Assembly: GCA_965224245.1 (NCBI GenBank)
Contig: OZ245046.1
Coordinates: 768,001-832,000, forward strand
Length of the DNA stretch: 64,000 nt
DNA from: Candidatus Eiseniibacteriota bacterium
Lineage (GTDB): Bacteria; Eisenbacteria; RBG-16-71-46; CAZAMP01
Reading direction: 5' to 3'
The notes under the pieces: generated by a model
What the model saw: the letters and a program-made list of their open reading frames with translations, nothing else
What the model was told of the DNA's origin: nothing
The model's database searches: none
Made by a program: the position numbers and the translations under genes
Shown here: positions 1 through 64,000 of the stretch, piece after piece
Numbering within the stretch: the first letter of the stretch is position 1
How the letters are laid out: each line of letters opens with the position of its first letter

Positions 1-1
1 G

Positions 2-634
2 GCGGGATGCACGCTCTACGAGCTCGTCGACCCCGGCGCCCGGCCGGACGATGTGCCCCTCGGCGACCCGACCGAGGCCACGTTCCGGGACACGACGGTG
101 GCCGGTCCATTCACGACGCTGACCCCCGAACTGTCGATGGGACCGGTGACGTGGTCGCCGCACGTGCTCCGGCCGGGAGACACGCTCTCGGTGCGTGTCT
201 TCCTGCACAAGGACACCGAGGTCGCGCCGGCCACGCCCTACCGGTGGGTCGCCCGCGCTCGGCGTGAGGGGGACGGGCCGGCGCCCTGGGTCTCCCGGCT
301 CCGGCGGGCGGCCGCCCTCCTGCTCCACCGGCCACCGCCGCCGGCGCGCGAGCTCGTCGTCACCAAGCGCCCGCTGGACGGCCGGTATCCGGTTGCGCTG
401 TGGGACGTCGGGTCGTGCCACGAGGACGAGCTTCGTCTGGTCGTGCCCGCCGACGCGGTCCCGGGAACGTACGCGCTCGGCGTCACCGCGCACGAGCAGT
501 CGTTCGTGCGCAACGTCGCGCTCTCGGACTGGCTCCGCGCCTCCGGGGGGATCGGGGTGCCGGTGGGTCAGCTGGAGATCCGGCCCCGGCCGGACCGCAC
601 ACCCGACGCCGCGCCTCCCGACGGCATGGACTGA
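2..634 (+). CDS. 3' end of a gene entering from the left edge; C-terminal Ig-like domain of the kind found on ArnT/GT39-type membrane glycosyltransferases
   Basis: Frame is open from position 2; contains YPVALWDVG...ELRLVVPADAVPGTYALGV, which resembles the YPxxxWxxG...PPGxY C-terminal module. Confidence 0.45.
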   Translation, partial: AGCTLYELVDPGARPDDVPLGDPTEATFRDTTVAGPFTTLTPELSMGPVTWSPHVLRPGDTLSVRVFLHKDTEVAPATPYRWVARARREGDGPAPWVSRLRRAAALLLHRPPPPARELVVTKRPLDGRYPVALWDVGSCHEDELRLVVPADAVPGTYALGVTAHEQSFVRNVALSDWLRASGGIGVPVGQLEIRPRPDRTPDAAPPDGMD

Positions 635-657
635 CGCGCTCGCCGAGCCGGCGCCGG

Positions 658-1887
<1,230 letters not shown>

Positions 1888-1954
1888 GTCGACTCCTCGC
1901 GATCCGCGTGCGCGGGGGTTGAAGGTGACGTTGCCGGTGTTCAAAACGCGGGAG

Positions 1955-1963
1955 AGTATAGCA
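1955..1963 (-). promoter_or_regulatory. Extended -10 promoter element for icd
   Basis: TGCTATACT on the minus strand ~70 nt upstream of the icd ATG. Confidence 0.55.
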
Positions 1964-1987
1964 GCCCCGCGCGGCGAGGGCGATGCG

Positions 1988-2728
1988 TCAGTCGGGGTCG
2001 ACGAAGACGACGGCCACGCTGATGTTGTCGGGACCGCCCGCGTTGCAGGCCCGCCGCACGAGCTCCGCGCAGGCATCTTCGGGGGGCATGCTCGAGAGGA
2101 CGTCGCGGATCTCCGAATCGGAGACCTGGCCGGTCAGGCCGTCGGAGCAGATCAGGTAGCGGTCGCCGGCCAGGACCTCCTCGGGCGGAGACAGGATGTC
2201 GATCCGGAGCGGCTCCTCCATGCCGAGCGCGCGCGTGAGCACGTGCGCCGCGGGATGCATGTCGGCCTCGGCGGGATGGATGATCTTCTCGTCCACGAGC
2301 TCCTGGGCGACGGTGTGGTCGCGAGTGAGCTGCTCGAGGCGCTCGCGCAGCCGGTACGCGCGGGAGTCACCCACGTGCGCGATGTACATCTTGCCGGCGT
2401 CGACGGCCAGCGCGGTGCACGTGGTGCCCATGCCCTGGAGCTGCGCGTTCTCTCTCGCTTGCGCGAGAATGCGCTCGTGCGCCGCGCGGATTCCGTCGCC
2501 GAGGAGCCCGTCGATGTCCGGGCGGCCGTTTCGGCGATACGCGTCCATGACCTCGCTGACCGCGATCTCACTGGCCACCTCGCCGGCGGCGTGGCCGCCG
2601 AGACCGTCGGCGACCACCGAGAGCGTGCTGCATCCGTCGCCGCCCTGGACGACCGAGACGTGATCCTCGTTGTGGGTGCGTACCAGTCCGATGTCGGTGC
2701 GGTGTGCGGTGCGGCAATTGATGCCCAC
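1988..2728 (-). CDS. PP2C-family Ser/Thr protein phosphatase (Stp1/PrpC-like)
   Basis: [36 protein letters not shown] and GGPDNIS motifs; GTG start inferred. Confidence 0.93.
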
Positions 2729-2943
2729 GGTCGTAACCCCCGATCGCTCCACGCGCCGTCGCGTGACGGGTTGCTCGTGCCGGGCGAGGGGCGCGAGAGT
2801 GACGTCACAGTCGGGTGTTCCCGAGGCGCCCGGGGAGTTTAGCCGAGTCGCCGCGACGGCCACAACGCCTGTCGCGCGGGGTCGGAGATCGGGGATTGGG
2901 GGTCGATACCGTGTGCGGGCGGGGCCCTCCCGCGTTCGAAAGG

Positions 2944-2974
2944 GGCGGGGAGCTCCACGAGGGAGCTCCCCGCC
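2944..2974 (-). terminator. Hairpin, probable intrinsic terminator of the small membrane-protein gene
   Basis: Perfect 13-bp inverted repeat GGCGGGGAGCTCC-N5-GGAGCTCCCCGCC followed by CCTTT on the minus strand. Confidence 0.55.
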
Positions 2975-3002
2975 AGGGGGGATGGAGGGGTCAATCGTAT
3001 GA

Positions 3003-3245
3003 TCAAACGGCCGAGAGCAGGGCGCCGACGACGAGCGCGAACGGCGCGAGCACCGCGAGCGCGAGCACGGCTCCCACGATCGAGAGCGGGAGCAGCACGA
3101 CGATCGCGACGGCCGTGAGCACCGTGCCGATCACCATCAAGACGAGCTTGATCGGAAACAACACGAGGCGCACGATCAGCGACAGCAGCATCGCCAGCCC
3201 GACGAGTACGGTGCCTACGATCACGAGGAAACCAAGTTCGATCAT
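3003..3245 (-). CDS. Small hydrophobic membrane protein (80 aa), unknown function
   Basis: GGAGGTG RBS before ATG 3245; almost entirely hydrophobic sequence; downstream hairpin. Confidence 0.7.
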   Translation of the reverse strand: MIELGFLVIVGTVLVGLAMLLSLIVRLVLFPIKLVLMVIGTVLTAVAIVVLLPLSIVGAVLALAVLAPFALVVGALLSAV

Positions 3246-3347
3246 CCCGGTCACCTCCAATGCATGTACAGTGCTACGTGAGGGGCGGCGGACGGGTTTC
3301 AATTCCGGGCCGCCTGGACGCGGGGGTCGTCACGGTGCGAGGTCGAC

Positions 3348-4157
3348 ATGGGGAACAAGGGCCACGAGAGCATCGAGTCGGTGTGGCGGGAAGTCTGGGA
3401 AGCGCTCGATGACGATCGGGTCGACGCGGCCGCCGATCGGATCCGCCGCGCGCGAGCCTCCGGCCTGGCCGGGCCGGATCTCGACTATCTGGACGGCATG
3501 ACGTCGCTGGAGGCCGACGACGTCGAGGGCGCGCTGGCGCTGATGCGACGCGCCTCCCAGGCGGCACCGGACTGGATCGACGCCACCGTCGGACTGGCCT
3601 GGGCGGCATTCCGGGCGTGCCAGTTCGAGGAGGCCGCGAAGGCGGCCGACACGGTTCTGGCCGAGGACCCGGGCGTCGCGGACATGCACGAGCTCCGGGC
3701 GCTCCTCTCCGAGCGAGCGGGCCGAGTCGACGACGCAGAGGCCGCGTTCGCCGAGGCGCGCCGGCTCGAGCCCAACCTCCCCGATCCCGTGCGACTCGAC
3801 GAGGCGGCGTTCCGGCGCGTGACCGAACAGGCGCTCGAGCGGCTCCCCGAGGCGTTCCGGAACGCGATGACCAACGTCGCGATCATGGTGGAGCCCGTTC
3901 CGCCCACCGCGTTCCTGACCGAGTCGCGCCCGCCGCTGGATCCCCAGTCGCTCGGCATGTTCTCGGGCGCCTCGCGCATCGACACGCCGGACGGCGGCGA
4001 GCTACCCGACGTCATTCACCTGTTCCAGCGGAACCTCGAGCGGATGGCCGAGACGCCGGACGAGCTGGAGGAAGAGATCGCGATCACGTTGTATCACGAG
4101 ATCGCGCACTACCTGGGCTTCGACGAGGACGACATGCCGGGGCTGGGGCTCGAGTAG
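3348..4157 (+). CDS. TPR-containing minimal zincin (Zincin_1-like) metallopeptidase
   Basis: N-terminal TPR-like helices; C-terminal LGMFSG, IHLFQRNLE, TLYHEIAHYLGFDEDD. Confidence 0.88.
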   Translation: MGNKGHESIESVWREVWEALDDDRVDAAADRIRRARASGLAGPDLDYLDGMTSLEADDVEGALALMRRASQAAPDWIDATVGLAWAAFRACQFEEAAKAADTVLAEDPGVADMHELRALLSERAGRVDDAEAAFAEARRLEPNLPDPVRLDEAAFRRVTEQALERLPEAFRNAMTNVAIMVEPVPPTAFLTESRPPLDPQSLGMFSGASRIDTPDGGELPDVIHLFQRNLERMAETPDELEEEIAITLYHEIAHYLGFDEDDMPGLGLE

Positions 4158-4196
4158 CCTCGGCCGCGGGCGACCCGGACTCGGGCTCGACCCGGC

Positions 4197-4841
4197 TCAG
4201 CCGGCCGCGATCGCGCGGACCCGCGTTCCGAGCTCGGCGAGGCGCTCGATGCGACCGCCGCCGGCGGCCCGCCGGAACCCGATCACGGGTATCCCGGCCC
4301 GGCGACCGGCCTCGACGTCGGTGGACGAGTCACCCACGAACACGACCTCGGTCCTGGCCACGCCGAGGCGCGCGCAGACCTCGAGCAGCATGTCGGGCTC
4401 GGGCTTCGGACGTGGGACGTCGTCGGCGGTCACGACGAGATCGAAGAACGGGGTCAGCCCGGTGACCCCCAGCATCACCCGGGCGGTCTCGCCCGGAGCG
4501 TTCGTGGCCACCGCCAGCTTGGCGCCGCCGGCCCTGAGCGCGGTGAGCGCGCGGTCGGCGTCGGGGTCCACGCGCCCGACACGATCGACGTGTCGCGGGA
4601 ACTCCTCGTCGTAGGCGGCGTCCAGCTCGGCGCGCGTCATCGTCCCGTCGAAGAACCGCTCGGCGTCGGCCTCGCTGGACTGTCCGAACGTCTCGGCGAA
4701 CTCGGCCGGGTCGACCGCGTCGCGGCCCGTGCGGGCGCGAATCGCGTCCAGGGCCGCCTGCCAGGCCAGCCGACTGTCGACGAGCACGCCGTCGAGATCG
4801 AAGACGATGGCGCGCGCGCGGTGACGCGACGCGCCGGTCAA
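4197..4841 (-). CDS. HAD-superfamily hydrolase (phosphoglycolate phosphatase-like)
   Basis: FDLDGVLVDS, VATN, KPEP, VGDSSTD; TTG start overlaps the glyQS stop. Confidence 0.9.
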   Translation of the reverse strand: MTGASRHRARAIVFDLDGVLVDSRLAWQAALDAIRARTGRDAVDPAEFAETFGQSSEADAERFFDGTMTRAELDAAYDEEFPRHVDRVGRVDPDADRALTALRAGGAKLAVATNAPGETARVMLGVTGLTPFFDLVVTADDVPRPKPEPDMLLEVCARLGVARTEVVFVGDSSTDVEAGRRAGIPVIGFRRAAGGGRIERLAELGTRVRAIAAG

Positions 4842-6163
4842 AACGCGGTCTTCTCCCGAATGATGCCCTTCACGGCGTCGAGCCCCACGCGCACCTGGGT
4901 CATGTCGTCGCGATCGCGCAGCGTGACGCTCTGGTCCTCGAGCGTCTGGGAGTCGACCGTGATGCAGTACGGGGTGCCCGCCTCGTCCTGGCGTCGATAG
5001 CGCCGCCCGACCGCGCCGCTCTCGTCGTACACGACCGGAAACGCCAGACGGAGGTCGTCGCAGAGCTTGCGGGCCACGTCGGGCATGCCGTCCCGCTTGA
5101 CCAGCGGGAACACGGCGGCCTTGATCGGTGCGATCCTGGGCGCGATCCGGAGCACCACGCGAGTCTCGCCCTCGACCTCTTCCTCGGCGTATCCGTCGAG
5201 GAGCACGACCAGGAGCGCGCGGTCGCAGCCGCACGCGGCCTCCACGACGTACGGCACGAACCGCTCGCGCGTCTGGTCGTCGAAGTACTCGAGCTTCTTG
5301 CCGCTGTGCTCCTGGTGCCGTCCGAGGTCGAAGTCGGTGCGATTGTGGATGCCCTCGAGCTCCTTCCACCCGAACGGGTACAGGTACTCGATGTCCACGG
5401 CGGCCTTCGCGTAGTGGGCGAGGTCGTTGGGGCCGTGCACGGCGAAGCGCAGGTGATCAGGACGGATGCCGAGCTCGTGGTGCCAGCGCATTCGCTCGTC
5501 CTTCCAGCGTTCGAACCACTCCTCGTCCTGGCCCGGAGCGACGAAGAACTGCATCTCCATCTGCTCGAACTCGCGGGTCCGGAAGATGAAGTTCTTGGTG
5601 GTGATCTCGTTGCGGAAGGCCTTGCCGATCTGGGCGATGCCGAAGGGGAGCTTGTGTCGCGCGGTCTGCTGCACGTTGAGGAAGTTCACGTACGAACCCT
5701 GGGCCGTCTCCGGACGGAGATACACGATCGACGAGTCGTCCGACACCGGGCCCATGTGGGTACGGAACATGAGGTTGAAGTCGCGCGGCTCGGTCAGCTC
5801 ACCGCCGCAGGCTCCGGGGTGCTTGGAGGGGCGCTGCGGGCACTGCTGCTCCTCGAGCGTGTCGGCGCGGAACCGGCCCTTGCACGTCTTGCAGTCGACC
5901 ATCGGGTCGGAGAATCCGTCGACATGGCCGGACGCGACCCATACGTTGGGGTGCATCAGGATCGACGCGTCGACCGGCTCGATGTTGTCGTGCCGCTGCG
6001 TCATCGCGTGCATCCAGAACGCCTTGATGTTGTTCTTCAGGCGCGCGCCGAGGGGGCCGTAGTCCCAGCAGCTGCCGAGGCCGCCGTAGACCTCGCTGGA
6101 GGGGAAGATGTAGCCGCGTCGCTTGGTGAGCGAGACGACTTTCTCCATCGTCTTGGGATCCAT
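4838..6163 (-). CDS. glyQS: Glycine--tRNA ligase, alpha2 (homodimeric) type
   Basis: WDYGPLG, YLRPETAQG, FRNEIT, FRTREFEQME, GRRYRRQDEAGTP; GGAGG RBS. Confidence 0.97.
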   Translation of the reverse strand: MDPKTMEKVVSLTKRRGYIFPSSEVYGGLGSCWDYGPLGARLKNNIKAFWMHAMTQRHDNIEPVDASILMHPNVWVASGHVDGFSDPMVDCKTCKGRFRADTLEEQQCPQRPSKHPGACGGELTEPRDFNLMFRTHMGPVSDDSSIVYLRPETAQGSYVNFLNVQQTARHKLPFGIAQIGKAFRNEITTKNFIFRTREFEQMEMQFFVAPGQDEEWFERWKDERMRWHHELGIRPDHLRFAVHGPNDLAHYAKAAVDIEYLYPFGWKELEGIHNRTDFDLGRHQEHSGKKLEYFDDQTRERFVPYVVEAACGCDRALLVVLLDGYAEEEVEGETRVVLRIAPRIAPIKAAVFPLVKRDGMPDVARKLCDDLRLAFPVVYDESGAVGRRYRRQDEAGTPYCITVDSQTLEDQSVTLRDRDDMTQVRVGLDAVKGIIREKTAF

Positions 6164-6280
6164 CTCGAGGCCTCCGAATAGCGTCCGGGACGATCCGCCC
6201 CGTGATCCCGAGAGGTGGACCCCGATGGCGCGGTGACTCGGGCGTGGCGTGGCACGACACGTCCGCCAAACAGACCGACG

Positions 6281-6310
6281 AGTATAGGGATCGCCGCGAA
6301 GGGCGGTCAA
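6281..6310 (-). promoter_or_regulatory. Sigma70-type promoter for glyQS
   Basis: TTGACC-N18-TATACT on the minus strand. Confidence 0.55.
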
Positions 6311-6325
6311 GAAAGGCACTCCACG

Positions 6326-7126
6326 ATGCTCACGTTCGCCCTGGAGCTGGCCGAGGAGGCGGGTCGTCTGCTGATGGCGCGCCTGGGCACCCTCGACACG
6401 TCCGAGATCGACTTCAAGGGACGGGTCGACCTGGTGACCCGCGTGGACCGCGAGGCCGAGGCGCTGATCGTCGGCGCGATCCGGAGCCGCTTCCCCGATC
6501 ACGTCGTGGTCGCCGAGGAGGGCGCCGGCGAGACCACCCCGGCGCCCTCGGGCCCGAGCACGCGCTGGATCGTCGACCCGATCGACGGAACGACGAACTT
6601 CGTCCATCGCTTCCCCTTCTTCGCGGTGTCCATCGGTGTCGAGGTCGACGGCGAGCCGGCGCTGGGCGTGATCCACGCCCCGGCGCTCGGGGAGACCTAC
6701 TCCGCCACGCGCGGCGGAGGGGCGTCGCTGAACGGCGCTCCGATCCGGGTCTCGACCACGGAGACGCTGATCGGGAGCCTCCTGGCCACCGGATTCGCCT
6801 ACGATCGCTGGGAGCGCCCGCGCAACAACCTGGCCGAGTTCGCCGCGCTGACCATGCGCACGAGGGGCGTGCGGCGCGCCGGGGCCGCGTCGCTGGACCT
6901 GGCCTACGTCGCGGCCGGCCGTCTGGACGGGTACTGGGAGTTCGGACTGGCGCCCTGGGACGTTGCGGCCGGTTCGCTGATCGTGGCCGAGGCCGGCGGT
7001 CGGGTCACGGACATCGACGGCGGACACACCCACCGGAGCGGGGACAGCATTCTCGCCACCAACGGTCCGCTCCACGAGCCTCTCGGAGCCGTGCTCGCCG
7101 AGGTGGCGGCGGCGGAGTCAGACTGA
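6326..7126 (+). CDS. suhB: Inositol monophosphatase family protein
   Basis: DLVTRVD, WIVDPIDGTTNF, RRAGAASLDL, PWDVAAG. Confidence 0.93.
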   Translation: MLTFALELAEEAGRLLMARLGTLDTSEIDFKGRVDLVTRVDREAEALIVGAIRSRFPDHVVVAEEGAGETTPAPSGPSTRWIVDPIDGTTNFVHRFPFFAVSIGVEVDGEPALGVIHAPALGETYSATRGGGASLNGAPIRVSTTETLIGSLLATGFAYDRWERPRNNLAEFAALTMRTRGVRRAGAASLDLAYVAAGRLDGYWEFGLAPWDVAAGSLIVAEAGGRVTDIDGGHTHRSGDSILATNGPLHEPLGAVLAEVAAAESD

Positions 7127-7151
7127 TCCCGGACTGGGGAACGCGACCCGA

Positions 7152-8120
7152 TCACCGAGACCGGTAGGCGAAGCGCTCGCGGAGCACGGCGGCCCCGTCC
7201 TCGAGATAGGCGGCGCGGAGCGCGAGTCGATCCAGCTCGGGATCGGTCTCGACGTCGGGGTGAACCGGACGCAGCTCGAAGGCCCAGTCCCCGCCGGCGG
7301 TGCCACGCATCAGGCCGACCTGACGACCGCGCAGGCCGGGAGCACCGCCGGCCGCCCCGCCGAGGTCGACCACGTTCGGGGTGCGACCTCCGGATCCGTA
7401 CAGGACGACGTCCACGGCGGCGTTCGCCCGTGCGACGGCACGCGCCGGGCCGAGCCCTCCCGCGCAGAGGACCACCACCACGTCGGCCGCTCCGCCGCCT
7501 CCGTCCGACACCGACATGGCCGCCAGGGCTGCGGCGACCTGCTCGGCGGGAGACCGCACGTCGGACCCGAACCACCCGGCCCCGATCACCGCGATGCGTC
7601 CATCCGGGTGCGCCACCGTGCGCCAGGCCGGGACGTCGTCGGGTCGATCGGGATGCCCGCATACGAGCGGAAGCTGGTGCCGCTCGGCGCCGAGCGACTG
7701 CAGGAGATCGAGCTCGGCGGGACCGACGTTGAGGACGTCGTATCCGAGCACGTCCATCGCCTCCAGGGTCACGCGCGCGGTCTCGAGCCCGATGTCACCG
7801 GCGAGCCAGCCACCGACGTCGAGCCGGACGAGTCCCGGCTCCTCGGCCTCCAGCGTCCGGAAGAGCACGTCACGCGGCGCCCAGCCCCCCAGCGGATCGA
7901 CCGGACAGTCGCACGGCCGGGGCTGAAAGCCCGTCTCGGCGGTGACGGCCAGCGTCAGGGCCGCCGCCCCGGTGCCGACCGCGGCGGCCAGGGCGAGGGC
8001 CAGCGACAGGCTCGCGACGGCGCGCCACGTGGACCCGGCGGTACGGCGAGGACTCCGGCAGGACCGGGGCGCCGCGATCGGCGCCGCGATCCTGGGAGTC
8101 GACGGGGGACGGTGTCGCAT
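7152..8120 (-). CDS. Exported UshA-like / metallophosphoesterase-fold protein with CxC motif
   Basis: Signal-like hydrophobic N-terminus; PCDCPVDPLGGWAPR, LDVGG, MDVLGYDVLNVGPAEL; starts 3 nt after the upstream stop. Confidence 0.65.
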   Translation of the reverse strand: MRHRPPSTPRIAAPIAAPRSCRSPRRTAGSTWRAVASLSLALALAAAVGTGAAALTLAVTAETGFQPRPCDCPVDPLGGWAPRDVLFRTLEAEEPGLVRLDVGGWLAGDIGLETARVTLEAMDVLGYDVLNVGPAELDLLQSLGAERHQLPLVCGHPDRPDDVPAWRTVAHPDGRIAVIGAGWFGSDVRSPAEQVAAALAAMSVSDGGGGAADVVVVLCAGGLGPARAVARANAAVDVVLYGSGGRTPNVVDLGGAAGGAPGLRGRQVGLMRGTAGGDWAFELRPVHPDVETDPELDRLALRAAYLEDGAAVLRERFAYRSR

Positions 8121-8123
8121 CGG

Positions 8124-10937
8124 CTACGGCTCGACGATCAGCACGTCGTCGAACGACGCCGCCGACACGTACGTCCCGAACCCGAAGCGGCCGGCCGGCG
8201 GCTCCGGATAGATGCTCGTCTCGAGGTACAGCTCGCAGTCCACGTAGACCTTGTACGTCGTGCCGTAGCGCTCGACCCGCATCCGGTACCAGCGGTTGTT
8301 CTCGAACGGGAATGGCGCCAGGTCGATGTCGAGGTAGTCGGGCAGCATCGACGCGAGCACCACCGAGTTGGACCACGCGTACAGGTAGCCGACGTACCGG
8401 TAGCCCGCGGCGTACCGATTGAACTGGAACATCGTGTAAGCGCCGGTGTCGCAGTTCGTGTCGGCCTGGAAGACGAAGTCGCCGTCGTGCGAGAGCGTGG
8501 ACGTGTAGATCCACTTCGACGACCCGTAGGCGGAGTTCGTCTGCTGGAGCATGCCTTCCGCCGCCGTCCAGTTGCCGGTGTCCACGGTCCATCCGTTGTA
8601 GTCGCGATCGTCGAACGTGTCGGCGAGCAGCAAAGTGGCCGGCATTCCGGTGACGTCGCACGGCGCTCCGCTCGAATGGAACTTGACGGTCGTCTGGATG
8701 CGACGCATGTCACCGTCGAACGCGAGCAGCATCGGCTGTCCGTGGATGCCGTCGCCGTCCGCGCGGACGGTGAACGACTCCGGGAAGATCTCGGTTCCCG
8801 AGGAGACTCTTCCCGTCGGGCCGTGACCGTATGTGCCGTCCGCCGACCACAGCGTGCGGCCGTCGAACCACACCTTGGCCAGAAGGCGGGAGGCATCGTC
8901 CCACAGCGGGGTGAGCTTGATGACCTCCTCGTCGCCTCCGCTCGAGTAGACCTCGAAGTTGACCAGGTTGTGGCCGTCGCTGCCGGCGATCCACGGCGAG
9001 CACGTCGTCTCGATCGTGCACGAGATGCAGGACGTTCCACCGGCCACCTCCATGGAGTGGTCGCTCTCGTAGAACGGCGAGCATCGGTCGACCGCGGTCA
9101 CCGAGATGTAGTAGTCGCTGCACAGCTCCAGCCCCGTGAGCGTGAACTGACACCGGGCTCCGCTCGTGACCTCCGAGACGTCGACACTGATGGGCGAGTC
9201 ACCCTCGACGGCCCCGAGACCGTAGTACGCGCCCGGATACGGGCCGTACCAGATGCGGTAGCCGGCGAGGTCGCAGTCGACGGTGTTGGCATCCCAGGTG
9301 AGCTGCACCGTCCGCTCACCGATCACGGCGGTCAGGCCCGTGGGCACCGTCGGCGCGCCGGGCGTGCACGGCGAGGACGTGTTGATCACGGCCTCGTTGG
9401 CCGCGCAGACGTCGCCGAGCACGCCGCAGGCGTCCACGGCCCCCACGTTGATGTAGTACGTCCGGCACGGCAGGAGGTCGGTCAGGATGGCCCAGTCCCG
9501 CGACGGCTCGACCCGTTCGACCCGGGACATGCCCCCGGGGATGGTGTCGTAGAAGACCGCGAAGTGATGGATGTCGTCCGCGGACAGCGGGGAGCCGTCG
9601 AGACGGTCGGTCGGCGGCGTCCAGGAGACCGCGAGCTCGCCCTCGACGCTGCCCAGCTCGGCGTCCAGCGACGACACGCAGCTGACGGGGGCCGGCCAGA
9701 CGCCGGCCACTTCGGGGGACGCCTCACCGTCGTTGTCGCAGGCGATGGCCACCACGCGGTACCAGTAGCTCTGGCATCCGCTCATGCCGTCGTCGACGTA
9801 CGTGGTGACGCCCTCGCCGAGTGACGCCAGGAGGTTCGACGGCCCGGGGGTGAAGCCGGCCTCGTCGTCGCGGTAGAGCTCGTACTGGACGCCGGTGGTG
9901 ATCGTGCCGCCACTGAGCGACTGGGTCACCGCGTCCCAGCTGACGGTGATGGCGTCGCTGGACACGGCGGTGGTCACGTTGTCGGGCACCTCCGGGCGCA
10001 CGCCGGACGACATGTCGACCGTGACCGAGTATGGATAGCTCTCGACACCGGCGCGGCTCACGCACGTGACCTGGATGTAGTACACGTCGGCCGACAGGTC
10101 GGACACGGTCCAGTGGTCGATCGTCCGCGCCAGTCGCGCGTTCAGGGTCAGCTCACCGAGCGTGGTGCCGAAGTAGAAGTTGTAGTGGCTGATGTCGTCG
10201 AACTCCAGCGGGGTCCCGTCCGTGTTGGCCGTCGGACGGCTCCAGCTGGTCGTGACCGACTCGCAGTCGGGCAGGCTCGTCCCATGCCCGATGGGCGGGT
10301 TCGGACGGCTCCGCGCGGGGGTCAGCGGGAGGTTCCGGGGGTAGATCGTCGTCGACAGCGTCGTGGTGTAGTAGTCGCCGTTCTGCATCGGCCGCGGGCT
10401 CACGCCGCTGACCTGGAGCCGGATCTCGCCGATGAGCTCCGGCTGGGGTACCGGTGCCGGAAGCTCGACGCCGTCGCCGTTGTAGAAGCGCATCTGCAGC
10501 CCGGCGGGTGCGATCCCGTACGACTGGGGATCGTTCACGAGGACGGCGCCCGTCGTGTCCCGGACCGAGCGCATCACGATCAGATCCGTCGGGTTCGGGG
10601 TGTCGTTGTCGGCGTCGGGCGCGAGGTAGTAGCTGATCGTCTCGGCGCCCGGATTGTCGAAGATGTCGGCGTTGAACACGACGGAGTCGATGTCGGCGAA
10701 CTCGATCGACGCCTGCGTTGCGTCCTTGCCGTAGGACACCTGGCGAAAGTCGTCCGCGATCGAGTTGATGGCCACGCGCGCGTTCTGCTGGGCTTCGATC
10801 GTCGCCTTCTGGTCCTCGACCGAACGGCTCGACACGTTGAGCACCTGGAACAGCGCGACACCCACGAGCCCCAGGACGATCAACGTCATCAAGAGCTCGA
10901 CGAGGCTGAAGCCTCGTTGATCGAATCGTTGCGTCAT
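8124..10937 (-). CDS. Giant PilW-like minor pilin (937 aa) with FN3 repeats and a C-terminal ConA/lectin-like domain
   Basis: Prepilin motif RG|FSLVELL, AQQNARVAINSIADDFRQ, about four FN3-like repeats, C-terminal DTFDD...WYRMRVER...GRFGFG...FDDV. Confidence 0.8.
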   Translation of the reverse strand: MTQRFDQRGFSLVELLMTLIVLGLVGVALFQVLNVSSRSVEDQKATIEAQQNARVAINSIADDFRQVSYGKDATQASIEFADIDSVVFNADIFDNPGAETISYYLAPDADNDTPNPTDLIVMRSVRDTTGAVLVNDPQSYGIAPAGLQMRFYNGDGVELPAPVPQPELIGEIRLQVSGVSPRPMQNGDYYTTTLSTTIYPRNLPLTPARSRPNPPIGHGTSLPDCESVTTSWSRPTANTDGTPLEFDDISHYNFYFGTTLGELTLNARLARTIDHWTVSDLSADVYYIQVTCVSRAGVESYPYSVTVDMSSGVRPEVPDNVTTAVSSDAITVSWDAVTQSLSGGTITTGVQYELYRDDEAGFTPGPSNLLASLGEGVTTYVDDGMSGCQSYWYRVVAIACDNDGEASPEVAGVWPAPVSCVSSLDAELGSVEGELAVSWTPPTDRLDGSPLSADDIHHFAVFYDTIPGGMSRVERVEPSRDWAILTDLLPCRTYYINVGAVDACGVLGDVCAANEAVINTSSPCTPGAPTVPTGLTAVIGERTVQLTWDANTVDCDLAGYRIWYGPYPGAYYGLGAVEGDSPISVDVSEVTSGARCQFTLTGLELCSDYYISVTAVDRCSPFYESDHSMEVAGGTSCISCTIETTCSPWIAGSDGHNLVNFEVYSSGGDEEVIKLTPLWDDASRLLAKVWFDGRTLWSADGTYGHGPTGRVSSGTEIFPESFTVRADGDGIHGQPMLLAFDGDMRRIQTTVKFHSSGAPCDVTGMPATLLLADTFDDRDYNGWTVDTGNWTAAEGMLQQTNSAYGSSKWIYTSTLSHDGDFVFQADTNCDTGAYTMFQFNRYAAGYRYVGYLYAWSNSVVLASMLPDYLDIDLAPFPFENNRWYRMRVERYGTTYKVYVDCELYLETSIYPEPPAGRFGFGTYVSAASFDDVLIVEP

Positions 10938-10947
10938 CGTGGAGCTC

Positions 10948-11499
10948 CTAGTTGTGCCGCAACGTCATGCGACCGGTCCGTACGACGCGGACCACGGAAG
11001 TGTCTCGGTGTGAATTGTAGAAACGTATCGTCGCGGGAACGTCGCTCGAGGCCACCGTGCCCGGGGCCTCGAACGTCAGCACGGTGTTCGATGCGTCACC
11101 GTCGGTCCCTCCGATCATCGAGACGTTGGGCGTGATGCGCGTCGTGTCGTTGGATGCGAAGACCCACGAGCCCGCCTCGAACTTCTCGACGTAGTACCGA
11201 CCGCCCGAGGGCTCGTAGACGACCCGGTGACGCGTTCGGGTGGCCGTGGCCCGCTTCTGTGCGACGGCGCACGCCGACCGGAAGTTGTGGGCTGCCATGC
11301 GGACGGCGTCGTGCTGCATGTAGCGACCCACGTTCGGCACCGCCGCCGCGAGGGTGATGCCGATGATGAGGAGCACGACCATGGCCTCGATCAAGCTGTA
11401 TCCGTTCTGATCGTTCGACATGCGACGACCGAGTCCGCGCGCACGCACCGTGGCGAGGTGGAAGGCGTGTCCGGTTGCGCTGTGCAGGCGGCACATCAT
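10948..11499 (-). CDS. FimT/GspH-like minor pilin (alternative start 11421)
   Basis: NG|YSLIEAMVVLLIIGI...AVP motif, FEAPGT and VVRTGR C-terminus; GGAGG RBS upstream of 11499. Confidence 0.85.
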   Translation of the reverse strand: MMCRLHSATGHAFHLATVRARGLGRRMSNDQNGYSLIEAMVVLLIIGITLAAAVPNVGRYMQHDAVRMAAHNFRSACAVAQKRATATRTRHRVVYEPSGGRYYVEKFEAGSWVFASNDTTRITPNVSMIGGTDGDASNTVLTFEAPGTVASSDVPATIRFYNSHRDTSVVRVVRTGRMTLRHN

Positions 11500-11732
11500 G
11501 GTGAGAGATCCTCCAGGTCGGACTCGCGGTGGAGCGGCTCGCGCCGGGACGCATCAATCCACGAGTGGAGCGGGACATCCACGCGGGCGATCCGCGGCCC
11601 CGATCCGAGATAGAAATCGTCGGCGCCCACCCACCCGATGTTGATCGGCTGGCCGCAGCCGTTCGGCCGCGACGCGGGGCGTGCGCGGGCTCGATCGTCG
11701 GGGGCCGTGGAGTGAGGGTGGGAATGCGTCAT
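11496..11732 (-). CDS. Small hypothetical protein (78 aa) inside the pilin operon
   Basis: Fills the pilV-fimT gap, has GAGG upstream, and its TGA overlaps the fimT ATG (ATGA). Confidence 0.4.
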   Translation of the reverse strand: MTHSHPHSTAPDDRARARPASRPNGCGQPINIGWVGADDFYLGSGPRIARVDVPLHSWIDASRREPLHRESDLEDLSP

Positions 11733-11750
11733 GTTCGTCGACCTCGTCCG

Positions 11751-12209
11751 CTATGACACGCCCATCTTGCTCATCAGCCAGGTGAGCGGGATCTCGTGAG
11801 TGTTGGGTCCGCTGGTCCAGGCGACGACGACCTCGACGCGGTAGAGCCCCGGGGGCAGCGAGGCGTCGTCGCCGTTGTCGTAGACCTGGATCGTGCCGCG
11901 ACCGCTGGCTCCGAAGAGGTCGGCGATGTGCTCGGCCCACTCGTCGCAGTAGTCGTTGATCGTGTCCACGTCGTCGGTGTCCACGTCGTCGTAGGCGGTC
12001 TTGACGTCCGCAAAGACCGTCGAGTAGATGCGCTCCTTGATCTCCTGGGTCAGGCTCACGGCCATCGTCTCTTCCCGGCCGTAGTTCGAGTGTCGCCGGC
12101 TGGTGATGGTCAGCTGGCCGACGGCGAGGATGCCCACGGCGAAGATGACCAGCGCCACCATGAGCTCGACGAGCGAGAACCCGGCTTCGGACGACTTTGC
12201 GCGCGGCAT
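11751..12209 (-). CDS. PilV-like minor pilin
   Basis: AG|FSLVELMVALVIFAVGILAV; YRVEVVVAW C-terminal strand; GGGAG RBS. Confidence 0.88.
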   Translation of the reverse strand: MPRAKSSEAGFSLVELMVALVIFAVGILAVGQLTITSRRHSNYGREETMAVSLTQEIKERIYSTVFADVKTAYDDVDTDDVDTINDYCDEWAEHIADLFGASGRGTIQVYDNGDDASLPPGLYRVEVVVAWTSGPNTHEIPLTWLMSKMGVS

Positions 12210-12282
12210 GACAGCTTCTCTCCCAGAATGACCGTTCGTTTGGCGACCCTCGCGGGTCGCGATCGGCTCGGGCGGATCGGTC

Positions 12283-12297
12283 GCAAGCGACGTTCCG
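12283..12297 (-). promoter_or_regulatory. Candidate sigma54 (-24/-12) promoter of pilV
   Basis: CGGAACGTCGCTTGC, i.e. GG-N10-GC with TTGC, ~75 nt upstream of the pilV ATG. Confidence 0.5.
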
Positions 12298-12535
12298 TGA
12301 CGCCGGTTCGATCGGGCCGATTGCCAAGCTCTTGCTCGGCAAGGCGATGCGGACTCGCGTGCAACGACGGCGCCGGCTCTGCCGTGCGTTTTGCAATGCG
12401 GCCGCAAAGCGCTGCACGATTGCAGCCCGCCGCCCGTGGCGGACGCTGCCTCTCTGCGTTGTCGGCACCGATCGGCGTGAGGTTCTCGTGGGGGCCGTCG
12501 CGACCCGACGCCGGTGGCCGGTCTGGGCCGCGTGG

Positions 12536-14107
12536 TCACGGTGTGAACATGGCCAGATCGGCCTCCATGTTGAACAGCTCGCGCCAGGAGGCGTCCACCC
12601 AGACGTTCAGCGGCACCGGGTAGCACGGCGGCGGGAAGTCGTTCAGGTCGAGGTCGTAGTTGTAGTGCCGCGTCGGGCCGGCGCCCTCCTGGTAGATCCA
12701 CGGCGCGGCGTGGCCGCCGTCGCGGGTGATGATCGGACCGTTCTGCGTCAGCGACCAGTGATCCGCCGTGATGTTGACCTCGTCCCATCCGGATCCGAAG
12801 GTGGGGTCGTGATTGACCGGGGTCTCGTTCGGATTGCCGTCGCCGTCGAGGTCGACGGGCCCGGATTGGAGCGGCGGGTACGTGGATGCATCGGTAGAGG
12901 CCGGATGCCACTGGCCGTTCACCGCCATCGCCGCCACGTCGAAGCGGCAGACGCGCGGCACCGGTCCGATCAGCACGTCGTTGCGCGCGACGATGCCCAG
13001 GTTCACCGGGTCGCCGGTGCCGCTGGCGGTGCGGTCCGCTCCGTAGAACCCCGTGTGACCGGTCACGATGCTGCTGTCGCAGTACGCGTTCCGGTTGGCG
13101 AAGATCGTCATCGAGCACGCCGAGACACCGTCGAGGACACCCTTCAGGTGTGCGTCGAACTCGAAGAAGATCGAGCCGTTGAAGTCGGCGCGACGCAGCG
13201 GCTGACCGGTCGAGGCGTCGATCACGGGGGAGCCCGCGTACGCGATCACGGTGTCGCCGGGCGAGGTCCACGTGTCGTGGAAGTCGAACCTCGAGAAGTC
13301 GAGCACGCCGCCGGTCGCGGCGATGCCGATCGGGTCGGAGCCCGCGTTGGAGTTCACGTAGAGGCCGATGGTGCCCTGTCCGCCGCACGAGTTGTTCGTG
13401 GAGAGGCCGCGCGCGCGGTCTCGCTCCCACGTGAAGTCCACCGACTGATCGAGATTCACGACCTGGGCATCGGTCGAGTAGCCGCGCCAGAAACGGGCCG
13501 CATCGGGCGACGGAAGGATGTTCTCCACGACCGAGACCATCTCCAGGAACGTCGTCTCCTCGCCGGACGCGCACGAGGGCACGAGCAGGTCCCGACCGGC
13601 GTAGACCTCGCCGGTGATCAAACCCCTGCAGGCGAAGCTGAGGTCGACCTCCTGGAAGAAGAACGCGTACTTCAGGAAGCTGTCGTGAACGATCCGCACC
13701 GCGACGCGTCGTCTGGCGCCGCGCACCTCGCCCTCGGCGATGATGTTGAACGCGTGGGACCGGAACGCGCTGGAGATCGGGAGCGCGTCGGACGCCTCGG
13801 CGAACACACGGTAGCGACCGTTCCACGGCAGGTCGCGGACGATCTCGAAGTCCGCGAGCCCGTCGGCGTCGGCGTCGGCCAGGGTCACGTCGAGGTCCTG
13901 GATCAACCGTTTGGCGACCGCGACGCCGGTCTCCGCCGCAGCGAGTGCGTCGGCGGAGTCCCGGTCGTATCGCGAGATCTGCCGGTCGCTCAGCGCGTTG
14001 AAGACGATTCCGGATCCCAGGAGGGTGAGCGCGGCGAGCACCATGATCGAGACGAGCAGCGCGCTCCCGCTCTCGTCTCCCGTCCAGCCCGAACGATCTC
14101 TGATCAA
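12536..14107 (-). CDS. PilX-like minor pilin with a large C-terminal domain
   Basis: SG|SALLVSIMVL without Glu5, ALAAAETGV, C-terminal YNYD...PPPCYP...WRE; GGGAG RBS before TTG. Confidence 0.82.
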   Translation of the reverse strand: MIRDRSGWTGDESGSALLVSIMVLAALTLLGSGIVFNALSDRQISRYDRDSADALAAAETGVAVAKRLIQDLDVTLADADADGLADFEIVRDLPWNGRYRVFAEASDALPISSAFRSHAFNIIAEGEVRGARRRVAVRIVHDSFLKYAFFFQEVDLSFACRGLITGEVYAGRDLLVPSCASGEETTFLEMVSVVENILPSPDAARFWRGYSTDAQVVNLDQSVDFTWERDRARGLSTNNSCGGQGTIGLYVNSNAGSDPIGIAATGGVLDFSRFDFHDTWTSPGDTVIAYAGSPVIDASTGQPLRRADFNGSIFFEFDAHLKGVLDGVSACSMTIFANRNAYCDSSIVTGHTGFYGADRTASGTGDPVNLGIVARNDVLIGPVPRVCRFDVAAMAVNGQWHPASTDASTYPPLQSGPVDLDGDGNPNETPVNHDPTFGSGWDEVNITADHWSLTQNGPIITRDGGHAAPWIYQEGAGPTRHYNYDLDLNDFPPPCYPVPLNVWVDASWRELFNMEADLAMFTP

Positions 14108-14292
14108 GGGTAGCTCCCTTCGTCAGTCGATCGCGTCGGGCCAACGCAACCGTTCCGCTGAGTTGTGAACAGCCAATCCCTACATCGGCCGGCCCGCCCG
14201 GCGGCGTTGGGGATTGCGTGGACGGGAATCCGCCGCTGCGGTATCGTGGCTGATCCGAGCCGCTCTCCCGGCTCGTCGAGGAGGACGTTGTC

Positions 14293-14490
14293 GTGTTCGG
14301 CATTGGGACGGTCGAGGTCGTCATCGTGGCGGCGCTGGTGCTCATCCTGTTCGGTCCGGACCGGATGCCCGAGATCCTCCGCTCGTTCGGACGCGCCACC
14401 GGCCAGCTCCGAAAGGCCGTCTCGGAGGTACACGCCGAGATCGAGGACGCCGCCAAGAACGACGATGAGCCGCGTGTCGGGAAGTCCTGA
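14293..14490 (+). CDS. Twin-arginine translocase TatA/TatB family subunit
   Basis: MFGIGTVE...LILFGPDRMPE; GGAGG RBS. Confidence 0.88.
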   Translation: MFGIGTVEVVIVAALVLILFGPDRMPEILRSFGRATGQLRKAVSEVHAEIEDAAKNDDEPRVGKS

Positions 14491-15004
14491 TCGGCTCGCG
14501 CTGACCGGCTTCATGGGGGCCGGAAAGACCACCGTCGGCCGCCGACTCGCCGAGACCCTGCGCTGGCCGTTCGTCGACCTCGACGCCGCCGTCGAGGCCG
14601 CCGAGGGGGCGTCGGTCCCCGAGATCTTCGCGACGAGAGGCGAGCGATCGTTCCGGGAGGCCGAGACCCGGGCGCTCGGCCGGGCGCTCGCGCAGTCGCC
14701 GCTCGTGCTGGCGCTGGGAGGGGGGACCCTCGACGACCCGGGCAACCGCGAGCGCGTCCGCGCGGACACGACGCTGGTCTTCCTCGATGCCCCGCCGTCG
14801 ATCCTCCGCGCGCGCCTCGACGAGACCGACGCCGGACGGCGGCCGCTTCTCGCCGGCGGATTCCCCCGCGCGCTCTACGATCGGCGGCTCGGCACGTACC
14901 GGCAGGCGCCGGTGATCGTGCGCGCCGACGCCCCGGTCGAGACCGTGGTCACCCGGGTGGTGGCGGCGCTCGAGGCGCTCGGGCTACCCGGACGCGATCG
15001 ATGA
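14465..15004 (+). CDS. aroK: Shikimate kinase
   Basis: GFMGAGKTT, IFATRGERSFREAE, LGGG, RPLL. Confidence 0.93.
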   Translation: MSRVSGSPDRLALTGFMGAGKTTVGRRLAETLRWPFVDLDAAVEAAEGASVPEIFATRGERSFREAETRALGRALAQSPLVLALGGGTLDDPGNRERVRADTTLVFLDAPPSILRARLDETDAGRRPLLAGGFPRALYDRRLGTYRQAPVIVRADAPVETVVTRVVAALEALGLPGRDR

Positions 15005-15618
15005 TCCGGATCATCGCCGGCGAGTTTCGCGGCCGCCGCTTGAAGTCACCCCGGGAGACCGCCCGGCGCATCACGCGCCCGACGTCGTCGAGGGCGCGTA
15101 CCATTCTCTTCGATCTCCTGGGTCCGCTGGCCGGAGTCGAGGCGGTGCTGGATCTCTGCGCCGGATCGGGCGCGCTGGGCCTCGAGGCGCTCAGCCGCGG
15201 GGCGGCCCGTGCCGACTTCGTGGAGCTGGACCGGCGGGCCGTCCAGGCGCTGAGGGACAACGTCAGGAGCCTCGGCCTGGACGAGCGCGCCGCGATCGCG
15301 GTCGCCGACGTGTATTCTTACCTCCGCGGCGCTCGCGAGCGGAGCTGGTCGCTGATCCTGGCCGATCCGCCGTACGGCGCCGAGTCGGCCCGCACGATTC
15401 TGGCGGCCGTGGACGCCGCCCGGTGCGTGGCCCCGGGCGGTCGCGTGGTGATCGAGCACGACATCGATGGCGATCCCGGGGATCGAGTCGGTATGCTGGC
15501 CCGTACGCGTCGGCGCCCTGTGGGGCGAACGGTCGTATCGATCTATCGCGAGGTGCCCGGGAGCGAGGCACCAAGCGAGCACGCGCCCGACGAGCCGGGC
15601 GCGCGGGAGGATGCATGA
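15001..15618 (+). CDS. rsmD: 16S rRNA m2G966 methyltransferase
   Basis: RIIAGEFRGRRL, RPT, LDLCAGSGALGLEALSRGA, DPPY. Confidence 0.93.
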   Translation: MIRIIAGEFRGRRLKSPRETARRITRPTSSRARTILFDLLGPLAGVEAVLDLCAGSGALGLEALSRGAARADFVELDRRAVQALRDNVRSLGLDERAAIAVADVYSYLRGARERSWSLILADPPYGAESARTILAAVDAARCVAPGGRVVIEHDIDGDPGDRVGMLARTRRRPVGRTVVSIYREVPGSEAPSEHAPDEPGAREDA

Positions 15619-16130
15619 GTCGAGCCATCTTCGCGGGAACGTTCGATCCAGTGACCATGGGACACCTGGATCTCGTGGAGCGCGCCACACATCTCTTCGA
15701 CGAGATTCTGGTCGGGGTGGCCGTGGGGCACCACAAGAAGGCGCTGTTCAGCGTGGACGAGCGCGTGGAGATGTTTCGCGAGGCGGCCGCGCACCTGCAT
15801 GCGGTCACGGTCACGTCGTTCGACGGACTCCTGGTGGACTTCGCGCGCGAGACCGAGACCGGCGTCGTCGTGCGCGGCCTCAGGATGGTGAGCGACTTCG
15901 AGTACGAGTACCAGATGGCGCTGATGAACCGGAAGCTGGCCCAATCGCTGGAGACGATCTTCCTGATGCCGAGCGCGCGCTACGTGTTCGTGAACTCCAC
16001 GGTGATCAAGGAGATCGCCCGCTTCGGAGGGCCGCTGGACGAGCTCGTGCCCGACACGGTCAAGGCGCGCTTCGCCGACATGCGTGAGAGTGGCGAGCTG
16101 GCCCGCCGGACCGGGCGCGCGGGGGGCTGA
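15615..16130 (+). CDS. coaD: Phosphopantetheine adenylyltransferase
   Basis: GTFDPVTMGHLD, RGLRMVSDFEYE. Confidence 0.96.
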   Translation: MSRAIFAGTFDPVTMGHLDLVERATHLFDEILVGVAVGHHKKALFSVDERVEMFREAAAHLHAVTVTSFDGLLVDFARETETGVVVRGLRMVSDFEYEYQMALMNRKLAQSLETIFLMPSARYVFVNSTVIKEIARFGGPLDELVPDTVKARFADMRESGELARRTGRAGG

Positions 16131-16135
16131 CGCGC

Positions 16136-17161
16136 ATGTTCGTCGACGAGGTCCAGATCGAGGTGCAGTCCGGCCGCGGCGGCGACGGCGTCGTCAGCTT
16201 CCGGCGCGAGGCATACGTCCCCCGCGGCGGCCCCGACGGCGGCGACGGCGGCCGGGGCGGCGACGTCGTTCTCGTCGCCGACTCGAACCTCGGGACGCTG
16301 CTCGACTTCCGACACACGCGCCGCTTCGTCGCCCCCAGCGGAGCCCCCGGGCAGGGGAGCCGGAAGTTCGGCAAGAGCGGCCGGGATCTCGTGATCCAGG
16401 TGCCGGTGGGCACCGTCGTGACCGATCTCGATACGAACGAGGTGCTGGCCGATCTCGTCGAGAGCGGCGCACGCTCCGTGGTGGCCTGCGGTGGACGAGG
16501 GGGCAAGGGCAACTTCCACTTTCGCACGGCCACGAACCAGGCGCCGCGCCGCGCGCAGCCGGGCAGACCGGCCGAATCGCGGCGACTCGGCCTCACGCTC
16601 AAGCTGATCGCCGACGTGGGGCTCGTGGGACTCCCCAACGCGGGCAAGAGCACGCTCCTGTCGCGCGTGTCCCGGGCGCGACCCAAGATCGCCGACTACC
16701 CGTTCACGACGCTGGTTCCCAACCTGGGGATCGTCTCGGCCGGCGACTACGCCTCCTTCGTGATGGCCGACATCCCCGGGCTGGTCGAGGGCGCGCACAC
16801 CGGAAAGGGGCTCGGGCACCGCTTTCTGCGCCACATCGAGCGCACGAGGAGCTTGGCTCTGCTGATCGACTCTCAGAGCGAGGATCCGGCGGCGGTTTAC
16901 GGTACTCTTCTCGGCGAGCTCGGCGCGTGGAGCTCGGCGCTCCTCCGGAAGCCCCGGATCGTCGTGTTCACGAAACGAGACGTGGCGCCCGACGCCCCGC
17001 TTCCGCGGTCGCCCGACGACGCGGTGCCCGCGATCGGCATCAGCGCCGTGACCGGAGAGGGCGTCGCGGAGCTCGTGCATGCGCTGTATGCGATGGCGAG
17101 CGCGGCATCGGCCGACGACGCCGACGAGGCTTCAACGGTTGAGGGACAGCGATCCACATGA
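16136..17161 (+). CDS. obgE: Obg family GTPase
   Basis: MFVDE, GGPDGGDGGRGG, GLPNAGKST, YPFTT, DIPG, FLRHIER. Confidence 0.97.
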   Translation: MFVDEVQIEVQSGRGGDGVVSFRREAYVPRGGPDGGDGGRGGDVVLVADSNLGTLLDFRHTRRFVAPSGAPGQGSRKFGKSGRDLVIQVPVGTVVTDLDTNEVLADLVESGARSVVACGGRGGKGNFHFRTATNQAPRRAQPGRPAESRRLGLTLKLIADVGLVGLPNAGKSTLLSRVSRARPKIADYPFTTLVPNLGIVSAGDYASFVMADIPGLVEGAHTGKGLGHRFLRHIERTRSLALLIDSQSEDPAAVYGTLLGELGAWSSALLRKPRIVVFTKRDVAPDAPLPRSPDDAVPAIGISAVTGEGVAELVHALYAMASAASADDADEASTVEGQRST

Positions 17162-17805
17162 GTGACGAGCGAGTGCAGCCGGGACGACTCCTGGATCTGA
17201 TCCGATCCAAGAACTTCGAGGGTCGAAAGGCCCTCATCGACGAGCTCAGGGCCGAGCGGACCAAGCAGTCCACCGACCTTCTGCTCGAGATCCTCAGCGA
17301 CGAGAGCTGGAGCCTTCGCGAGCTGGCCGTCTCGGCGCTGGCGGACCGCGAGGACCTCGCCGCGCCGCATCTCCTGGCGCTCCTGGACACCGGTCTCTGG
17401 TACTCGAAGGCGGCGGCGGCCCGAACGCTGGGCGTGATGGGACACGGCCGGGCGCTGTCCAAGATCGTCCGCCTGATCGACGATCCCAATCGGACCGTCG
17501 CCGAGGACGCGGGCCGCGCGCTCCTGGACCTCGCGCGCCGGGGCTGGGCCGCCGGCGTGGCCCGTGGGCTGCTGGCTCGCGACGAAGGCGCCGAGGACGC
17601 GCTCAAGATCCTCGAGCGAATCGACCCCGACGACGGCCGCAAGATTCGCATCCTGGTCGCCCGAGACGAGATCCGGGCTCCGGTGATGGACTGGCTGGAG
17701 AGCGAGGAGCGCGACCCGACCCGTTTCTCCGAGCTTCTCGCGGCCAGCGCCGATGCCGACCTCGGCATCGGCTGGGAACGCATCTCCGGGCCGGTCGGCG
17801 GGTAA
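17158..17805 (+). CDS. HEAT-repeat protein
   Basis: Repeated LxDxxWxxRxxAxxAL helical pairs; ATGA-coupled to obgE. Confidence 0.75.
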   Translation: MSDERVQPGRLLDLIRSKNFEGRKALIDELRAERTKQSTDLLLEILSDESWSLRELAVSALADREDLAAPHLLALLDTGLWYSKAAAARTLGVMGHGRALSKIVRLIDDPNRTVAEDAGRALLDLARRGWAAGVARGLLARDEGAEDALKILERIDPDDGRKIRILVARDEIRAPVMDWLESEERDPTRFSELLAASADADLGIGWERISGPVGG

Positions 17806-17885
17806 CGACCCCGCACCATCGTCACTCTCCCCGTGAACCGGCGCGCGCCTCGGTCGCGCGTGCCGCGCCGAAGAAGGGGATACCC

Positions 17886-18797
17886 GTGACGTCCACCGAC
17901 CACCTCGACGAGCGATTGCCCGCGCACGTTCCGGCCTCGGAGCCGCTCCGCATCGTGCCCACCCGTCGCCGTTCGCTCGCGCCGCTGTTCGACCTTCCCG
18001 ATCCGCCCGAGCGGCTGTGGCTGGTCGGGTGCCCCGGCGTGCTCGAGCGTCCCAGCGTGGCGATCGTGGGGGCCCGCAACGCCACGCCCACCGGACGCGA
18101 CCTCGCCCGGCGTCTCGCGCGCGATCTGGCCGGCGAAGGCTGGCTCGTCGTCAGCGGCCTTGCGCGGGGGATCGACGCGGCCGCGCACGAGGGGGCACTG
18201 TCGGCGTCCGGAGCCAGCCTGGGCGTGCTCGGGACCGGCATCGACGTGTGCTATCCGCGAGAGTCGCGCGCCCTGTACCGGGGGCTCGGTACCCGTGGAC
18301 TCCTGATGTCCGAGTTCGCTCCGGGGATGCCGCCGCTGCGCCACCACTTTCCCCGCCGCAACCGGATCATCGCCGCGCTGAGCCGCGCGGTCGTCGTCGT
18401 GGAGGGGGCGGCCCGGAGCGGGTCCCGCATCACGGCGGATCTCGCGCTGGATCTGGGCCGCGAGGTCCTCGCCGTGCCCCGCGATCCGATCCTCCCCGGC
18501 GCCGAGATGCCCAACACGCTCATTCGTGCGGGCGCCACGCCGTGCACGGGCGCCGACGACGTCCTGTCACTGTTCGGAGCGGGACGCCGGCTCGCTCCCG
18601 ACCGGCCGCGCCGTGTCGTTCCGCCCCGGCTGGAGTGGCTCGTGCTCGCGTTGCGCCCCGAGGGCGTCAGCGTGGACGACCTGCAGATGGTGACGGGACG
18701 GTCCGTGGTGGATATCCTCCCGGCGCTTCTGGATCTCCAGCTTCGCGGCGTCGCCGAGCGCCTCGAGACCGGTCACTACCGCCGCGTGTCGGATTGA
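17886..18797 (+). CDS. dprA: DNA-processing protein DprA (short, with no evident N-terminal SAM domain)
   Basis: VAIVGAR, VSGLARGIDAAAH, FPRRNRII, VVVEG...SGS, C-terminal winged helix. Confidence 0.93.
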   Translation: MTSTDHLDERLPAHVPASEPLRIVPTRRRSLAPLFDLPDPPERLWLVGCPGVLERPSVAIVGARNATPTGRDLARRLARDLAGEGWLVVSGLARGIDAAAHEGALSASGASLGVLGTGIDVCYPRESRALYRGLGTRGLLMSEFAPGMPPLRHHFPRRNRIIAALSRAVVVVEGAARSGSRITADLALDLGREVLAVPRDPILPGAEMPNTLIRAGATPCTGADDVLSLFGAGRRLAPDRPRRVVPPRLEWLVLALRPEGVSVDDLQMVTGRSVVDILPALLDLQLRGVAERLETGHYRRVSD

Positions 18798-18809
18798 CGG
18801 AGGACTTGC

Positions 18810-19802
18810 GTGGCCAGATGGACGCGCTCCACGCGCGTGACGTTCTCGCACCGGGTCGAGGCCCTCGGGCTTCGCGCGGGCATCGCGCTCGCGAACGGGG
18901 TTCCCCACGAGCGGGCCCTCGAGCTGGGGGCGTGGCTCGGCGACCTCGCGTGGCACGCCGGAGTCCGCCGACGGGTCGTTCTCGAGGCTCTGGCCCGGGC
19001 CGACGGGATGCCGGCCGACACCGACGCGCGGGTGCGGATTGCGAGGGATTGCTACCGGAACTTCGGCCGCACGTTCGTGGAGTACGCGCGTCTGGGCGGC
19101 CCCACCGGCCCCGAGCTCGTGTCACGCGTCAGCGTGGACCGCGGCGAGTACCTGGAGCGCGCCATCGGCGCCGGCCGCGGCGTCCTGGCGGTGAGCGGGC
19201 ACTTCGGCAGCCTCGAGCTCATGGCGACCGCCATGGGCCGGTTCGGCGTGCGCCCGACGCTGCTGGTGGCGCCGATGCGAAACCCGCTGGCCAACGCGCT
19301 CTTCGCCGAGCGACGACGACGATACGGCGTCGACGTGATCGAGGTGGGGCCGGGGCTCCGCCAGGCCCTGGTCGTGCTGAAGCGCGGGGGGCTCCTGTGT
19401 CTCGCGGTCGATCAGGACGCAGGCCGTCACGGCGTCTTCGTCGACTTCCTGGGGCGGCCGGCCTCGACGCCGGCCGGCGTGGTCGAGCTCGGACTGCGAT
19501 CCGGAGCGCCGGTGGTCTTCGGGCTCGCATTCCGGGAGCCGCCGCCCGTCGGCCGGCGCGGCGGCGGCCATCACGTCGTCCGGCTTCGACCGCCGGTGGA
19601 TCTCGTTTCGCGGGGCGACCACGACGCGACCGTTCGGTACTATCTGCAGCTTCTCTCGGACTGGCTCGGCGAGGGCGTTCGCGAGCGGCCCGATCACTGG
19701 TTCTGGATGCACCGGCGCTGGAAGACCCGGCCCGATTCCGGGTCGGCCTCCACGCGCCCGCACGGCGAGACCGCCCGCACCCGTGGAGCTGGAGACGCAT
19801 GA
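18810..19802 (+). CDS. Lipid A biosynthesis late acyltransferase (LpxL/HtrB family)
   Basis: GHFGSLE, DQDAG...VDFLGRPAST, PDHWFWMHRRWK; GGAGG RBS. Confidence 0.9.
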   Translation: MARWTRSTRVTFSHRVEALGLRAGIALANGVPHERALELGAWLGDLAWHAGVRRRVVLEALARADGMPADTDARVRIARDCYRNFGRTFVEYARLGGPTGPELVSRVSVDRGEYLERAIGAGRGVLAVSGHFGSLELMATAMGRFGVRPTLLVAPMRNPLANALFAERRRRYGVDVIEVGPGLRQALVVLKRGGLLCLAVDQDAGRHGVFVDFLGRPASTPAGVVELGLRSGAPVVFGLAFREPPPVGRRGGGHHVVRLRPPVDLVSRGDHDATVRYYLQLLSDWLGEGVRERPDHWFWMHRRWKTRPDSGSASTRPHGETARTRGAGDA

Positions 19803-20683
19803 ACGGTTACACGATCACGCTCGGCAACCCCGACACGCTCCCGGACGATCCGGCCGTCGTCGTGATCCCGGCGCCCTACGATCGCACCGCGTGCTATCAG
19901 CCGGGGTCCCGGCGGGGGCCGGACGCGATCCTGACCGCGTCGGCGAACATGGAGTTCTACGACGAGGTGCTCGGCTTCGATCCCTCGCGCGTGGGCATCG
20001 CGACGCTGGCCCCGCTCGAGGTGTCCGCCGACGGGCCGCGTCTGATGTGTGATCGCGTGCGCGACGTCGTCGCTGCGGTCCTGGCCGAGAAGCGGCTCCC
20101 CCTCGTCCTCGGGGGCGAGCACTCGGTCACGATCGGAGCGATCGAGGCGGTGGCCGCCGTGCACCCGTCGGTGTCGATCCTGCATCTCGACGCGCACGCC
20201 GATCTTCGCGACGAGTACGAGGGGAGCCGCTACAGCCACGCCTGCGTGATGCGCCGCGCCCGCGAGCGGTGCAAGGCGGTCTCCCTGGGCATCCGGAGCG
20301 TGAGCGAGGCCGAGGCGAGCTGGGCCCGGGAGACCGGAACCGCGCTCACCAGCGTTCGTGAGTGCCGCGAGCGCGGCTGGGATCTCGACGCCCTCTGCGG
20401 CGATCTCGGTGACGAGGTCTACGTGACCCTGGACGTGGACGCGCTCGATCCGAGCATCATGCCCGCCACCGGGACGCCCGAGCCGGGGGGGTTCGTCTGG
20501 GACGAGATCGACGCGCTCCTGGCGTGGGTGGCGGAACGCCGTCGCGTGGTCGGCTTCGACATCGTCGAGCTGATGCCGATTCCGGGATTCGTGGCGCCCG
20601 ACTATCTCGTCGCGCGCCTCGCGTACCGCATGATCGGCCGCGTGCTCGGGTCGCGTCGCCAGCGAGACGGGGGCGACGTGTGA
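19799..20683 (+). CDS. speB: Agmatinase
   Basis: GGEHSVT, HLDAHADLRD, SHAC, TLDVDALDPS..PATGTPEPGG. Confidence 0.93.
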   Translation: MNGYTITLGNPDTLPDDPAVVVIPAPYDRTACYQPGSRRGPDAILTASANMEFYDEVLGFDPSRVGIATLAPLEVSADGPRLMCDRVRDVVAAVLAEKRLPLVLGGEHSVTIGAIEAVAAVHPSVSILHLDAHADLRDEYEGSRYSHACVMRRARERCKAVSLGIRSVSEAEASWARETGTALTSVRECRERGWDLDALCGDLGDEVYVTLDVDALDPSIMPATGTPEPGGFVWDEIDALLAWVAERRRVVGFDIVELMPIPGFVAPDYLVARLAYRMIGRVLGSRRQRDGGDV

Positions 20684-21246
20684 GCGACCCCGTGGCCATC
20701 CACGTCGGTGGGCGGCTGCGCCGCCTCCGTCTGGCCAAGGCGATGACGCTGATGGACCTCCAGAGCGCCGCGGGGGTCAGCACCGCGCACATCTCCGAGA
20801 TCGAGCGCGGCCACACGTCCCCGACCATCTTCACGCTCGAACGCATCGCGACCGCGCTCGGCATCGACGTGGCCGAGCTCCTGTCGCCCGAGCGAGACGA
20901 GCCGGTGGCCGTCGTGCGAGGCGCCGATCGAACGACCGTGGCGATTGCCGACGGCGTCGTGATGGAGCCGCTCTCCACCGGTCGCCGGACGACGTCGCTC
21001 AGCGCGTTCCACGTCCGACTGGCTCCCCGGGCATGCGCACGGCCGCGACCGGGACGGCACTACGGCGAGGAGATCGTCGAGATGGAATCGGGCCGGCTGT
21101 TGGTCCGCTCGGCCTCGGACGTCATCGATCTGGCGGGCGAGGATGCGGTCCACATCCTGTCCGAGGGTGCGCTGGAGTTCGAGAACCCGGCTGACGACCG
21201 CGAGGCGCACGCCGTGTGGATCACGGCGCCGGCGCTGGTCTGGTGA
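20680..21246 (+). CDS. XRE-family HTH plus cupin regulator (PuuR-like), copy 1
   Basis: HISEIERGHTSPTI HTH, HYGEE cupin motif; GTGA overlap with speB. Confidence 0.85.
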   Translation: MSDPVAIHVGGRLRRLRLAKAMTLMDLQSAAGVSTAHISEIERGHTSPTIFTLERIATALGIDVAELLSPERDEPVAVVRGADRTTVAIADGVVMEPLSTGRRTTSLSAFHVRLAPRACARPRPGRHYGEEIVEMESGRLLVRSASDVIDLAGEDAVHILSEGALEFENPADDREAHAVWITAPALVW

Positions 21247-21779
21247 CGCGCGCCGACCGCGATCAGCTCGGCGCGCGCATTCGTGCCGAGCGAAAGCGAC
21301 TCTCGCGCACGCTGAAGGACGTCGAGCGGGAATCGGGACTCTCGTCCACCCACATCTCGGAGATCGAGCGCGGCAAGAGCTCGCCGACCATCGGCGCGCT
21401 CGTGCGCATCGCACACGCGCTGGGGGTCGATCCCGCCGAGCTCCTGGAGGCCGAGCCACGCCGCCGTGTGGTCGTCGTTCGCGGGGACGATCGCGGCGTG
21501 GGTCGCCCGGCCACCGTGCGACCGCTCGGCTCCGGCGTGCGCGGCGGACACCTGCGCTTCGCCCACGTGACCCTGCTCGACGACGAGCCCGTGGTGTTCC
21601 GCGAGGTACCGGAGCTGTGCGCGATCGTCCGGACCGGCGATCTGATCTACGAGCTCGGGGAGCGCCGCGAGCGACTCGGTGCCGGCGATGCGGTTCACGC
21701 GGTGGGTGTGGGCGCGCACACGTTTCGGCGGGGGACCACGAGCGACACGCGACTCACGCTGGTCTACGTCCGGACGTAG
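21243..21779 (+). CDS. XRE-family HTH plus cupin regulator, copy 2
   Basis: HISEIERGKSSPTI HTH, LGAGDAV...HTFR cupin; GTGA overlap. Confidence 0.85.
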   Translation: MTRADRDQLGARIRAERKRLSRTLKDVERESGLSSTHISEIERGKSSPTIGALVRIAHALGVDPAELLEAEPRRRVVVVRGDDRGVGRPATVRPLGSGVRGGHLRFAHVTLLDDEPVVFREVPELCAIVRTGDLIYELGERRERLGAGDAVHAVGVGAHTFRRGTTSDTRLTLVYVRT

Positions 21780-21795
21780 CGGCGATCCCTCGCGG

Positions 21796-22656
21796 CTAGT
21801 CCGGATCCCGGGACGACGCGTCGCCCACGCGCTCGCGCCGCTTGGCGTCGTCCCACAACGCGTCCATCTCCTCCAGCGTGACGTCCTCCGGGCGCCGCCC
21901 CGCTCGTGCCAGCTCGCGCTCGACGTGGCGGAAGCGCTCGTAGAATCGCCGGTTGGTCCCGCGAAGGGCCGCCTCGGGGTCGATCGCGAGAAAGCGCGCG
22001 ACGTTGGTGACCGCGAACAGGAGGTCGCCGATCTCGGCGCGGATGTCCGCGCCCGCGGCGCGGCTCTCTCGCGATTCCGCGGCGACGCCGTCACGGAGCT
22101 CGTCGGTCTCCTCGCGCACCTTTTCGAGAGCGCCGTCGACCGATGGGAAGTCGAAGCCGACGGCCGCGGCGCGTTCCTGCATCCGAAACGCCGCGAGCAG
22201 CGCCGGCCTCGAGCGCTCGAAGCGGCCCAGGACGCTCGCCGCGTCGGCGGCGTCCCCGTCGGACTGCTCCTCACGCTTGGCGCGCTGCCAGCTCTCGCGA
22301 GCCACCCGCTGGTCCTGCGACGGTGAGTCGCCGAACACGTGCGGATGTCGCCTGACCAGCTTCTCCACGGTCCCGTCCACGATCACGTCGAGCGTTCCGA
22401 TGGACTCGGTCTCGGCCGCATGCAACGCGAAGACGGTCACGAACAGGAGGTCGCCCAGCTCCTCGCGGATGTCGGCGGCGGTGCCGGACGCGATGGCGTC
22501 CAGGACCTCGTGGACCTCCTCGAGGAGATAGGGCGTGAGCGTGCGAAGCGTCTGGGCCCGATCCCACGAGCAGCCGTCCTGGCCGCGCAGGCGTTCACAG
22601 AGCGCCAGCATGCGGCCGACCACGTGCCCGCGCCGGCCGAACGGAGTGTCGTACAT
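21796..22656 (-). CDS. mazG: Nucleoside triphosphate pyrophosphohydrolase MazG
   Basis: GCSWDRAQT, EELGDLL, KLVRRHPHVFG, EIGDLLF, two MazG domains. Confidence 0.95.
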   Translation of the reverse strand: MYDTPFGRRGHVVGRMLALCERLRGQDGCSWDRAQTLRTLTPYLLEEVHEVLDAIASGTAADIREELGDLLFVTVFALHAAETESIGTLDVIVDGTVEKLVRRHPHVFGDSPSQDQRVARESWQRAKREEQSDGDAADAASVLGRFERSRPALLAAFRMQERAAAVGFDFPSVDGALEKVREETDELRDGVAAESRESRAAGADIRAEIGDLLFAVTNVARFLAIDPEAALRGTNRRFYERFRHVERELARAGRRPEDVTLEEMDALWDDAKRRERVGDASSRDPD

Positions 22657-22741
22657 GAGGCGAGTGTAGGGTGCCGGCGCGACCGAGACCAGCGTTCTCG
22701 GGGCGGTGCGATGGATGCCCGCGATGTGATATATCTCGCGC

Positions 22742-23901
<1,160 letters not shown>

Positions 23902-23905
<4 letters not shown>

Positions 23906-24345
23906 TCGAGGCGACCCGCGCCGCGCTCGACGACGCCGACCGCGCGCTGATCGCGGCGGCCGAGCGTGCCCGCGAGCGGGCCCACGCGCCCTACTCGGGG
24001 TTCCGGGTCGGGGCGGCGGTTCGCGGCGAGGGCGGTCGCGTCGTGTCCGGCTGTAACGTCGAGAACGCGACGTTCGGGCTCACCCTGTGCGCCGAGCGCG
24101 TCGCCGTGTTCGCGGCGATCGCCGAGGGGCTCGCGTCGCTCGAGGCGCTCGCGGTCGTGGTGGCGCCCGATCAACCGGCCTTGCCCTGCGGCATCTGTCG
24201 CGAGATGCTGCGTGAGTTCGCGCCGGCGGTGCGGGTGATCCTCTCGGGTCGGGGTGATGCGGTGAGGGTCGCGAGCGTGGGGGAGCTCATCGCGGGCTCA
24301 CCGGACGCATCAACGGGTGAGAGCGGGGGAGGCCGTTCGTCATGA
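23902..24345 (+). CDS. cdd: Cytidine deaminase
   Basis: [27 protein letters not shown]. Confidence 0.95.
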
Positions 24346-25361
24346 CCCATCACCACCGGGACGCACCGATCGGAGCCGACGTGACCGCGCACGAGGTCGA
24401 GGAGATCGTGCGCCGCGTGCTCGCCCGCCTCGACGTCGGCCCTCCGCGCGCACCACACCTTCTCGGCGACCGTTCTCGGGGACACGCCGACCTTCCACCG
24501 GAGCTCCGCGGAACCTACGCGGGTCGGTGGGAGGAGCCCACCGACGACGCGGTGGGCGTGGTCAGTCCCGTCACGGGGCCCGACGCCGGGCGCTGTCTCG
24601 GCTGCCGTCTGCCCGGTGCCTGTGCCTGGGTGTGCCCGGCGACCACGCGACGCGTGCTCCAGGAGGGCGCCGATCGCGTCGGGGCGAGCCTGGGCGCCGA
24701 GGCCACGTCCCTCTCGGTCGCACGCCGCATCGATCACACGCTTCTCGCGGCCAACGCCACCCGGGGCGCGGTCGATCGGCTGTGCGACGAGGCGCTGCGG
24801 TACCGGTTCGCCACCGTCTGCGTCAACGGCCACTGGGTTCCCCGCGTCGCCGAGCGCCTCGCGGGCTCGGAAGTGGACGTGTGCGCCGTGGTCGGGTTTC
24901 CCCTGGGCGCCACGTTTCCCGAGGTCAAGGCGGCGGAGGCGCGGCAAGCCGTTCGCGACGGCGCGGCCGAGATCGACATGGTCATGCAGATCGGCGCGCT
25001 GAAGTCGCGCGATCACGCGCTGGTGTCTCGTGACATCCGCGCGGTGGTGTCGGCCGTCGGCGTTCCGGTCAAGGTCATCCTGGAGACGGCGCTTCTGACC
25101 GACGAGGAGAAGGTCGAGGCGTGTGTGCTGGCCAAGGCGGCGGGGGCGGCGTTCGTGAAGACGTCCACCGGCTTCGGGCCGTCGGGCGCGACGGTCGAGG
25201 ACGTGCGCCTGATGCGCCGCGTCGTGGGGGGCGACGTCGGGGTGAAGGCGTCCGGCGGCGTCCGCTCGGCCGACCAGGCTCAGGCCATGATCGAGGCCGG
25301 CGCCACGCGCATCGGCGCCAGCGCCTCGATCGCCATCCTCGGGGGACCGAACCTGACGTGA
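24342..25361 (+). CDS. deoC: Deoxyribose-phosphate aldolase with a ~120-aa N-terminal extension
   Basis: [43 protein letters not shown]. Confidence 0.95.
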
Positions 25362-26704
25362 ACGCCGTCCGACTGATCATCCGAAAGCGCCGGGGCGAGG
25401 AGCTGACCCCGGACGACATCGGGAGCCTCGTGTCCGCGTACGCGGGAGGTGACGTCCCCGACTACCAGATGTCGGCGTTTCTGATGGCCGTGCTCTGGCG
25501 CGGCATGACCGACGGCGAGACGGTGGCGCTGACCCGCGCCATGATCGACTCGGGCACCGTCATCACCTACCCCGATCTTCACCCCACCGTGGACAAGCAC
25601 TCCACCGGCGGGGTCGGCGACAAGGTCTCGATTGTTCTGGCGCCGCTGGCGGCGGCCTGCGACGTGTACGTGCCCATGCTGTCGGGACGGGGGCTCGGGC
25701 ACACCGGCGGCACGCTCGACAAGCTCGAGTCGATCCCGGGGTTCGTCACCGACCTCGACACCGAGCGCTTTCAGCGCATCCTGCGCGACGTGGGCTGCGT
25801 CATGGGCGGCCAGAGCGCCGACCTGGCGCCGGCGGACGGGAAGATCTACGCGCTCCGCGACGCCACGGGCACGGTCGAGTCGCCGCCGTTGATCGTGTCC
25901 AGCATCCTGTCCAAGAAGATCGCCGCCGGACCCGAGTCGCTGGTGTTCGACGTGAAGGTGGGACGCGGCGCCTTCATGCCGACGCGCCGCGCCGCCTCGG
26001 ACCTCGCCCAGCGACTGGTTCGGACCGGCGCCGCGTTCGGGAAGCCGATCCTCGCGTTCGTCACGAACATGGACGTGCCGCTGGGCCGCGGAATCGGCAA
26101 TGCGATCGAGGTCGTCGAGTGTCTGGACATGCTCGAGCGCCGTCCGGTGAGCGAGGATCTGGCCATGCTGACGACCCTCCTCGCCTCCGCGATGCTCGTC
26201 ACGTCGGGTCGCGCCCCGACGCTCGTCGAGGCTCGCGAGGAGGTCGAGTCGGGTCTGGCGTCGGGGCGGGCCGCCGAGCGGTTCGAGCGGCTCGTGCGCG
26301 CGCACGGCGGCGACGCCGCTGCGCTCGATCGCCGCGCGCTGCCGGCGGCCGAGCGCACGATCCGGGTCGCGAGCCCGGCCGCCGGTGTCGTGGCCGACGT
26401 GGATCCGTTCGCGCTGGCCACGCTCGTCACCGACCTCGGAGGCGGGCGGCGCGTGATGTCCGACGCGATCGATCCGGCCGTGGGGATCTGGCTCGATGCG
26501 CGCCCCGGCGATCACGTCGGGCGAGGAGACGCACTCGCGACCGTTCACGTCAACGGATCGTGGGACGAGTCCGAGCTGGGGGAGCACGTTCGTCGTGCGT
26601 TTCGGATCGACGAAGACGCGCCGCGCAGCGAGCTGGTGTACGAGGTCGTGGGACCTCGTGGCCGTGTGCCCTGGTCGGGCTGGGAGACCGCGCTCCCCCT
26701 GTGA
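25358..26704 (+). CDS. pdp: Pyrimidine-nucleoside / thymidine phosphorylase
   Basis: [42 protein letters not shown]. Confidence 0.95.
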
Positions 26705-26731
26705 TCGTGCGCCCGCGCGGGCGACCCCGAC

Positions 26732-28810
26732 CTAGCGCGGGCGGCGGCGTGCCGGTCGCACGGGATCGCGGACGTCGCGATCGGCGCGTCGCATCGGCGC
26801 CTCGCCCAGGTCGTCGTACTCCTCGTGGTACGGGCAGGGCAGGGTCGGCTCGGTCCCTTCGATGAAGACCTCGTCGACCGTCTCCGGACAGTACGGCGTC
26901 GCCAGACGCGCGGTCTCCACGCACATCTTCACCACGACGACCGACTTGGGTACCGCGAACGGCGCCGGCGACGCACCGTCGCCGGCGGCCTTCATGACGT
27001 CGGTCCACACGGGGAGCGCACACTGGGCGCCGGTCATGCCCTTGCCGATCGGCGAGTGCTGGTCGAAGCCCACCCAGACGCCACACAGGAGATCGTCGTT
27101 GAAGCCCACGAACCACGCATCGGTGTAGTCGTCGGTGGTGCCGGTCTTGCCCGCACAGTCACCCTCGAGGCCGTAGCGCCTGGCGCGCTGTCCGGTCCCG
27201 TGGTCGATGACGCTCTTCATCAGATCGGCGGTCACGTAGGCCACGCGCTCGTCGAGGGCCTCGCGTGTCTCGGCGACGTGTCGGAACAGCGAATGACCCG
27301 CCCGATCCTCGATCCGTTCGATCATGTACGGTCGCGTGTAGATGCCCCGGTTGGCGAACGGGCCGTATGCGCCCGTCAGCTCGAGGAGCGACACCTCGCC
27401 GGTTCCGAGCGCCAGCGACAGGACGCGCGGGAGCGGGCTCTCGATCCCCATCTGATGCGCGGTCGCGATGACCTGGTCGAGTCCGACGTCCTCCATCAGC
27501 AACACCGACGGGATGTTGATCGAGTGTGCCAGGGCTTCCCGGAGCGTCACCACGCCACGGAACGTCTTGGAGAAGTTCGTGGGCTCCCAGCGGTCGCCGT
27601 TGGGCAGGAAGCGAACGATGGCGGCATCGATGAGCGTGTCGCTGACCCGCCTCCCATCGGCCACCGCGGTGGCGAACACGAACGGCTTGAACGCCGAGCC
27701 GGGCTGGCGGCGTGCCTGGATCGCGCGGTTGAACTCGCTCTCGTCGAAGTCTCGTCCCCCGACCAGTGCCCGGATGGCGCCGGTCCTCGGGTCCAGCGCC
27801 ACGACGGCGCCCTGGAGACGGGACGTGCTCGGGGCGTCAATCGAGTCGGCCTCCAGGTAGTCGTACCGGTTCTCGCGCTCGAGAAACGCCAGCTGCCGCT
27901 CGAGACTCTCCTCGGCGACGTGCTGCAGATCGGGATCGAGCGTGGTGACCACCTTGAGACCCCCTTCGTAGGTGGTCTCGCCTCCATAGTCCTCGAGCAG
28001 GCGCTGCCGGATCGTCTCGGTGAAGTAGGGCGCGCGCTGGCCGTCTCGTGACGCGTGGCGCCCCGTGACGCGCAACGTCTCCGCGACCGCGGCCTCGTAG
28101 CGCCCCCTCGTGATCTTGCCCGTCGAGAGCATCGCGGCCAGGACGACGTTGCGGCGGCCGGTGGCGTTGTCGGGATGACGGACCGGCGAGTAGCGCGCGG
28201 GGTGTTTGGGAATGCCGGCGAGCACCGCGGCCTCGGCCAGGTCCAGATCCGCGGCCGACTTCCCGAAGAAGTACCGCGAGGCGGTCTCGACGCCGTAGAC
28301 GTCACCGAAGTAGATCTCGTTCATGTACAGCTCGAGGATCTCGTCCTTCGAGAACGAGCGCTCGAGCCGCAGCGTCATGACGAGCTCCTTGAGCTTTCGC
28401 GACAGCGTCTGCTCGTGGGTCAGAAAGAGGTTCCAGGCGAGCTGCTGGGTGATCGTGCTCCCGCCCTGGAGGCGCCTCCCACGGCTCCGGAGGTTGTTCA
28501 TGGCCGCCCGGACCAGCCCGAAGGGGTCCACGCCCCAGTGCTGATAGAACTTCCGGTCCTCGATGGCGATGATCGCGTTGATCAAATCCGGCGTGACCTC
28601 GTGCAGGTGAACCGTCCGGCGGTCCTCGCGCGAGAGCGTGGCCGCGAGCTCGCCGTTGGCGTCGTAGATCTCGGTCCGGACCGATGTCTCGACGTTCCGT
28701 ACCGTCGAGAGCGACGGCAGCTCGTCACCGCACCAGACGTGCACGCCGACGAGACCGCCGAGCAGGGCCAGCGTGGCTCCGATCACGCCGATGATGAACG
28801 AGCGCAGCAT
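26732..28810 (-). CDS. Class A penicillin-binding protein (PBP1A family)
   Basis: EDRKFYQHWG, GGSTITQQL, RKLKE, RQPGSAFK, SIN, GKTGTT; N-terminal TM anchor. Confidence 0.95.
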   Translation of the reverse strand: MLRSFIIGVIGATLALLGGLVGVHVWCGDELPSLSTVRNVETSVRTEIYDANGELAATLSREDRRTVHLHEVTPDLINAIIAIEDRKFYQHWGVDPFGLVRAAMNNLRSRGRRLQGGSTITQQLAWNLFLTHEQTLSRKLKELVMTLRLERSFSKDEILELYMNEIYFGDVYGVETASRYFFGKSAADLDLAEAAVLAGIPKHPARYSPVRHPDNATGRRNVVLAAMLSTGKITRGRYEAAVAETLRVTGRHASRDGQRAPYFTETIRQRLLEDYGGETTYEGGLKVVTTLDPDLQHVAEESLERQLAFLERENRYDYLEADSIDAPSTSRLQGAVVALDPRTGAIRALVGGRDFDESEFNRAIQARRQPGSAFKPFVFATAVADGRRVSDTLIDAAIVRFLPNGDRWEPTNFSKTFRGVVTLREALAHSINIPSVLLMEDVGLDQVIATAHQMGIESPLPRVLSLALGTGEVSLLELTGAYGPFANRGIYTRPYMIERIEDRAGHSLFRHVAETREALDERVAYVTADLMKSVIDHGTGQRARRYGLEGDCAGKTGTTDDYTDAWFVGFNDDLLCGVWVGFDQHSPIGKGMTGAQCALPVWTDVMKAAGDGASPAPFAVPKSVVVVKMCVETARLATPYCPETVDEVFIEGTEPTLPCPYHEEYDDLGEAPMRRADRDVRDPVRPARRRPR

Positions 28811-29022
28811 TTCGGATCTCTCCAACGCGGGTCCGGAGACCGGTGCCGGCAGGCCGTGGCAAGGAGGCAGGGCGCAGCTTAGGAGCCCCCGCCGACGTGG
28901 TCAACCATCGGACGCCGGGTCCGGGTTCCTTCGAGCTGAGGGGCCATCGGGGGCAGGGGATCCCCCCGCTGGATCGGAGTCGACTTGATTACAACGACTT
29001 GCGCGAATTCGTATTTCGCCGG

Positions 29023-29053
29023 TTGACGGCCGGAGGCGGGGCGCGCTATCAAT
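29023..29053 (+). promoter_or_regulatory. Candidate upstream rrn promoter (P1)
   Basis: TTGACG followed ~18 nt later by TATCAAT. Confidence 0.4.
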
Positions 29054-29175
29054 CCCGCCCTTCGTGCTGGCCGCGATCCGTCGCGGGCCGGCCCCGCCGC
29101 TGCCGGAGGCGCCAGGAGCGCCCTCGGAGCGCGGCTCGGACCGCCGGGAGGGGGCAAAAAAGCACGAAAAGTTGT

Positions 29176-29204
29176 TTGACCGGGTCTGGGCCCTTTGATA
29201 GAGT
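29176..29204 (+). promoter_or_regulatory. rrn promoter (P2)
   Basis: TTGACC-N17-TAGAGT with extended -10 TG and an A-rich UP-like tract upstream. Confidence 0.75.
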
Positions 29205-29219
29205 CCGGCTCCGTTGCTC

Positions 29220-29264
29220 TCGATGGGAGGTTTTTCCGTCGATGGCGCCTGTTCTTTGAAAATT
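29220..29264 (+). promoter_or_regulatory. rrn leader antitermination boxB hairpin plus boxA
   Basis: Hairpin TCGATGGGA/TTCCGTCGA then TGTTCTTTGAAAATT; the same boxA recurs at 31381. Confidence 0.7.
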
Positions 29265-29395
29265 GAATAGTGTGTGCTTGTGTGAGCGCTGACAGTTCCT
29301 GTCCGCTCGCCGCCGGAAACGGTTGCGAGAGGGCAGTTTCAATTCGAACGACTCCAGTTCGAACTTTCCTTTGGAAGTATATGACTTTCATATAT

Positions 29396-30958
<1,563 letters not shown>

Positions 30959-31102
30959 ATCACGATCGGACAGACCGTCATCGGCACTGTCCCGATCCAG
31001 TCCTAGGTCGATCTGTCAGCCTTACCTCGCACACACTATTCTTCTCTTCGTCAGCTCAATTGAGCGGCCTGGGTCCAGTTTTTGACACAGGTCAGTGTGA
31101 CT

Positions 31103-31179
<77 letters not shown>

Positions 31180-31213
31180 ATCATTCGGCCGCGTTCGCGG
31201 CCATCGGATTGCT

Positions 31214-31289
31214 GGGGATATAGCTCAATTGGGAGAGCGCCGGCTTTGCAAGCCGGAGGTTACCGGTTCGATCCCGGTTATCTCCACCA
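31214..31289 (+). tRNA. tRNA-Ala (TGC)
   Basis: GGGGATA...TTTGCAA...GTTCGATCC...TATCTCCACCA with the G3:U70 identity pair. Confidence 0.97.
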
Positions 31290-31380
31290 TCTGATTCAGG
31301 GTGGGCGGCGAAGAGATCATAACGATCTCGGTGCGAATGACGTCTCACGTCAGCTTCCTCCAGGAGAGGGAGTCCGACTC

Positions 31381-31394
31381 GTTCTTTGAAAATT
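31381..31394 (+). promoter_or_regulatory. Spacer boxA
   Basis: GTTCTTTGAAAATT, identical to the leader boxA. Confidence 0.7.
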
Positions 31395-31531
31395 CATGTT
31401 GGATACGCGGTCTTTGCGTCGCGTTGGTACACGTGCCCTCGTGGCACGTGACTGATGCCGAGCAAGAGCGTTGAGGTTACTCTAGAGTTTGGCCAAGCTA
31501 CTAAGGGCAAACGGGGGATGCCTTGGCGTCG

Positions 31532-31566
<35 letters not shown>

Positions 31567-33357
31567 CTCGGTGAGCTGCAACGAGCGTTGACCCGGGGAT
31601 GTCCGAATGGGGAAACCCGGCGGGAGTAATGTCCCGTCACTGCTGGCTGAACACATAGGCCAGACAGAGCCAACTGGGGGAACTGAAACATCTAAGTACC
31701 CCAAGGAAGAGAAAGCAACCGCGATTCCCTCAGTAGCGGCGAGCGAACGGGGAACAGCCTAAACCGATCACATGTCAAACCCGCCGGTGTTGTGGGATCG
31801 GTGTTGTGGGGCTCGATTGGACTCCACGGCGGTGGAGTCGGGAAGTCAGAAATCGTGTGTCTAGCCGAACCCTTCTGGAAAGTAGGACCATAGCGGGTGA
31901 CAGTCCCGTAGGCGAAAGGCGCACGACTTCCTGGATCGAGTACCCGAGTAGGGCCGGACACGTGAAATCCGGTTTGAACCTGGGAGGACCACCTTCCAAG
32001 GCTAAATACTCTCCGACGACCGATAGCGAACCAGTACCGTGAGGGAAAGGTGAAAAGCACCCCTGGAGGGGAGTGAAAAGTATCTGAAACCGTTTGCCTA
32101 CAAGCGGTCGGAGCACTTCGGTGTGACGGCGTGCCTTTTGCATAATGAGCCGGCGAGTTACTCGAGGCTAGCGAGGTTAAGTGGCTAAGCCACGGAGCCG
32201 TAGCGAAAGCGAGTCCTAACTGGGCGTTTAGTTAGTTTCGGTAGACCCGAAGCCAAGTGATCTAGCCATGGCCAGGTTGAAGCGTATGTAACAATACGTG
32301 GAGGACCGAACCAGACAGAGTTGAAAATCTGCTGGATGAGCTGTGGTTAGGGGTGAAAGGCCAATCAAACTTGGAGATAGCTGGTTCTCCCCGAAATGGA
32401 TTGAGGTCCAGCCTTGCGGAATTGTGTGGCGGAGGTAGAGCACTGAATGGGTTAGGGGCCCCACCAGGTTACCGACCCCAATCAAACTCCGAATTCCGTT
32501 CACATGTATCGCAGGAGTGAGGTCACGAGGGATAAGCTTCGTGCCCGAGAGGGAAACAACCCAGACCGCCAGTTAAGGCCCCCAAGTACAAGCTAAGTGG
32601 CTTTAAGGATGTGGGACTACACAGACAGCTAGGATGTTGGCTTAGAAGCAGCAACCATTTAAAGAGTGCGTAATAGCTCACTAGTCAAGTGGTCCTGCGC
32701 CGATAATACACGGGACTCAAGCTTGTCGCCGAAACTGCGGACTGTCGAGGCCTTCGGGCTCCGACTTTGGTAGGGGAGCGTTCTGTTGTAGGTTGAAGGT
32801 GTCTCGACGAGAGGCGCTGGACGAAACAGAAGTGATGATGCCGGCACGAGTAGCGATAAAGCAGGTGAGAAACCTGCTCACCGAAAACCCAAGGTTTCCT
32901 GAGCAAGGTTAATCCGCTCAGGGTTAGTCGGCCCCTTAGCCGAGGCCGAAAGGCGTAGGTGATGGGAAACGGGTCAACATTCCCGTACCACCTGACAACG
33001 TTTGACCGATGGGGTGACGCAGAAGTGAAAGGCCAGCCGGTTATTGGATTCCGGTCTAAGGGTGTAGGAAGGTGCTTTAGGTAAATCCGGAGCATCAATT
33101 CCGAGACCTGAATGGGAAACGAGCCTTCGGGCGAGCCAACTGGCCCTAAGCATGCTGCCGAGAAATAGCCTCTAGGGAGTTCGTCAGGTGACCGTACCGT
33201 AAACGGACACACGTAGGTGGGGTGAGTAACCTAAGGTGCTCGAGTGAATTCTAGCCAAGGAACTCGGCAAAATGTCCCCGTAACTTCGGGAGAAGGGGAA
33301 CCTTCTGAGGATAGTCCCTCGCGGACGAAAGTAGGAAGGTCGCAGAGAATCGGCCCA

Positions 33358-33389
<32 letters not shown>

Positions 33390-33485
33390 TAAGTCGACGA
33401 GACGACGTATAGGGTCTGACACCTGCCCGGTGCCGGAAAGTTAAGAGGAGGGGTTAGCCTTCGGGCGAAGCTCTGAATTGAAGCT

Positions 33486-33523
<38 letters not shown>

Positions 33524-34169
33524 TAAGTAACGCTAGCCTTAGTAAAACTGGACCATATGCGGGAAACTCCTCAAAAGCCGTCCGGTACTCGCCGGTGGTC
33601 TCGATCACCCAGATCGAGCGCCCGGCAGTAACAATCCGGCGGACATGTGGACAATCCGCAGGGAAGGCCCGCGTCTGCCGCGGGAACCCTCAGAGACTTG
33701 ACGTCCAGGACTGGTCGATGAAGCTTGACGCACAGTGGATCACAGGATTCGTGGACGGTGAAGGGTGCTTCTACGTCGGCGTGAACTCACAGCCGTCGAT
33801 GAGCACCGGAGTTCAGGTTCTACCTGAATTCACCGTCGTGCAGCACGAACGTGATGTGCAGCTGCTGCAGGCCCTCAAGACGCACTTCGGTTGTGGCGTC
33901 GTTCGCAAGAACAACGGCGACCGAATGGCGTTTCGGGTTCGCAGTCTCCGGCACCATCTGGAGCGCATCATTCCATTCTTCGTCAAGCACCCGTTGAAGT
34001 CGAAGAAGCGCGCTGATTTCGAGAAGTATCGGCGTGTATGTCTTCTGATGGAACGTGGTGATCATCTGACTCCGGAAGGAGTGGAGGAGATCCGTCGGAT
34101 CGCCTCCCAGATGAACCGAGGCCAGTCAAGGTAAAGTCCGTCCCGCTTGGAAACAGGTGGGAGCAAACG
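33524..34169 (+). mobile_element. Group I self-splicing intron at 23S position L1931 (E. coli numbering), 646 nt
   Basis: Removing it restores CCTAAGGT-AGCGAAATTCC; exon ends in U and intron in G; P1 CTAAGGT/GCCTTAG with U.G, P10 CGCT/AGCG, P3 CTGGAC/GTCCAG, P4 TGCGG/CCGCA, R CAGAGACT, S AAGGTAAAGTCC, P9 with GAAA loop. Confidence 0.95.
33718..34134 (+). CDS. Single-motif LAGLIDADG homing endonuclease (138 aa) in the intron P8 loop
   Basis: WITGFVDGEGCF, FTVVQH, LKTHFGCGVV, IIPFFVKHPLKSKKRADF, HLTPEG. Confidence 0.95.
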   Translation: MKLDAQWITGFVDGEGCFYVGVNSQPSMSTGVQVLPEFTVVQHERDVQLLQALKTHFGCGVVRKNNGDRMAFRVRSLRHHLERIIPFFVKHPLKSKKRADFEKYRRVCLLMERGDHLTPEGVEEIRRIASQMNRGQSR

Positions 34170-34219
<50 letters not shown>

Positions 34220-34467
34220 TCTGGGCACTGTCTCGGCTAGAAGCTCGGCGAAACTGTAGTAGCGGTGAAGATGCCGCTTACCCGCGTCTGGACAGAAAGA
34301 CCCCATGGACCTTTACTGCAACTTGATATTGGGTTTCGACCTTGCATGTGTAGGATAGGTGGGAGGCGTTGAGACGGGGGCGCTAGCTTCCGTGGAGCCG
34401 ACCTTGAAATACCACCCTTGTGACGTTGGAATTCTAACCTGGCTCCGTGAATCCGGGTCAGGAACAG

Positions 34468-34503
<36 letters not shown>

Positions 34504-34713
34504 AAAAAGGTAACGGAGGCGCACAAAGGTTCCCTCAGCGTGGTCGGCAATCACGCGAAGAGTGTAAAGGCAAAAGGGAGCTTGACTGCGAGACCGACAG
34601 GTCGAGCAGGTGGGAAACCAGGTCTTAGTGACCCGGTGGCGCCGAGTGGAAGGGCCATCGATCAACGGATAAAAGGTACCCTGGGGATAACAGGCTTATC
34701 TCCCCCGAGAGTC

Positions 34714-34771
<58 letters not shown>

Positions 34772-34825
34772 GCGGTCCCAAGGGTTTGGCTGTTCGCCAA
34801 TTAAAGTGGTACGTGAGCTGGGTTT

Positions 34826-34857
<32 letters not shown>

Positions 34858-34974
34858 ACGTGGGCGCAGGAGGTTTGAGGAGATCTGACTATAGTACGAG
34901 AGGACCTAGTTGGACGCACCTCTAGTGCACCTGTTGTCGCGCCAGCGGCATGGCAGGGTAGCTACGTGCGGGAT

Positions 34975-35007
<33 letters not shown>

Positions 35008-35323
35008 AACTCCAAGATGAGACCTCCCTGACTTCGGTCCTGAAGGCCCCTTCGAGACTAGGAGGTTGATAGGCTGGAGGTGTAAGCGTGGTAACACGCT
35101 CAGCCGACCAGTACTAATAGGCCGTGCGGCTTGGCCTTTTCGAGAGCCTCGTCGCAACTGTTTGCGTCAGGGATGCGTAGCACTTTCGAGTGATGCGGAT
35201 CTGCCGACGCGCCGCAAAACCGCTATCCAACGTGGATTTGTCCAGGATTATCCCCGCCGAGGCCTTGATCTAGGCTGCCGCTTGACTGGCAGTTCCTGTC
35301 AGGCGCTTTGGCGGTGGAGTTTT

Positions 35324-35440
35324 TTCCGGTGGCAATGGCGGAGGGGCCACACCCGTTCCCATTCCGAACACGGTCGTTAAGCCCTCCAGCGCCGATGGTA
35401 CTGCCCGGGTGACTAGGTGGGAGAGTAGGACGTCGCCGGA
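35324..35440 (+). rRNA. rrf: 5S rRNA
   Basis: CACCCGTTCCCATTCCGAACACGG, GCCGATGGTACTG, GGGAGAGTAGG; TCCGGTGGC/GTCGCCGGA terminal stem. Confidence 0.97.
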
Positions 35441-35450
35441 TTTTTCTTCG

Positions 35451-35483
35451 AGCCCTCGTCACGTTGCGTGGCGAGGGCTTTTT
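35451..35483 (+). terminator. rrn intrinsic terminator
   Basis: AGCCCTCGTCACG-TTG-CGTGGCGAGGGCT followed by TTTT. Confidence 0.85.
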
Positions 35484-35562
35484 CGTATGCGCCGCCGCGT
35501 AGACGCGCAGTGCGAGCGACCGGAGACGCCGGGAGGCGCCCGCCGGTCCGGAGTGACTCGAG

Positions 35563-36057
35563 ATGTTCAGCGTGCTCTGTGACACGCGCGAGACGACGCG
35601 AAGGGTCGCGGAGGCCCTCGCGTGCCGACTCGGCGCGCGTGATCTGGTCGTGCTGTCCGGCGAGATCGGCGCGGGCAAGACGACGTTCGTCCAGGCGCTG
35701 GCCCCGGCGATGGGTCTCACCGGCGACGTGACGAGCCCCACCTTCACGCTGGCGCACCGATACGACGGCGACGTCGCCCTGAACCATCTCGACCTGTACC
35801 GTCTCGAGCGAGCGGACGAGCTCCTCGACCTGGACCTGCCCGACATGCTGGCCGAGCGCACGGTCACCGTCATCGAGTGGGGCGAGCGGTTCCTGTCCGC
35901 CCTGCCTCCCGACTACCTCCGGATTCACATCCTCTTCGTGCAGCCGGACGCCGGTGAGTCGTCCGAGGCGCGGGAGCTGCGGTTCGAGGCGGTGGGCGAG
36001 AGCTGGGCGTCACGCGTGAGCGACCTCGAGGCCGCGATCCAGGGAGCCATGCCGTGA
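35563..36057 (+). CDS. tsaE: t6A biosynthesis ATPase TsaE
   Basis: LSGEIGAGKTTF, VTSPTFTL, HLDLYRL, IEWGE. Confidence 0.95.
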   Translation: MFSVLCDTRETTRRVAEALACRLGARDLVVLSGEIGAGKTTFVQALAPAMGLTGDVTSPTFTLAHRYDGDVALNHLDLYRLERADELLDLDLPDMLAERTVTVIEWGERFLSALPPDYLRIHILFVQPDAGESSEARELRFEAVGESWASRVSDLEAAIQGAMP

Positions 36058-36770
36058 TCGTGCTGGGCATCGAGACCGCCACCTCGGAGGCGGGGGTCGC
36101 GCTCGGTGGGGAAGACGGCGTGCTGGCGTCGTTCCGCCTCGGCCGATCCCGTCGCCACATCGAGAGCATGGCCCCCGCGATCACGTTCGTGTGCGAGTCG
36201 AGCGGCGTCGACCTGGACGACGTGGAGCTCGTGGCGGTCGACGTCGGTCCGGGCGGATACACGGGGATACGAGTCGGACTGGCGACCGCGCGGGCGATTG
36301 CATACGGGATCGACGTCCCGCTGGTCGGCGTGCCGTCGCTGGACCTCCTGGCGTTCCGGGTGCGGGCGTCGGACCGGCGGATCGTCTCGGTGATCGACGC
36401 GCGTCGGGGCGAGGTCTACTGGGCCAGCTACCGGGGCGGGGCCTCGGGACTCACGCGGCTCGACGAGCCCGCGGTCGCGAGCCCGGAAGCGCTGGCCGGC
36501 CGCCTGGCCGACCTGGGCGAGCCGCTGCTCGTGGTGGGGACCGGCGCCACGGTGTATCGGGATGCCCTGGCGAGCGTCCCCGAGCTTCGACATGCCGGTT
36601 CCGAGCTGGACTGCCCGAGCGCCGCGTCGCTCGTCGAGCTCGTTCGCCTCGACCCCGCGGTCGCGGCCACGGCGGGCCCGAGCGCTCCCGATCTGCTCTA
36701 CCTTCGCGCGCCAGACGCCTCGACCCCCGAGGAGAGAGCGGCGCGGCGCCCACCTCGCGACGGGGACTGA
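36054..36770 (+). CDS. tsaB: t6A biosynthesis protein TsaB
   Basis: LGIETAT, H.E, VGPGGYTGIRVG, IDARRGEVY, LYLR. Confidence 0.93.
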   Translation: MIVLGIETATSEAGVALGGEDGVLASFRLGRSRRHIESMAPAITFVCESSGVDLDDVELVAVDVGPGGYTGIRVGLATARAIAYGIDVPLVGVPSLDLLAFRVRASDRRIVSVIDARRGEVYWASYRGGASGLTRLDEPAVASPEALAGRLADLGEPLLVVGTGATVYRDALASVPELRHAGSELDCPSAASLVELVRLDPAVAATAGPSAPDLLYLRAPDASTPEERAARRPPRDGD

Positions 36771-36798
36771 CGCCTCGCCGGCTCGGGCTGGCCGCGGA

Positions 36799-37815
36799 TC
36801 AGTGCGCGGTCACGTCGGCGGCCTCGGGAAGCCCCTGCCGCGGGGCCACGCCGAAGTCCAGCCGATCGCCTCCGTCGTGCGCGAGACGATCCCAGGCCGC
36901 GGCGGCGATCATCGCGCCGTTGTCGGTGGCCAGCCGGAGGGGGGGCAGACACACGCGAACGCCGTGCGTCGCGCCGAGCGTGGCCAGACGCGCCCGGAGC
37001 GGCGGGCTCGCGGCGACGCCGCCGACGACGGCGACCGACGCGTAGGCGTGCTCGGTCAGGGCCAGTCCGAGCTTCTCCATGAGCACGTCCACCACGGCGG
37101 CGGCGAAGGACGCGGCGACGTCCTCGGGCGTCCAGCCGTCGGGCTCGCGAAGGCGGTTGGCGACGGCGGTCTTCAGTCCCGAGAACGAGAAGTCCAGACC
37201 CCGGCCGGCCATGGGACGCGGGAACCCGAGCACGTCCCGGCCCGCCGCCGCGAGCCGGTCGATCGCGGGACCGCCCGGGTAGGGCAGCCCCAGCATGCGC
37301 GCGACCTTGTCGTATGCCTCGCCGGCGGAATCGTCTCGCGTGCGGCCGAGCACGACGGACCGGCCGGGCCCGTGCACGCGCGCCAGCAGCGTGTGGCCTC
37401 CGCTGACCAGGAGCACCAGTGCCGGATACTCGACCGGCGCCTCTCCGAGCGACGCGGAGGCCAGATGGCCCTCGAGGTGATTGATGCTCAACAGGGGCTT
37501 CTTCCAGGCCAGGGCCAGTCCCTTGGCCGCCGCCATGCCGACCAGGAGCGATCCGACCAGGCCCGGCCCGCTGGTAACCGCGATCGCGGTCAGGTCCCGA
37601 CCGCGAACGCCGGCCCCGTCGAGGGCCTGCGAGATCACGGGGATGACCTCCGCCACGTGAACGCGCCCTGCGATCTCGGGGACCACACCGCCGTAGCGAG
37701 CGTGTGCGTCGAGCTGTCGCGAGACCACGTTGGAGAGGATCTCGAGGCGATCGGTCACGACGGCGGCCGCCGTGTCGTCACACGACGTCTCGATCCCGAG
37801 CATCAGGCGGCTCAC
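36799..37815 (-). CDS. tsaD: t6A threonylcarbamoyltransferase TsaD
   Basis: LGIETSCDDT, GGVVPEIA, GPGL, NHLEGH, LVSGGHT, TRDDSAGEAYDK, FSFSGLKT, TDNGAMIA. Confidence 0.95.
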   Translation of the reverse strand: MSRLMLGIETSCDDTAAAVVTDRLEILSNVVSRQLDAHARYGGVVPEIAGRVHVAEVIPVISQALDGAGVRGRDLTAIAVTSGPGLVGSLLVGMAAAKGLALAWKKPLLSINHLEGHLASASLGEAPVEYPALVLLVSGGHTLLARVHGPGRSVVLGRTRDDSAGEAYDKVARMLGLPYPGGPAIDRLAAAGRDVLGFPRPMAGRGLDFSFSGLKTAVANRLREPDGWTPEDVAASFAAAVVDVLMEKLGLALTEHAYASVAVVGGVAASPPLRARLATLGATHGVRVCLPPLRLATDNGAMIAAAAWDRLAHDGGDRLDFGVAPRQGLPEAADVTAH

Positions 37816-38498
37816 CGCGGATCCCTCGTTTCGAGACGACCCGCGTCGAGCGCGGCCTCGAGGCGGTCGGGCGAGATCGCGCCGACACGCTCGATGCACG
37901 GGGGCGAAGCCCGGAGGTTCAGGATCGTCGAGGGGACCGGGGACAGCGCGCCGGCATCCACGACCATCTCGACCCGTCCCATGAGGCTCCGCGCGGCGGC
38001 GAGCGCCCGGATCGCCGAGGGCTCGCCGTGCCGGTTGGCGCTCGTCATCAGATAGGGACCGCCGGCGATGGCGATCTCGCGGAGCAGGCTCGGCTCCGGA
38101 AAGCGGACGGCCACCTCGTCCCGGCCGTCGAGCCAGGCCGGTCGCCGGCCACCGGCTCGAAAGCCGAGGATCAGCGTCAGCGGCCCCGGCCAGAATTGAT
38201 CCGCGAGCCGTCTCACCCGATCGTTCGCGCCCAGGCCGAGCTTCTCGACCTGATCCACCGAGCCCACGACGACCGGGAGGTTCATCTCCCGGGGACGCCC
38301 CTTGAGCGCGTAGGCGCGCCCGAGGGCCGAGGCGTGGCCGGCCGCGATGGCGAGACCGTAGACCGTCTCGGTGGGGAGCACGACGGCGCCGCCCCCGGCC
38401 ATGACGGCGGCGATCTCCTCGGCCGACGCCTCGGCCGCGGGCACCATGCGCGGCGGCCCCGAGGCGTGCGCGTCGGGGATCGGATCGGCCGATGTCAC
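37812..38498 (-). CDS. tsaC: Threonylcarbamoyl-AMP synthase (TsaC/YrdC, no Sua5 tail); start approximate
   Basis: PTETVYGL, KGRP, FWPGPLT, VAVRFP, TSAN, PSTI; its TGA overlaps the tsaD GTG. Confidence 0.92.
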   Translation of the reverse strand: MTSADPIPDAHASGPPRMVPAAEASAEEIAAVMAGGGAVVLPTETVYGLAIAAGHASALGRAYALKGRPREMNLPVVVGSVDQVEKLGLGANDRVRRLADQFWPGPLTLILGFRAGGRRPAWLDGRDEVAVRFPEPSLLREIAIAGGPYLMTSANRHGEPSAIRALAAARSLMGRVEMVVDAGALSPVPSTILNLRASPPCIERVGAISPDRLEAALDAGRLETRDPR

Positions 38499-38786
38499 GT
38501 CGTCCACGGTCAACCTCGTGTCGGTCCGGAGGAGCCGGCTCCGCGGGACGCTCCCGCGGCCGGCGTCCTGCCGGGTCGTCTCGAACGATCGTATCGTCAC
38601 CGCGGCATGCCGCGCAATTCCCCGCCTCGACGTCAGAACTCGTAGGCCGCGGCCGTACTCCGATCCAAGACGACGTCCGGTTCGCCGGAACGGACGGCTC
38701 GGCTCCGCGGATCTCGCGAGAGGTCACGCCCGGGCCCTCCCGCCACACATCGAAACGAGTTTCGGCTCGAGGGAAAGGGAAGTCAG

Positions 38787-39428
38787 ATGGCCTGGTTCTC
38801 ACGCTTCACGCGCTTCGGCGACATGCATCTCGTGTACGGACAGGAAGCCAACATGTCGTGCGGCATCGCCAGCGTCATGATGTGCGTCTTCAAGCTCAAC
38901 AAGCTGAAGCCGGGGCGGACCGCGGTGACGATCGAGAAGGAGATCTACAAGAAGTACGAGGCGGCGCTGGGCGCGACCTACAAGCCGGAGACGACCGGGA
39001 CCTACCCGCAGCACCTGGCCACGATCCTCGGCGGCTTCACCAAGCCCACGTGGAAGTGGCGGCAGGTGCCCGTGAACGACGTGGCGAAGGTCCTCACCGA
39101 CGCGGTCGGGGTGACGTCCGGTATCGGGCCGACCCTCTCCGTCGATCCGGTCATACTCGGCGTCGACTGGGACCTCGGCGGCGCGCACTGGGTGGTCGTG
39201 GACACGATCCGAAGCGTCGGCGGCTCGACCTACGCGACCATCTGCGATCCCTGGGACGCCAACGTCCACATCCAGAAGTTCGCGGCCGGCAGCCCCTTCG
39301 TGTACGACGCGGCGAACGGCGGCTTCTCGATCGATCTCGGTGGGACCCACAAGGGGCAGAAGCAGCCTTACCAGGGAAACGCCGCGAAGGGGATGGTCAA
39401 GACCTGGGGGATCATCGCTCCGGCGTGA
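38787..39428 (+). CDS. Stand-alone papain-fold (C39-like) cysteine peptidase
   Basis: Q-x5-C (GQEANMSCGIAS), GAHWVVV and ICDPW form an ordered Cys-His-Asp triad. Confidence 0.65.
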   Translation: MAWFSRFTRFGDMHLVYGQEANMSCGIASVMMCVFKLNKLKPGRTAVTIEKEIYKKYEAALGATYKPETTGTYPQHLATILGGFTKPTWKWRQVPVNDVAKVLTDAVGVTSGIGPTLSVDPVILGVDWDLGGAHWVVVDTIRSVGGSTYATICDPWDANVHIQKFAAGSPFVYDAANGGFSIDLGGTHKGQKQPYQGNAAKGMVKTWGIIAPA

Positions 39429-39452
39429 CGCCCACGATCCCCTCGAGGACGA

Positions 39453-39494
39453 GGATCGGCGGTGCGCGCGTAGGCGGCGGCGCACCGCCGATCC
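39453..39494. terminator. Strong hairpin between convergent genes
   Basis: Perfect 15-bp inverted repeat GGATCGGCGGTGCGC / GCGCACCGCCGATCC. Confidence 0.6.
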
Positions 39495-39509
39495 CCGGAG
39501 GTCAGACCG

Positions 39510-42500
39510 TCAACGGCTCATGACCATGATCTTCGTCGCGACCCGCTGGCGCCCGCCGCGCAGGAGCGCGACGTATTCGCCGGCGGGCAGCCGGCTGCCT
39601 CGACCGTCGGTGGCGTCCCAGCGGATGTCGTACCGACCCTCCGCCAGCACCTCCCCGGCGATGGGCCGGGCGACCCGCCGTCCCGACACGTCGAAGATCT
39701 CGAGCGTCACCGGGACGCCGGTCAGCGAGCGCGGAATGACCACGCGGAGACGTGTCGCGTCCACGAGCGGATTCGGGGACGCCGGCAGCATGATCGCCCC
39801 CTGGGCCGACAGCGTACCCGATGGGAGGACCGTCAGGCGCCCGAGCTCCTGCCGCTCGCCGTGCGCGTCGATCCCCACGATCCGATACGTGAGCCGGGCC
39901 GCGTCGACGTCGACCACGTCCGACCACGTGCAGAGCCCGGTCTCGTCCGCCAGCTCGCTCGCGAGAAGCGGCGTCGGCGTCCGGGACTCGAAGCTCCCGG
40001 CGTCGCCGGCGCGCTCGATCTCGAACATCGGGATCCGGGCCGGCGCACGCCAGCTGAGCGACACCGTGCTCTCGGACCAGCTTCCGGCCAGCGATTCCAG
40101 GAGAACGGGCGTCTCGCGGACGCCGACCGTGAAGTGCACCGGCCAGAATCCCCCGGTGAGGAGCTGCGTGTCGTCCCCGGCACCGGTGAGGCCGTCGGCC
40201 GCCAGCGAGACGAACCAGATGCTGCTGCCACCCCCGTTGGTGAACTCGTAGTAGATGCCGGCATCGTCGCCCGCGAACGTCGGACGTCCCAGCGACGAGA
40301 AGTTGTTCGTGACGATCCCCGATTCACCGGTCACGACGTCGACCGCCACGACGTAGATGTTGCCGTCGCCGGCCAGGTAATCGAACGCGAGCGTGTTGTC
40401 GCTGTTCTGCGCGAACGTGGGGTTCCCGACGCTCTCGTTGGACGGCAGCGGCTGGAGCACCCGGAACGACAGCCCGTCGGTGAGACGCAGGAAGTTGATG
40501 TCCCAGTACTGCGCGTCGGCGCCGTCGATCGACACGTTGTGCAGCGCGTCGTACACGAGGAAGTCCCCGCCGACCGCGAACTCCAGCACGTCGGCGTAGA
40601 GGATGTTGTCCGATCCGCTCTCGCCCGACGTCTGCGTGGCCAGCTCGAACGCCGCCGAGTTTCCGGGCTCGATCAGGTCGAACACGAAGATCGTGTTGTC
40701 CTCCACGAACGGTGTCGCGGCGAGGAAGCGTCCCCCGGCGCTGAGCGCGACGCTCCACCACTCGGGATCGGCGGAGATCTGGAAGATGGAGCCCTCGGCG
40801 GCCAGGTACACGTGCTGGTCGCTTCCCACGAATGCCATCGCGGAGCCGTCGTCCGCGAACGACGGTCGACCGCCGTCGGCGATCGAGAGGCCCCCCGAGA
40901 TCGCGTCGATCGTCGAGCCCTCTCCGACCGGCACCGACACGGCCACGATCTCGCCGCTGCCGGCGTCGATGACCGAGAGGAAGTCGACCCCCTCGTTGTC
41001 CGGCAGGTCGACCGGGTCGTCGGTGTCCTCCTCGGCGGTCATGCCGACCGCGTCCAGGGCCGCCGTGACGGCGTCTTGCTCGAGCGACCCCGCACCGTGG
41101 AGGTCCGCCGCCGCCTGCCGGATCCCGAGGCGGAAGTCGGCGAACTGCGAGTTCCGATTCAGGTACATCGACAGCGTGCGGTACCAGATCTCCTCGGCCT
41201 TCGCCACGGTCATCCCGCCGGTCGTGGCCGCCAGGAAGTACGCCCGGTTGGGGATGCCACTGTTGATGTGAACCCCGCCGTTGTCCTGATCGATCGGGAG
41301 ATCCTGGAACTGATCCATGTGCGCGGGCTGCTGTCCGCCGAAGGCGACGTCGGCTCCGTCGGGGTGCTCCATGTTGCGCAGGCAGTCTCCGGCGATCGCC
41401 GGTGTCGTCACGTCCTCTCCGAGGAGCCAGTTGGCCTCCGCGCCGTTGTGATGGAAGTCGGTCGAGACGCCGAACACGTCGGCGAAGTGCTCGTTCAGCG
41501 CGCCAGACTGGAATTCGTACACGAGGTTGGCCGTGTGCTCGATGACGCCGTGGCTCATCTCGTGTGCGGTCACGTCGAGAGTCCCGGCGAGGTCGGAGAA
41601 CGACGTACCGTCACCATTTCCGAACACCATGAACGTCCCGTTCCAGAATGCGTTGTTGAAGCCGTTCTGGAAGTTCACGATCAGGTTCATGTTCATGCCC
41701 GCGGCGTCGATGCTCACGCGATCGTGTGCCGACCGGAAGTAGTCGTACACGAGGTCGGCGAAGAACGCGGCGCTGACGGCGTTCTCGAAGCCGGTCCAGC
41801 TGGTCGCGCTTGGAGATGTGACGAAGAAGAGCTGCGACCCGTCGCCGTTGCGCGCGTCCAGGAGGTTGATCACTCCCTTGCCCTCCTGGGGAAGCGTGCC
41901 GCTGGCATCGAACATGTCCTTGGTCGTGTTGATCATGAACACCGTGCCGCCGTCCTCGTAGAGCTCGAGCGATCGCGTCGTGCCCGAGAGATCGACGCCC
42001 GATCCCGTGATCGCACCGCCGCCGTGCGGAACCAGCGTCTCGCGACCGAGGATCAGGCCGTTCTCGGCATCGACGAAGACGTCGTCACGGTGCGCGAGCC
42101 CGGCGCTCGCACGCACCCGCCACGCGAGCGAGACCGCGTCGCGTCCGTAGAAGACGAGCTCGGTCTCCTCCACGGTCGCGGTCACTCCGGTGGCCGGCAT
42201 CGACGCCAGCGCCGTCGTTCGTGCGGCCGATTCCGACACCGTCGGCTCGATCGAGATCCCGACCGGGCTCGGAACGGTCCGGGCGCTCACGCCGGTCACG
42301 CGTCCGGAGTCGTCCACGCGCACGATCAGATCGCGTCCCCAGACCCGGAGCCCGCGGTAGGCCTGGGCGTGCCGGATCGCGACGGTTCCGTCGCGACCGG
42401 CGAGGCTCTGATACGCCAGGAGCTCGGCCGACGCGTCCTCCAGGCGCAGGAGCGGCGCGATCTCGTCGAGGAGTCGCGCCGCGGCCTCCTCGGGATGCGC

Positions 42501-43043
42501 CGGCGCCGGAATCGAGGGATCGTCGAGCACGACCCCCTGGATGAAGCGCGGCGTTCCCGTGTGCGAGTCGAAGACCAGCCGGAGCGCGTCTCCGTTCCGC
42601 CGCATCAGACGATCCCAGGTCCGGACCGCGTCCGGGGACGCGAGATGGCGCCGCGCCGAGGGGGCCACGCCGAGCTCGCTGGAGAGCACGAGCGCCTCGA
42701 GCTTCGCGACGCCGTCCGCGAGCAGCCGATCGCGGTCGTAGTGCCGGGCGGAGGTTGGCGCGGCGGTCCGTCCGGACTTCAGTGCGGAGGCGGTGGCGGC
42801 GCCCGACTTGGTCGCCGGCGGCGGGGTGCTCGTGTCGATCGCGAGCGGTACCGGGAGCGTGTCCAGGTCGATCGCGCTCGCGAGGCTCGGCACGGTGGCC
42901 GTGAGACAGAGCGTGAATAGCGCCGACACCACCGGGGACATCGCTCGCGCCGCGCGCGGCGTGGGCCGCCACGGGCTCGAGCCGGCCGGAGCGAGAAGCG
43001 ATGTCGTCGAGTGTGACGCGCGGTCGGGCGTCGTGCTTGTCAT
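39510..43043 (-). CDS. Secreted M4 (thermolysin-family) metalloprotease with FTP/PepSY propeptide, propeller-like domain and FlgD-type C-terminal domain
   Basis: Signal peptide, NNAFWNG, HEMSH, GALNEHFAD, DNGGVHINSGIPN, C-terminal PNP...IFDVSGRRV...WD..D..G. Confidence 0.93.
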   Translation of the reverse strand: MTSTTPDRASHSTTSLLAPAGSSPWRPTPRAARAMSPVVSALFTLCLTATVPSLASAIDLDTLPVPLAIDTSTPPPATKSGAATASALKSGRTAAPTSARHYDRDRLLADGVAKLEALVLSSELGVAPSARRHLASPDAVRTWDRLMRRNGDALRLVFDSHTGTPRFIQGVVLDDPSIPAPAHPEEAAARLLDEIAPLLRLEDASAELLAYQSLAGRDGTVAIRHAQAYRGLRVWGRDLIVRVDDSGRVTGVSARTVPSPVGISIEPTVSESAARTTALASMPATGVTATVEETELVFYGRDAVSLAWRVRASAGLAHRDDVFVDAENGLILGRETLVPHGGGAITGSGVDLSGTTRSLELYEDGGTVFMINTTKDMFDASGTLPQEGKGVINLLDARNGDGSQLFFVTSPSATSWTGFENAVSAAFFADLVYDYFRSAHDRVSIDAAGMNMNLIVNFQNGFNNAFWNGTFMVFGNGDGTSFSDLAGTLDVTAHEMSHGVIEHTANLVYEFQSGALNEHFADVFGVSTDFHHNGAEANWLLGEDVTTPAIAGDCLRNMEHPDGADVAFGGQQPAHMDQFQDLPIDQDNGGVHINSGIPNRAYFLAATTGGMTVAKAEEIWYRTLSMYLNRNSQFADFRLGIRQAAADLHGAGSLEQDAVTAALDAVGMTAEEDTDDPVDLPDNEGVDFLSVIDAGSGEIVAVSVPVGEGSTIDAISGGLSIADGGRPSFADDGSAMAFVGSDQHVYLAAEGSIFQISADPEWWSVALSAGGRFLAATPFVEDNTIFVFDLIEPGNSAAFELATQTSGESGSDNILYADVLEFAVGGDFLVYDALHNVSIDGADAQYWDINFLRLTDGLSFRVLQPLPSNESVGNPTFAQNSDNTLAFDYLAGDGNIYVVAVDVVTGESGIVTNNFSSLGRPTFAGDDAGIYYEFTNGGGSSIWFVSLAADGLTGAGDDTQLLTGGFWPVHFTVGVRETPVLLESLAGSWSESTVSLSWRAPARIPMFEIERAGDAGSFESRTPTPLLASELADETGLCTWSDVVDVDAARLTYRIVGIDAHGERQELGRLTVLPSGTLSAQGAIMLPASPNPLVDATRLRVVIPRSLTGVPVTLEIFDVSGRRVARPIAGEVLAEGRYDIRWDATDGRGSRLPAGEYVALLRGGRQRVATKIMVMSR

Positions 43044-43075
43044 GATCGTGATCTCCAGCAACGGGGTGGTGTCGT

Positions 43076-43528
43076 TCACGTCTCGGAAGAGGCCGTGGCC
43101 AGCATCTCGCGGCAGGCCTCGAACAGGTCGTTCAGCGTGGCGGCGTCGTCGTCGCCGAGCGCCCACCGCACCGAGTGGGTGCGACCCTCGGCGGTGACCT
43201 CGATCACGCGTGTCATGTTGCCCGGCGGTCGCGAGTCGAGCTCGAAAAACCCCGCGTCCTCGACGGACTTCCACAGCATCGCGCAGCTCTTCGCGTCGAT
43301 CTTGCCGGCGGCCTCGTCCTCGGCCTTCTCCGAGCGACCCTGCCAGGATGCGACCGTCCCGTCGGCGTGAACGGTGCTGCCCTGCCAGAGTCCGGTGACC
43401 CCGCCGCCCTCACCGAAACGCATACGGAAGTCGTCGGGCACCGACTCCGTCCGGTCTCCGGTGGACTTTGCGCAGCTCAGCGTCGCGACGACGAGCAGCG
43501 CCGCGATCCATCGCCAGGCACCTGTCAT
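43076..43528 (-). CDS. Lipoprotein with an emfourin (M4 inhibitor)-like domain
   Basis: Lipobox TLSC, GGAGG RBS; RFGEGGGVTG, VEDAGFFEL, IEVTAEGRTHSV. Confidence 0.6.
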   Translation of the reverse strand: MTGAWRWIAALLVVATLSCAKSTGDRTESVPDDFRMRFGEGGGVTGLWQGSTVHADGTVASWQGRSEKAEDEAAGKIDAKSCAMLWKSVEDAGFFELDSRPPGNMTRVIEVTAEGRTHSVRWALGDDDAATLNDLFEACREMLATASSET

Positions 43529-43633
43529 GTTGGGAACCTCCAGCGTGTGTTGCGAACGTCTCACGCCAACTCCGCGCGATGGTACGTGACGGGAGCCCGG
43601 TTCCCAAGGCGAGCGCCGGGTCCGCGCCGCCGA

Positions 43634-45340
43634 TCACGTCCCGGACCGGACCCGATGCCAGCGGCGAAGCTCGTCGCGGGGGCCGTGACGTCCCACCACG
43701 GTCTCGATCGGGACGACCTCGCCGTCGGCGAGCTGGACACCCGCCGCGACCCCGGGCAGGCCGACCTGGGGCGGGGTGACGAACACGACCGTGCCGATCG
43801 GCGACCCGTTGCGATCGAGCGTGCCCTCGGCGTGCCAGTAGCCGGGATCGCCGATCGACCCGTTGGTCGTCTCCCGGCGCACGTACACGCCGGCGTACTT
43901 GAACGTGGCGCCGCCGAAGCTCGCTTGCGTCTCGTTCCAGAGGTGAGAGTTCGTGACGAAGTTGTCCACGTAGATCGACTTGTATCGATAAGCCTCCGCC
44001 ACCTGAAACGTCACCAGCGGTGACTGAACCGTGCCCAGCGCGGTCTGGTACGTGTCGTACGTCGCGCTGGAGCCGCTGACCTCCGAGTCGATCTCGCTCT
44101 CGAACGTGAGGTCGAGCTGGTGCGGCTCGCCCTGGTACTCGATCGTGCCCCGGAAGGTCCGACCGTACTGCGTGAGCGTGCGTCGCACGGCGTGGGCGTC
44201 GTGCCGTCCGATCGACTGTTTCCGCGGACCCGGCCCGGCCCAGACGCTGCGGATCGCCACGTCGACGACCGACCCCAGCTTCACGTCGAAGTCGAGGTCG
44301 TCGTGGTAGTCCCGGAACGACTCCCACGTGCTCGAGATGTCGCCGATGAACGTCCGCACGACGAACTCCAGCGGAACGCTCAGCCCCGAGAGCACGACGA
44401 CGAGCCGGTCGGTCGGTGTGGGGTCGTAGGTGAACGTCTCGGAGTCCGGTCCACCGATCTGGGTCAGCGTGCCCACGAGCGTGCCCTCGGGATCGCCGCT
44501 CAGCTCGGAGGCGAGGAACACGGCCTGTGCCACGAGGTCGATCGACTCCGACAGGAACTCCGACGCGTCCTCCCCGGCCCCGAACATCGACGAGGCGACC
44601 CGTCGCTCGTTCGTGGTCATTCCGGACTCGGTCAGGTCGATCGTGACCGAGCCCGAGACCGACGGCGCGGCCACGCTCGTGGCGCGAACGGTCGCGGTCG
44701 GTGGATCGGGAAGCGATCCCGGCGCCGTGAACACGCCGCTCGCGGAGACGGTGCCACGGCCGCTCTCGACGACGCTCCAGGTCACGTCGGTGGCGTCGGT
44801 CCCGACCACCGTCGCGGTCAGGGTCAGGCTCTCGCCGAGCCGCACGATGGCGTCCGAGGGTGCGACCGACACGGCGATCGCGACGCCGTCGTTGTCCACC
44901 GTGACGTCGACTGCGTCGTCGTCGGTCCCCGCGTCGTTCGTGGCGCGGGCCGCGATCCGGTGCGTGCCGTCGCTCACCGAGCCCGACGCCCAGGTCGTCG
45001 AGAACGGCGCCTCCTCGTCGGTGGCGACGTCGATGCCGTCGACCGAGAACGTGACCCGGGTGGCGCGTTCGGCGGTGGCCGTGATCGTGACGTCGCCGGA
45101 GATCGTGGCCGCGTCGGACGGCGAGGCGATCCTGACCACCGGAGCGTCCGGGTTGCCCTCGTCGGGTGTGGTGCCACCATCTCCGGAATCCGAGCCGCAT
45201 CCGAGCGGGGCGAGCATGGCGATCCCGATGGAGACCGACACCACCGTGCGGATCGAGCGGGATCCGATCGGTCGGCCCGGGACGGGCGCGGACCGATCAC
45301 GGGACGACGTGAGCGGACGAGGCTGAGTTCGCGGAGACAT
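43634..45340 (-). CDS. Lipoprotein with two bacterial Ig-like domains and an unknown C-terminal domain
   Basis: Lipobox PLGC; Ig-like PVVRIASPSD...DGTHRIAARA and VSVAPS...VTWSV...GVFTAP. Confidence 0.75.
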   Translation of the reverse strand: MSPRTQPRPLTSSRDRSAPVPGRPIGSRSIRTVVSVSIGIAMLAPLGCGSDSGDGGTTPDEGNPDAPVVRIASPSDAATISGDVTITATAERATRVTFSVDGIDVATDEEAPFSTTWASGSVSDGTHRIAARATNDAGTDDDAVDVTVDNDGVAIAVSVAPSDAIVRLGESLTLTATVVGTDATDVTWSVVESGRGTVSASGVFTAPGSLPDPPTATVRATSVAAPSVSGSVTIDLTESGMTTNERRVASSMFGAGEDASEFLSESIDLVAQAVFLASELSGDPEGTLVGTLTQIGGPDSETFTYDPTPTDRLVVVLSGLSVPLEFVVRTFIGDISSTWESFRDYHDDLDFDVKLGSVVDVAIRSVWAGPGPRKQSIGRHDAHAVRRTLTQYGRTFRGTIEYQGEPHQLDLTFESEIDSEVSGSSATYDTYQTALGTVQSPLVTFQVAEAYRYKSIYVDNFVTNSHLWNETQASFGGATFKYAGVYVRRETTNGSIGDPGYWHAEGTLDRNGSPIGTVVFVTPPQVGLPGVAAGVQLADGEVVPIETVVGRHGPRDELRRWHRVRSGT

Positions 45341-45492
45341 GAGCCGAGAATCCTTCTTCACGTGGGGACGGTTTTCGAGCGCCGCCTCGGCGGCCGCGGC
45401 GGCGACACCGGGGCGTGTCGACGGTGCACACACATACCCGTTCACGACGCGTCTCACGAGACCCAAAACCGCCAGTGGATCTGGCCTCCAGT

Positions 45493-45505
45493 TAAGACGT
45501 TGATT
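45493..45505 (-). promoter_or_regulatory. IHF-type binding site in a divergent promoter region
   Basis: AATCAACGTCTTA matches WATCAANNNNTTR exactly. Confidence 0.4.
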
Positions 45506-45678
45506 TTAAAGACGATACGCGAAAGCGGCATTCGGGCCCCGGCTCGCCGACGGTGCGTGTGAAACAATACGTACAATCCACGGCCCGCCTAGAGATGTTC
45601 CGTATTGGACGCGGGGTGTAGCGGCGGCCACAATCGTCCGACATCTTCGGTGAAGCCGGCCACCTCGGGAGGGAATTG

Positions 45679-46941
45679 ATGGAGCGCGACGTCCGCCGGA
45701 ACCCGGGTCTCTTGAAGCTCGACCTCTACTGCAAGGGTCTCCGCCTGGACGACTCGTTCTTCCAGGATCGCGACGGCCGCCAGATCATGCGCACGCGCGC
45801 CGGTCTCGGGAGTGGCCTGGAGCTGGTTCTCCCGGATGGGCTGTGGACCAACGTCCCGGTCACCGAGCCGTTTGCGAAGGACTCGCCGTACATTCTGTTC
45901 CGCGAGAACGGCGCGCTCCGGATCCGCCGGGACGGCGATCGCGAGCGAGTGGCGGACGTCATGCTGTCCCCGAAGCCACCGTGGTACGAGCGGCACACGA
46001 CCAGCGGGAAGCCGATGACGCGCGTCGGATCGCTGCAGGGCACGTACCTCGGCATCTACCCGGCGAAGGTCTGCGAGTACTGGCTCGAGAAGCCCGAGAA
46101 GTCCAACTGCAAGTTCTGCTCGGTGGGGCTGAACCTCGGGGTCGACGACGCCGACGAGAAGTCGGTCGAGGAGGTCCTGGAGGTCGTGGTGGCCGCGCGC
46201 GAGGAGAGCGACGTCACCTACGTCGACTTCAACACCGGGCACTACCAGGGCGACACGTACCTCGACATCCTCGAGCCGTACATCCGCCGCGTCAAGCAAG
46301 AGACCGGCGTCCTGATCGGCGTGCAGACTCCGCCCCATCACGACCTCTCGCGCTACGACGCGCTCAAGAAGATGGGCGTCAATCGGGTCTCGTTCTGCTT
46401 CGAGATCTACGATCGCGAGCGGTTCCAGGAGGTCTGTCCCGGCAAGCACCGGGAGTACGGCCTGGACCGCTATCTGGAGGCGGTCCGTTACTGTGCCGCG
46501 CTCGGCGGCAACCGATCGTTCCGCAAGGTCGAGCCGTGGGTCTCGAACGGCGAGATCATCGCGGGGCTCGAGCCGCCCGAATCCTCGATGGCCGCCATCG
46601 ACTGGATCACGTCGGCGGGAGCGATCCCCACCGTGTGTGTGTTCCGACCGCTGGCCGGCACCGACTATCGCGACGTGCCGCCACCCCAGACCGAGGATCT
46701 GATCCCGGTGTTCGCACGTCTCTACGAGAGCTGCATGGATCGCGGTCTCCCGATCGGGATGGCGCCGAACGTCCACGTCAGCCTCGTGCTCCTGCCCGAG
46801 GAGGGACGGTACTTCGTGGACCGGCCCGAGCGGTACCGCCTCAAGGAGATGCGCCGCCGCGCCATGAAGGCCGTGTTCAGCCGCCGGTTCCGAAAGGAGC
46901 TGGAGAAGGCCGACGCGACGAGGCGTGCCCACGCCTCGTGA
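45679..46941 (+). CDS. Radical SAM protein with a Cx11Cx2C motif (biotin synthase-related / MSMEG_0568-like)
   Basis: CEYWLEKPEKSNCKFC, FNTG, FEIYD..RF..VCPGK, IIAGLE, CVFRP; GGAGG RBS. Confidence 0.85.
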   Translation: MERDVRRNPGLLKLDLYCKGLRLDDSFFQDRDGRQIMRTRAGLGSGLELVLPDGLWTNVPVTEPFAKDSPYILFRENGALRIRRDGDRERVADVMLSPKPPWYERHTTSGKPMTRVGSLQGTYLGIYPAKVCEYWLEKPEKSNCKFCSVGLNLGVDDADEKSVEEVLEVVVAAREESDVTYVDFNTGHYQGDTYLDILEPYIRRVKQETGVLIGVQTPPHHDLSRYDALKKMGVNRVSFCFEIYDRERFQEVCPGKHREYGLDRYLEAVRYCAALGGNRSFRKVEPWVSNGEIIAGLEPPESSMAAIDWITSAGAIPTVCVFRPLAGTDYRDVPPPQTEDLIPVFARLYESCMDRGLPIGMAPNVHVSLVLLPEEGRYFVDRPERYRLKEMRRRAMKAVFSRRFRKELEKADATRRAHAS

Positions 46942-46971
46942 CGGCCGGCCTTCAAGGGACGTACCGGCCGC

Positions 46972-48648
46972 TCAGCCCTTCGCCGACAGATTCTCGAGCG
47001 TGTAGGACTGGATCTCGGCCGCGAGCGCGCGTGCGCGAGCCAGCGCGGTCTCGGCTCGCCGGGTCGTCTCGGCGAGAAACTCCGCGTCGGGCTCCCCGTT
47101 CAGGTTGATCAGCACGTTGTAGTACGCCCCCTCGGCGCAGGCCAGGCCGGTGAGCCCCGCGACGCCGGCGTCGCTGAGGGAGGCGGGGTTGCCCCGCTCG
47201 GCGATCTCGCGCGCGACCTCGAGCGTGGGCACCGTGTGCTCGAGCACGGACAGCGGCACGCGCGTGGCCTCGTGGTTCGCCTCCAGGATGGCCGCCTCGC
47301 GCGCAGCGATCTCCGCATCGGTCTTCCTCGGGAGACGCCGGGCGGCGATCACGCCATCGAAGGCATCGGTGTCCCGATCGATCGCTCCCACGAAGAAGGC
47401 GCGCTCGGCCTCGCCGCGGATCGCGATGTCGTCCAGCACCGGCCGCGCCTCCTGGAACCCCTTCTTCGCGTAGGACAGGTGCGCGACCATCGTCGACAGC
47501 GACGCGGACAGCGCCCCACAGAGCGCGGCCACGCTGCCTCCTCCGGGAGCGGGGGAGTCCGATGCGAGCTCGACCGAGAACTCCCGCACCGTCATCGAGG
47601 CCAGCCGTCCCTTCGGGCGGATCCGGTACTCGATGATCTTCTCATCGGGATCGAACGGGGTCAGGTCGTCCAGTCCCAGCGACTGCACGGCGACGGACAC
47701 CAGCCGCTCCTCGGGCACGCCGGTCGACTCACCCTGCTTCGCGAGGTAGTGCTTCCCGGCGGCCAGCATCGCGTCCAGCGGGATGAGACCGACGATCTCG
47801 CTGCCGGTCACGCGGAGCCCCCGCGCGTGCGCGCCGCGCTCGATCTCGTCGAAGACCTCGTGCACCGGGCTCACGTGGTGGTTCGTCAGGTTCATCGAGA
47901 CCTGGGCGCGCTGGTACTCGTCGATGTACCAGCCGACACCCTTGACGTTCTTGAACGTGCCGGGCTTGCGGAGCGCCTTGCCATCCTCGTCCCGCGCGAT
48001 CACACCGTCGTCGGTCCGCGCGAAGCGCCCCTGCTCGCGCACGTCGAGCGCGATGTCGTGTGCGAGCGCCTTGTTGCGCGTGTTCAGGTTCACGTTGTAC
48101 GCGATCAGGAACTCGCGCGCGCCGATCGCGGTCGCGCCCGAGCGCGCGTTGAACGTGGACGGACCGAAGTCGGGCTTCCAGTTCGGATCGGACAGCTTGG
48201 CCGAGAGACCCTCGTACTCGCCCTTGCGGACGTCGGCGAGGTTTTGCCGGTCTTCGCAGGACGCGGCGTGCTCGTAGAGGTAGACCGGGATCCCGAGCTC
48301 GTCACCCACGCGCGCAGCCAGGCGGCGCGCGATCTCGACGCACTCGTCCATCGTGACGCCGGCCACCGGGACGAACGGGCACACGTCTGTCGCGCCCATG
48401 CGAGCGTGCTCTCCGGTGTGCTTGGACATGTCGATCAGCTGTGCGGCGCGCGCGATGGCCTGGAAGGCGGCCTCCTCGACCGCGTCGGGCGGGCCCACGA
48501 TCGTGAAGACCGTCCGGTTCGTGGCCTTTCCCGGGTCCACGTCCAGAAGCGAGGCACCCTCGACACTCCGGATCGCGTCGGAGATGGCGTCCAGCACACG
48601 CCGATCCCGCCCCTCGCTGAAGTTCGGAACACACTCCACGATCTTCAC
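46972..48648 (-). CDS. ftcD: Bifunctional glutamate formiminotransferase / formiminotetrahydrofolate cyclodeaminase
   Basis: IVECVPNFSEGR, HARMGATDVCPF, QVSMNL, LASDSPAPGGGSVAA. Confidence 0.95.
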   Translation of the reverse strand: MKIVECVPNFSEGRDRRVLDAISDAIRSVEGASLLDVDPGKATNRTVFTIVGPPDAVEEAAFQAIARAAQLIDMSKHTGEHARMGATDVCPFVPVAGVTMDECVEIARRLAARVGDELGIPVYLYEHAASCEDRQNLADVRKGEYEGLSAKLSDPNWKPDFGPSTFNARSGATAIGAREFLIAYNVNLNTRNKALAHDIALDVREQGRFARTDDGVIARDEDGKALRKPGTFKNVKGVGWYIDEYQRAQVSMNLTNHHVSPVHEVFDEIERGAHARGLRVTGSEIVGLIPLDAMLAAGKHYLAKQGESTGVPEERLVSVAVQSLGLDDLTPFDPDEKIIEYRIRPKGRLASMTVREFSVELASDSPAPGGGSVAALCGALSASLSTMVAHLSYAKKGFQEARPVLDDIAIRGEAERAFFVGAIDRDTDAFDGVIAARRLPRKTDAEIAAREAAILEANHEATRVPLSVLEHTVPTLEVAREIAERGNPASLSDAGVAGLTGLACAEGAYYNVLINLNGEPDAEFLAETTRRAETALARARALAAEIQSYTLENLSAKG

Positions 48649-48843
48649 GGCACTCTTCTCCCACGCCGCCAAACGCCGGCGTAACTGACATCCACGGAGT
48701 AACTTGAAGGTCGATGACGCTATCACGCGGCAGGACGGACGGTCAATCCGGCGCGCGCCCCCGTCACACGCATTCGCGACGCGCGCTGCGCCGCGTGATC
48801 CCGACGCGCCCCCGCGGTGCGCGATCGCGCGCCGGGGCCTTGC

Positions 48844-48873
48844 TTGACCTGCGATTCGAGACCGTGATAGCCT
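48844..48873 (+). promoter_or_regulatory. Sigma70-type promoter for yebC-ruvCA
   Basis: TTGACC-N18-TAGCCT with extended -10 TG. Confidence 0.5.
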
Positions 48874-48938
48874 CCGCCGAAACACGATCCGTCCTTTCAA
48901 CTGACCGCCAGACAAAGAGTTGGGGAGTTTCAAGGGGT

Positions 48939-49691
48939 ATGGCTGGCCATTCAAAATGGGCGAACATCAAGCACCGCAAGGGGCGTCAGGACGCCGCGCG
49001 CGGGAAGCTGTTCGGAAAGCTCATTCGGGAGATCACCGTCGCCGCGAAGATGGGTGGGGGTGACATCGACGCGAATCCGCGTCTGCGCCTGGCGGTCGAC
49101 AAGGCTCGCAAGCAGTCGATGCCGAAGGACACCATCGAGCGCGCGGTCGCCAAGGGCGCGGGTGCGGGCGAGGGCGGCGAGTCCCTCGAGGAGATCACGT
49201 ACGAGGGATACGGGGCCAAGGGCGTGGCCATCATGCTCGAGGTGATCACCGACAACAAGAACCGCACGACGCCCGAGATCCGGCACCTGTTCTCGAAGTA
49301 CGGCGGCAACCTCGGCACCGACGGGTGCGTGGCCTGGATCTTCGAGACGCGCGGTGTGATTCAGATCGCCAGGTCGGACACCGACGAGGATCGCCTCATG
49401 GAGCTGGCGCTCGAGGCCGGCGCCGAGGACGTCGTCACCGAGGACGAGCACTACGAGGTGCGCACGAGCTTCGAGGGCTTCGAGACCGTGCGCCAGGCGC
49501 TCGAGGCCGCGGGGCTCACGCTCCAGAACGCCGAGGTCACCAAGGTGCCGCAGAACGAGATCACGCTGGACGAGGACGACGCGAAGTCGGTGCTGAAGCT
49601 CCTCGAGATGCTCGAGGACCACGACGACGTCCAGCAGGTCCACTCCAACTTCGACGTCTCGGAAGAGGTGCTCGCCAAGCTCAGTGAGTGA
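48939..49691 (+). CDS. yebC: YebC/PmpR family protein
   Basis: MAGHSKWANIKHRK, NPRLR, YEGYG, TDNKNRT, LEDHDDVQ. Confidence 0.97.
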   Translation: MAGHSKWANIKHRKGRQDAARGKLFGKLIREITVAAKMGGGDIDANPRLRLAVDKARKQSMPKDTIERAVAKGAGAGEGGESLEEITYEGYGAKGVAIMLEVITDNKNRTTPEIRHLFSKYGGNLGTDGCVAWIFETRGVIQIARSDTDEDRLMELALEAGAEDVVTEDEHYEVRTSFEGFETVRQALEAAGLTLQNAEVTKVPQNEITLDEDDAKSVLKLLEMLEDHDDVQQVHSNFDVSEEVLAKLSE

Positions 49692-50208
49692 GGAGACGCC
49701 CGTGCTCGTGTTGGGTATCGATCCCGGAACCCGTGCCACCGGCTACGGGGCCGTGGCGCGCGAGGCCGATCGGTTCGTGTGTGCCGAGCGTGGCGTCATC
49801 CGACCGCGGAGCACCGATCCCCTGGCCAGACGCTTGCTGACGCTCCACGACGCGCTCGACGCGCTGGTCGTCCGCGTCCGCCCCGACGTGATCGCGGTCG
49901 AGGACTGCTTCCAGTCGCGGAACGCGCGCTCCACGCTCAAGCTCGGCCACGTGAAGGGACTGGCGCTGGTGGTGGCGGCCCGGCACGGGATCGAGGTTCA
50001 CGAGTACGCGCCGCGCCGCGTGAAGCAGGCGGTGGTCGGGCGCGGTGGCGCCACCAAGGAGCAGGTGCAGTTCATGGTCACGCGGATGATCGCCGGCCTG
50101 CTGAGCGACACCGACGGGCCCGGCGCCCTGCCCCTGGACCTGACCGACGCACTGGCGGTGGCGGTCTGTCACCATCACGTGGGGCGTCTGGCGGCGTCCC
50201 ATGTCTGA
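49684..50208 (+). CDS. ruvC: Holliday junction resolvase RuvC
   Basis: LGIDPG..ATGYG, AVE, VKQAVVGRGGATKEQV, DLTDALAVA. Confidence 0.96.
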   Translation: MSEETPVLVLGIDPGTRATGYGAVAREADRFVCAERGVIRPRSTDPLARRLLTLHDALDALVVRVRPDVIAVEDCFQSRNARSTLKLGHVKGLALVVAARHGIEVHEYAPRRVKQAVVGRGGATKEQVQFMVTRMIAGLLSDTDGPGALPLDLTDALAVAVCHHHVGRLAASHV

Positions 50209-50226
50209 GCAGGTGGGCGGGCGACG

Positions 50227-50832
50227 ATGATCACGCTCCTGCGCGGGCGCGTCCTCGACCGGGGACCGGCGTCCCTCGTCGTCGACGTGGGGGGCGTCGG
50301 GCTTCTGGTCGCCGTTCCCGAGCGAACCGCCGGCTCGCTGCCCGACGACGGGCACGAGATCCTCCTCCACACGCATCTCAACGTGCGCGAGACCGCGCTC
50401 GAGCTGTACGGCTTCGCGACCATGGACGATCGGGCGATGTTCCAGGCGCTCATCGGCGTCTCGGGCATCGGGCCGCGCACCGCGCTCGCGGTGCTGTCCC
50501 GGATGTCGGCCGACGCGATCGCGCGCGCGCTCCAGACCCGTGACGTGGATGCGTTCTGCCGTGCGCCGGGCGTCGGCAAGAAGACCGCGCAGCGCGTCGT
50601 GCTCGAGCTCTCCGAGCGGTTCGACATGCACGAGGAGACGGTGGTGGCCACGGGGGCCGGCGTGGCGGCGGTGCAGGACGCGATCCGTGCCCTGATCGCG
50701 CTCGGCTACGGGGATACCCAGGCGCGCAAGGCGGTCTCGTCGGCGCGCCCGGGCCTCGACGACGACGTGACCGCGAGCGCGCTCATTCGCGAGGCGCTGG
50801 TGGGTCTCGGCGCCTCACCGGCCGGTCGCTGA
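50227..50832 (+). CDS. ruvA: Holliday junction branch migration protein RuvA
   Basis: MITLLRG, LYGF, VSGIGPRTA, PGVGKKTAQR, ALIALGY. Confidence 0.96.
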   Translation: MITLLRGRVLDRGPASLVVDVGGVGLLVAVPERTAGSLPDDGHEILLHTHLNVRETALELYGFATMDDRAMFQALIGVSGIGPRTALAVLSRMSADAIARALQTRDVDAFCRAPGVGKKTAQRVVLELSERFDMHEETVVATGAGVAAVQDAIRALIALGYGDTQARKAVSSARPGLDDDVTASALIREALVGLGASPAGR

Positions 50833-51158
50833 CGTCCGACGACGAGCGACGCCGCGTGGCGGCCGTCACCTCTCGCACGCTGGGGTGCGTGCCACGCCGG
50901 GTCCGAGCCGATGACGCCGCCCGGGGGTGCCACGAGCGCCCATGTGGGCGATCGCGACCGGCGCACCGGCCGCCCACGATCGCCAGCGCCCGGACCGGAC
51001 TCCACGTCGTGCGACGAGGCGGGGTTTGGGCGGTGTATTTCATTTCATGACAAGAAGTTACGTCGACATCGAGCTGGCGTGACCGCGGGTCGTTCGGGTA
51101 TGCTCGGCGCGTCTCGAACGTGATTCGATCGACTCGGTCCCTTCGGTGGAGGTGTCCC

Positions 51159-52076
51159 ATGTGGATCGCGCGGCTCACGGCGCCCGCCCCGGTCATCGTC
51201 TCGTCTGCACTCCCGCTCCTCGTCTCGCCGGCGTTCGCCGAGACGATCAACGTCGACTTCGGCACGGCGGACGTGCCGGCGAGCAGCTACGCGGCCGCCG
51301 GCGAGAGCGGCGTCTGGAACGCCGTCGACGTGCTGCCCTCCGCCGAGCGCGCGCCCCTGGTCGACGTCGACGGGAACCCGGCCGGGCAGATCTACATGAT
51401 CGGGGGAACCGATCTTCTCGTCTCCGACGACACGTCCACCTCGGGTGACGACGCCTCGCTCATCGACGACATGCTCATCGGCTTCAACGATCCGGTCGAC
51501 GTGTGCATCTGGATCGAGAACATCGAGAACGGCCGGTACGAGGTGCTCACGTACGCGCTCACGCCGAGCGCGCCCGAGGCCACGAACCGCGTCCGCGTCG
51601 ACTTCGCGGACGAGGGCCCCATCGTGATCGGTGGCGCCTGGGGGGGCGCGCACGTCGAGGGTGTCAGCTACGCGCGCCACACGGTGGACGTGACCGACGG
51701 CGTCCTGGCTCTGCACTCGGGCGAGTGGGGAGCCGAGATCCAGTCCGGGATCAACGGGATCCAGATCGCGCCGGCCGGCACCGTGTCGGCGCCCGACCTC
51801 GCGACCGCCGTGACGATCAAGCACGTCCGGCCCAACCCGGCGCGCTCGTCGCAGGTACTCCTGCTCCGGGGTGCGATCCCGCCCGGAGAGACCCGGGTCG
51901 AGATCTTCGGCGTGACCGGCCGTCGCGTGCGGGCGCTGTCCGCATCCGCCGCCGGCGGCATGCTCCGGCTCGTCTGGGACGGCCGGGACGCGGCCGGCCG
52001 GTCGGTCCCGGCCGGACGGTACTGGGCGCGCGTGGGGGGGATGCCGCTCACGACGTCGCTGGTGCGCGTCGACTAG
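51159..52076 (+). CDS. Secreted beta-sandwich protein with FlgD-type C-terminal domain
   Basis: GGAGGT RBS, signal peptide (AFA|E), INVDFG...INGIQI domain, PNP...IFGVTGRRVR...WDGRDAAG...GRY. Confidence 0.8.
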   Translation: MWIARLTAPAPVIVSSALPLLVSPAFAETINVDFGTADVPASSYAAAGESGVWNAVDVLPSAERAPLVDVDGNPAGQIYMIGGTDLLVSDDTSTSGDDASLIDDMLIGFNDPVDVCIWIENIENGRYEVLTYALTPSAPEATNRVRVDFADEGPIVIGGAWGGAHVEGVSYARHTVDVTDGVLALHSGEWGAEIQSGINGIQIAPAGTVSAPDLATAVTIKHVRPNPARSSQVLLLRGAIPPGETRVEIFGVTGRRVRALSASAAGGMLRLVWDGRDAAGRSVPAGRYWARVGGMPLTTSLVRVD

Positions 52077-52128
52077 TCCGCGTCAGGGCGCCCTCTGCTC
52101 GCCTCCGGCCGGGCGCGATCGGAGTGGG

Positions 52129-53085
52129 TCAGCCCCCGGCGTGCTCGCTCGCCGGGTGGTCGACCGGCTCGTGCGCGTGCTCGGGCTCGATCAGCCCGAT
52201 GGCGATGGACGCGGCCAGCCCCAGCGCGAGCGCCACGCTCAGCGGCAGCCGGTCGTGCGCGTGAAAGCGGACCTCCGGCAGGAGATCCGACAGCGACAGG
52301 CACACGAAGACGCCCGCCGCGAACGCCAGCGCCACGCCGGTGAACGCGTGCGGGTCGGTGGTGAGCGCCCCCGCGCCGACGTAGATCGCGGCCGCGCCGA
52401 TCGGGCACAGGAGCGCGAATCCGACGTTGACGGCCGTCCGGACGCGGGCCGTCCAGCCGGCGGCGCACATTACCGACGTGACGGCCAGCGCGTCGAGCGG
52501 CTTGTGCAGGAAGATCGCCAGGAACGTCCCCATCGCCACCAGGCCCGCGTCGCCGTGCTCGGACGCGAGCCTGATTCCGGCGCCCAGCGCCACGCCATCG
52601 ATCAGCGAGTGCAGCCCCATACCGAGCGCGACCCCGACCCACGCGAACCGGCCGACGCCGGATCCCGGTGCGGGTGACCTACCAGCGTGCGGCGTTCGAC
52701 CGTGGGGGTGCGCGTGTTCGTGTGCGTGCTCGTGCGCGCGGGCGTGCTCGTGCGGAGCGCCGTGCCCATGAACGTGACCGGGATCGCCCGGCCCCATCGC
52801 ACCCTCCATGGCCTCGGGCTCGGCGTGAAACGCGCGGATGAGAACGAAGGTGACGAGCATGCCGGCCAGGCACCACGACGCGACCGTGTCGACGTGTCCG
52901 ATCTCGGCCATCGCGTGGGGGAGGAGATGCAGGACGCCGACACCGAGCATGAAGCCGGCCACGAAGCTCATCATCAGCTGGACGCGGACGTGGCTCAGCC
53001 GGACGAGGTTGGGAACGAAGCCGCCGCCGAGGGAGGCCAGCACGACGAGTGCGGAGTACAGCGCCAGCACGAGCCCGTCGGTCAT
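52129..53085 (-). CDS. ZIP-family metal transporter with a His-rich loop
   Basis: SFVAGFML...HLLPH, HSLIDGVALG, HKPLD, DLLPE; HEHA repeats. Confidence 0.92.
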   Translation of the reverse strand: MTDGLVLALYSALVVLASLGGGFVPNLVRLSHVRVQLMMSFVAGFMLGVGVLHLLPHAMAEIGHVDTVASWCLAGMLVTFVLIRAFHAEPEAMEGAMGPGDPGHVHGHGAPHEHARAHEHAHEHAHPHGRTPHAGRSPAPGSGVGRFAWVGVALGMGLHSLIDGVALGAGIRLASEHGDAGLVAMGTFLAIFLHKPLDALAVTSVMCAAGWTARVRTAVNVGFALLCPIGAAAIYVGAGALTTDPHAFTGVALAFAAGVFVCLSLSDLLPEVRFHAHDRLPLSVALALGLAASIAIGLIEPEHAHEPVDHPASEHAGG

Positions 53086-54470
53086 CGGCCTGTCGGTCCT
53101 TCCCTGGGCGCGGTCCCGCCGTTGTCCCTGAGGTGGCGCGCCAGCACGAACGACAGCTCGAGCGCCTGGCCATAGTTCAGGCGGGGATCCACCCGGCTGC
53201 GGTACGCGCGTCCGAGCTCGGTCTCGCTGAGACCGCCCGCGCCGCCCACGCACTCGGTCACGTCCTCGCCGGTGAGCTCGATGTGCACGCCGCCGAGATG
53301 CGTCCCGTGCGCCGCGTGTACCTCGAACGCGGCCTCGACCTCCTCCAGGATCCGATCGAAGCGTCGTGTCTTGACGCCCCCCGGCGTGGTCTCGGTGTTG
53401 CCATGCATCGGATCACAGCACCAGAGCACGTGCTTGCCGGTGCGCTCGACGGCGTCGATCAACGGGGGAAGCGAGGTCCGGATCTCATCGGCGCCGAACC
53501 GGTGGATCAGCGTCAGCCGTCCCGGCTCGTCGTGGGGGTGGAGCGCATCGACGAGGCCGGTCAGCCACTCGGGCGTCATCGCGGGTCCGATCTTGATGCC
53601 GATCGGATTGCACAGACCCCGGAAGAACTCCACGTGGGCGCCGTCCAGCGCGGCGGTGCGCATGCCGATCCAGGGGAAGTGCGTCGAGAGGTCGTACCAG
53701 CCCTCCCGGTGGGGGACGCGCCGCGTCTGGGCCTGCTCGTAGAGGAGGGCCAGACCCTCGTGGCTGGTGTAGAAGTCCACGCGCGACAGCTCGGCCAGCG
53801 ACACGCCGGCGAACGTCTCCACGAACTCGATCGAGCTCCGCAGCCGCTCGACGATCGCGTGATACTCGCTCAGCAGCCTCGGGTCCTTCACGAAGGACAG
53901 ATCCCAGTACTCGGGATGGCGGAGGTCGGCGAACCCGCCGTCCACCAGCGCACGGATGAAGTTCAGCGTCAGCGCGGCGCGCTCGTAGCCCCGGAGCATC
54001 AGCGTCGGATCGGGCTCGCGGTCCTCCTCGGTGAAGGTGGATCGGTTGACGAGATCGCCCCGGTAGCTGGGGAGCGCGGTCTCGCCACGCGTCTCCACGT
54101 CGGCCGATCGGGGCTTCGCGTACTGGCCGGCGATGCGCCCCACCCGCACCACGCGCCGGCCGGTGCCCTGGACCAGGACGAGGCTCATCTGCAGGAGGAT
54201 CTTCAGCTTGGCGGCGATGGCCCCGCTGTCGCAGTCCTCGAAGCTCTCGGCGCAGTCGCCGCCCTGCAGCAGAAACAGCTCACCGCGAGCGCACGCGCCG
54301 AGCTGTGCCTTCAGGCTCTCGACCTCCCAGGACGTCACGAGTGGCGGCAGCGCGGCCATCTCGTCCACCACGCGGGTTAGCGCCTCGGCGTCCCGGTACG
54401 TCGGCTGCTGGGTGGCGGGTCTGGACTGCCAGCTCGTGGGAGACCACGCTGGTGATGATGGGGCTGCCAC
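53082..54470 (-). CDS. Class II DAHP synthase
   Basis: LQGGDCAESF, GRIAGQYAKPRS, SYRGD, WIGMRT, CDPMHGNT, HIELTG, DPRLN. Confidence 0.95.
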   Translation of the reverse strand: MAAPSSPAWSPTSWQSRPATQQPTYRDAEALTRVVDEMAALPPLVTSWEVESLKAQLGACARGELFLLQGGDCAESFEDCDSGAIAAKLKILLQMSLVLVQGTGRRVVRVGRIAGQYAKPRSADVETRGETALPSYRGDLVNRSTFTEEDREPDPTLMLRGYERAALTLNFIRALVDGGFADLRHPEYWDLSFVKDPRLLSEYHAIVERLRSSIEFVETFAGVSLAELSRVDFYTSHEGLALLYEQAQTRRVPHREGWYDLSTHFPWIGMRTAALDGAHVEFFRGLCNPIGIKIGPAMTPEWLTGLVDALHPHDEPGRLTLIHRFGADEIRTSLPPLIDAVERTGKHVLWCCDPMHGNTETTPGGVKTRRFDRILEEVEAAFEVHAAHGTHLGGVHIELTGEDVTECVGGAGGLSETELGRAYRSRVDPRLNYGQALELSFVLARHLRDNGGTAPREGPTGR

Positions 54471-54589
54471 GTCGGCACTCCTTGGAGACGAGCGGTGTCA
54501 CGACGGCGCGCGCCCGTACGCGCGCCGGGAGTGTAGCGACCGCCGGGGCGATGGCAAAGCGCCGTCACGTCCCGTCGGCGGGCGGGAGC

Positions 54590-56152
54590 TCAGGGAGTCT
54601 GGTCGACCTCGATCTGTGCCTGCTCGGCGGCGTCGGGGTCGTAGAGGCGCTCGGAGTGGGTCTCGCCGTCGTAGCGCAGCATCACCGTCCGGCCGTTGAC
54701 GATCGTCCGGAGCGCGACCGGCCGCTGCCAGACCGACTGGATGTTCTCGAGCGTCGGGCACGCGTAGTCGAGCTTGAGGTCCTGACCCAGGTGCTCGTGC
54801 TTGAGTAGCAGCTCGCCCCGGTTCTCGAAGTTCCCGTCCTCCACCCAGATGAACGGTCGCCCGGCGTTCGTGAGGCTCAACAGGAGGTTCTCCTTCACGC
54901 GCTCGTAGGCCCGGGTGTCGACCTCGATGCGACCGGTCTGCTCGTTGCGGCGGTACAGGAAGAGCTTCTGCTCCTCCACGAACACGTCGTCCAGGAAGGC
55001 GTCGATGAACCCGATGTCGTTGTAGATCCGGCGCACCTCGAAGATCTTCTCGTCACCCATCTTGGCCCCGGTGTCCCAGGAGGCCTTGCGCCGGTAGTCG
55101 TCACAGGACTCGTACTCGGGTCCGAAGCGGCCGCGGTCCCATCGCTCGTGGATGTGACGGAACATGTCCAGGCCGAGCTTGTAGGGGTTCAGCCGACCCG
55201 GCTGCTGCATGACGGTGCCGGAGTGATGATCGGCGAAGTCGATCACCTCGGCGTCGTTCAGGATGTCCTGTGTCATCATGCGCGAGTGCCAGAACGTGGC
55301 CCATCCCTCGTTCATGATCTTGGTCTGCGCCTGGGGCACGAAGTAGAGCTGCTCCTCGCGCACGATCGACAGGATGTCGGCCTGCCATCGCGTGAGCGGC
55401 GCGTGCTGGATCAGGAACTCCAGCACGTCGCGGGTGGGTTGCTCGGGAAACCGGCGCCGCTTGGCGGCGATGGCCTCGATCCGCTTGCGCTGCTCGTCGA
55501 GGTACTCCTTGGGGTTGACGAAGTCCTCCATGTAGCGCTTGTGAGCGCGGAGGCGCGGCACCGCGAAGTCACGCCCGCCGATCTCGGCCGACGCGCTCTC
55601 GCGGGCGCTGTCCATCGCCCGAAACGGGGACTGCGGGTCCACGAGATCCTCGATCGAGAGGCATACGTCGAGGAAGGACTCGACGGTCTCCAGGCCGAAC
55701 TTGTCGATGTAGCGCTGCACGCGCCCGCGATGGTTGGCCATCTCGTCGAGCATCTTGCGGTCGGTCCGCGCGAACCAGGTGTTGTTCTTGAAGAAGTCGC
55801 AGTGCGCGTAGACATGGGCGATGACGAGCTTCTGGTCCATCAGCGTGTTGCCGCGCAGGAGATACGCGTAGCAGGGGTCGGTGTTGATGACCATCTCGTA
55901 GATCTTGTGGAGCCCGTACTGGTAGCTCTTCTGGAGTCGCTCGTACTCCATCCCGAACTTCCAGTGCGGATAACGCACCGGGAAGCCGGTGAGAGCCGCC
56001 ACCTGGTTCATCTCCTCGTAGTCCACCATCTCGAAGATGGTCTCGAAGAAGTCCAGGCCGTAGCCGCGTGCGATCTCCGCGATGCGCGGGATCCACTCGG
56101 CGATGTCGTCGGGAACCTGACCGAAGCGGTTGCCCGGTGCGTAGCGCCTCAT
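54590..56152 (-). CDS. spoVR: SpoVR family protein
   Basis: [43 protein letters not shown]. Confidence 0.95.
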
Positions 56153-57246
56153 CGTCCCTGCCCCAGGAAGTCCTTGATGGAGTCGTAGATCTTGTCCTTG
56201 GACGTGATGTTGCTGGTCACCACGCGATCGTCCTCACCGAAGTGCTCGGTCAGGTCCTTCAGGAACTGCCCCGACCCGTACGGGCTCTCCACCTGCCCGT
56301 AGCAGAACTGATTCGACACCGGTATCAGGTACGAGCGGAGAAGGTCCACGCAGCGCTCGGTGTCGCCCGAGCCCCAGTTGTCGCCGTCGGAGAAGTGGAA
56401 CGGGTAGATGTTCCACATGCCGGGGTCGTACTCCTCGCGGATGAGCCGGGCCAGGAGCTCGTAGGCCGACGAGATCTTCGTCCCGCCCGACTCCTTCAGA
56501 CGGAAGAAGGTCTCCTGGTCCACCTCGCGCGCCGCGGCGTCGTGCACGATGTAGCGCGACTGAACGCTGGGGTAGTGGCGGCGGAGCCAGGTGTCGATCC
56601 AGAACGCCTCGGTCCGGACGATCTCCTTCTGCTCGTCACCCATCGAGCCCGACACGTCCATCAGGTAGAAGATCACCGCGTTCGCCTGCGGGACGTGCTT
56701 GGGGTTGCCGCCCCGGTACACGCGATCCTCGCGAACGGGCACGATGATGGGGCGCGCGGGGTCGTAGAGGCCGGTCATCATCTGGCGCCGGAGCGCGCGC
56801 CGGTACGTTCGCTTGAAGTGCAGGAGCGAGTCGGGGCCGGTGCGCCGGACCGTGGTGTAGCGGTGGCGCTTCTCGCTGACCTGACCGCCGCCCCGCGGCT
56901 CGATCTTGGGAAGCTCGAGCTCCTCGCCGAGGATGTCGGCCAGCTCCTCGAGCGTGATGTCCACCTCGAGCATGTGCTCGCCGGGCTGATCGCCGGCGTT
57001 CGTCGGGGCGCCGTCTCCCTCGGCGCCCTGGCCCTCGTCGCCGTCGCCCTGGCCGACTCCGGTCTCGTTCTCGCCGTAGCGAAAGGTCGGGATGTCGATG
57101 TGGGGGACGGGGATGCTGACGAGATCACGGCCCACACGGCCGATCATGTCGCTCTGGCTCATGTACTTGCGAAGACCCTGCTTGATCTTCCCGCGAACGA
57201 TCTGGCGGAAGCGATTCTGGTCTCGTTCGATCTTCAGGATCATCAC
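56149..57246 (-). CDS. yeaH: DUF444 / YeaH-YhbH family vWA-like protein
   Basis: [31 protein letters not shown]. Confidence 0.93.
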
Positions 57247-57402
57247 CGACCTCGGCGGCCGTCGGAGACGGCGGCGTCCCGTGCACCCCGCACGAGAAGC
57301 TGGGAGCGGTCGGTCGACGAGGGACCGGGGACCGCTACGTTTTCACCATGAGCACGCGTGACGCCGCTCGACCTCGGCCCGACGCCCCGCTCGAGGAGCC
57401 GA

Positions 57403-59442
<2,040 letters not shown>

Positions 59443-59853
59443 GCCGCTTCGCCTCCGCTGGGGCGGCCAGAGTTCCCGCCGGTTACGCCTTTGTCGACTA
59501 TCCGTATCGACGCCCGGCCGCGCATACTTGACGAGTTCGCGCGAGAAGGGGGACGCGCGTCGCGTGTGGGCGCGCGACGCTGAACTCCACATTGGAATAT
59601 AGCGGCCGCCATGTCCACAGGTTCCGTGAGGGCGCCCGGTCTCCGGTCGAGAACGCGCCGCGCGCGGCGGTAGTCGTTTGCGAGGACGGCACCTGTGACG
59701 GCGGCGGCTGAGGTGAACCGCGGGCCGGTGTTTGGGGCCCGTCGACGGTGTGATAGTCTGCGCCGACGCGCCCGCGCTCGCCGAGCGCGGAGCCGCGAGG
59801 CTCGCCGACCCGGCGAGGTGCAGCGCCGTCGTCCCCGTGGAGATCGCGATCCC

Positions 59854-60894
59854 GTGTCCAAGCCTGAGCGCCCGCCGGTCACCAATCCCGCCATCGCCGC
59901 GGACGAGCGCGACTTCGAGGGAAACGTCCGGCCCAAATCGCTGGCCGAGTTTCGCGGCCAACCCAAGCTCAAAGAACAGCTTCGCATCTTCGTCGAGGCG
60001 GCGCGCCAGCGGGGCGAGCCGCTGGACCACGTGCTCCTGGTCGGCCCCCCGGGGCTCGGCAAGACGACGCTCGCGGGCATCCTGGCCGCCGAGATGCAGG
60101 CGACCTTCTCGGGCACCAGCGGGCCGGTGCTGGACCGGCCGGGCGATCTCGTGGGGCTGCTCTCGGGCCTGATGCCCGGCGGGCTCCTGTTCATCGACGA
60201 GATCCACCGGCTGAGCCCTGCGGTCGAGGAGTACCTGTACTCGGCGATGGAGGACTTCTTCGTCGACATCGTGGTCGACCGGGGCCCCGGCGCGCGCAGC
60301 GTCCGACTGGATCTACCCCCGTTCACGCTGGTGGGGGCCACCACGCGGAGCGGCCTGTTGACCGCCCCCATGCGGGCGCGGTTCGGTCTGACGATGCGTC
60401 TGGGGTACTACACCACGGCCGAGCTGGTCGACGTGATCGAACGGTCGGCGGCGCTCCTCGACACGCGGATCGACGCCGAGGGCGCCGTCGAGATCGCGCG
60501 GCGCGCCCGGGGCACCCCGCGCATCGCCAACCGGCTGCTCCGGCGCGTGCGCGACGTGGCCCAGGTGCGGGGCGCCGGCGCGGTGACCCTCGCGATCGCG
60601 CGGGAGGCGCTCGACATGCTCGACGTCGACGACTGCGGCCTCGACGAGATGGACCGCAAGATGCTCAGTACGATCGTGGAGAAGTTCGGAGGCGGCCCGG
60701 TCGGCATCGGCACCATCGCCGCGGCGGTGGGCGAGGAGCCCGACACGCTCGAGGACGTCTACGAGCCGTACCTGGTCCAGGAGGGCTTCATCAGCCGCAC
60801 GCGCCGGGGGCGGGAGGCCACGCCCCGGGCGTGGAAGCACCTCGGCATCGTGCGCCCTCCCACCAGCATCCAGACGACGTTCCCGAGCGACTGA
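59854..60894 (+). CDS. ruvB: Holliday junction DNA helicase RuvB
   Basis: [42 protein letters not shown]. Confidence 0.97.
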
Positions 60895-60903
60895 TCACCC
60901 CGG

Positions 60904-61917
60904 ATGAAGCTCTCGGACTTCGACTTCACGCTGCCGCCCGAGCAGATCGCGCTCCATCCGTCCGCCCGTCGCGATCACTCGCGACTGTGCGTGCTGGATC
61001 GCCGGACCGGCGTTCGCGCGCACCGGCGGTTCGACGATCTCCCGACGTACCTGCGGGCCGGAGACGCGCTGGTGCTGAACGAGACGCGCGTGCGTCTGGG
61101 ACGCCTACGCGGGACGCGGGCCACCGGCGGGCGGGTCGAGCTCCTGATCACCGCGCCCCACCCCGATGGGGACTGGATCGCGATGGCAAAGCCGGGACGG
61201 CGACTGGCCGACGGCGAGCGCATCGCGCTCGAGCGGGGGACGGTGGAGATCCTGGCCACGATGCCCGACGGCCAGCGACGCATCCGTCTTCTCGATGCGC
61301 GTGGCGAGGTGGCCGATCCCGACGACGTGGGTGAGCCGGCGTTGCCGCCGTACATCCGGCGCGAGCCAGAGCCCGAGGATCGCCGGCGCTATCAGACCGT
61401 GTTCGCGCGCGAGACCGGCGCCGTCGCCGCGCCCACGGCCGGGCTGCACTTCACCGAACCGCTCCTGGACGCGATGTCGGACGCCGGCGTCCGGATCGTC
61501 CGGCTCGTCCTGCACGTGGGGGTGGGGACGTTCAAGCCGGTCACGGTCGACGACGTCGCCTCGCACGAGATGGACGCGGAGTTCTACCGGTATCCGGCGG
61601 CGGCGGCCGAGACGCTCGACGACGTGCGAGCGCGGGGCGGGCGGGTGATCGCCGTCGGCACCACCAGCGCGCGCGTCCTGGAGACGCTCGGCCCCGGCGC
61701 GCCGCCGGGCGAGGGCTGGACGAGCCTCTTCATCCACGATCCATACGCGTTTCGTGCCATCGACGGACTGGTCACGAACTTCCACCTCCCGCGCTCGACG
61801 CTGCTGATGCTGGTCTCCGCGCTCGCCGGGCGGGAGGCGGTCCTCGGCGCCTACCGCGAGGCCCGGGATCTGGGCTACCGGTTCTACTCGTACGGCGACG
61901 CGATGCTGATTCTCTGA
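60904..61917 (+). CDS. queA: S-adenosylmethionine:tRNA ribosyltransferase-isomerase
   Basis: LPPYI, YQTVFA..GAVAAPTAGLHF, LHVG.GTF, TNFHLP.STL, FYSYGDAM. Confidence 0.97.
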   Translation: MKLSDFDFTLPPEQIALHPSARRDHSRLCVLDRRTGVRAHRRFDDLPTYLRAGDALVLNETRVRLGRLRGTRATGGRVELLITAPHPDGDWIAMAKPGRRLADGERIALERGTVEILATMPDGQRRIRLLDARGEVADPDDVGEPALPPYIRREPEPEDRRRYQTVFARETGAVAAPTAGLHFTEPLLDAMSDAGVRIVRLVLHVGVGTFKPVTVDDVASHEMDAEFYRYPAAAAETLDDVRARGGRVIAVGTTSARVLETLGPGAPPGEGWTSLFIHDPYAFRAIDGLVTNFHLPRSTLLMLVSALAGREAVLGAYREARDLGYRFYSYGDAMLIL

Positions 61918-62056
61918 CGTCGGGCAGGCTCGCCCCCAGCTCGCGTGGGCTCGACCCTGGCCTCGGTGGCGCCGGCTCGGTGGAACAGGACTCGCAGGCG
62001 CGCCGGGACGGGGGCTCTCGCCACGGGAGGCGGGCGGTCGAGGCGCCGGATCGGCG

Positions 62057-62815
62057 TCACGTCGTCTCGTGGGCGCGGGATGACGCCGTACGGATCGTGG
62101 CGGGGTCGTTGGTGATGATCCCGTCGCACCCGAGCGCGGCGAGCCGTTGCGCCTCGCGCGGAGCGTCGACCGTCCACGCGTGGACGCGAAGCCCCCGGGA
62201 CCGCACGAACGCGATCGCGCGCGCGTCGATCGAGGCATGGTGCAGGTTCAGCGCCCGCATGCCGTCCAGATGGGGCAGACCCAGCCGCCAGCGCGTGTCG
62301 CGGTAGGCGATCGGCGGCCGGAACGCACCGACCAGCTTGTGCAGCTCGAGGTCGGGTCGCCGATCGCGTGCCGCGGCGAGGATCCGGTCCGAGAACGACT
62401 GCACGACGACCGCGTCCCCCGGCGCATCGCCGATCGCCGCCACGAGTCGGTCGATCGAGGCCGCTCCGGGCCCGTGGATCGACTTGACCTCGATGAACAG
62501 TCTCGCACGACCGTCGACGAGCGCGACCACGTCCTCGAGTCGGGGAACCCGCTCGGTCGCGAACGCGGGACCGAACCACGCTCCGGCATCGAGTGCGGTC
62601 ACCTCCGCCGCGGTTCGCGCCGAGACCGGGCCGCGCCCATTCGTCGTGCGATCCAGCGTGTCGTCGTGGACGACGACATACCCGCCGTCGCGGGTCTCGT
62701 GCACGTCGATCTCGACCCCGTCCACGCCGATCTCCAGCGCGGCGCGCACCGCGGCCAGCGTGTTCTCGGGCGCGGCGAGCGAGGCGCCGCGATGGGCGAT
62801 GACGAGGGGACGCAT
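62057..62815 (-). CDS. Glycerophosphodiester phosphodiesterase family protein
   Basis: AHRGAS..APENT, EIDV, HD.TLDRTT, IEVK, QSF, WTVD, IITNDP. Confidence 0.93.
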   Translation of the reverse strand: MRPLVIAHRGASLAAPENTLAAVRAALEIGVDGVEIDVHETRDGGYVVVHDDTLDRTTNGRGPVSARTAAEVTALDAGAWFGPAFATERVPRLEDVVALVDGRARLFIEVKSIHGPGAASIDRLVAAIGDAPGDAVVVQSFSDRILAAARDRRPDLELHKLVGAFRPPIAYRDTRWRLGLPHLDGMRALNLHHASIDARAIAFVRSRGLRVHAWTVDAPREAQRLAALGCDGIITNDPATIRTASSRAHETT

Positions 62816-62951
62816 GAGGCGCGCATTGTAGGCGTGCCCCGGCTCCGGGGCGAGCGATCTCCAGTGGATCCCGTCATCCCGCGTGATCCGACGTGGGGAT
62901 GACCCTGCGTGCGGAGTTTGACGCTTGTTCGGTCACCGCGCCGCCTTCTAG

Positions 62952-64000
<1,049 letters not shown>

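Follow-up and report, generated by a model that had tools for sequence, protein, structure and literature searches.

A deoxyribose-phosphate aldolase in an Eisenbacteria deo operon with a probable microcompartment address helix and a four-cysteine motif

The deoC gene described here encodes a class I deoxyribose-phosphate aldolase (DERA) with a long N-terminal extension, and its sequence suggests that the enzyme is very probably cargo of a bacterial microcompartment (BMC) whose shell genes lie elsewhere in the genome. The gene is part of a Candidatus Eiseniibacteriota assembly, in a window of 64,000 nucleotides (positions 768,001 to 832,000 of contig OZ245046.1, here C1). The evidence comes from a helix shared with an aldehyde dehydrogenase (AldDH) of the shell operon and from the distribution of the extension among related genomes.

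The aldolase and its operon

DERA belongs to a four-gene nucleoside-catabolic operon (deoB-like, cdd, deoC, pdp), and the gene order is identical in the relative G001. The features of the operon are:

22742..23905, forward strand: deoB-like phosphopentomutase, the first of the four genes (PF01676 Metalloenzyme, E 3e-32)
23902..24345, forward strand: cdd, cytidine deaminase (PF00383, E 2e-15; PF08211)
24325..24332, forward strand: Shine-Dalgarno-like GGGGGAGG, read from the sequence, ending 9 nt upstream of the DERA start codon
24342..25361, forward strand: deoC, DERA with N-terminal extension, 339 aa (open reading frame list, PF01791, TIGR00126, Foldseek)
25358..26704, forward strand: pdp, pyrimidine-nucleoside phosphorylase (PF00591, PF02885, PF07831)

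The deoB-like TGA stop overlaps the ATG start of cdd at 23902 (ATGA), the cdd TGA is overlapped by the DERA ATG at 24342 (again ATGA), and the DERA stop is overlapped by the GTG start of pdp (GTGA).

The identity of the product is clear from its catalytic domain. TIGR00126 (deoC) matches residues 126-332 with 279.2 bits against a cut-off of 117.3, and PF01791 covers residues 130-326 only (42.7 against 23.8), so about 125 residues are left as an extension. A Foldseek search with the DERA model returned only DERA barrels, including that of the ordinary cytosolic class I enzyme of B. halodurans (BH1352, PDB 6d33; E 4e-25, 59% identity, TM 0.96 to the target). The matched solved structures have 201-258 residues, compared with 339 here, and therefore have no room for the extension. 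D212, K244 and K273 are invariant in a 64-sequence alignment; we take these to be the conserved Asp, Schiff-base Lys and second Lys (D102, K167 and K201 of the E. coli enzyme), partly by the motifs EID, VKVILET and FVKTSTG.

The extension is translated, as indicated by the ATGA overlap, the ribosome-binding site 9 nt upstream, the coding GC pattern of the frame (0.82/0.59/0.83) and the conservation of the helix and cysteines described below. It is scarcely credible that the extension is untranslated and that the true start lies just upstream of the catalytic domain. Some public annotations of homologues do begin at the barrel (entries of 217-246 aa); automated calls often miss the extension, according to the available text of Dwyer 2024 (PMC11585597). 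Against such a start, the helix, the PPELRG-GRW motif of the linker and all four cysteines are conserved at the amino-acid level across assemblies, and the frame has ATGA coupling with a strong Shine-Dalgarno sequence as well as the coding GC pattern. The same evidence disposes of the concern, raised with the original prediction, that translation might start downstream of the helix.

Anatomy of the extension

The extension consists of an amphipathic helix, a disordered linker, the motif CxxC-x5-C-x3-CP and a conserved segment before the barrel:

24387..24431, forward strand: predicted encapsulation-peptide (EP) helix, residues 16-30 (AlphaFold2, hydrophobic moment, conservation, match to AldDH)
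24432..24593, forward strand: Pro/Gly-rich linker, residues 31-84 (low pLDDT, with a conserved motif inside)
24594..24638, forward strand: four-cysteine cluster C85-x2-C88-x5-C94-x3-C98-P99 (sequence, conservation)
24639..24716, forward strand: conserved pre-barrel segment (G[AV]xR[hydrophobic] motif, AlphaFold2 helix)
24717..25358, forward strand: class I DERA TIM-barrel catalytic domain, residues 126-339 (TIGR00126, Foldseek, invariant residues)

AlphaFold2, run on the 64-sequence alignment, placed a helix at residues 16-29 with pLDDT 80-87. It contains the most amphipathic 14-mer of the protein (muH 0.65), a value that is also attained by 8% of shuffles of the helix's own residues, so amphipathicity on its own is weak evidence. 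E21, V23-L27 and R29 are invariant in four proteins from different assemblies. Behind the helix comes a run rich in Pro, Gly and Arg. The linker falls below pLDDT 50 over residues 36-48 and 54-92 and is variable among the same four proteins apart from the motif LPPELRG-x4-GRW[DE]EP-x-D (residues 51-68), which is unique in the genome and in which P52-G57, G61-W63, P66 and D68 are invariant. In the pre-barrel segment, AlphaFold2 gave a helix at residues 99-107 (pLDDT about 70), and of 100 homologues whose extension has at least 50 aa, 97 contain the G[AV]xR[hydrophobic] motif.

The long form makes up a rare sequence family: phmmer with the extension as query (126 aa) found only two proteins among 1.84 billion representatives. 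A word-index search with the extension found three relatives, an ESM Atlas search gave no usable match, and a related-locus search of genome contigs returned a single locus, that of G001.

A helix shared with the shell-operon aldehyde dehydrogenase

EPs are recognized as short terminal amphipathic helices on a flexible, poorly conserved linker, with a similar peptide on other cargo, shell genes in the same genome and no such peptide on homologues from organisms that lack BMCs. DERA has the helix and linker, and the other cargo is the shell-operon AldDH, whose N-terminus begins ...RIDDIVERVLARLESGP and carries nearly the same helix. The pattern IV[ERKQ]RV[LIM][AE]R[LIM] had exactly two matches in 13.87 million six-frame codons, namely the N-termini of DERA and of this AldDH. 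A comparable N-terminal helix is present in 81 of 120 AldDH homologues. Such EP-like N-terminal extensions are known from BMC-associated pfam01791 proteins, and the available parts of Sutter 2021 (PMC8217296) and Dwyer 2024 (PMC11585597) describe none on a non-BMC DERA.

The AldDH (NF011927, 619 bits) is encoded in a shell operon at C1:1496156-1499164, about 704 kb from the DERA gene, which contains BMC-H, BMC-P, AldDH, a tandem BMC-T and a further BMC-P; AldDH is its only enzyme. The third BMC-P gene is found in a locus for a nucleoside transporter, kinase and deaminase, together with an RpiB and a second DERA (DERA2). In this RpiB the position of the housekeeping enzyme's catalytic Cys is taken by Asp; neither this protein nor DERA2 carries an EP. 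Either aldolase, the EP-bearing DERA or DERA2, might be the main cargo. The original prediction had seen no shell genes in the window and had pointed to the rest of the genome for shell genes and an EP-bearing AldDH. Both turned up: none of the PF00936 and PF03319 matches of the genome falls inside C1:768001-832000, and they include the shell operon with its helix-bearing AldDH.

Some parts expected of a metabolosome did not appear. PTAC (PF06130) was not found in the genome, which leaves CoA recycling inside the shell unexplained. The three annotated regions showed no PduS, and no alcohol dehydrogenase was seen in the annotated regions either.

Co-occurrence of the extension with BMC genes

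Co-occurrence in relatives, which had also been put forward as a check, bore out the connection. In a first sample of 41 genomes, PF00936 was present in 27/27 genomes whose DERA match reached into the extension and missing from six of the seven with an extension-less match. In a second sample of 121 genomes, which overlaps the first, BMC-P was found in 73/77 genomes with an extension-type DERA versus 3/20 with an extension-less DERA; the sampled genomes are kin, and these counts overstate independence. Within families f18 and f13 the extension and BMC genes vary by loss or gain, and their presence and absence track each other. DERA and BMC-H are about 0.7-1 kb apart in six of the 27 genomes (G007, G021, G028, G034, G014 and G039). 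The G021 locus reads RPI-DERA-BMC-H-BMC-P-AldDH-BMC-T-BMC-P-BMC-P and includes a nucleoside transporter.

There were three exceptions. G077 (90% complete) carries a genuine extension whose Cys are spaced as here, and G104 (85% complete) has an extension-type DERA; no shell gene was found in either. G096 has BMC-P and a plain DERA. The raw profile-start criterion overlooked G033 and G107, whose extensions are divergent or fused, and it mislabelled G069 and G111, where open GC-rich upstream frames had aligned spuriously. Once their sequences were read, these two had no extension and were rejected as extension-bearing.

These data also bear on another explanation, in which the extension is unrelated to BMCs and serves as a regulatory or oligomerization domain of a cytosolic DERA, with co-occurrence reflecting shared ancestry. 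The gene does belong to an ordinary deo operon that has no shell genes, the compared genomes are kin, and G077 and G104 have the extension with no shell gene found. However, those two assemblies are incomplete, nothing else in the genome but the shell-operon AldDH has the helix motif, six relatives have the orthologue next to BMC-H, and presence and absence track each other within f18 and f13. We regard a purely cytosolic role as highly improbable.

Proposed role in a scattered metabolosome

What the data show are the identity of the domain, the helix in common with AldDH, the co-occurrence across genomes and the layouts of the loci; encapsulation, flux through the pathway and a bound metal are our inferences. 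The Pdp, cdd and deoB-like mutase products of the operon would convert (deoxy)nucleosides to deoxyribose-5-phosphate. The N-terminal amphipathic helix would draw DERA into the microcompartment, acting as the same address peptide as on the acylating AldDH of the shell operon. Inside the shell, DERA would cleave deoxyribose-5-phosphate into glyceraldehyde-3-phosphate plus acetaldehyde, and the co-packaged AldDH would turn acetaldehyde into acetyl-CoA. In relatives the orthologous DERA still resides in the shell operon; in the family of the gene studied here it would have moved into the deo operon.

We hold the whole explanation to be likely: DERA would generate the aldehyde, as signature enzyme of a metabolosome of the SPU/HO/MIC7 kind with scattered genes (see the final section). 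The original inference of a satellite locus feeding a deoxyribose/nucleoside-degrading microcompartment is thus supported by the shell genes, the shared helix and the co-occurrence. If so, a microcompartment locus with 'no obvious signature enzyme' (MIC7/HO-like) is linked to its likely substrate, and a BMC pathway can be wired straight into a deo operon of the ordinary type. The criterion is simple and reusable: an address helix that the product of a distant gene has in common with the aldehyde dehydrogenase of the shell operon. The result also supports the idea, published in Sutter 2021 (PMC8217296) and Dwyer 2024 (PMC11585597) as far as their available text goes, of organelles that burn deoxyribose from scavenged DNA.

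The cysteine cluster

All four cysteines are invariant in the four closest sequences, each from a different assembly. Further out the motif is frequent and variable. The parsed set of 119 nearest homologues includes 13 with the identical CxxC-x5-C-x3-C spacing, and 62 of 100 long-extension homologues have at least four Cys. Among 38 relatives read, 17 have at least four Cys and 14 have two or fewer; the latter still have BMC. Spacings among relatives include CxxCxxCxxC (n = 7), CxxCx5CxxxC (n = 4) and CxxCxxCxxxC (n = 2), and several relatives have a ferredoxin-like core, C-[IV]-x-C-G-x-C. The AlphaFold2 model is unconfident over the Cys region (pLDDT about 45-54).

Profile searches gave little beyond the catalytic domain. 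A Pfam search of DERA at E up to 1 produced Fer4 matches below cut-off only (E 0.006-0.06), with Fer4_2 at 16.9 bits against 24.5 and Fer4_6 at 15.5 against 25. Fer4 matched seven of 64 relatives' DERAs, all below threshold (best E 0.017). NCBIfam at E up to 0.01 gave deoC-type and TIM-barrel models only, with nothing on the extension. There was no HMM match in DERA to the SPASM domain (TIGR04085), with which it shares only the CX2CX5CX3C spacing, the same as in the genome's two radical-SAM/SPASM proteins. The motif resembles the ferredoxin-type CxxCxxCxxxCP in having four Cys within 14 residues followed by Pro, and the ferredoxin-type spacing itself is present in relatives G039 and G014. It differs from ferredoxin and SPASM Fe-S domains in being single, without a second cluster motif or a radical-SAM core, in its frequent loss and in the lack of a significant Fer4 or SPASM match.

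The four-Cys motif is therefore real, and its reading as a ferredoxin-like 4Fe-4S site is not borne out, given the x5 spacing (x2 in the known motif quoted with the original prediction), the sub-threshold Fer4 matches, the unconfident model and the loss in many relatives that keep the BMC. A metal or redox module on the extension is plausible from its sequence. The four cysteines probably bind some metal, for which Fe-S is a tentative candidate and Zn a doubtful one. We propose that they would form an accessory metal-binding knuckle between the flexible linker and the conserved pre-barrel segment. It may be ancestral to this DERA clade, its spacing can vary, and encapsulation would not depend on it.

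Other functions for the cluster of a BMC cargo enzyme can be weighed against the same data. It might be a structural Zn(Cys)4 knuckle with no redox role, its two Cys pairs clamping the linker onto the pre-barrel segment or mediating cargo-cargo contacts. Small zinc knuckles have variable Cys spacing, and here two Cys pairs lie within 14 residues with spacing free to vary among relatives; DERA chemistry does not need electrons, and the Fer4 and SPASM models all fall below cut-off. Yet no zinc-finger family was among the best 25 of 44 families by members matched at E up to 1, several relatives have the ferredoxin-like core and the DERA spacing equals that of the SPASM Fe-S motif, so that this function seems possible but unlikely.

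Still less probable is a set of reversible disulfides through which lumenal redox conditions would switch cargo condensation or activity. Redox disulfide switching of this sort is described for carboxysome scaffold proteins. The motif does lie in a flexible tail beside the address helix and is dispensable in many lineages, as expected of a regulatory add-on, but four Cys this close, flanked by Gly and Pro, more typically ligate a metal, and the annotated loci contain no thioredoxin-like or other redox partner. It is also quite unlikely, though conceivable, that an Fe-S cluster on the flexible DERA tail acts as a redox or oxygen switch for packaging (with AldDH condensation) or as a lumenal electron relay that helps to re-oxidise NADH from AldDH, in a metabolosome for which no PTAC was found in the genome and no alcohol dehydrogenase was seen in the annotated regions; Cys losses would then mark lineages that no longer need such control. 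A PduT-like Fe-S shell pore was dropped as a partner of the cluster: the BMC-T of G001 has no cysteine.

The cluster is not mentioned in the available text of Sutter 2021 (PMC8217296) or Dwyer 2024 (PMC11585597), nor in the supplements of the latter, Table S2 aside, and a literature search on a DERA cysteine or metal site gave no further title or abstract among the matches listed. Its frequency in the BMC-type DERAs of this clade raises a choice between Fe-S, Zn and disulfide. The cluster may also have to do with the insolubility of full-length SPU DERA in heterologous expression, which Dwyer 2024 (PMC11585597, in its available text) ascribes to the address peptide instead.

Comparison with known microcompartments

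The SPU (sugar-phosphate utilisation) BMC is said to go back to Axen 2014. An EP-bearing DERA is a published signature enzyme of SPU BMCs in the available parts of Sutter 2021 (PMC8217296) and Dwyer 2024 (PMC11585597), so the idea is less new than the original prediction assumed, and the scattered BMC here is an already known kind of DNA-sugar-degrading organelle. The whole SPU set is in the genome: a pfam01791 DERA, a pfam02502 RPI in its Asp variant, AldDH and a BMC-P triplet. As in the SPU BMCs of these sources, DERA carries an amphipathic helix near its N-terminus with a segment of poor modelling behind it, AldDH has an EP at the same end, and RpiB has Asp for the catalytic Cys, a substitution that the available text of Dwyer 2024 (PMC11585597) gives for all SPU RPIs. 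The BMC-P triplet and the nucleoside/DNA-scavenging context are also shared, and relative G021 has the full one-locus layout.

Several features differ from SPU as it is described there. The parts are spread over three or more places, the DERA gene being in a deo operon that is 704 kb away from the shell genes; PTAC was not found in the genome, nor PduS in the three annotated regions; the extension has about 125 aa compared with about 70 in SPU; and RpiB has no EP. The signature enzymes lie in the shell locus in G021 and outside it in the studied genome. Because the shell operon holds only AldDH, with the EP-bearing DERA so far off and a one-locus layout in G021, we file the studied genome as a scattered SPU derivative, MIC7/HO/FRAG-like in layout.

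HO BMC genomes have a remote pfam01791 gene with an EP-like extension, according to the available part of Sutter 2021 (PMC8217296). As here, a shell and AldDH locus without a signature enzyme is accompanied by an EP-bearing DeoC-family gene elsewhere, and nucleic-acid catabolism is the proposed function. The lineage differs, as the nearest named AldDH homologues here are from Ca. Eisenbacteria and not Myxococcales, and the link is explicit here through the near-identical helix on AldDH and DERA.

FRAG (fragmented) types, in the available text of Sutter 2021 (PMC8217296), likewise have shell genes at several genomic places and a BMC-P triplet, whereas here most shell genes and AldDH are in one operon, with one BMC-P and the cargo genes displaced. 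MIC7, a 'metabolosome with incomplete core', is listed for Ca. Eisenbacteria RBG_16_71_46 in Supplementary Data 1 of that paper and catalogued, with function unknown, as having AldDH without an obvious signature enzyme. The shell locus studied here has the same set and order as is given there for MIC7, with BMC-H(s), BMC-P, an AldDH-sized gap, a PduT-like BMC-T and BMC-P(s), and from this layout and the taxon we infer its membership of MIC7.

The aldolase and its N-terminal extension

The protein is encoded within the deo operon (deoB, cdd, deoC, pdp) at:

24342..25361, +, ORF of 339 aa in the ORF list, deoxyribose-phosphate aldolase (DERA, the deoC product)

Over its C-terminal two thirds the protein is a typical class I deoxyribose-phosphate aldolase, because this part matches PF01791 (residues 130-326) and the NCBIfam deoC equivalog TIGR00126 (residues 126-332, scoring 279 bits where the cut-off is 117), its AlphaFold2 model (64-sequence alignment, mean pLDDT 79.4) has the fold of solved DERAs (best match B. 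halodurans 6d33, 59% identity, TM 0.96 to target), and D212, K244, and K273 are unchanged in all 64 aligned sequences. Residues 1 to ~125 form an extension ahead of this barrel. As the original prediction described, it has a helix at residues 14-30 followed by a Pro/Gly-rich stretch, and a cysteine cluster, CxxC-x5-C-x3-CP, at residues 85-99.

The extension is translated. The start ATG at 24342 overlaps the cdd stop (ATGA), an overlap of the same kind as at the deoB/cdd and deoC/pdp junctions, and GGGGGAGG lies upstream, ending 9 nt from the ATG. The extension frame has a coding GC pattern, and the helix core (E21, V23-L27, R29) and all four extension cysteines are unchanged in 4/4 proteins from different assemblies. 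A start downstream of the helix, on which the original prediction would fall, is not borne out: the ATGA overlap, GC pattern, and residue conservation place the start before it.

AlphaFold2 models the helix at residues 16-29 (pLDDT 80-87), with residues 36-92 below 50. This helix is the 14-mer of highest amphipathicity in the whole DERA; shuffling its residues gives an equally amphipathic peptide in 8% of trials, so amphipathicity alone is weak evidence. A linker motif, LPPELRG-x4-GRW[DE]EP-x-D (window 24492-24545), is unchanged in the four closest sequences and has no second copy in the six-frame genome. It is also visible in most of 13 long-form DERA sequences.

Shell genes elsewhere in the genome

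The source genome (G000; 6.94 Mb, 97% complete) contains both PF00936 and PF03319 genes, encoding the shell proteins BMC-H, BMC-T, and BMC-P of a bacterial microcompartment (BMC):

within annotated C1:1486001-1506000, compact shell operon ~704 kb from DERA: BMC-H, BMC-P, aldehyde dehydrogenase (AldDH), tandem-domain BMC-T, BMC-P
C1:2129435-2129683, third BMC-P, amid nucleoside-salvage genes

The shell-operon AldDH (NF011927, 619 bits) bears the anticipated encapsulation peptide (EP), starting VALDDRRIDDIVERVLARLESGP... and continuing into a Gly/Pro-rich linker. The pattern IV[ERKQ]RV[LIM][AE]R[LIM] has exactly two matches in the six-frame genome (13.87 million codons), both N-terminal: this AldDH and the window DERA. 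With a looser pattern, a comparable N-terminal helix was found in 81/120 AldDH homologues.

Around the third BMC-P are a nucleoside ABC transporter, thymidine/uridine/deoxynucleoside kinases, a phosphoribosyltransferase, and adenosine deaminase. A ribose-5-phosphate isomerase (RpiB), a second DERA (DERA2), and a TonB-dependent receptor follow ~7 kb beyond, and the region also has a weak PorV-like match. DERA2 sits directly 3' of the RpiB, which is of the type found in sugar-phosphate utilisation (SPU) BMCs, and just before the receptor (locus L014 14111-15381, G000:C1:2136111-2137381). The RpiB beside DERA2 has Asp at the catalytic-Cys position; the one beside transketolase retains Cys.

Two further features were seen in this genome. 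Topoisomerase VI subunits A (PF21180/PF04406) and B (PF09239/PF02518), an archaeal-type enzyme in a bacterial host, lie head-to-head with the shell operon (L008 5950-10036, minus strand; G000:C1:1491950-1496036), and the B region is overlapped, in a different frame of that strand, by a long ORF matching APH phosphotransferase. A 205-aa protein (L016 6045-6662, G000:C1:3798045-3798662) has a partial C-terminal BMC domain (PF00936, 35 bits, model 4-62) and is a candidate for an additional, diverged shell protein; weak PF00936 matches at model 4-61 recur in many relatives.

Co-occurrence of the extension with BMC genes

A profile built from four long-form DERAs was run, along with PF00936, against 41 genomes (G000 and 40 relatives), and a DERA was scored as extension-type when its match began at profile position <=90. 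All 27 genomes with such a DERA have PF00936 domains. Seven had a match starting at >=107, six of them without BMC domains; inspection of the seventh, G033, showed a divergent extension with a helix. BMC domains were present in 2/7 genomes without a DERA match. In a second, overlapping sample of 121 genomes (the unpublished G044 counted as one unit), BMC-P occurs in 73/77 genomes with an extension-type match, compared with 3/20 with a DERA match lacking the extension, and in 5/24 without a DERA match. The genomes are kin, so these counts overstate independence; even so, extension and BMC presence/absence vary together inside families f18 and f13.

Several genomes were considered singly. G069 and G111 were rejected as extension-bearing, since the profile match had continued upstream into GC-rich open frames. 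G077 (90% complete) yielded no shell gene, despite a true extension with the window's Cys spacing. The other exceptions are G104 (85% complete), which is cut by a contig end, G096, with a plain DERA together with BMC-P, and G107, with an RPI-DERA fusion adjoining BMC-P. In this last genome, of the same class, the RpiB frame runs stop-free through a helix (EEDLSRILHEVQRLAEG) into DERA (L057, G107:C54:5900-8100), a chimera like the SPU3 fusion in the accessible text of Dwyer et al. 2024 (PMC11585597). In G047 (C27:114228-115187) the DERA match spans one TGA and one TAG; recoding was rejected since the true protein, with a normal helix and CxxCxxCxxC, begins after both stops, which thus lie in upstream non-coding sequence.

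DERA lies 0.7-1 kb from BMC-H in 6/27 genomes (G007, G021, G028, G034, G014, G039). The order in G021 is RPI, DERA, BMC-H, BMC-P, AldDH, BMC-T, BMC-P, BMC-P, with a nucleoside transporter nearby. The G021 RPI has an N-terminal helix of its own, unlike RpiB and DERA2 of G000, which have no address helix. An ADP-forming acetyl-CoA synthetase-type ligase (ATP-grasp_5, Succ_CoA_lig, CoA_binding; L028 1858-3999, G021:C14:1375858-1377999) is encoded a few kb upstream of the BMC locus in G021 and might turn acetyl-CoA into acetate and ATP; no phosphotransacylase (PTAC) was seen among the genes annotated there.

The sole other genome of the source genome's family, G001, has the window's arrangement (arginase-family gene, two HTH-cupin regulators, MazG, deoB, cdd, DERA, pdp, PBP1A). 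Ahead of the operon, window 19772-22590 holds the arginase-family gene, a pair of neighbouring HTH-type regulators, and MazG in divergent orientation; the Pfam cupin domain on the regulators is found in G001 only. Since G001 shares this arrangement, the two regulators are candidates for controlling the deo operon.

The reading of the window DERA as putative BMC cargo has support both within G000 and among relatives: the shell genes, the helix shared with AldDH, the co-occurrence, and the adjacency to BMC-H. On the simplest account, the family of G000 and G001 dispersed an SPU-type one-locus system, and the EP-bearing DERA was inserted into the deo operon. Nucleosides may come from DNA taken up via the neighbouring TonB-receptor locus, and pdp, cdd, and the deoB-like mutase would phosphorolyse and isomerise them to deoxyribose-5-phosphate. 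The helix would hold DERA in the organelle, where the acetaldehyde from its reaction would be trapped by the adjacent AldDH as acetyl-CoA; glyceraldehyde-3-phosphate would exit to glycolysis. This scheme leaves unexplained the EP-less RpiB/DERA2 pair and PTAC, which was not found in the G000 genome.

The cysteine cluster

Among the 119 nearest DERA homologues parsed (63-76% barrel identity; cluster representatives, partly redundant), the extension is at least 50 aa long in 100, and 97 of these share a pre-barrel segment, G[AV]xR[hydrophobic]. Cysteine counts among these 100 are four or more in 62, three in 11, and at most two in 27; the window's spacing, CxxC-x5-C-x3-C, occurs in 13. The corresponding counts for 38 extension-bearing DERAs from related genomes (G014 and G020 scored by eye) are 17, 7, and 14. 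Spacings among the 17 are CxxCxxCxxC (7), CxxCx5CxxxC (4; G000, G001, G006, G077), CxxCxxCxxxC (2; G039, G014), and others (4). In family f9 the cluster decays from TCERCR..GV...GYCPASDG to TRERLR..S...GYCPASDG while the BMC is kept (L021, L025, L026, L032, L064-L066). Given these varying counts and spacings and the f9 decay, the cluster is, as judged from sequence, an old, variable accessory not required for encapsulation. The f9 genomes retain three BMC-P genes, and the series offers a natural 'mutant' set for probing Cys function.

The cluster had been called ferredoxin-like; the four-Cys motif stands, and its identity as a 4Fe-4S site is putative. Fer4 models fall below threshold on the window DERA and in all 7/64 relatives with matches (best E 0.017), NCBIfam models and the ESM Atlas gave no other match to the region, and AlphaFold2 confidence there is low. 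Fe-S binding is plausible: many relatives' extensions have a ferredoxin-like core, C-[IV]-x-C-G-x-C, and the other coding CX2CX5CX3C motifs of G000 are confined to two radical-SAM proteins, inside their SPASM domains (TIGR04085); both observations point to Fe-S. The cluster's variable spacing and dispensability are just as compatible with a Zn(Cys)4 knuckle, or with disulfide switching.

Comparison with published BMC types

This system is an already known kind of BMC. In the accessible parts of Sutter et al. 2021 (PMC8217296), SPU BMCs are defined by pfam01791 and pfam02502, with degradation of DNA-derived sugar phosphates proposed, and some genomes with HO-type BMCs carry, at another place, a pfam01791 gene whose product has an EP-like extension at its N-terminus. 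The accessible text of Dwyer et al. 2024 (PMC11585597) describes an N-terminal amphipathic helix and low-confidence segment in all SPU DERAs, absent from non-BMC DERAs, and reports full-length SPU DERA to be insoluble. There, AldDH EPs are N-terminal in every SPU subtype except SPU6, and Asp replaces the catalytic Cys in all SPU RPIs, as in the RpiB beside DERA2. That text and its supplements mention cysteine only for RPI and in methods, with no DERA cluster, and no further paper treats a DERA cysteine or metal site by title or abstract among the matches listed.

The accessible curated SPU table of Dwyer et al. has no Eisenbacteria locus. The nearest named homologues of the shell-operon AldDH are mostly from Ca. 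Eisenbacteria. Supplementary Data 1 of Sutter et al. assigns to 'MIC7 (main)' the shell genes A2W00_06460-06490 of Ca. Eisenbacteria RBG_16_71_46, which have the same layout as the G000 shell operon; from this layout and the taxon we infer that the latter belongs to MIC7. MIC types are listed by Sutter et al. among loci with AldDH but without an obvious signature enzyme. Our results thus add two modest new angles: the link that the shared helix gives to a 'signature-less' type of locus and, within the accessible Dwyer et al. text and the titles and abstracts of the matches listed, a previously undescribed Cys cluster on a BMC-type DERA.

What the first reader, a model, noticed from the sequence alone, without database searches (positions are those of the whole stretch)
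33524..34169. Intact mobile group I intron with LAGLIDADG endonuclease in 23S rRNA (L1931)
Seen: a precise 646-nt insertion after U1931 with P1, P10, P3, P4, P7, P8 and P9 pairings, a terminal G and an uninterrupted 138-aa endonuclease gene that is visibly lower in GC than the host genes. Known: bacterial rRNA group I introns are rare; L1931 introns are described from green-algal/protist organelles (I-CpaI type), Simkania and Thermotoga. Inference: a still-mobile intron in a new host lineage, and a candidate new homing endonuclease for a universally conserved rDNA site. The insertion also splits the I-CeuI recognition sequence.
Basis: partly seen in the sequence, partly recalled or inferred. 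Interest (0 to 1): 0.8.

Follow-up and report, generated by a model that had tools for sequence, protein, structure and literature searches.

The report
Self-splicing intron in 23S rRNA gene
The only large-subunit ribosomal RNA gene of this bacterium is interrupted by a genuine group I intron that carries an intact homing-endonuclease gene, but it belongs to a family already known and found in many bacteria, so it is ordinary.

Summary
Window 33524-34169 is a 646-nt insertion in the 23S rRNA gene at the site conventionally called L1931. It starts after an exon U that pairs with an intron G, and it ends in G. It matches Rfam's group I model (E 4.7e-11, 48.3 bits, just under the 50-bit cut-off). 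It contains an uninterrupted 138-aa LAGLIDADG gene (33718-34134).

Across 73 homologous introns the proposed fold is 95.6% base-paired, and 38 of 68 pairs show compensatory changes. The endonuclease gene shows purifying selection (median dN/dS 0.12).

The claims of rarity and novelty do not hold:
- The endonuclease has more than 3,600 database relatives; the best 120 are 72-100% identical.
- At least 175 species genomes encode a relative, and the 73 aligned introns come from about 14 phylum-level groups.
- Within the host phylum (probably Candidatus Eisenbacteria), 6 of 205 other genomes carry the same intron with the gene, and 3 carry it without.
- A close homologue has a solved structure.
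- This scan has reported the same kind of element before on other DNA (chlamydial, alphaproteobacterial and CPR genomes).

Splicing and cleavage could not be tested, because the RNA data did not contain this organism. Verdict: a real, intact, new member of a known kind, of low interest.

The parts
31491..35138 (+). Host gene: 23S rRNA. It is part of a 16S - tRNA-Ile - tRNA-Ala - 23S - 5S operon.
   Evidence: RF02541 at 2776.9 bits; tRNAs named.
33524..34169 (+). Group I intron, 646 nt, inserted at L1931. The last base (34169) is the terminal G.
   Evidence: Direct reading; RF00028 at E 4.7e-11; all 74 homologous inserts examined end in G.
33517..33542 (+). P1: exon 33517-33523 pairs with the internal guide 33536-33542, with a U.G wobble at the splice site (33523 with 33536).
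   Evidence: 7 pairs, 100% paired; the U.G is present in 73 of 73 sequences.
33531..33534 (+). P10 guide segment, pairing with the first four bases of the 3' exon (34170-34173).
   Evidence: 4 standard pairs in the window. In the alignment 85.6-94.4% of cells are paired; the alignment is poor in this region.
33548..33708 (+). P3 (33548-33553 with 33703-33708), which encloses the P4-P6 domain.
   Evidence: 6 pairs, 5 with compensatory changes, 100% paired.
33558..33660 (+). P4 (33558-63 / 33655-60), P5 (33568-72 / 33647-51), P5a (33578-85 / 33636-42, one bulged U) and P5b (33591-95 / 33622-26, with an extra distal hairpin at 33600-33618).
   Evidence: P4: 5 of 6 pairs invariant. P5a: 7 of 7 pairs with compensatory changes. 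P5b: 4 of 5. The window has a U.U in P5.
33661..33689 (+). P6 (33661-63 / 33687-89) and P6a (33668-73 / 33679-84).
   Evidence: P6 has 1 of 3 pairs with compensatory changes and P6a has 5 of 5 (helix 10); the sixth P6a pair, helix 11, is mostly gaps in the alignment.
33693..33698 (+). P7 5' strand with a bulged A. It pairs with 34135-34139 and forms a pseudoknot with P3. This is the presumed guanosine-binding helix.
   Evidence: 5 pairs, 4 invariant, 99.5% paired, so there is no covariation to test. The G-binding role is inferred from group I architecture.
33711..34125 (+). P8 (33711-16 with 34120-25), whose loop holds the endonuclease gene.
   Evidence: 6 pairs, all with compensatory changes, 90.9-92.9% paired.
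33718..34134 (+). Homing-endonuclease gene, 138 aa, single LAGLIDADG motif (GFVDGEG at residues 10-16). Its last codons and the stop overlap P8 3' and J8/7. An AGGA lies 7 nt upstream (33707-33710), within P3 3'/J3/8.
   Evidence: positions read.
34135..34139 (+). P7 3' strand.
34142..34161 (+). P9 hairpin, 8 bp with a GAAA loop.
   Evidence: 8 pairs, 6 with compensatory changes, 90.6% paired.

Best explanation
This is a complete group I intron of the L1931 family sitting in the bacterium's only assembled 23S rRNA gene.

Most likely mechanism:
- The intron is transcribed within the pre-23S RNA and folds into the P1-P10 ribozyme. It has no P2 and an elaborate P5 arm.
- It excises itself by the two guanosine-initiated transesterifications of group I introns, rejoining the exons at the H69-H71 junction.
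- Its P8 loop encodes a 138-aa single-motif LAGLIDADG protein. As a homodimer, this protein would cut the intron-less form of the same universally conserved rDNA site, so that repair copies the intron in (homing).

Shown here: the insertion and its boundaries, the match to the group I model, the conserved and covarying fold, the intact and selectively constrained gene, and membership of a large family present in many phyla.

Inferred, not shown: self-splicing in this host, enzyme activity and target, dimerisation, and present-day mobility.
For: Boundaries, terminal G and U.G at the splice site: (U.G in 73 of 73; terminal G in 74 of 74).

Group I model: RF00028 at E 4.7e-11.

Fold, tested on 73 introns:
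- 95.6% of 4,895 cells are paired, against 23.6-48.8% when the partners are slid by 1-3 columns.
- 38 of 68 pairs have changes on both sides.
- 0 of 500 shuffles reach any of the five measures.
- In the window 67 of 68 pairs are standard.

Gene:
- Pfam LAGLIDADG_1 at E 4.4e-24.
- Solved homologue 5gkk_A at E 4.3e-51 over residues 2-136.
- The window protein keeps 54 of the 56 positions that are at least 95% conserved.
- Median dN/dS against relatives is 0.12, range 0.067-0.253. This covers the 39 of 62 pairs that gave a finite value; in the rest dS was saturated.

Same site elsewhere: 69 of the 80 genome-contig loci, plus 4 relatives, show both exon landmarks around an insert at the identical position.

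Presence in reads: in public run X1 a 701-nt contig with no differences covers 33497-34197 at depth 12.8. The organism-specific flanks are at 11.4 and 13.
Against: - RF00028 scores 48.3 bits, below Rfam's 50-bit gathering score.
- No RNA evidence. The only exon-exon joints seen (X5, X7) come from runs with zero depth on the intron, so they are from other organisms.
- The X1 contig reaches only 27 and 28 nt into the exons, under the tool's 31-letter rule for bridging, and X1 may be the source sample.
- The window has a U.U mismatch in P5.
- The window protein has two unique substitutions at otherwise conserved positions, L80H and F104Y.
- P1, P4 and P7 are nearly invariant and so carry no covariation evidence.
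- The 73 introns were mostly found with the protein as query, so 'all intact' is biased by how they were found.
Confidence: 0.9

Rival explanations
1. The intron is fixed and now only inherited vertically, and its endonuclease is no longer active: a relic on the way to ORF loss, as the homing cycle predicts.
For: - The assembly has a single rrn copy, so there is no target in the cell.
- The window protein has unique L80H and F104Y substitutions at positions conserved in 68 of 69 rows.
- ORF-less L1931 introns exist in three genomes of the same phylum: G173, G084 and G023.
- The intron tree clusters by phylum (22 label changes against 41.2 when shuffled).
- One clade for the six Eisenbacteria rows is not clearly rejected (AU p 0.634 on the quick tree, 0.0465 on the careful tree).
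Against: - The frame is open at full family length.
- 54 of 56 conserved positions are kept, including the GFVDGEG motif.
- dN/dS is about 0.12, although that averages over long branches and does not isolate this lineage.
Confidence: 0.2
2. The intron is not removed, or is removed only with host help, and stays in the 23S rRNA. The title of Everett et al. 1999, as cited in PMC11270868, reports this for Simkania.
For: There is no RNA evidence either way. The precedent is known to me only from the cited title; the paper itself is not held.
Against: Strong compensatory change in P3, P5a, P5b, P6a, P8 and P9 across phyla implies selection on the ribozyme fold. That selection makes sense only if the ribozyme acts. 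The site also lies at a functionally central junction of the ribosome; this last point is from general knowledge.
Confidence: 0.06
3. The insert is an assembly chimera: an intron from another community member stitched into this genome at a universally conserved stretch.
For: The 27-28 nt of exon that the X1 contig reaches are identical in all 73 sequences, so they cannot assign the intron to a host.
Against: - Intron depth (12.8) equals the organism-specific flanks (11.4 and 13) in X1, and the intron is also present in X4.
- The window lies on a contig of about 6.45 Mb (P0001).
- Relatives in the same phylum carry the intron at the same site.
Confidence: 0.03

Closest known systems
[quoted passage not shown] (Table 1 and text of Haugen et al. 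2007, PMC1995217; passages read)
   Same: - Same insertion site.
- Similar size: 654-700 nt there, 646 nt here.
- One LAGLIDADG motif.
- No P2 and a complex P5.
- The ORF runs from a peripheral loop into the ribozyme core.
   Different: - The host phylum differs.
- The protein is shorter: 138 aa against 143-167 aa.
- I could not align against those sequences, because none was available from a tool.
- The subgroup is unsettled in print. Haugen et al. call these introns IC1-like, while the archaeal LSU/1931 introns were found with the IB4 model (PMC6125680, passages). I did not test subgroup.
Insertion site 1931 of CPR/Patescibacteria 23S rRNA genes, encoding LAGLIDADG_1 proteins (Tsurumaki et al. 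2024, PMC11270868; passages read)
   Same: Same site and same Pfam family. One Patescibacteria locus (L026) falls inside this intron family, with a protein 73% identical.
   Different: The host here is not a CPR bacterium. That paper treats non-CPR bacterial rRNA introns as limited to a few species, which searches do not bear out.
PDB 5gkk_A 'putative homing endonuclease' (170 aa), and the monomeric I-OnuI / I-SmaMI / I-PanMI family
   Same: 5gkk_A aligns over residues 2-136 at E 4.3e-51. Each half of the two-domain I-OnuI-type enzymes aligns to the whole protein at E 1e-31 to 1e-48.
   Different: The window protein is a single domain and so presumably a homodimer, whereas the I-OnuI-type enzymes are fused two-domain monomers from fungal mitochondria. 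The tool does not give the source organism of 5gkk, and a literature search for that code found nothing.
I-CeuI and its intron at the neighbouring 23S site
   Same: The recognition sites overlap: the L1931 insertion falls inside the 26-bp I-CeuI site, splitting it 21|5.
   Different: The insertion point is different. No I-CeuI, I-CreI or I-MsoI chain appears among the 60 best PDB matches.
Multi-intron arrays at L1917 / L1931 / L1951 (Coxiella, Synechococcus sp. C9; PMC1995217 passages)
   Same: Relatives in the host phylum carry such arrays. G173 and G084 have L1931 plus an L1951-type intron, G023 has L1917 plus L1931, and G015 has L1917 plus L1931.
   Different: The window's gene has only the L1931 intron.

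Membership tests
Group I intron (Rfam RF00028) | Match to the family covariance model | tested here: inconclusive
   48.3 bits against a gathering score of 50, but E 4.7e-11 over the full model 1-253. No match was listed in the whole-window search at gathering threshold.
Group I intron (Rfam RF00028) | P1 with a U.G wobble at the 5' splice site, and a terminal G at the 3' end | tested here: met
   U.G in 73 of 73 sequences; terminal G in 74 of 74 inserts.
Group I intron (Rfam RF00028) | Conserved core P3-P9 with a P3/P7 pseudoknot, supported by covariation | tested here: met
   95.6% of cells paired; 38 of 68 pairs changed on both sides; slid controls 23.6-48.8%. P4 and P7 are invariant, so they are uninformative.
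Group I intron (Rfam RF00028) | Guanosine-dependent self-splicing | not testable with these tools
   The RNA runs that were laid did not contain the intron.
L1931 intron family | Insertion between the bases equivalent to E. coli 23S 1931 and 1932 | tested here: met
   The exon letters are identical to E. coli on both sides. The position is 1933 in a 2906-nt annotated copy. The two-base offset to the conventional number rests on recall.
L1931 intron family | Intron and protein homologous to the described L1931 members (Simkania, Thermotoga, Synechococcus, I-CpaI type) | not tested
   No tool supplied those sequences. Indirect evidence only: 73 homologous introns at the same site, including a Chlamydiales genome (L084) and a Patescibacteria genome (L026).
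LAGLIDADG homing endonuclease, single-motif type | LAGLIDADG_1 domain with one motif carrying the acidic residue | tested here: met
   PF00961 at 85.7 bits, residues 8-107. GFVDGEG at residues 10-16 is at least 95% conserved in 69 rows.
LAGLIDADG homing endonuclease, single-motif type | Homodimer that cleaves the intron-less site | not testable with these tools
   Inferred from the 138-aa single-domain size and the family's known behaviour. I did not run a complex prediction.

The most novel reading that the evidence does not exclude
The endonuclease may be kept by selection for something other than homing, for example helping the intron fold (a maturase role, known for some LAGLIDADG proteins). 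That would explain why an intact gene under purifying selection persists in a genome with one rrn copy, and why the intron tree mostly follows host phyla.
Probability: 0.1. Interest if true: 0.5.

Novelty: new member of a known kind. Interest (0 to 1): 0.2.

Why it matters
For this genome the practical consequences are small:
- The 23S gene is 646 nt longer than expected.
- The intron ORF should be annotated as a homing endonuclease inside an rRNA gene.
- I-CeuI would not cut this rDNA.

The wider point is a correction to a common statement. The L1931 intron-endonuclease element is not rare in bacteria. There are thousands of near-identical-length homologues in public data, and it occurs in genomes of about 14 phylum-level groups. 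Papers as recent as 2024 (PMC11270868, passages) still describe bacterial rRNA introns outside the CPR as limited to a few species. My three literature searches found no paper describing the broad non-CPR distribution. Supplementary tables of those papers were not available to me and may hold more.

Tried and rejected
- **Splicing evidence from public reads.** Runs X5 (DNA?) and X7 (RNA) show contigs joining 33523 to 34170, but both have zero depth on the intron. The joints therefore come from intron-less rRNA of other organisms, and this gives no verdict. X1 and X4 show no such joint, which also proves nothing, because contigs break in conserved rRNA.
- **Horizontal versus vertical descent in the host phylum.** Holding the six Eisenbacteria rows as one clade gave AU p 0.634 on the quick tree (the free search was worse than the constrained tree) and 0.0465 on the careful tree. 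This is inconclusive. The protein tree is too short to resolve it.
- **Papers.** Nesbo and Doolittle 2003 and Everett et al. 1999 are not held. I know them only through citations and passages in PMC1995217 and PMC11270868.
- **PDB code 5GKK.** A literature search returned no paper.
- **RNase III-type intervening sequence.** Considered and rejected: the insert has the group I core and a homing-endonuclease gene.
- **A longer 179-aa ORF from GTG at 33595.** Rejected: the ATG at 33718 aligns with the start in nearly all relatives, and 115 of the 120 best homologues are 138 aa.
- **Not run:** complex or structure prediction, since sequence identity to solved structures already settles the fold.

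Full report
**What is there**

The window carries one rRNA operon: 16S (29396-30952), tRNA-Ile(GAT), tRNA-Ala(TGC), 23S (31491-35138) and 5S (35325-35441). The 23S gene is about 720 nt longer than the bacterial model.

A local alignment places one large insertion after the H69 stem-loop. Reading the sequence, the 5' exon ends ...CGGTCCTAAGGT at 33523 and the 3' exon resumes AGCGAAATTCC... at 34170. No other placement of the boundaries restores the conserved exon text. The insert is therefore exactly 33524-34169, 646 nt, and ends in G.

E. coli has the two exon stretches contiguous (L102). The exon U is base 1933 of that 2906-nt annotated copy. I take this as the conventional 'L1931'. The two-base offset rests on my recall of the H69 pseudouridine numbering, and on the literature's use of that label for introns at this spot (PMC1995217, passages).

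**Is it a group I intron?**

At the default threshold Rfam lists no intron. With an E-value threshold RF00028 matches 33491-34160 over the whole model at 48.3 bits, E 4.7e-11. That is just under the curated 50 bits, with the ORF as a long insertion in the P8 loop.

I drew the structure by hand on the window sequence. The helices are P1 (exon 33517-23 with guide 33536-42, U.G at the splice site), P10, P3, P4, P5, P5a, P5b, P6, P6a, P7, P8 and P9. There is no P2, and there is an elaborate P5 arm. This matches the description of L1917/L1931 introns in PMC1995217 (passages). In the window 67 of 68 pairs are standard; the exception is a U.U in P5.

I tested this structure on an alignment of 73 homologous introns (described below). 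The results are:
- 95.6% of 4,895 cells are standard pairs, against 23.6-48.8% when the partners are slid by one to three columns.
- 38 of 68 pairs show changes on both sides.
- None of 500 shuffles reaches any of the five observed measures.
- Covariation is strong in P3 (5 of 6 pairs), P5a (7 of 7), P5b (4 of 5), P6a (5 of 5 in the well-aligned helix), P8 (6 of 6) and P9 (6 of 8).
- P1, P4 and P7 are almost invariant, so they neither support nor contradict the fold.

The structure was derived from one of the aligned sequences, which by itself favours it over the slid versions. The number of double changes is too large to be explained that way.

**The gene**

ORF 33718-34134 (138 codons plus stop) lies in the P8 loop. 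Its last five codons and the stop overlap the 3' strand of P8 and J8/7. P7's 3' strand starts at the next base. An AGGA sits 7 nt upstream of the ATG, within P3's 3' strand and J3/8. Ribosome binding and ribozyme folding should therefore compete; this is an inference.

Evidence that the gene is intact and constrained:
- It matches Pfam LAGLIDADG_1 at E 4.4e-24.
- It aligns to solved structures. 5gkk_A ('putative homing endonuclease', 170 aa) matches at E 4.3e-51 over residues 2-136. Each half of the two-domain I-SmaMI / I-OnuI / I-PanMI enzymes matches at about 1e-48 to 1e-31.
- Among 69 ungapped 138-aa relatives, 56 positions are at least 95% conserved and the window keeps 54 of them, including GFVDGEG at 10-16. 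Its two departures, L80H and F104Y, are unique to it.
- dN/dS against relatives has a median of 0.12 (0.067-0.253) for the 39 of 62 pairs that gave a finite value. In the rest synonymous sites were saturated.

It equals the rRNA exons at 55.6%.

**How common is it?**

- The protein has 3,626 relatives at E <= 0.001 among 3,630 candidates. The best 120 are 72-100% identical, and 115 of those 120 are exactly 138 aa.
- In the species-representative genome collection, 401 stretches matched the search peptides, 175 were confirmed and 80 were kept. This is a lower bound, because the search needs exact peptide words.
- Of those 80, 69 show both exon landmarks around an insert at the identical site. 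The other 11 have the 5' landmark but not the 30-base 3' landmark; I did not examine them. They may end at a contig edge or carry a further insertion.
- Together with the window and three relatives these make the 73 aligned introns.
- They come from Pseudomonadota (19), Chloroflexota (17), Acidobacteriota (8), Actinomycetota (5), Myxococcota (3), two each of Eisenbacteria, Latescibacterota, Gemmatimonadota, Bacteroidota and Planctomycetota, four single-row phyla, and seven rows without a phylum label.

**The host and its kin**

Consistent with that, among named loci the window's 23S exons are closest to the two 'Candidatus Eisenbacteria' records, L018 and L032 (81% and 80% for the 5' exon, 87% and 86% for the 3' exon). 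This is on a par with the unnamed same-class relatives.

The own assembly has one copy of the region and one LAGLIDADG gene.

In the 206 genomes held for the phylum:
- 7 including the window's encode a protein 61-100% identical to this one, and 11 more encode a 30-40% identical LAGLIDADG protein.
- A search with the intron's 5' ribozyme part, which does not depend on the protein, finds 9 of 206 genomes.
- Two of the additional ones, G173 and G084, carry ORF-less L1931 introns of 232 and 273 nt. Each is followed by a short exon (21 nt in G173) and a second intron with its own endonuclease.
- G023 has an ORF-less 266-nt L1931 intron behind an L1917-type insertion.
- Seven relatives fetched are uninterrupted at this site.

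Many of these genomes lack assembled rRNA genes, so the fractions are minimum figures. Occupied sites with the gene, occupied sites without it, and empty sites is the pattern the homing cycle predicts.

**Vertical or horizontal?**

The intron tree clusters by phylum far more than chance: 22 label changes, 13 the minimum, 41.2 when shuffled. It still needs several cross-phylum placements. The six Eisenbacteria rows are scattered within one unresolved 28-row group. Forcing them together is not clearly rejected (AU p 0.634 on a poor quick tree, 0.0465 on the careful tree). I cannot say whether this lineage acquired the intron recently.

**Reads**

Four runs of one study hold 60-82% of the sampled words.
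- In X1 a 701-nt contig with no differences covers 33497-34197 at depth 12.8. This matches the organism-specific flanks at 11.4 and 13.
- In X4 a 677-nt contig covers 33521-34197 at depth 2.
- The contigs reach only 27-28 nt into the exons, and these runs may be the source sample. This is weak, non-independent support that the insert is real and that all copies are occupied.
- The RNA run laid (X7) had no depth on the intron, so splicing remains untested.

**Comparison with what is known**

L1931 introns with single-motif LAGLIDADG genes are on record for Simkania, three Thermotoga species, two Synechococcus strains and organelles (PMC1995217, Table 1 and text passages). They are also on record for CPR bacteria (PMC11270868, passages) and archaea (PMC6125680, Table 1 passages).

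The window's element shares the site, size class, architecture and ORF-into-core overlap. It differs in host phylum and in having a shorter protein. I could not align it to the described members, because no tool supplied their sequences.

The I-CeuI claim holds. The 26-bp site given in PMC2790883's primer table is present in the window as 21 bases ending at 33523 and 5 bases starting at 34170.

This scan has already reported the same kind of element on other DNA. Examples are a chlamydial genome (e1-3982838) and an alphaproteobacterium (e1-4724440).

**Verdict**

This is a real, complete L1931 group I intron with an intact homing-endonuclease gene. It is a new member of a known and, in public data, very common kind. 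Its activity and mobility are inferred, not shown.

Noticed in passing
L094 (G173), minus strand, about 1106-1337 and onward to 2053: This is an ORF-less 232-nt L1931 intron whose P8 is a short hairpin. It is followed by a 21-nt exon and then a second intron (L1951-type position) that carries its own LAGLIDADG gene, 37% identical to the window's. G084 (L101) has the same layout with a 273-nt ORF-less intron.
   Followed up: partly
L011 (G023) 1276-1541; L004 (G015) upstream of 1503: G023 has a 266-nt ORF-less L1931 intron behind a roughly 730-nt insertion at about L1917 that encodes a 36%-identical LAGLIDADG protein. G015 has a roughly 288-nt insertion at about L1917 in addition to its L1931 intron. 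The H69-H71 stretch is an intron hot spot in this phylum.
   Followed up: partly
window 31773-31845: The 23S gene has an expansion of about 60-70 nt, relative to the bacterial model, in domain I (alignment). It accounts for most of the extra length that is not intron.
   Followed up: no
L024 and L034; L026 with L043/L045/L054: Two cross-phylum pairs of near-identical introns appear in the tree. A 'Syntrophus aciditrophicus' bin groups with an Anaerolineales bin at 100/99 support. A Patescibacteria bin groups with Acidobacteriota at 96/94. These are either recent transfers or mis-binned rRNA contigs.
   Followed up: no
window 33600-33618: The window's P5b arm carries an extra 7-bp hairpin with a 5-nt loop, which most of the 72 other introns lack (alignment columns about 130-190).
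   Followed up: no
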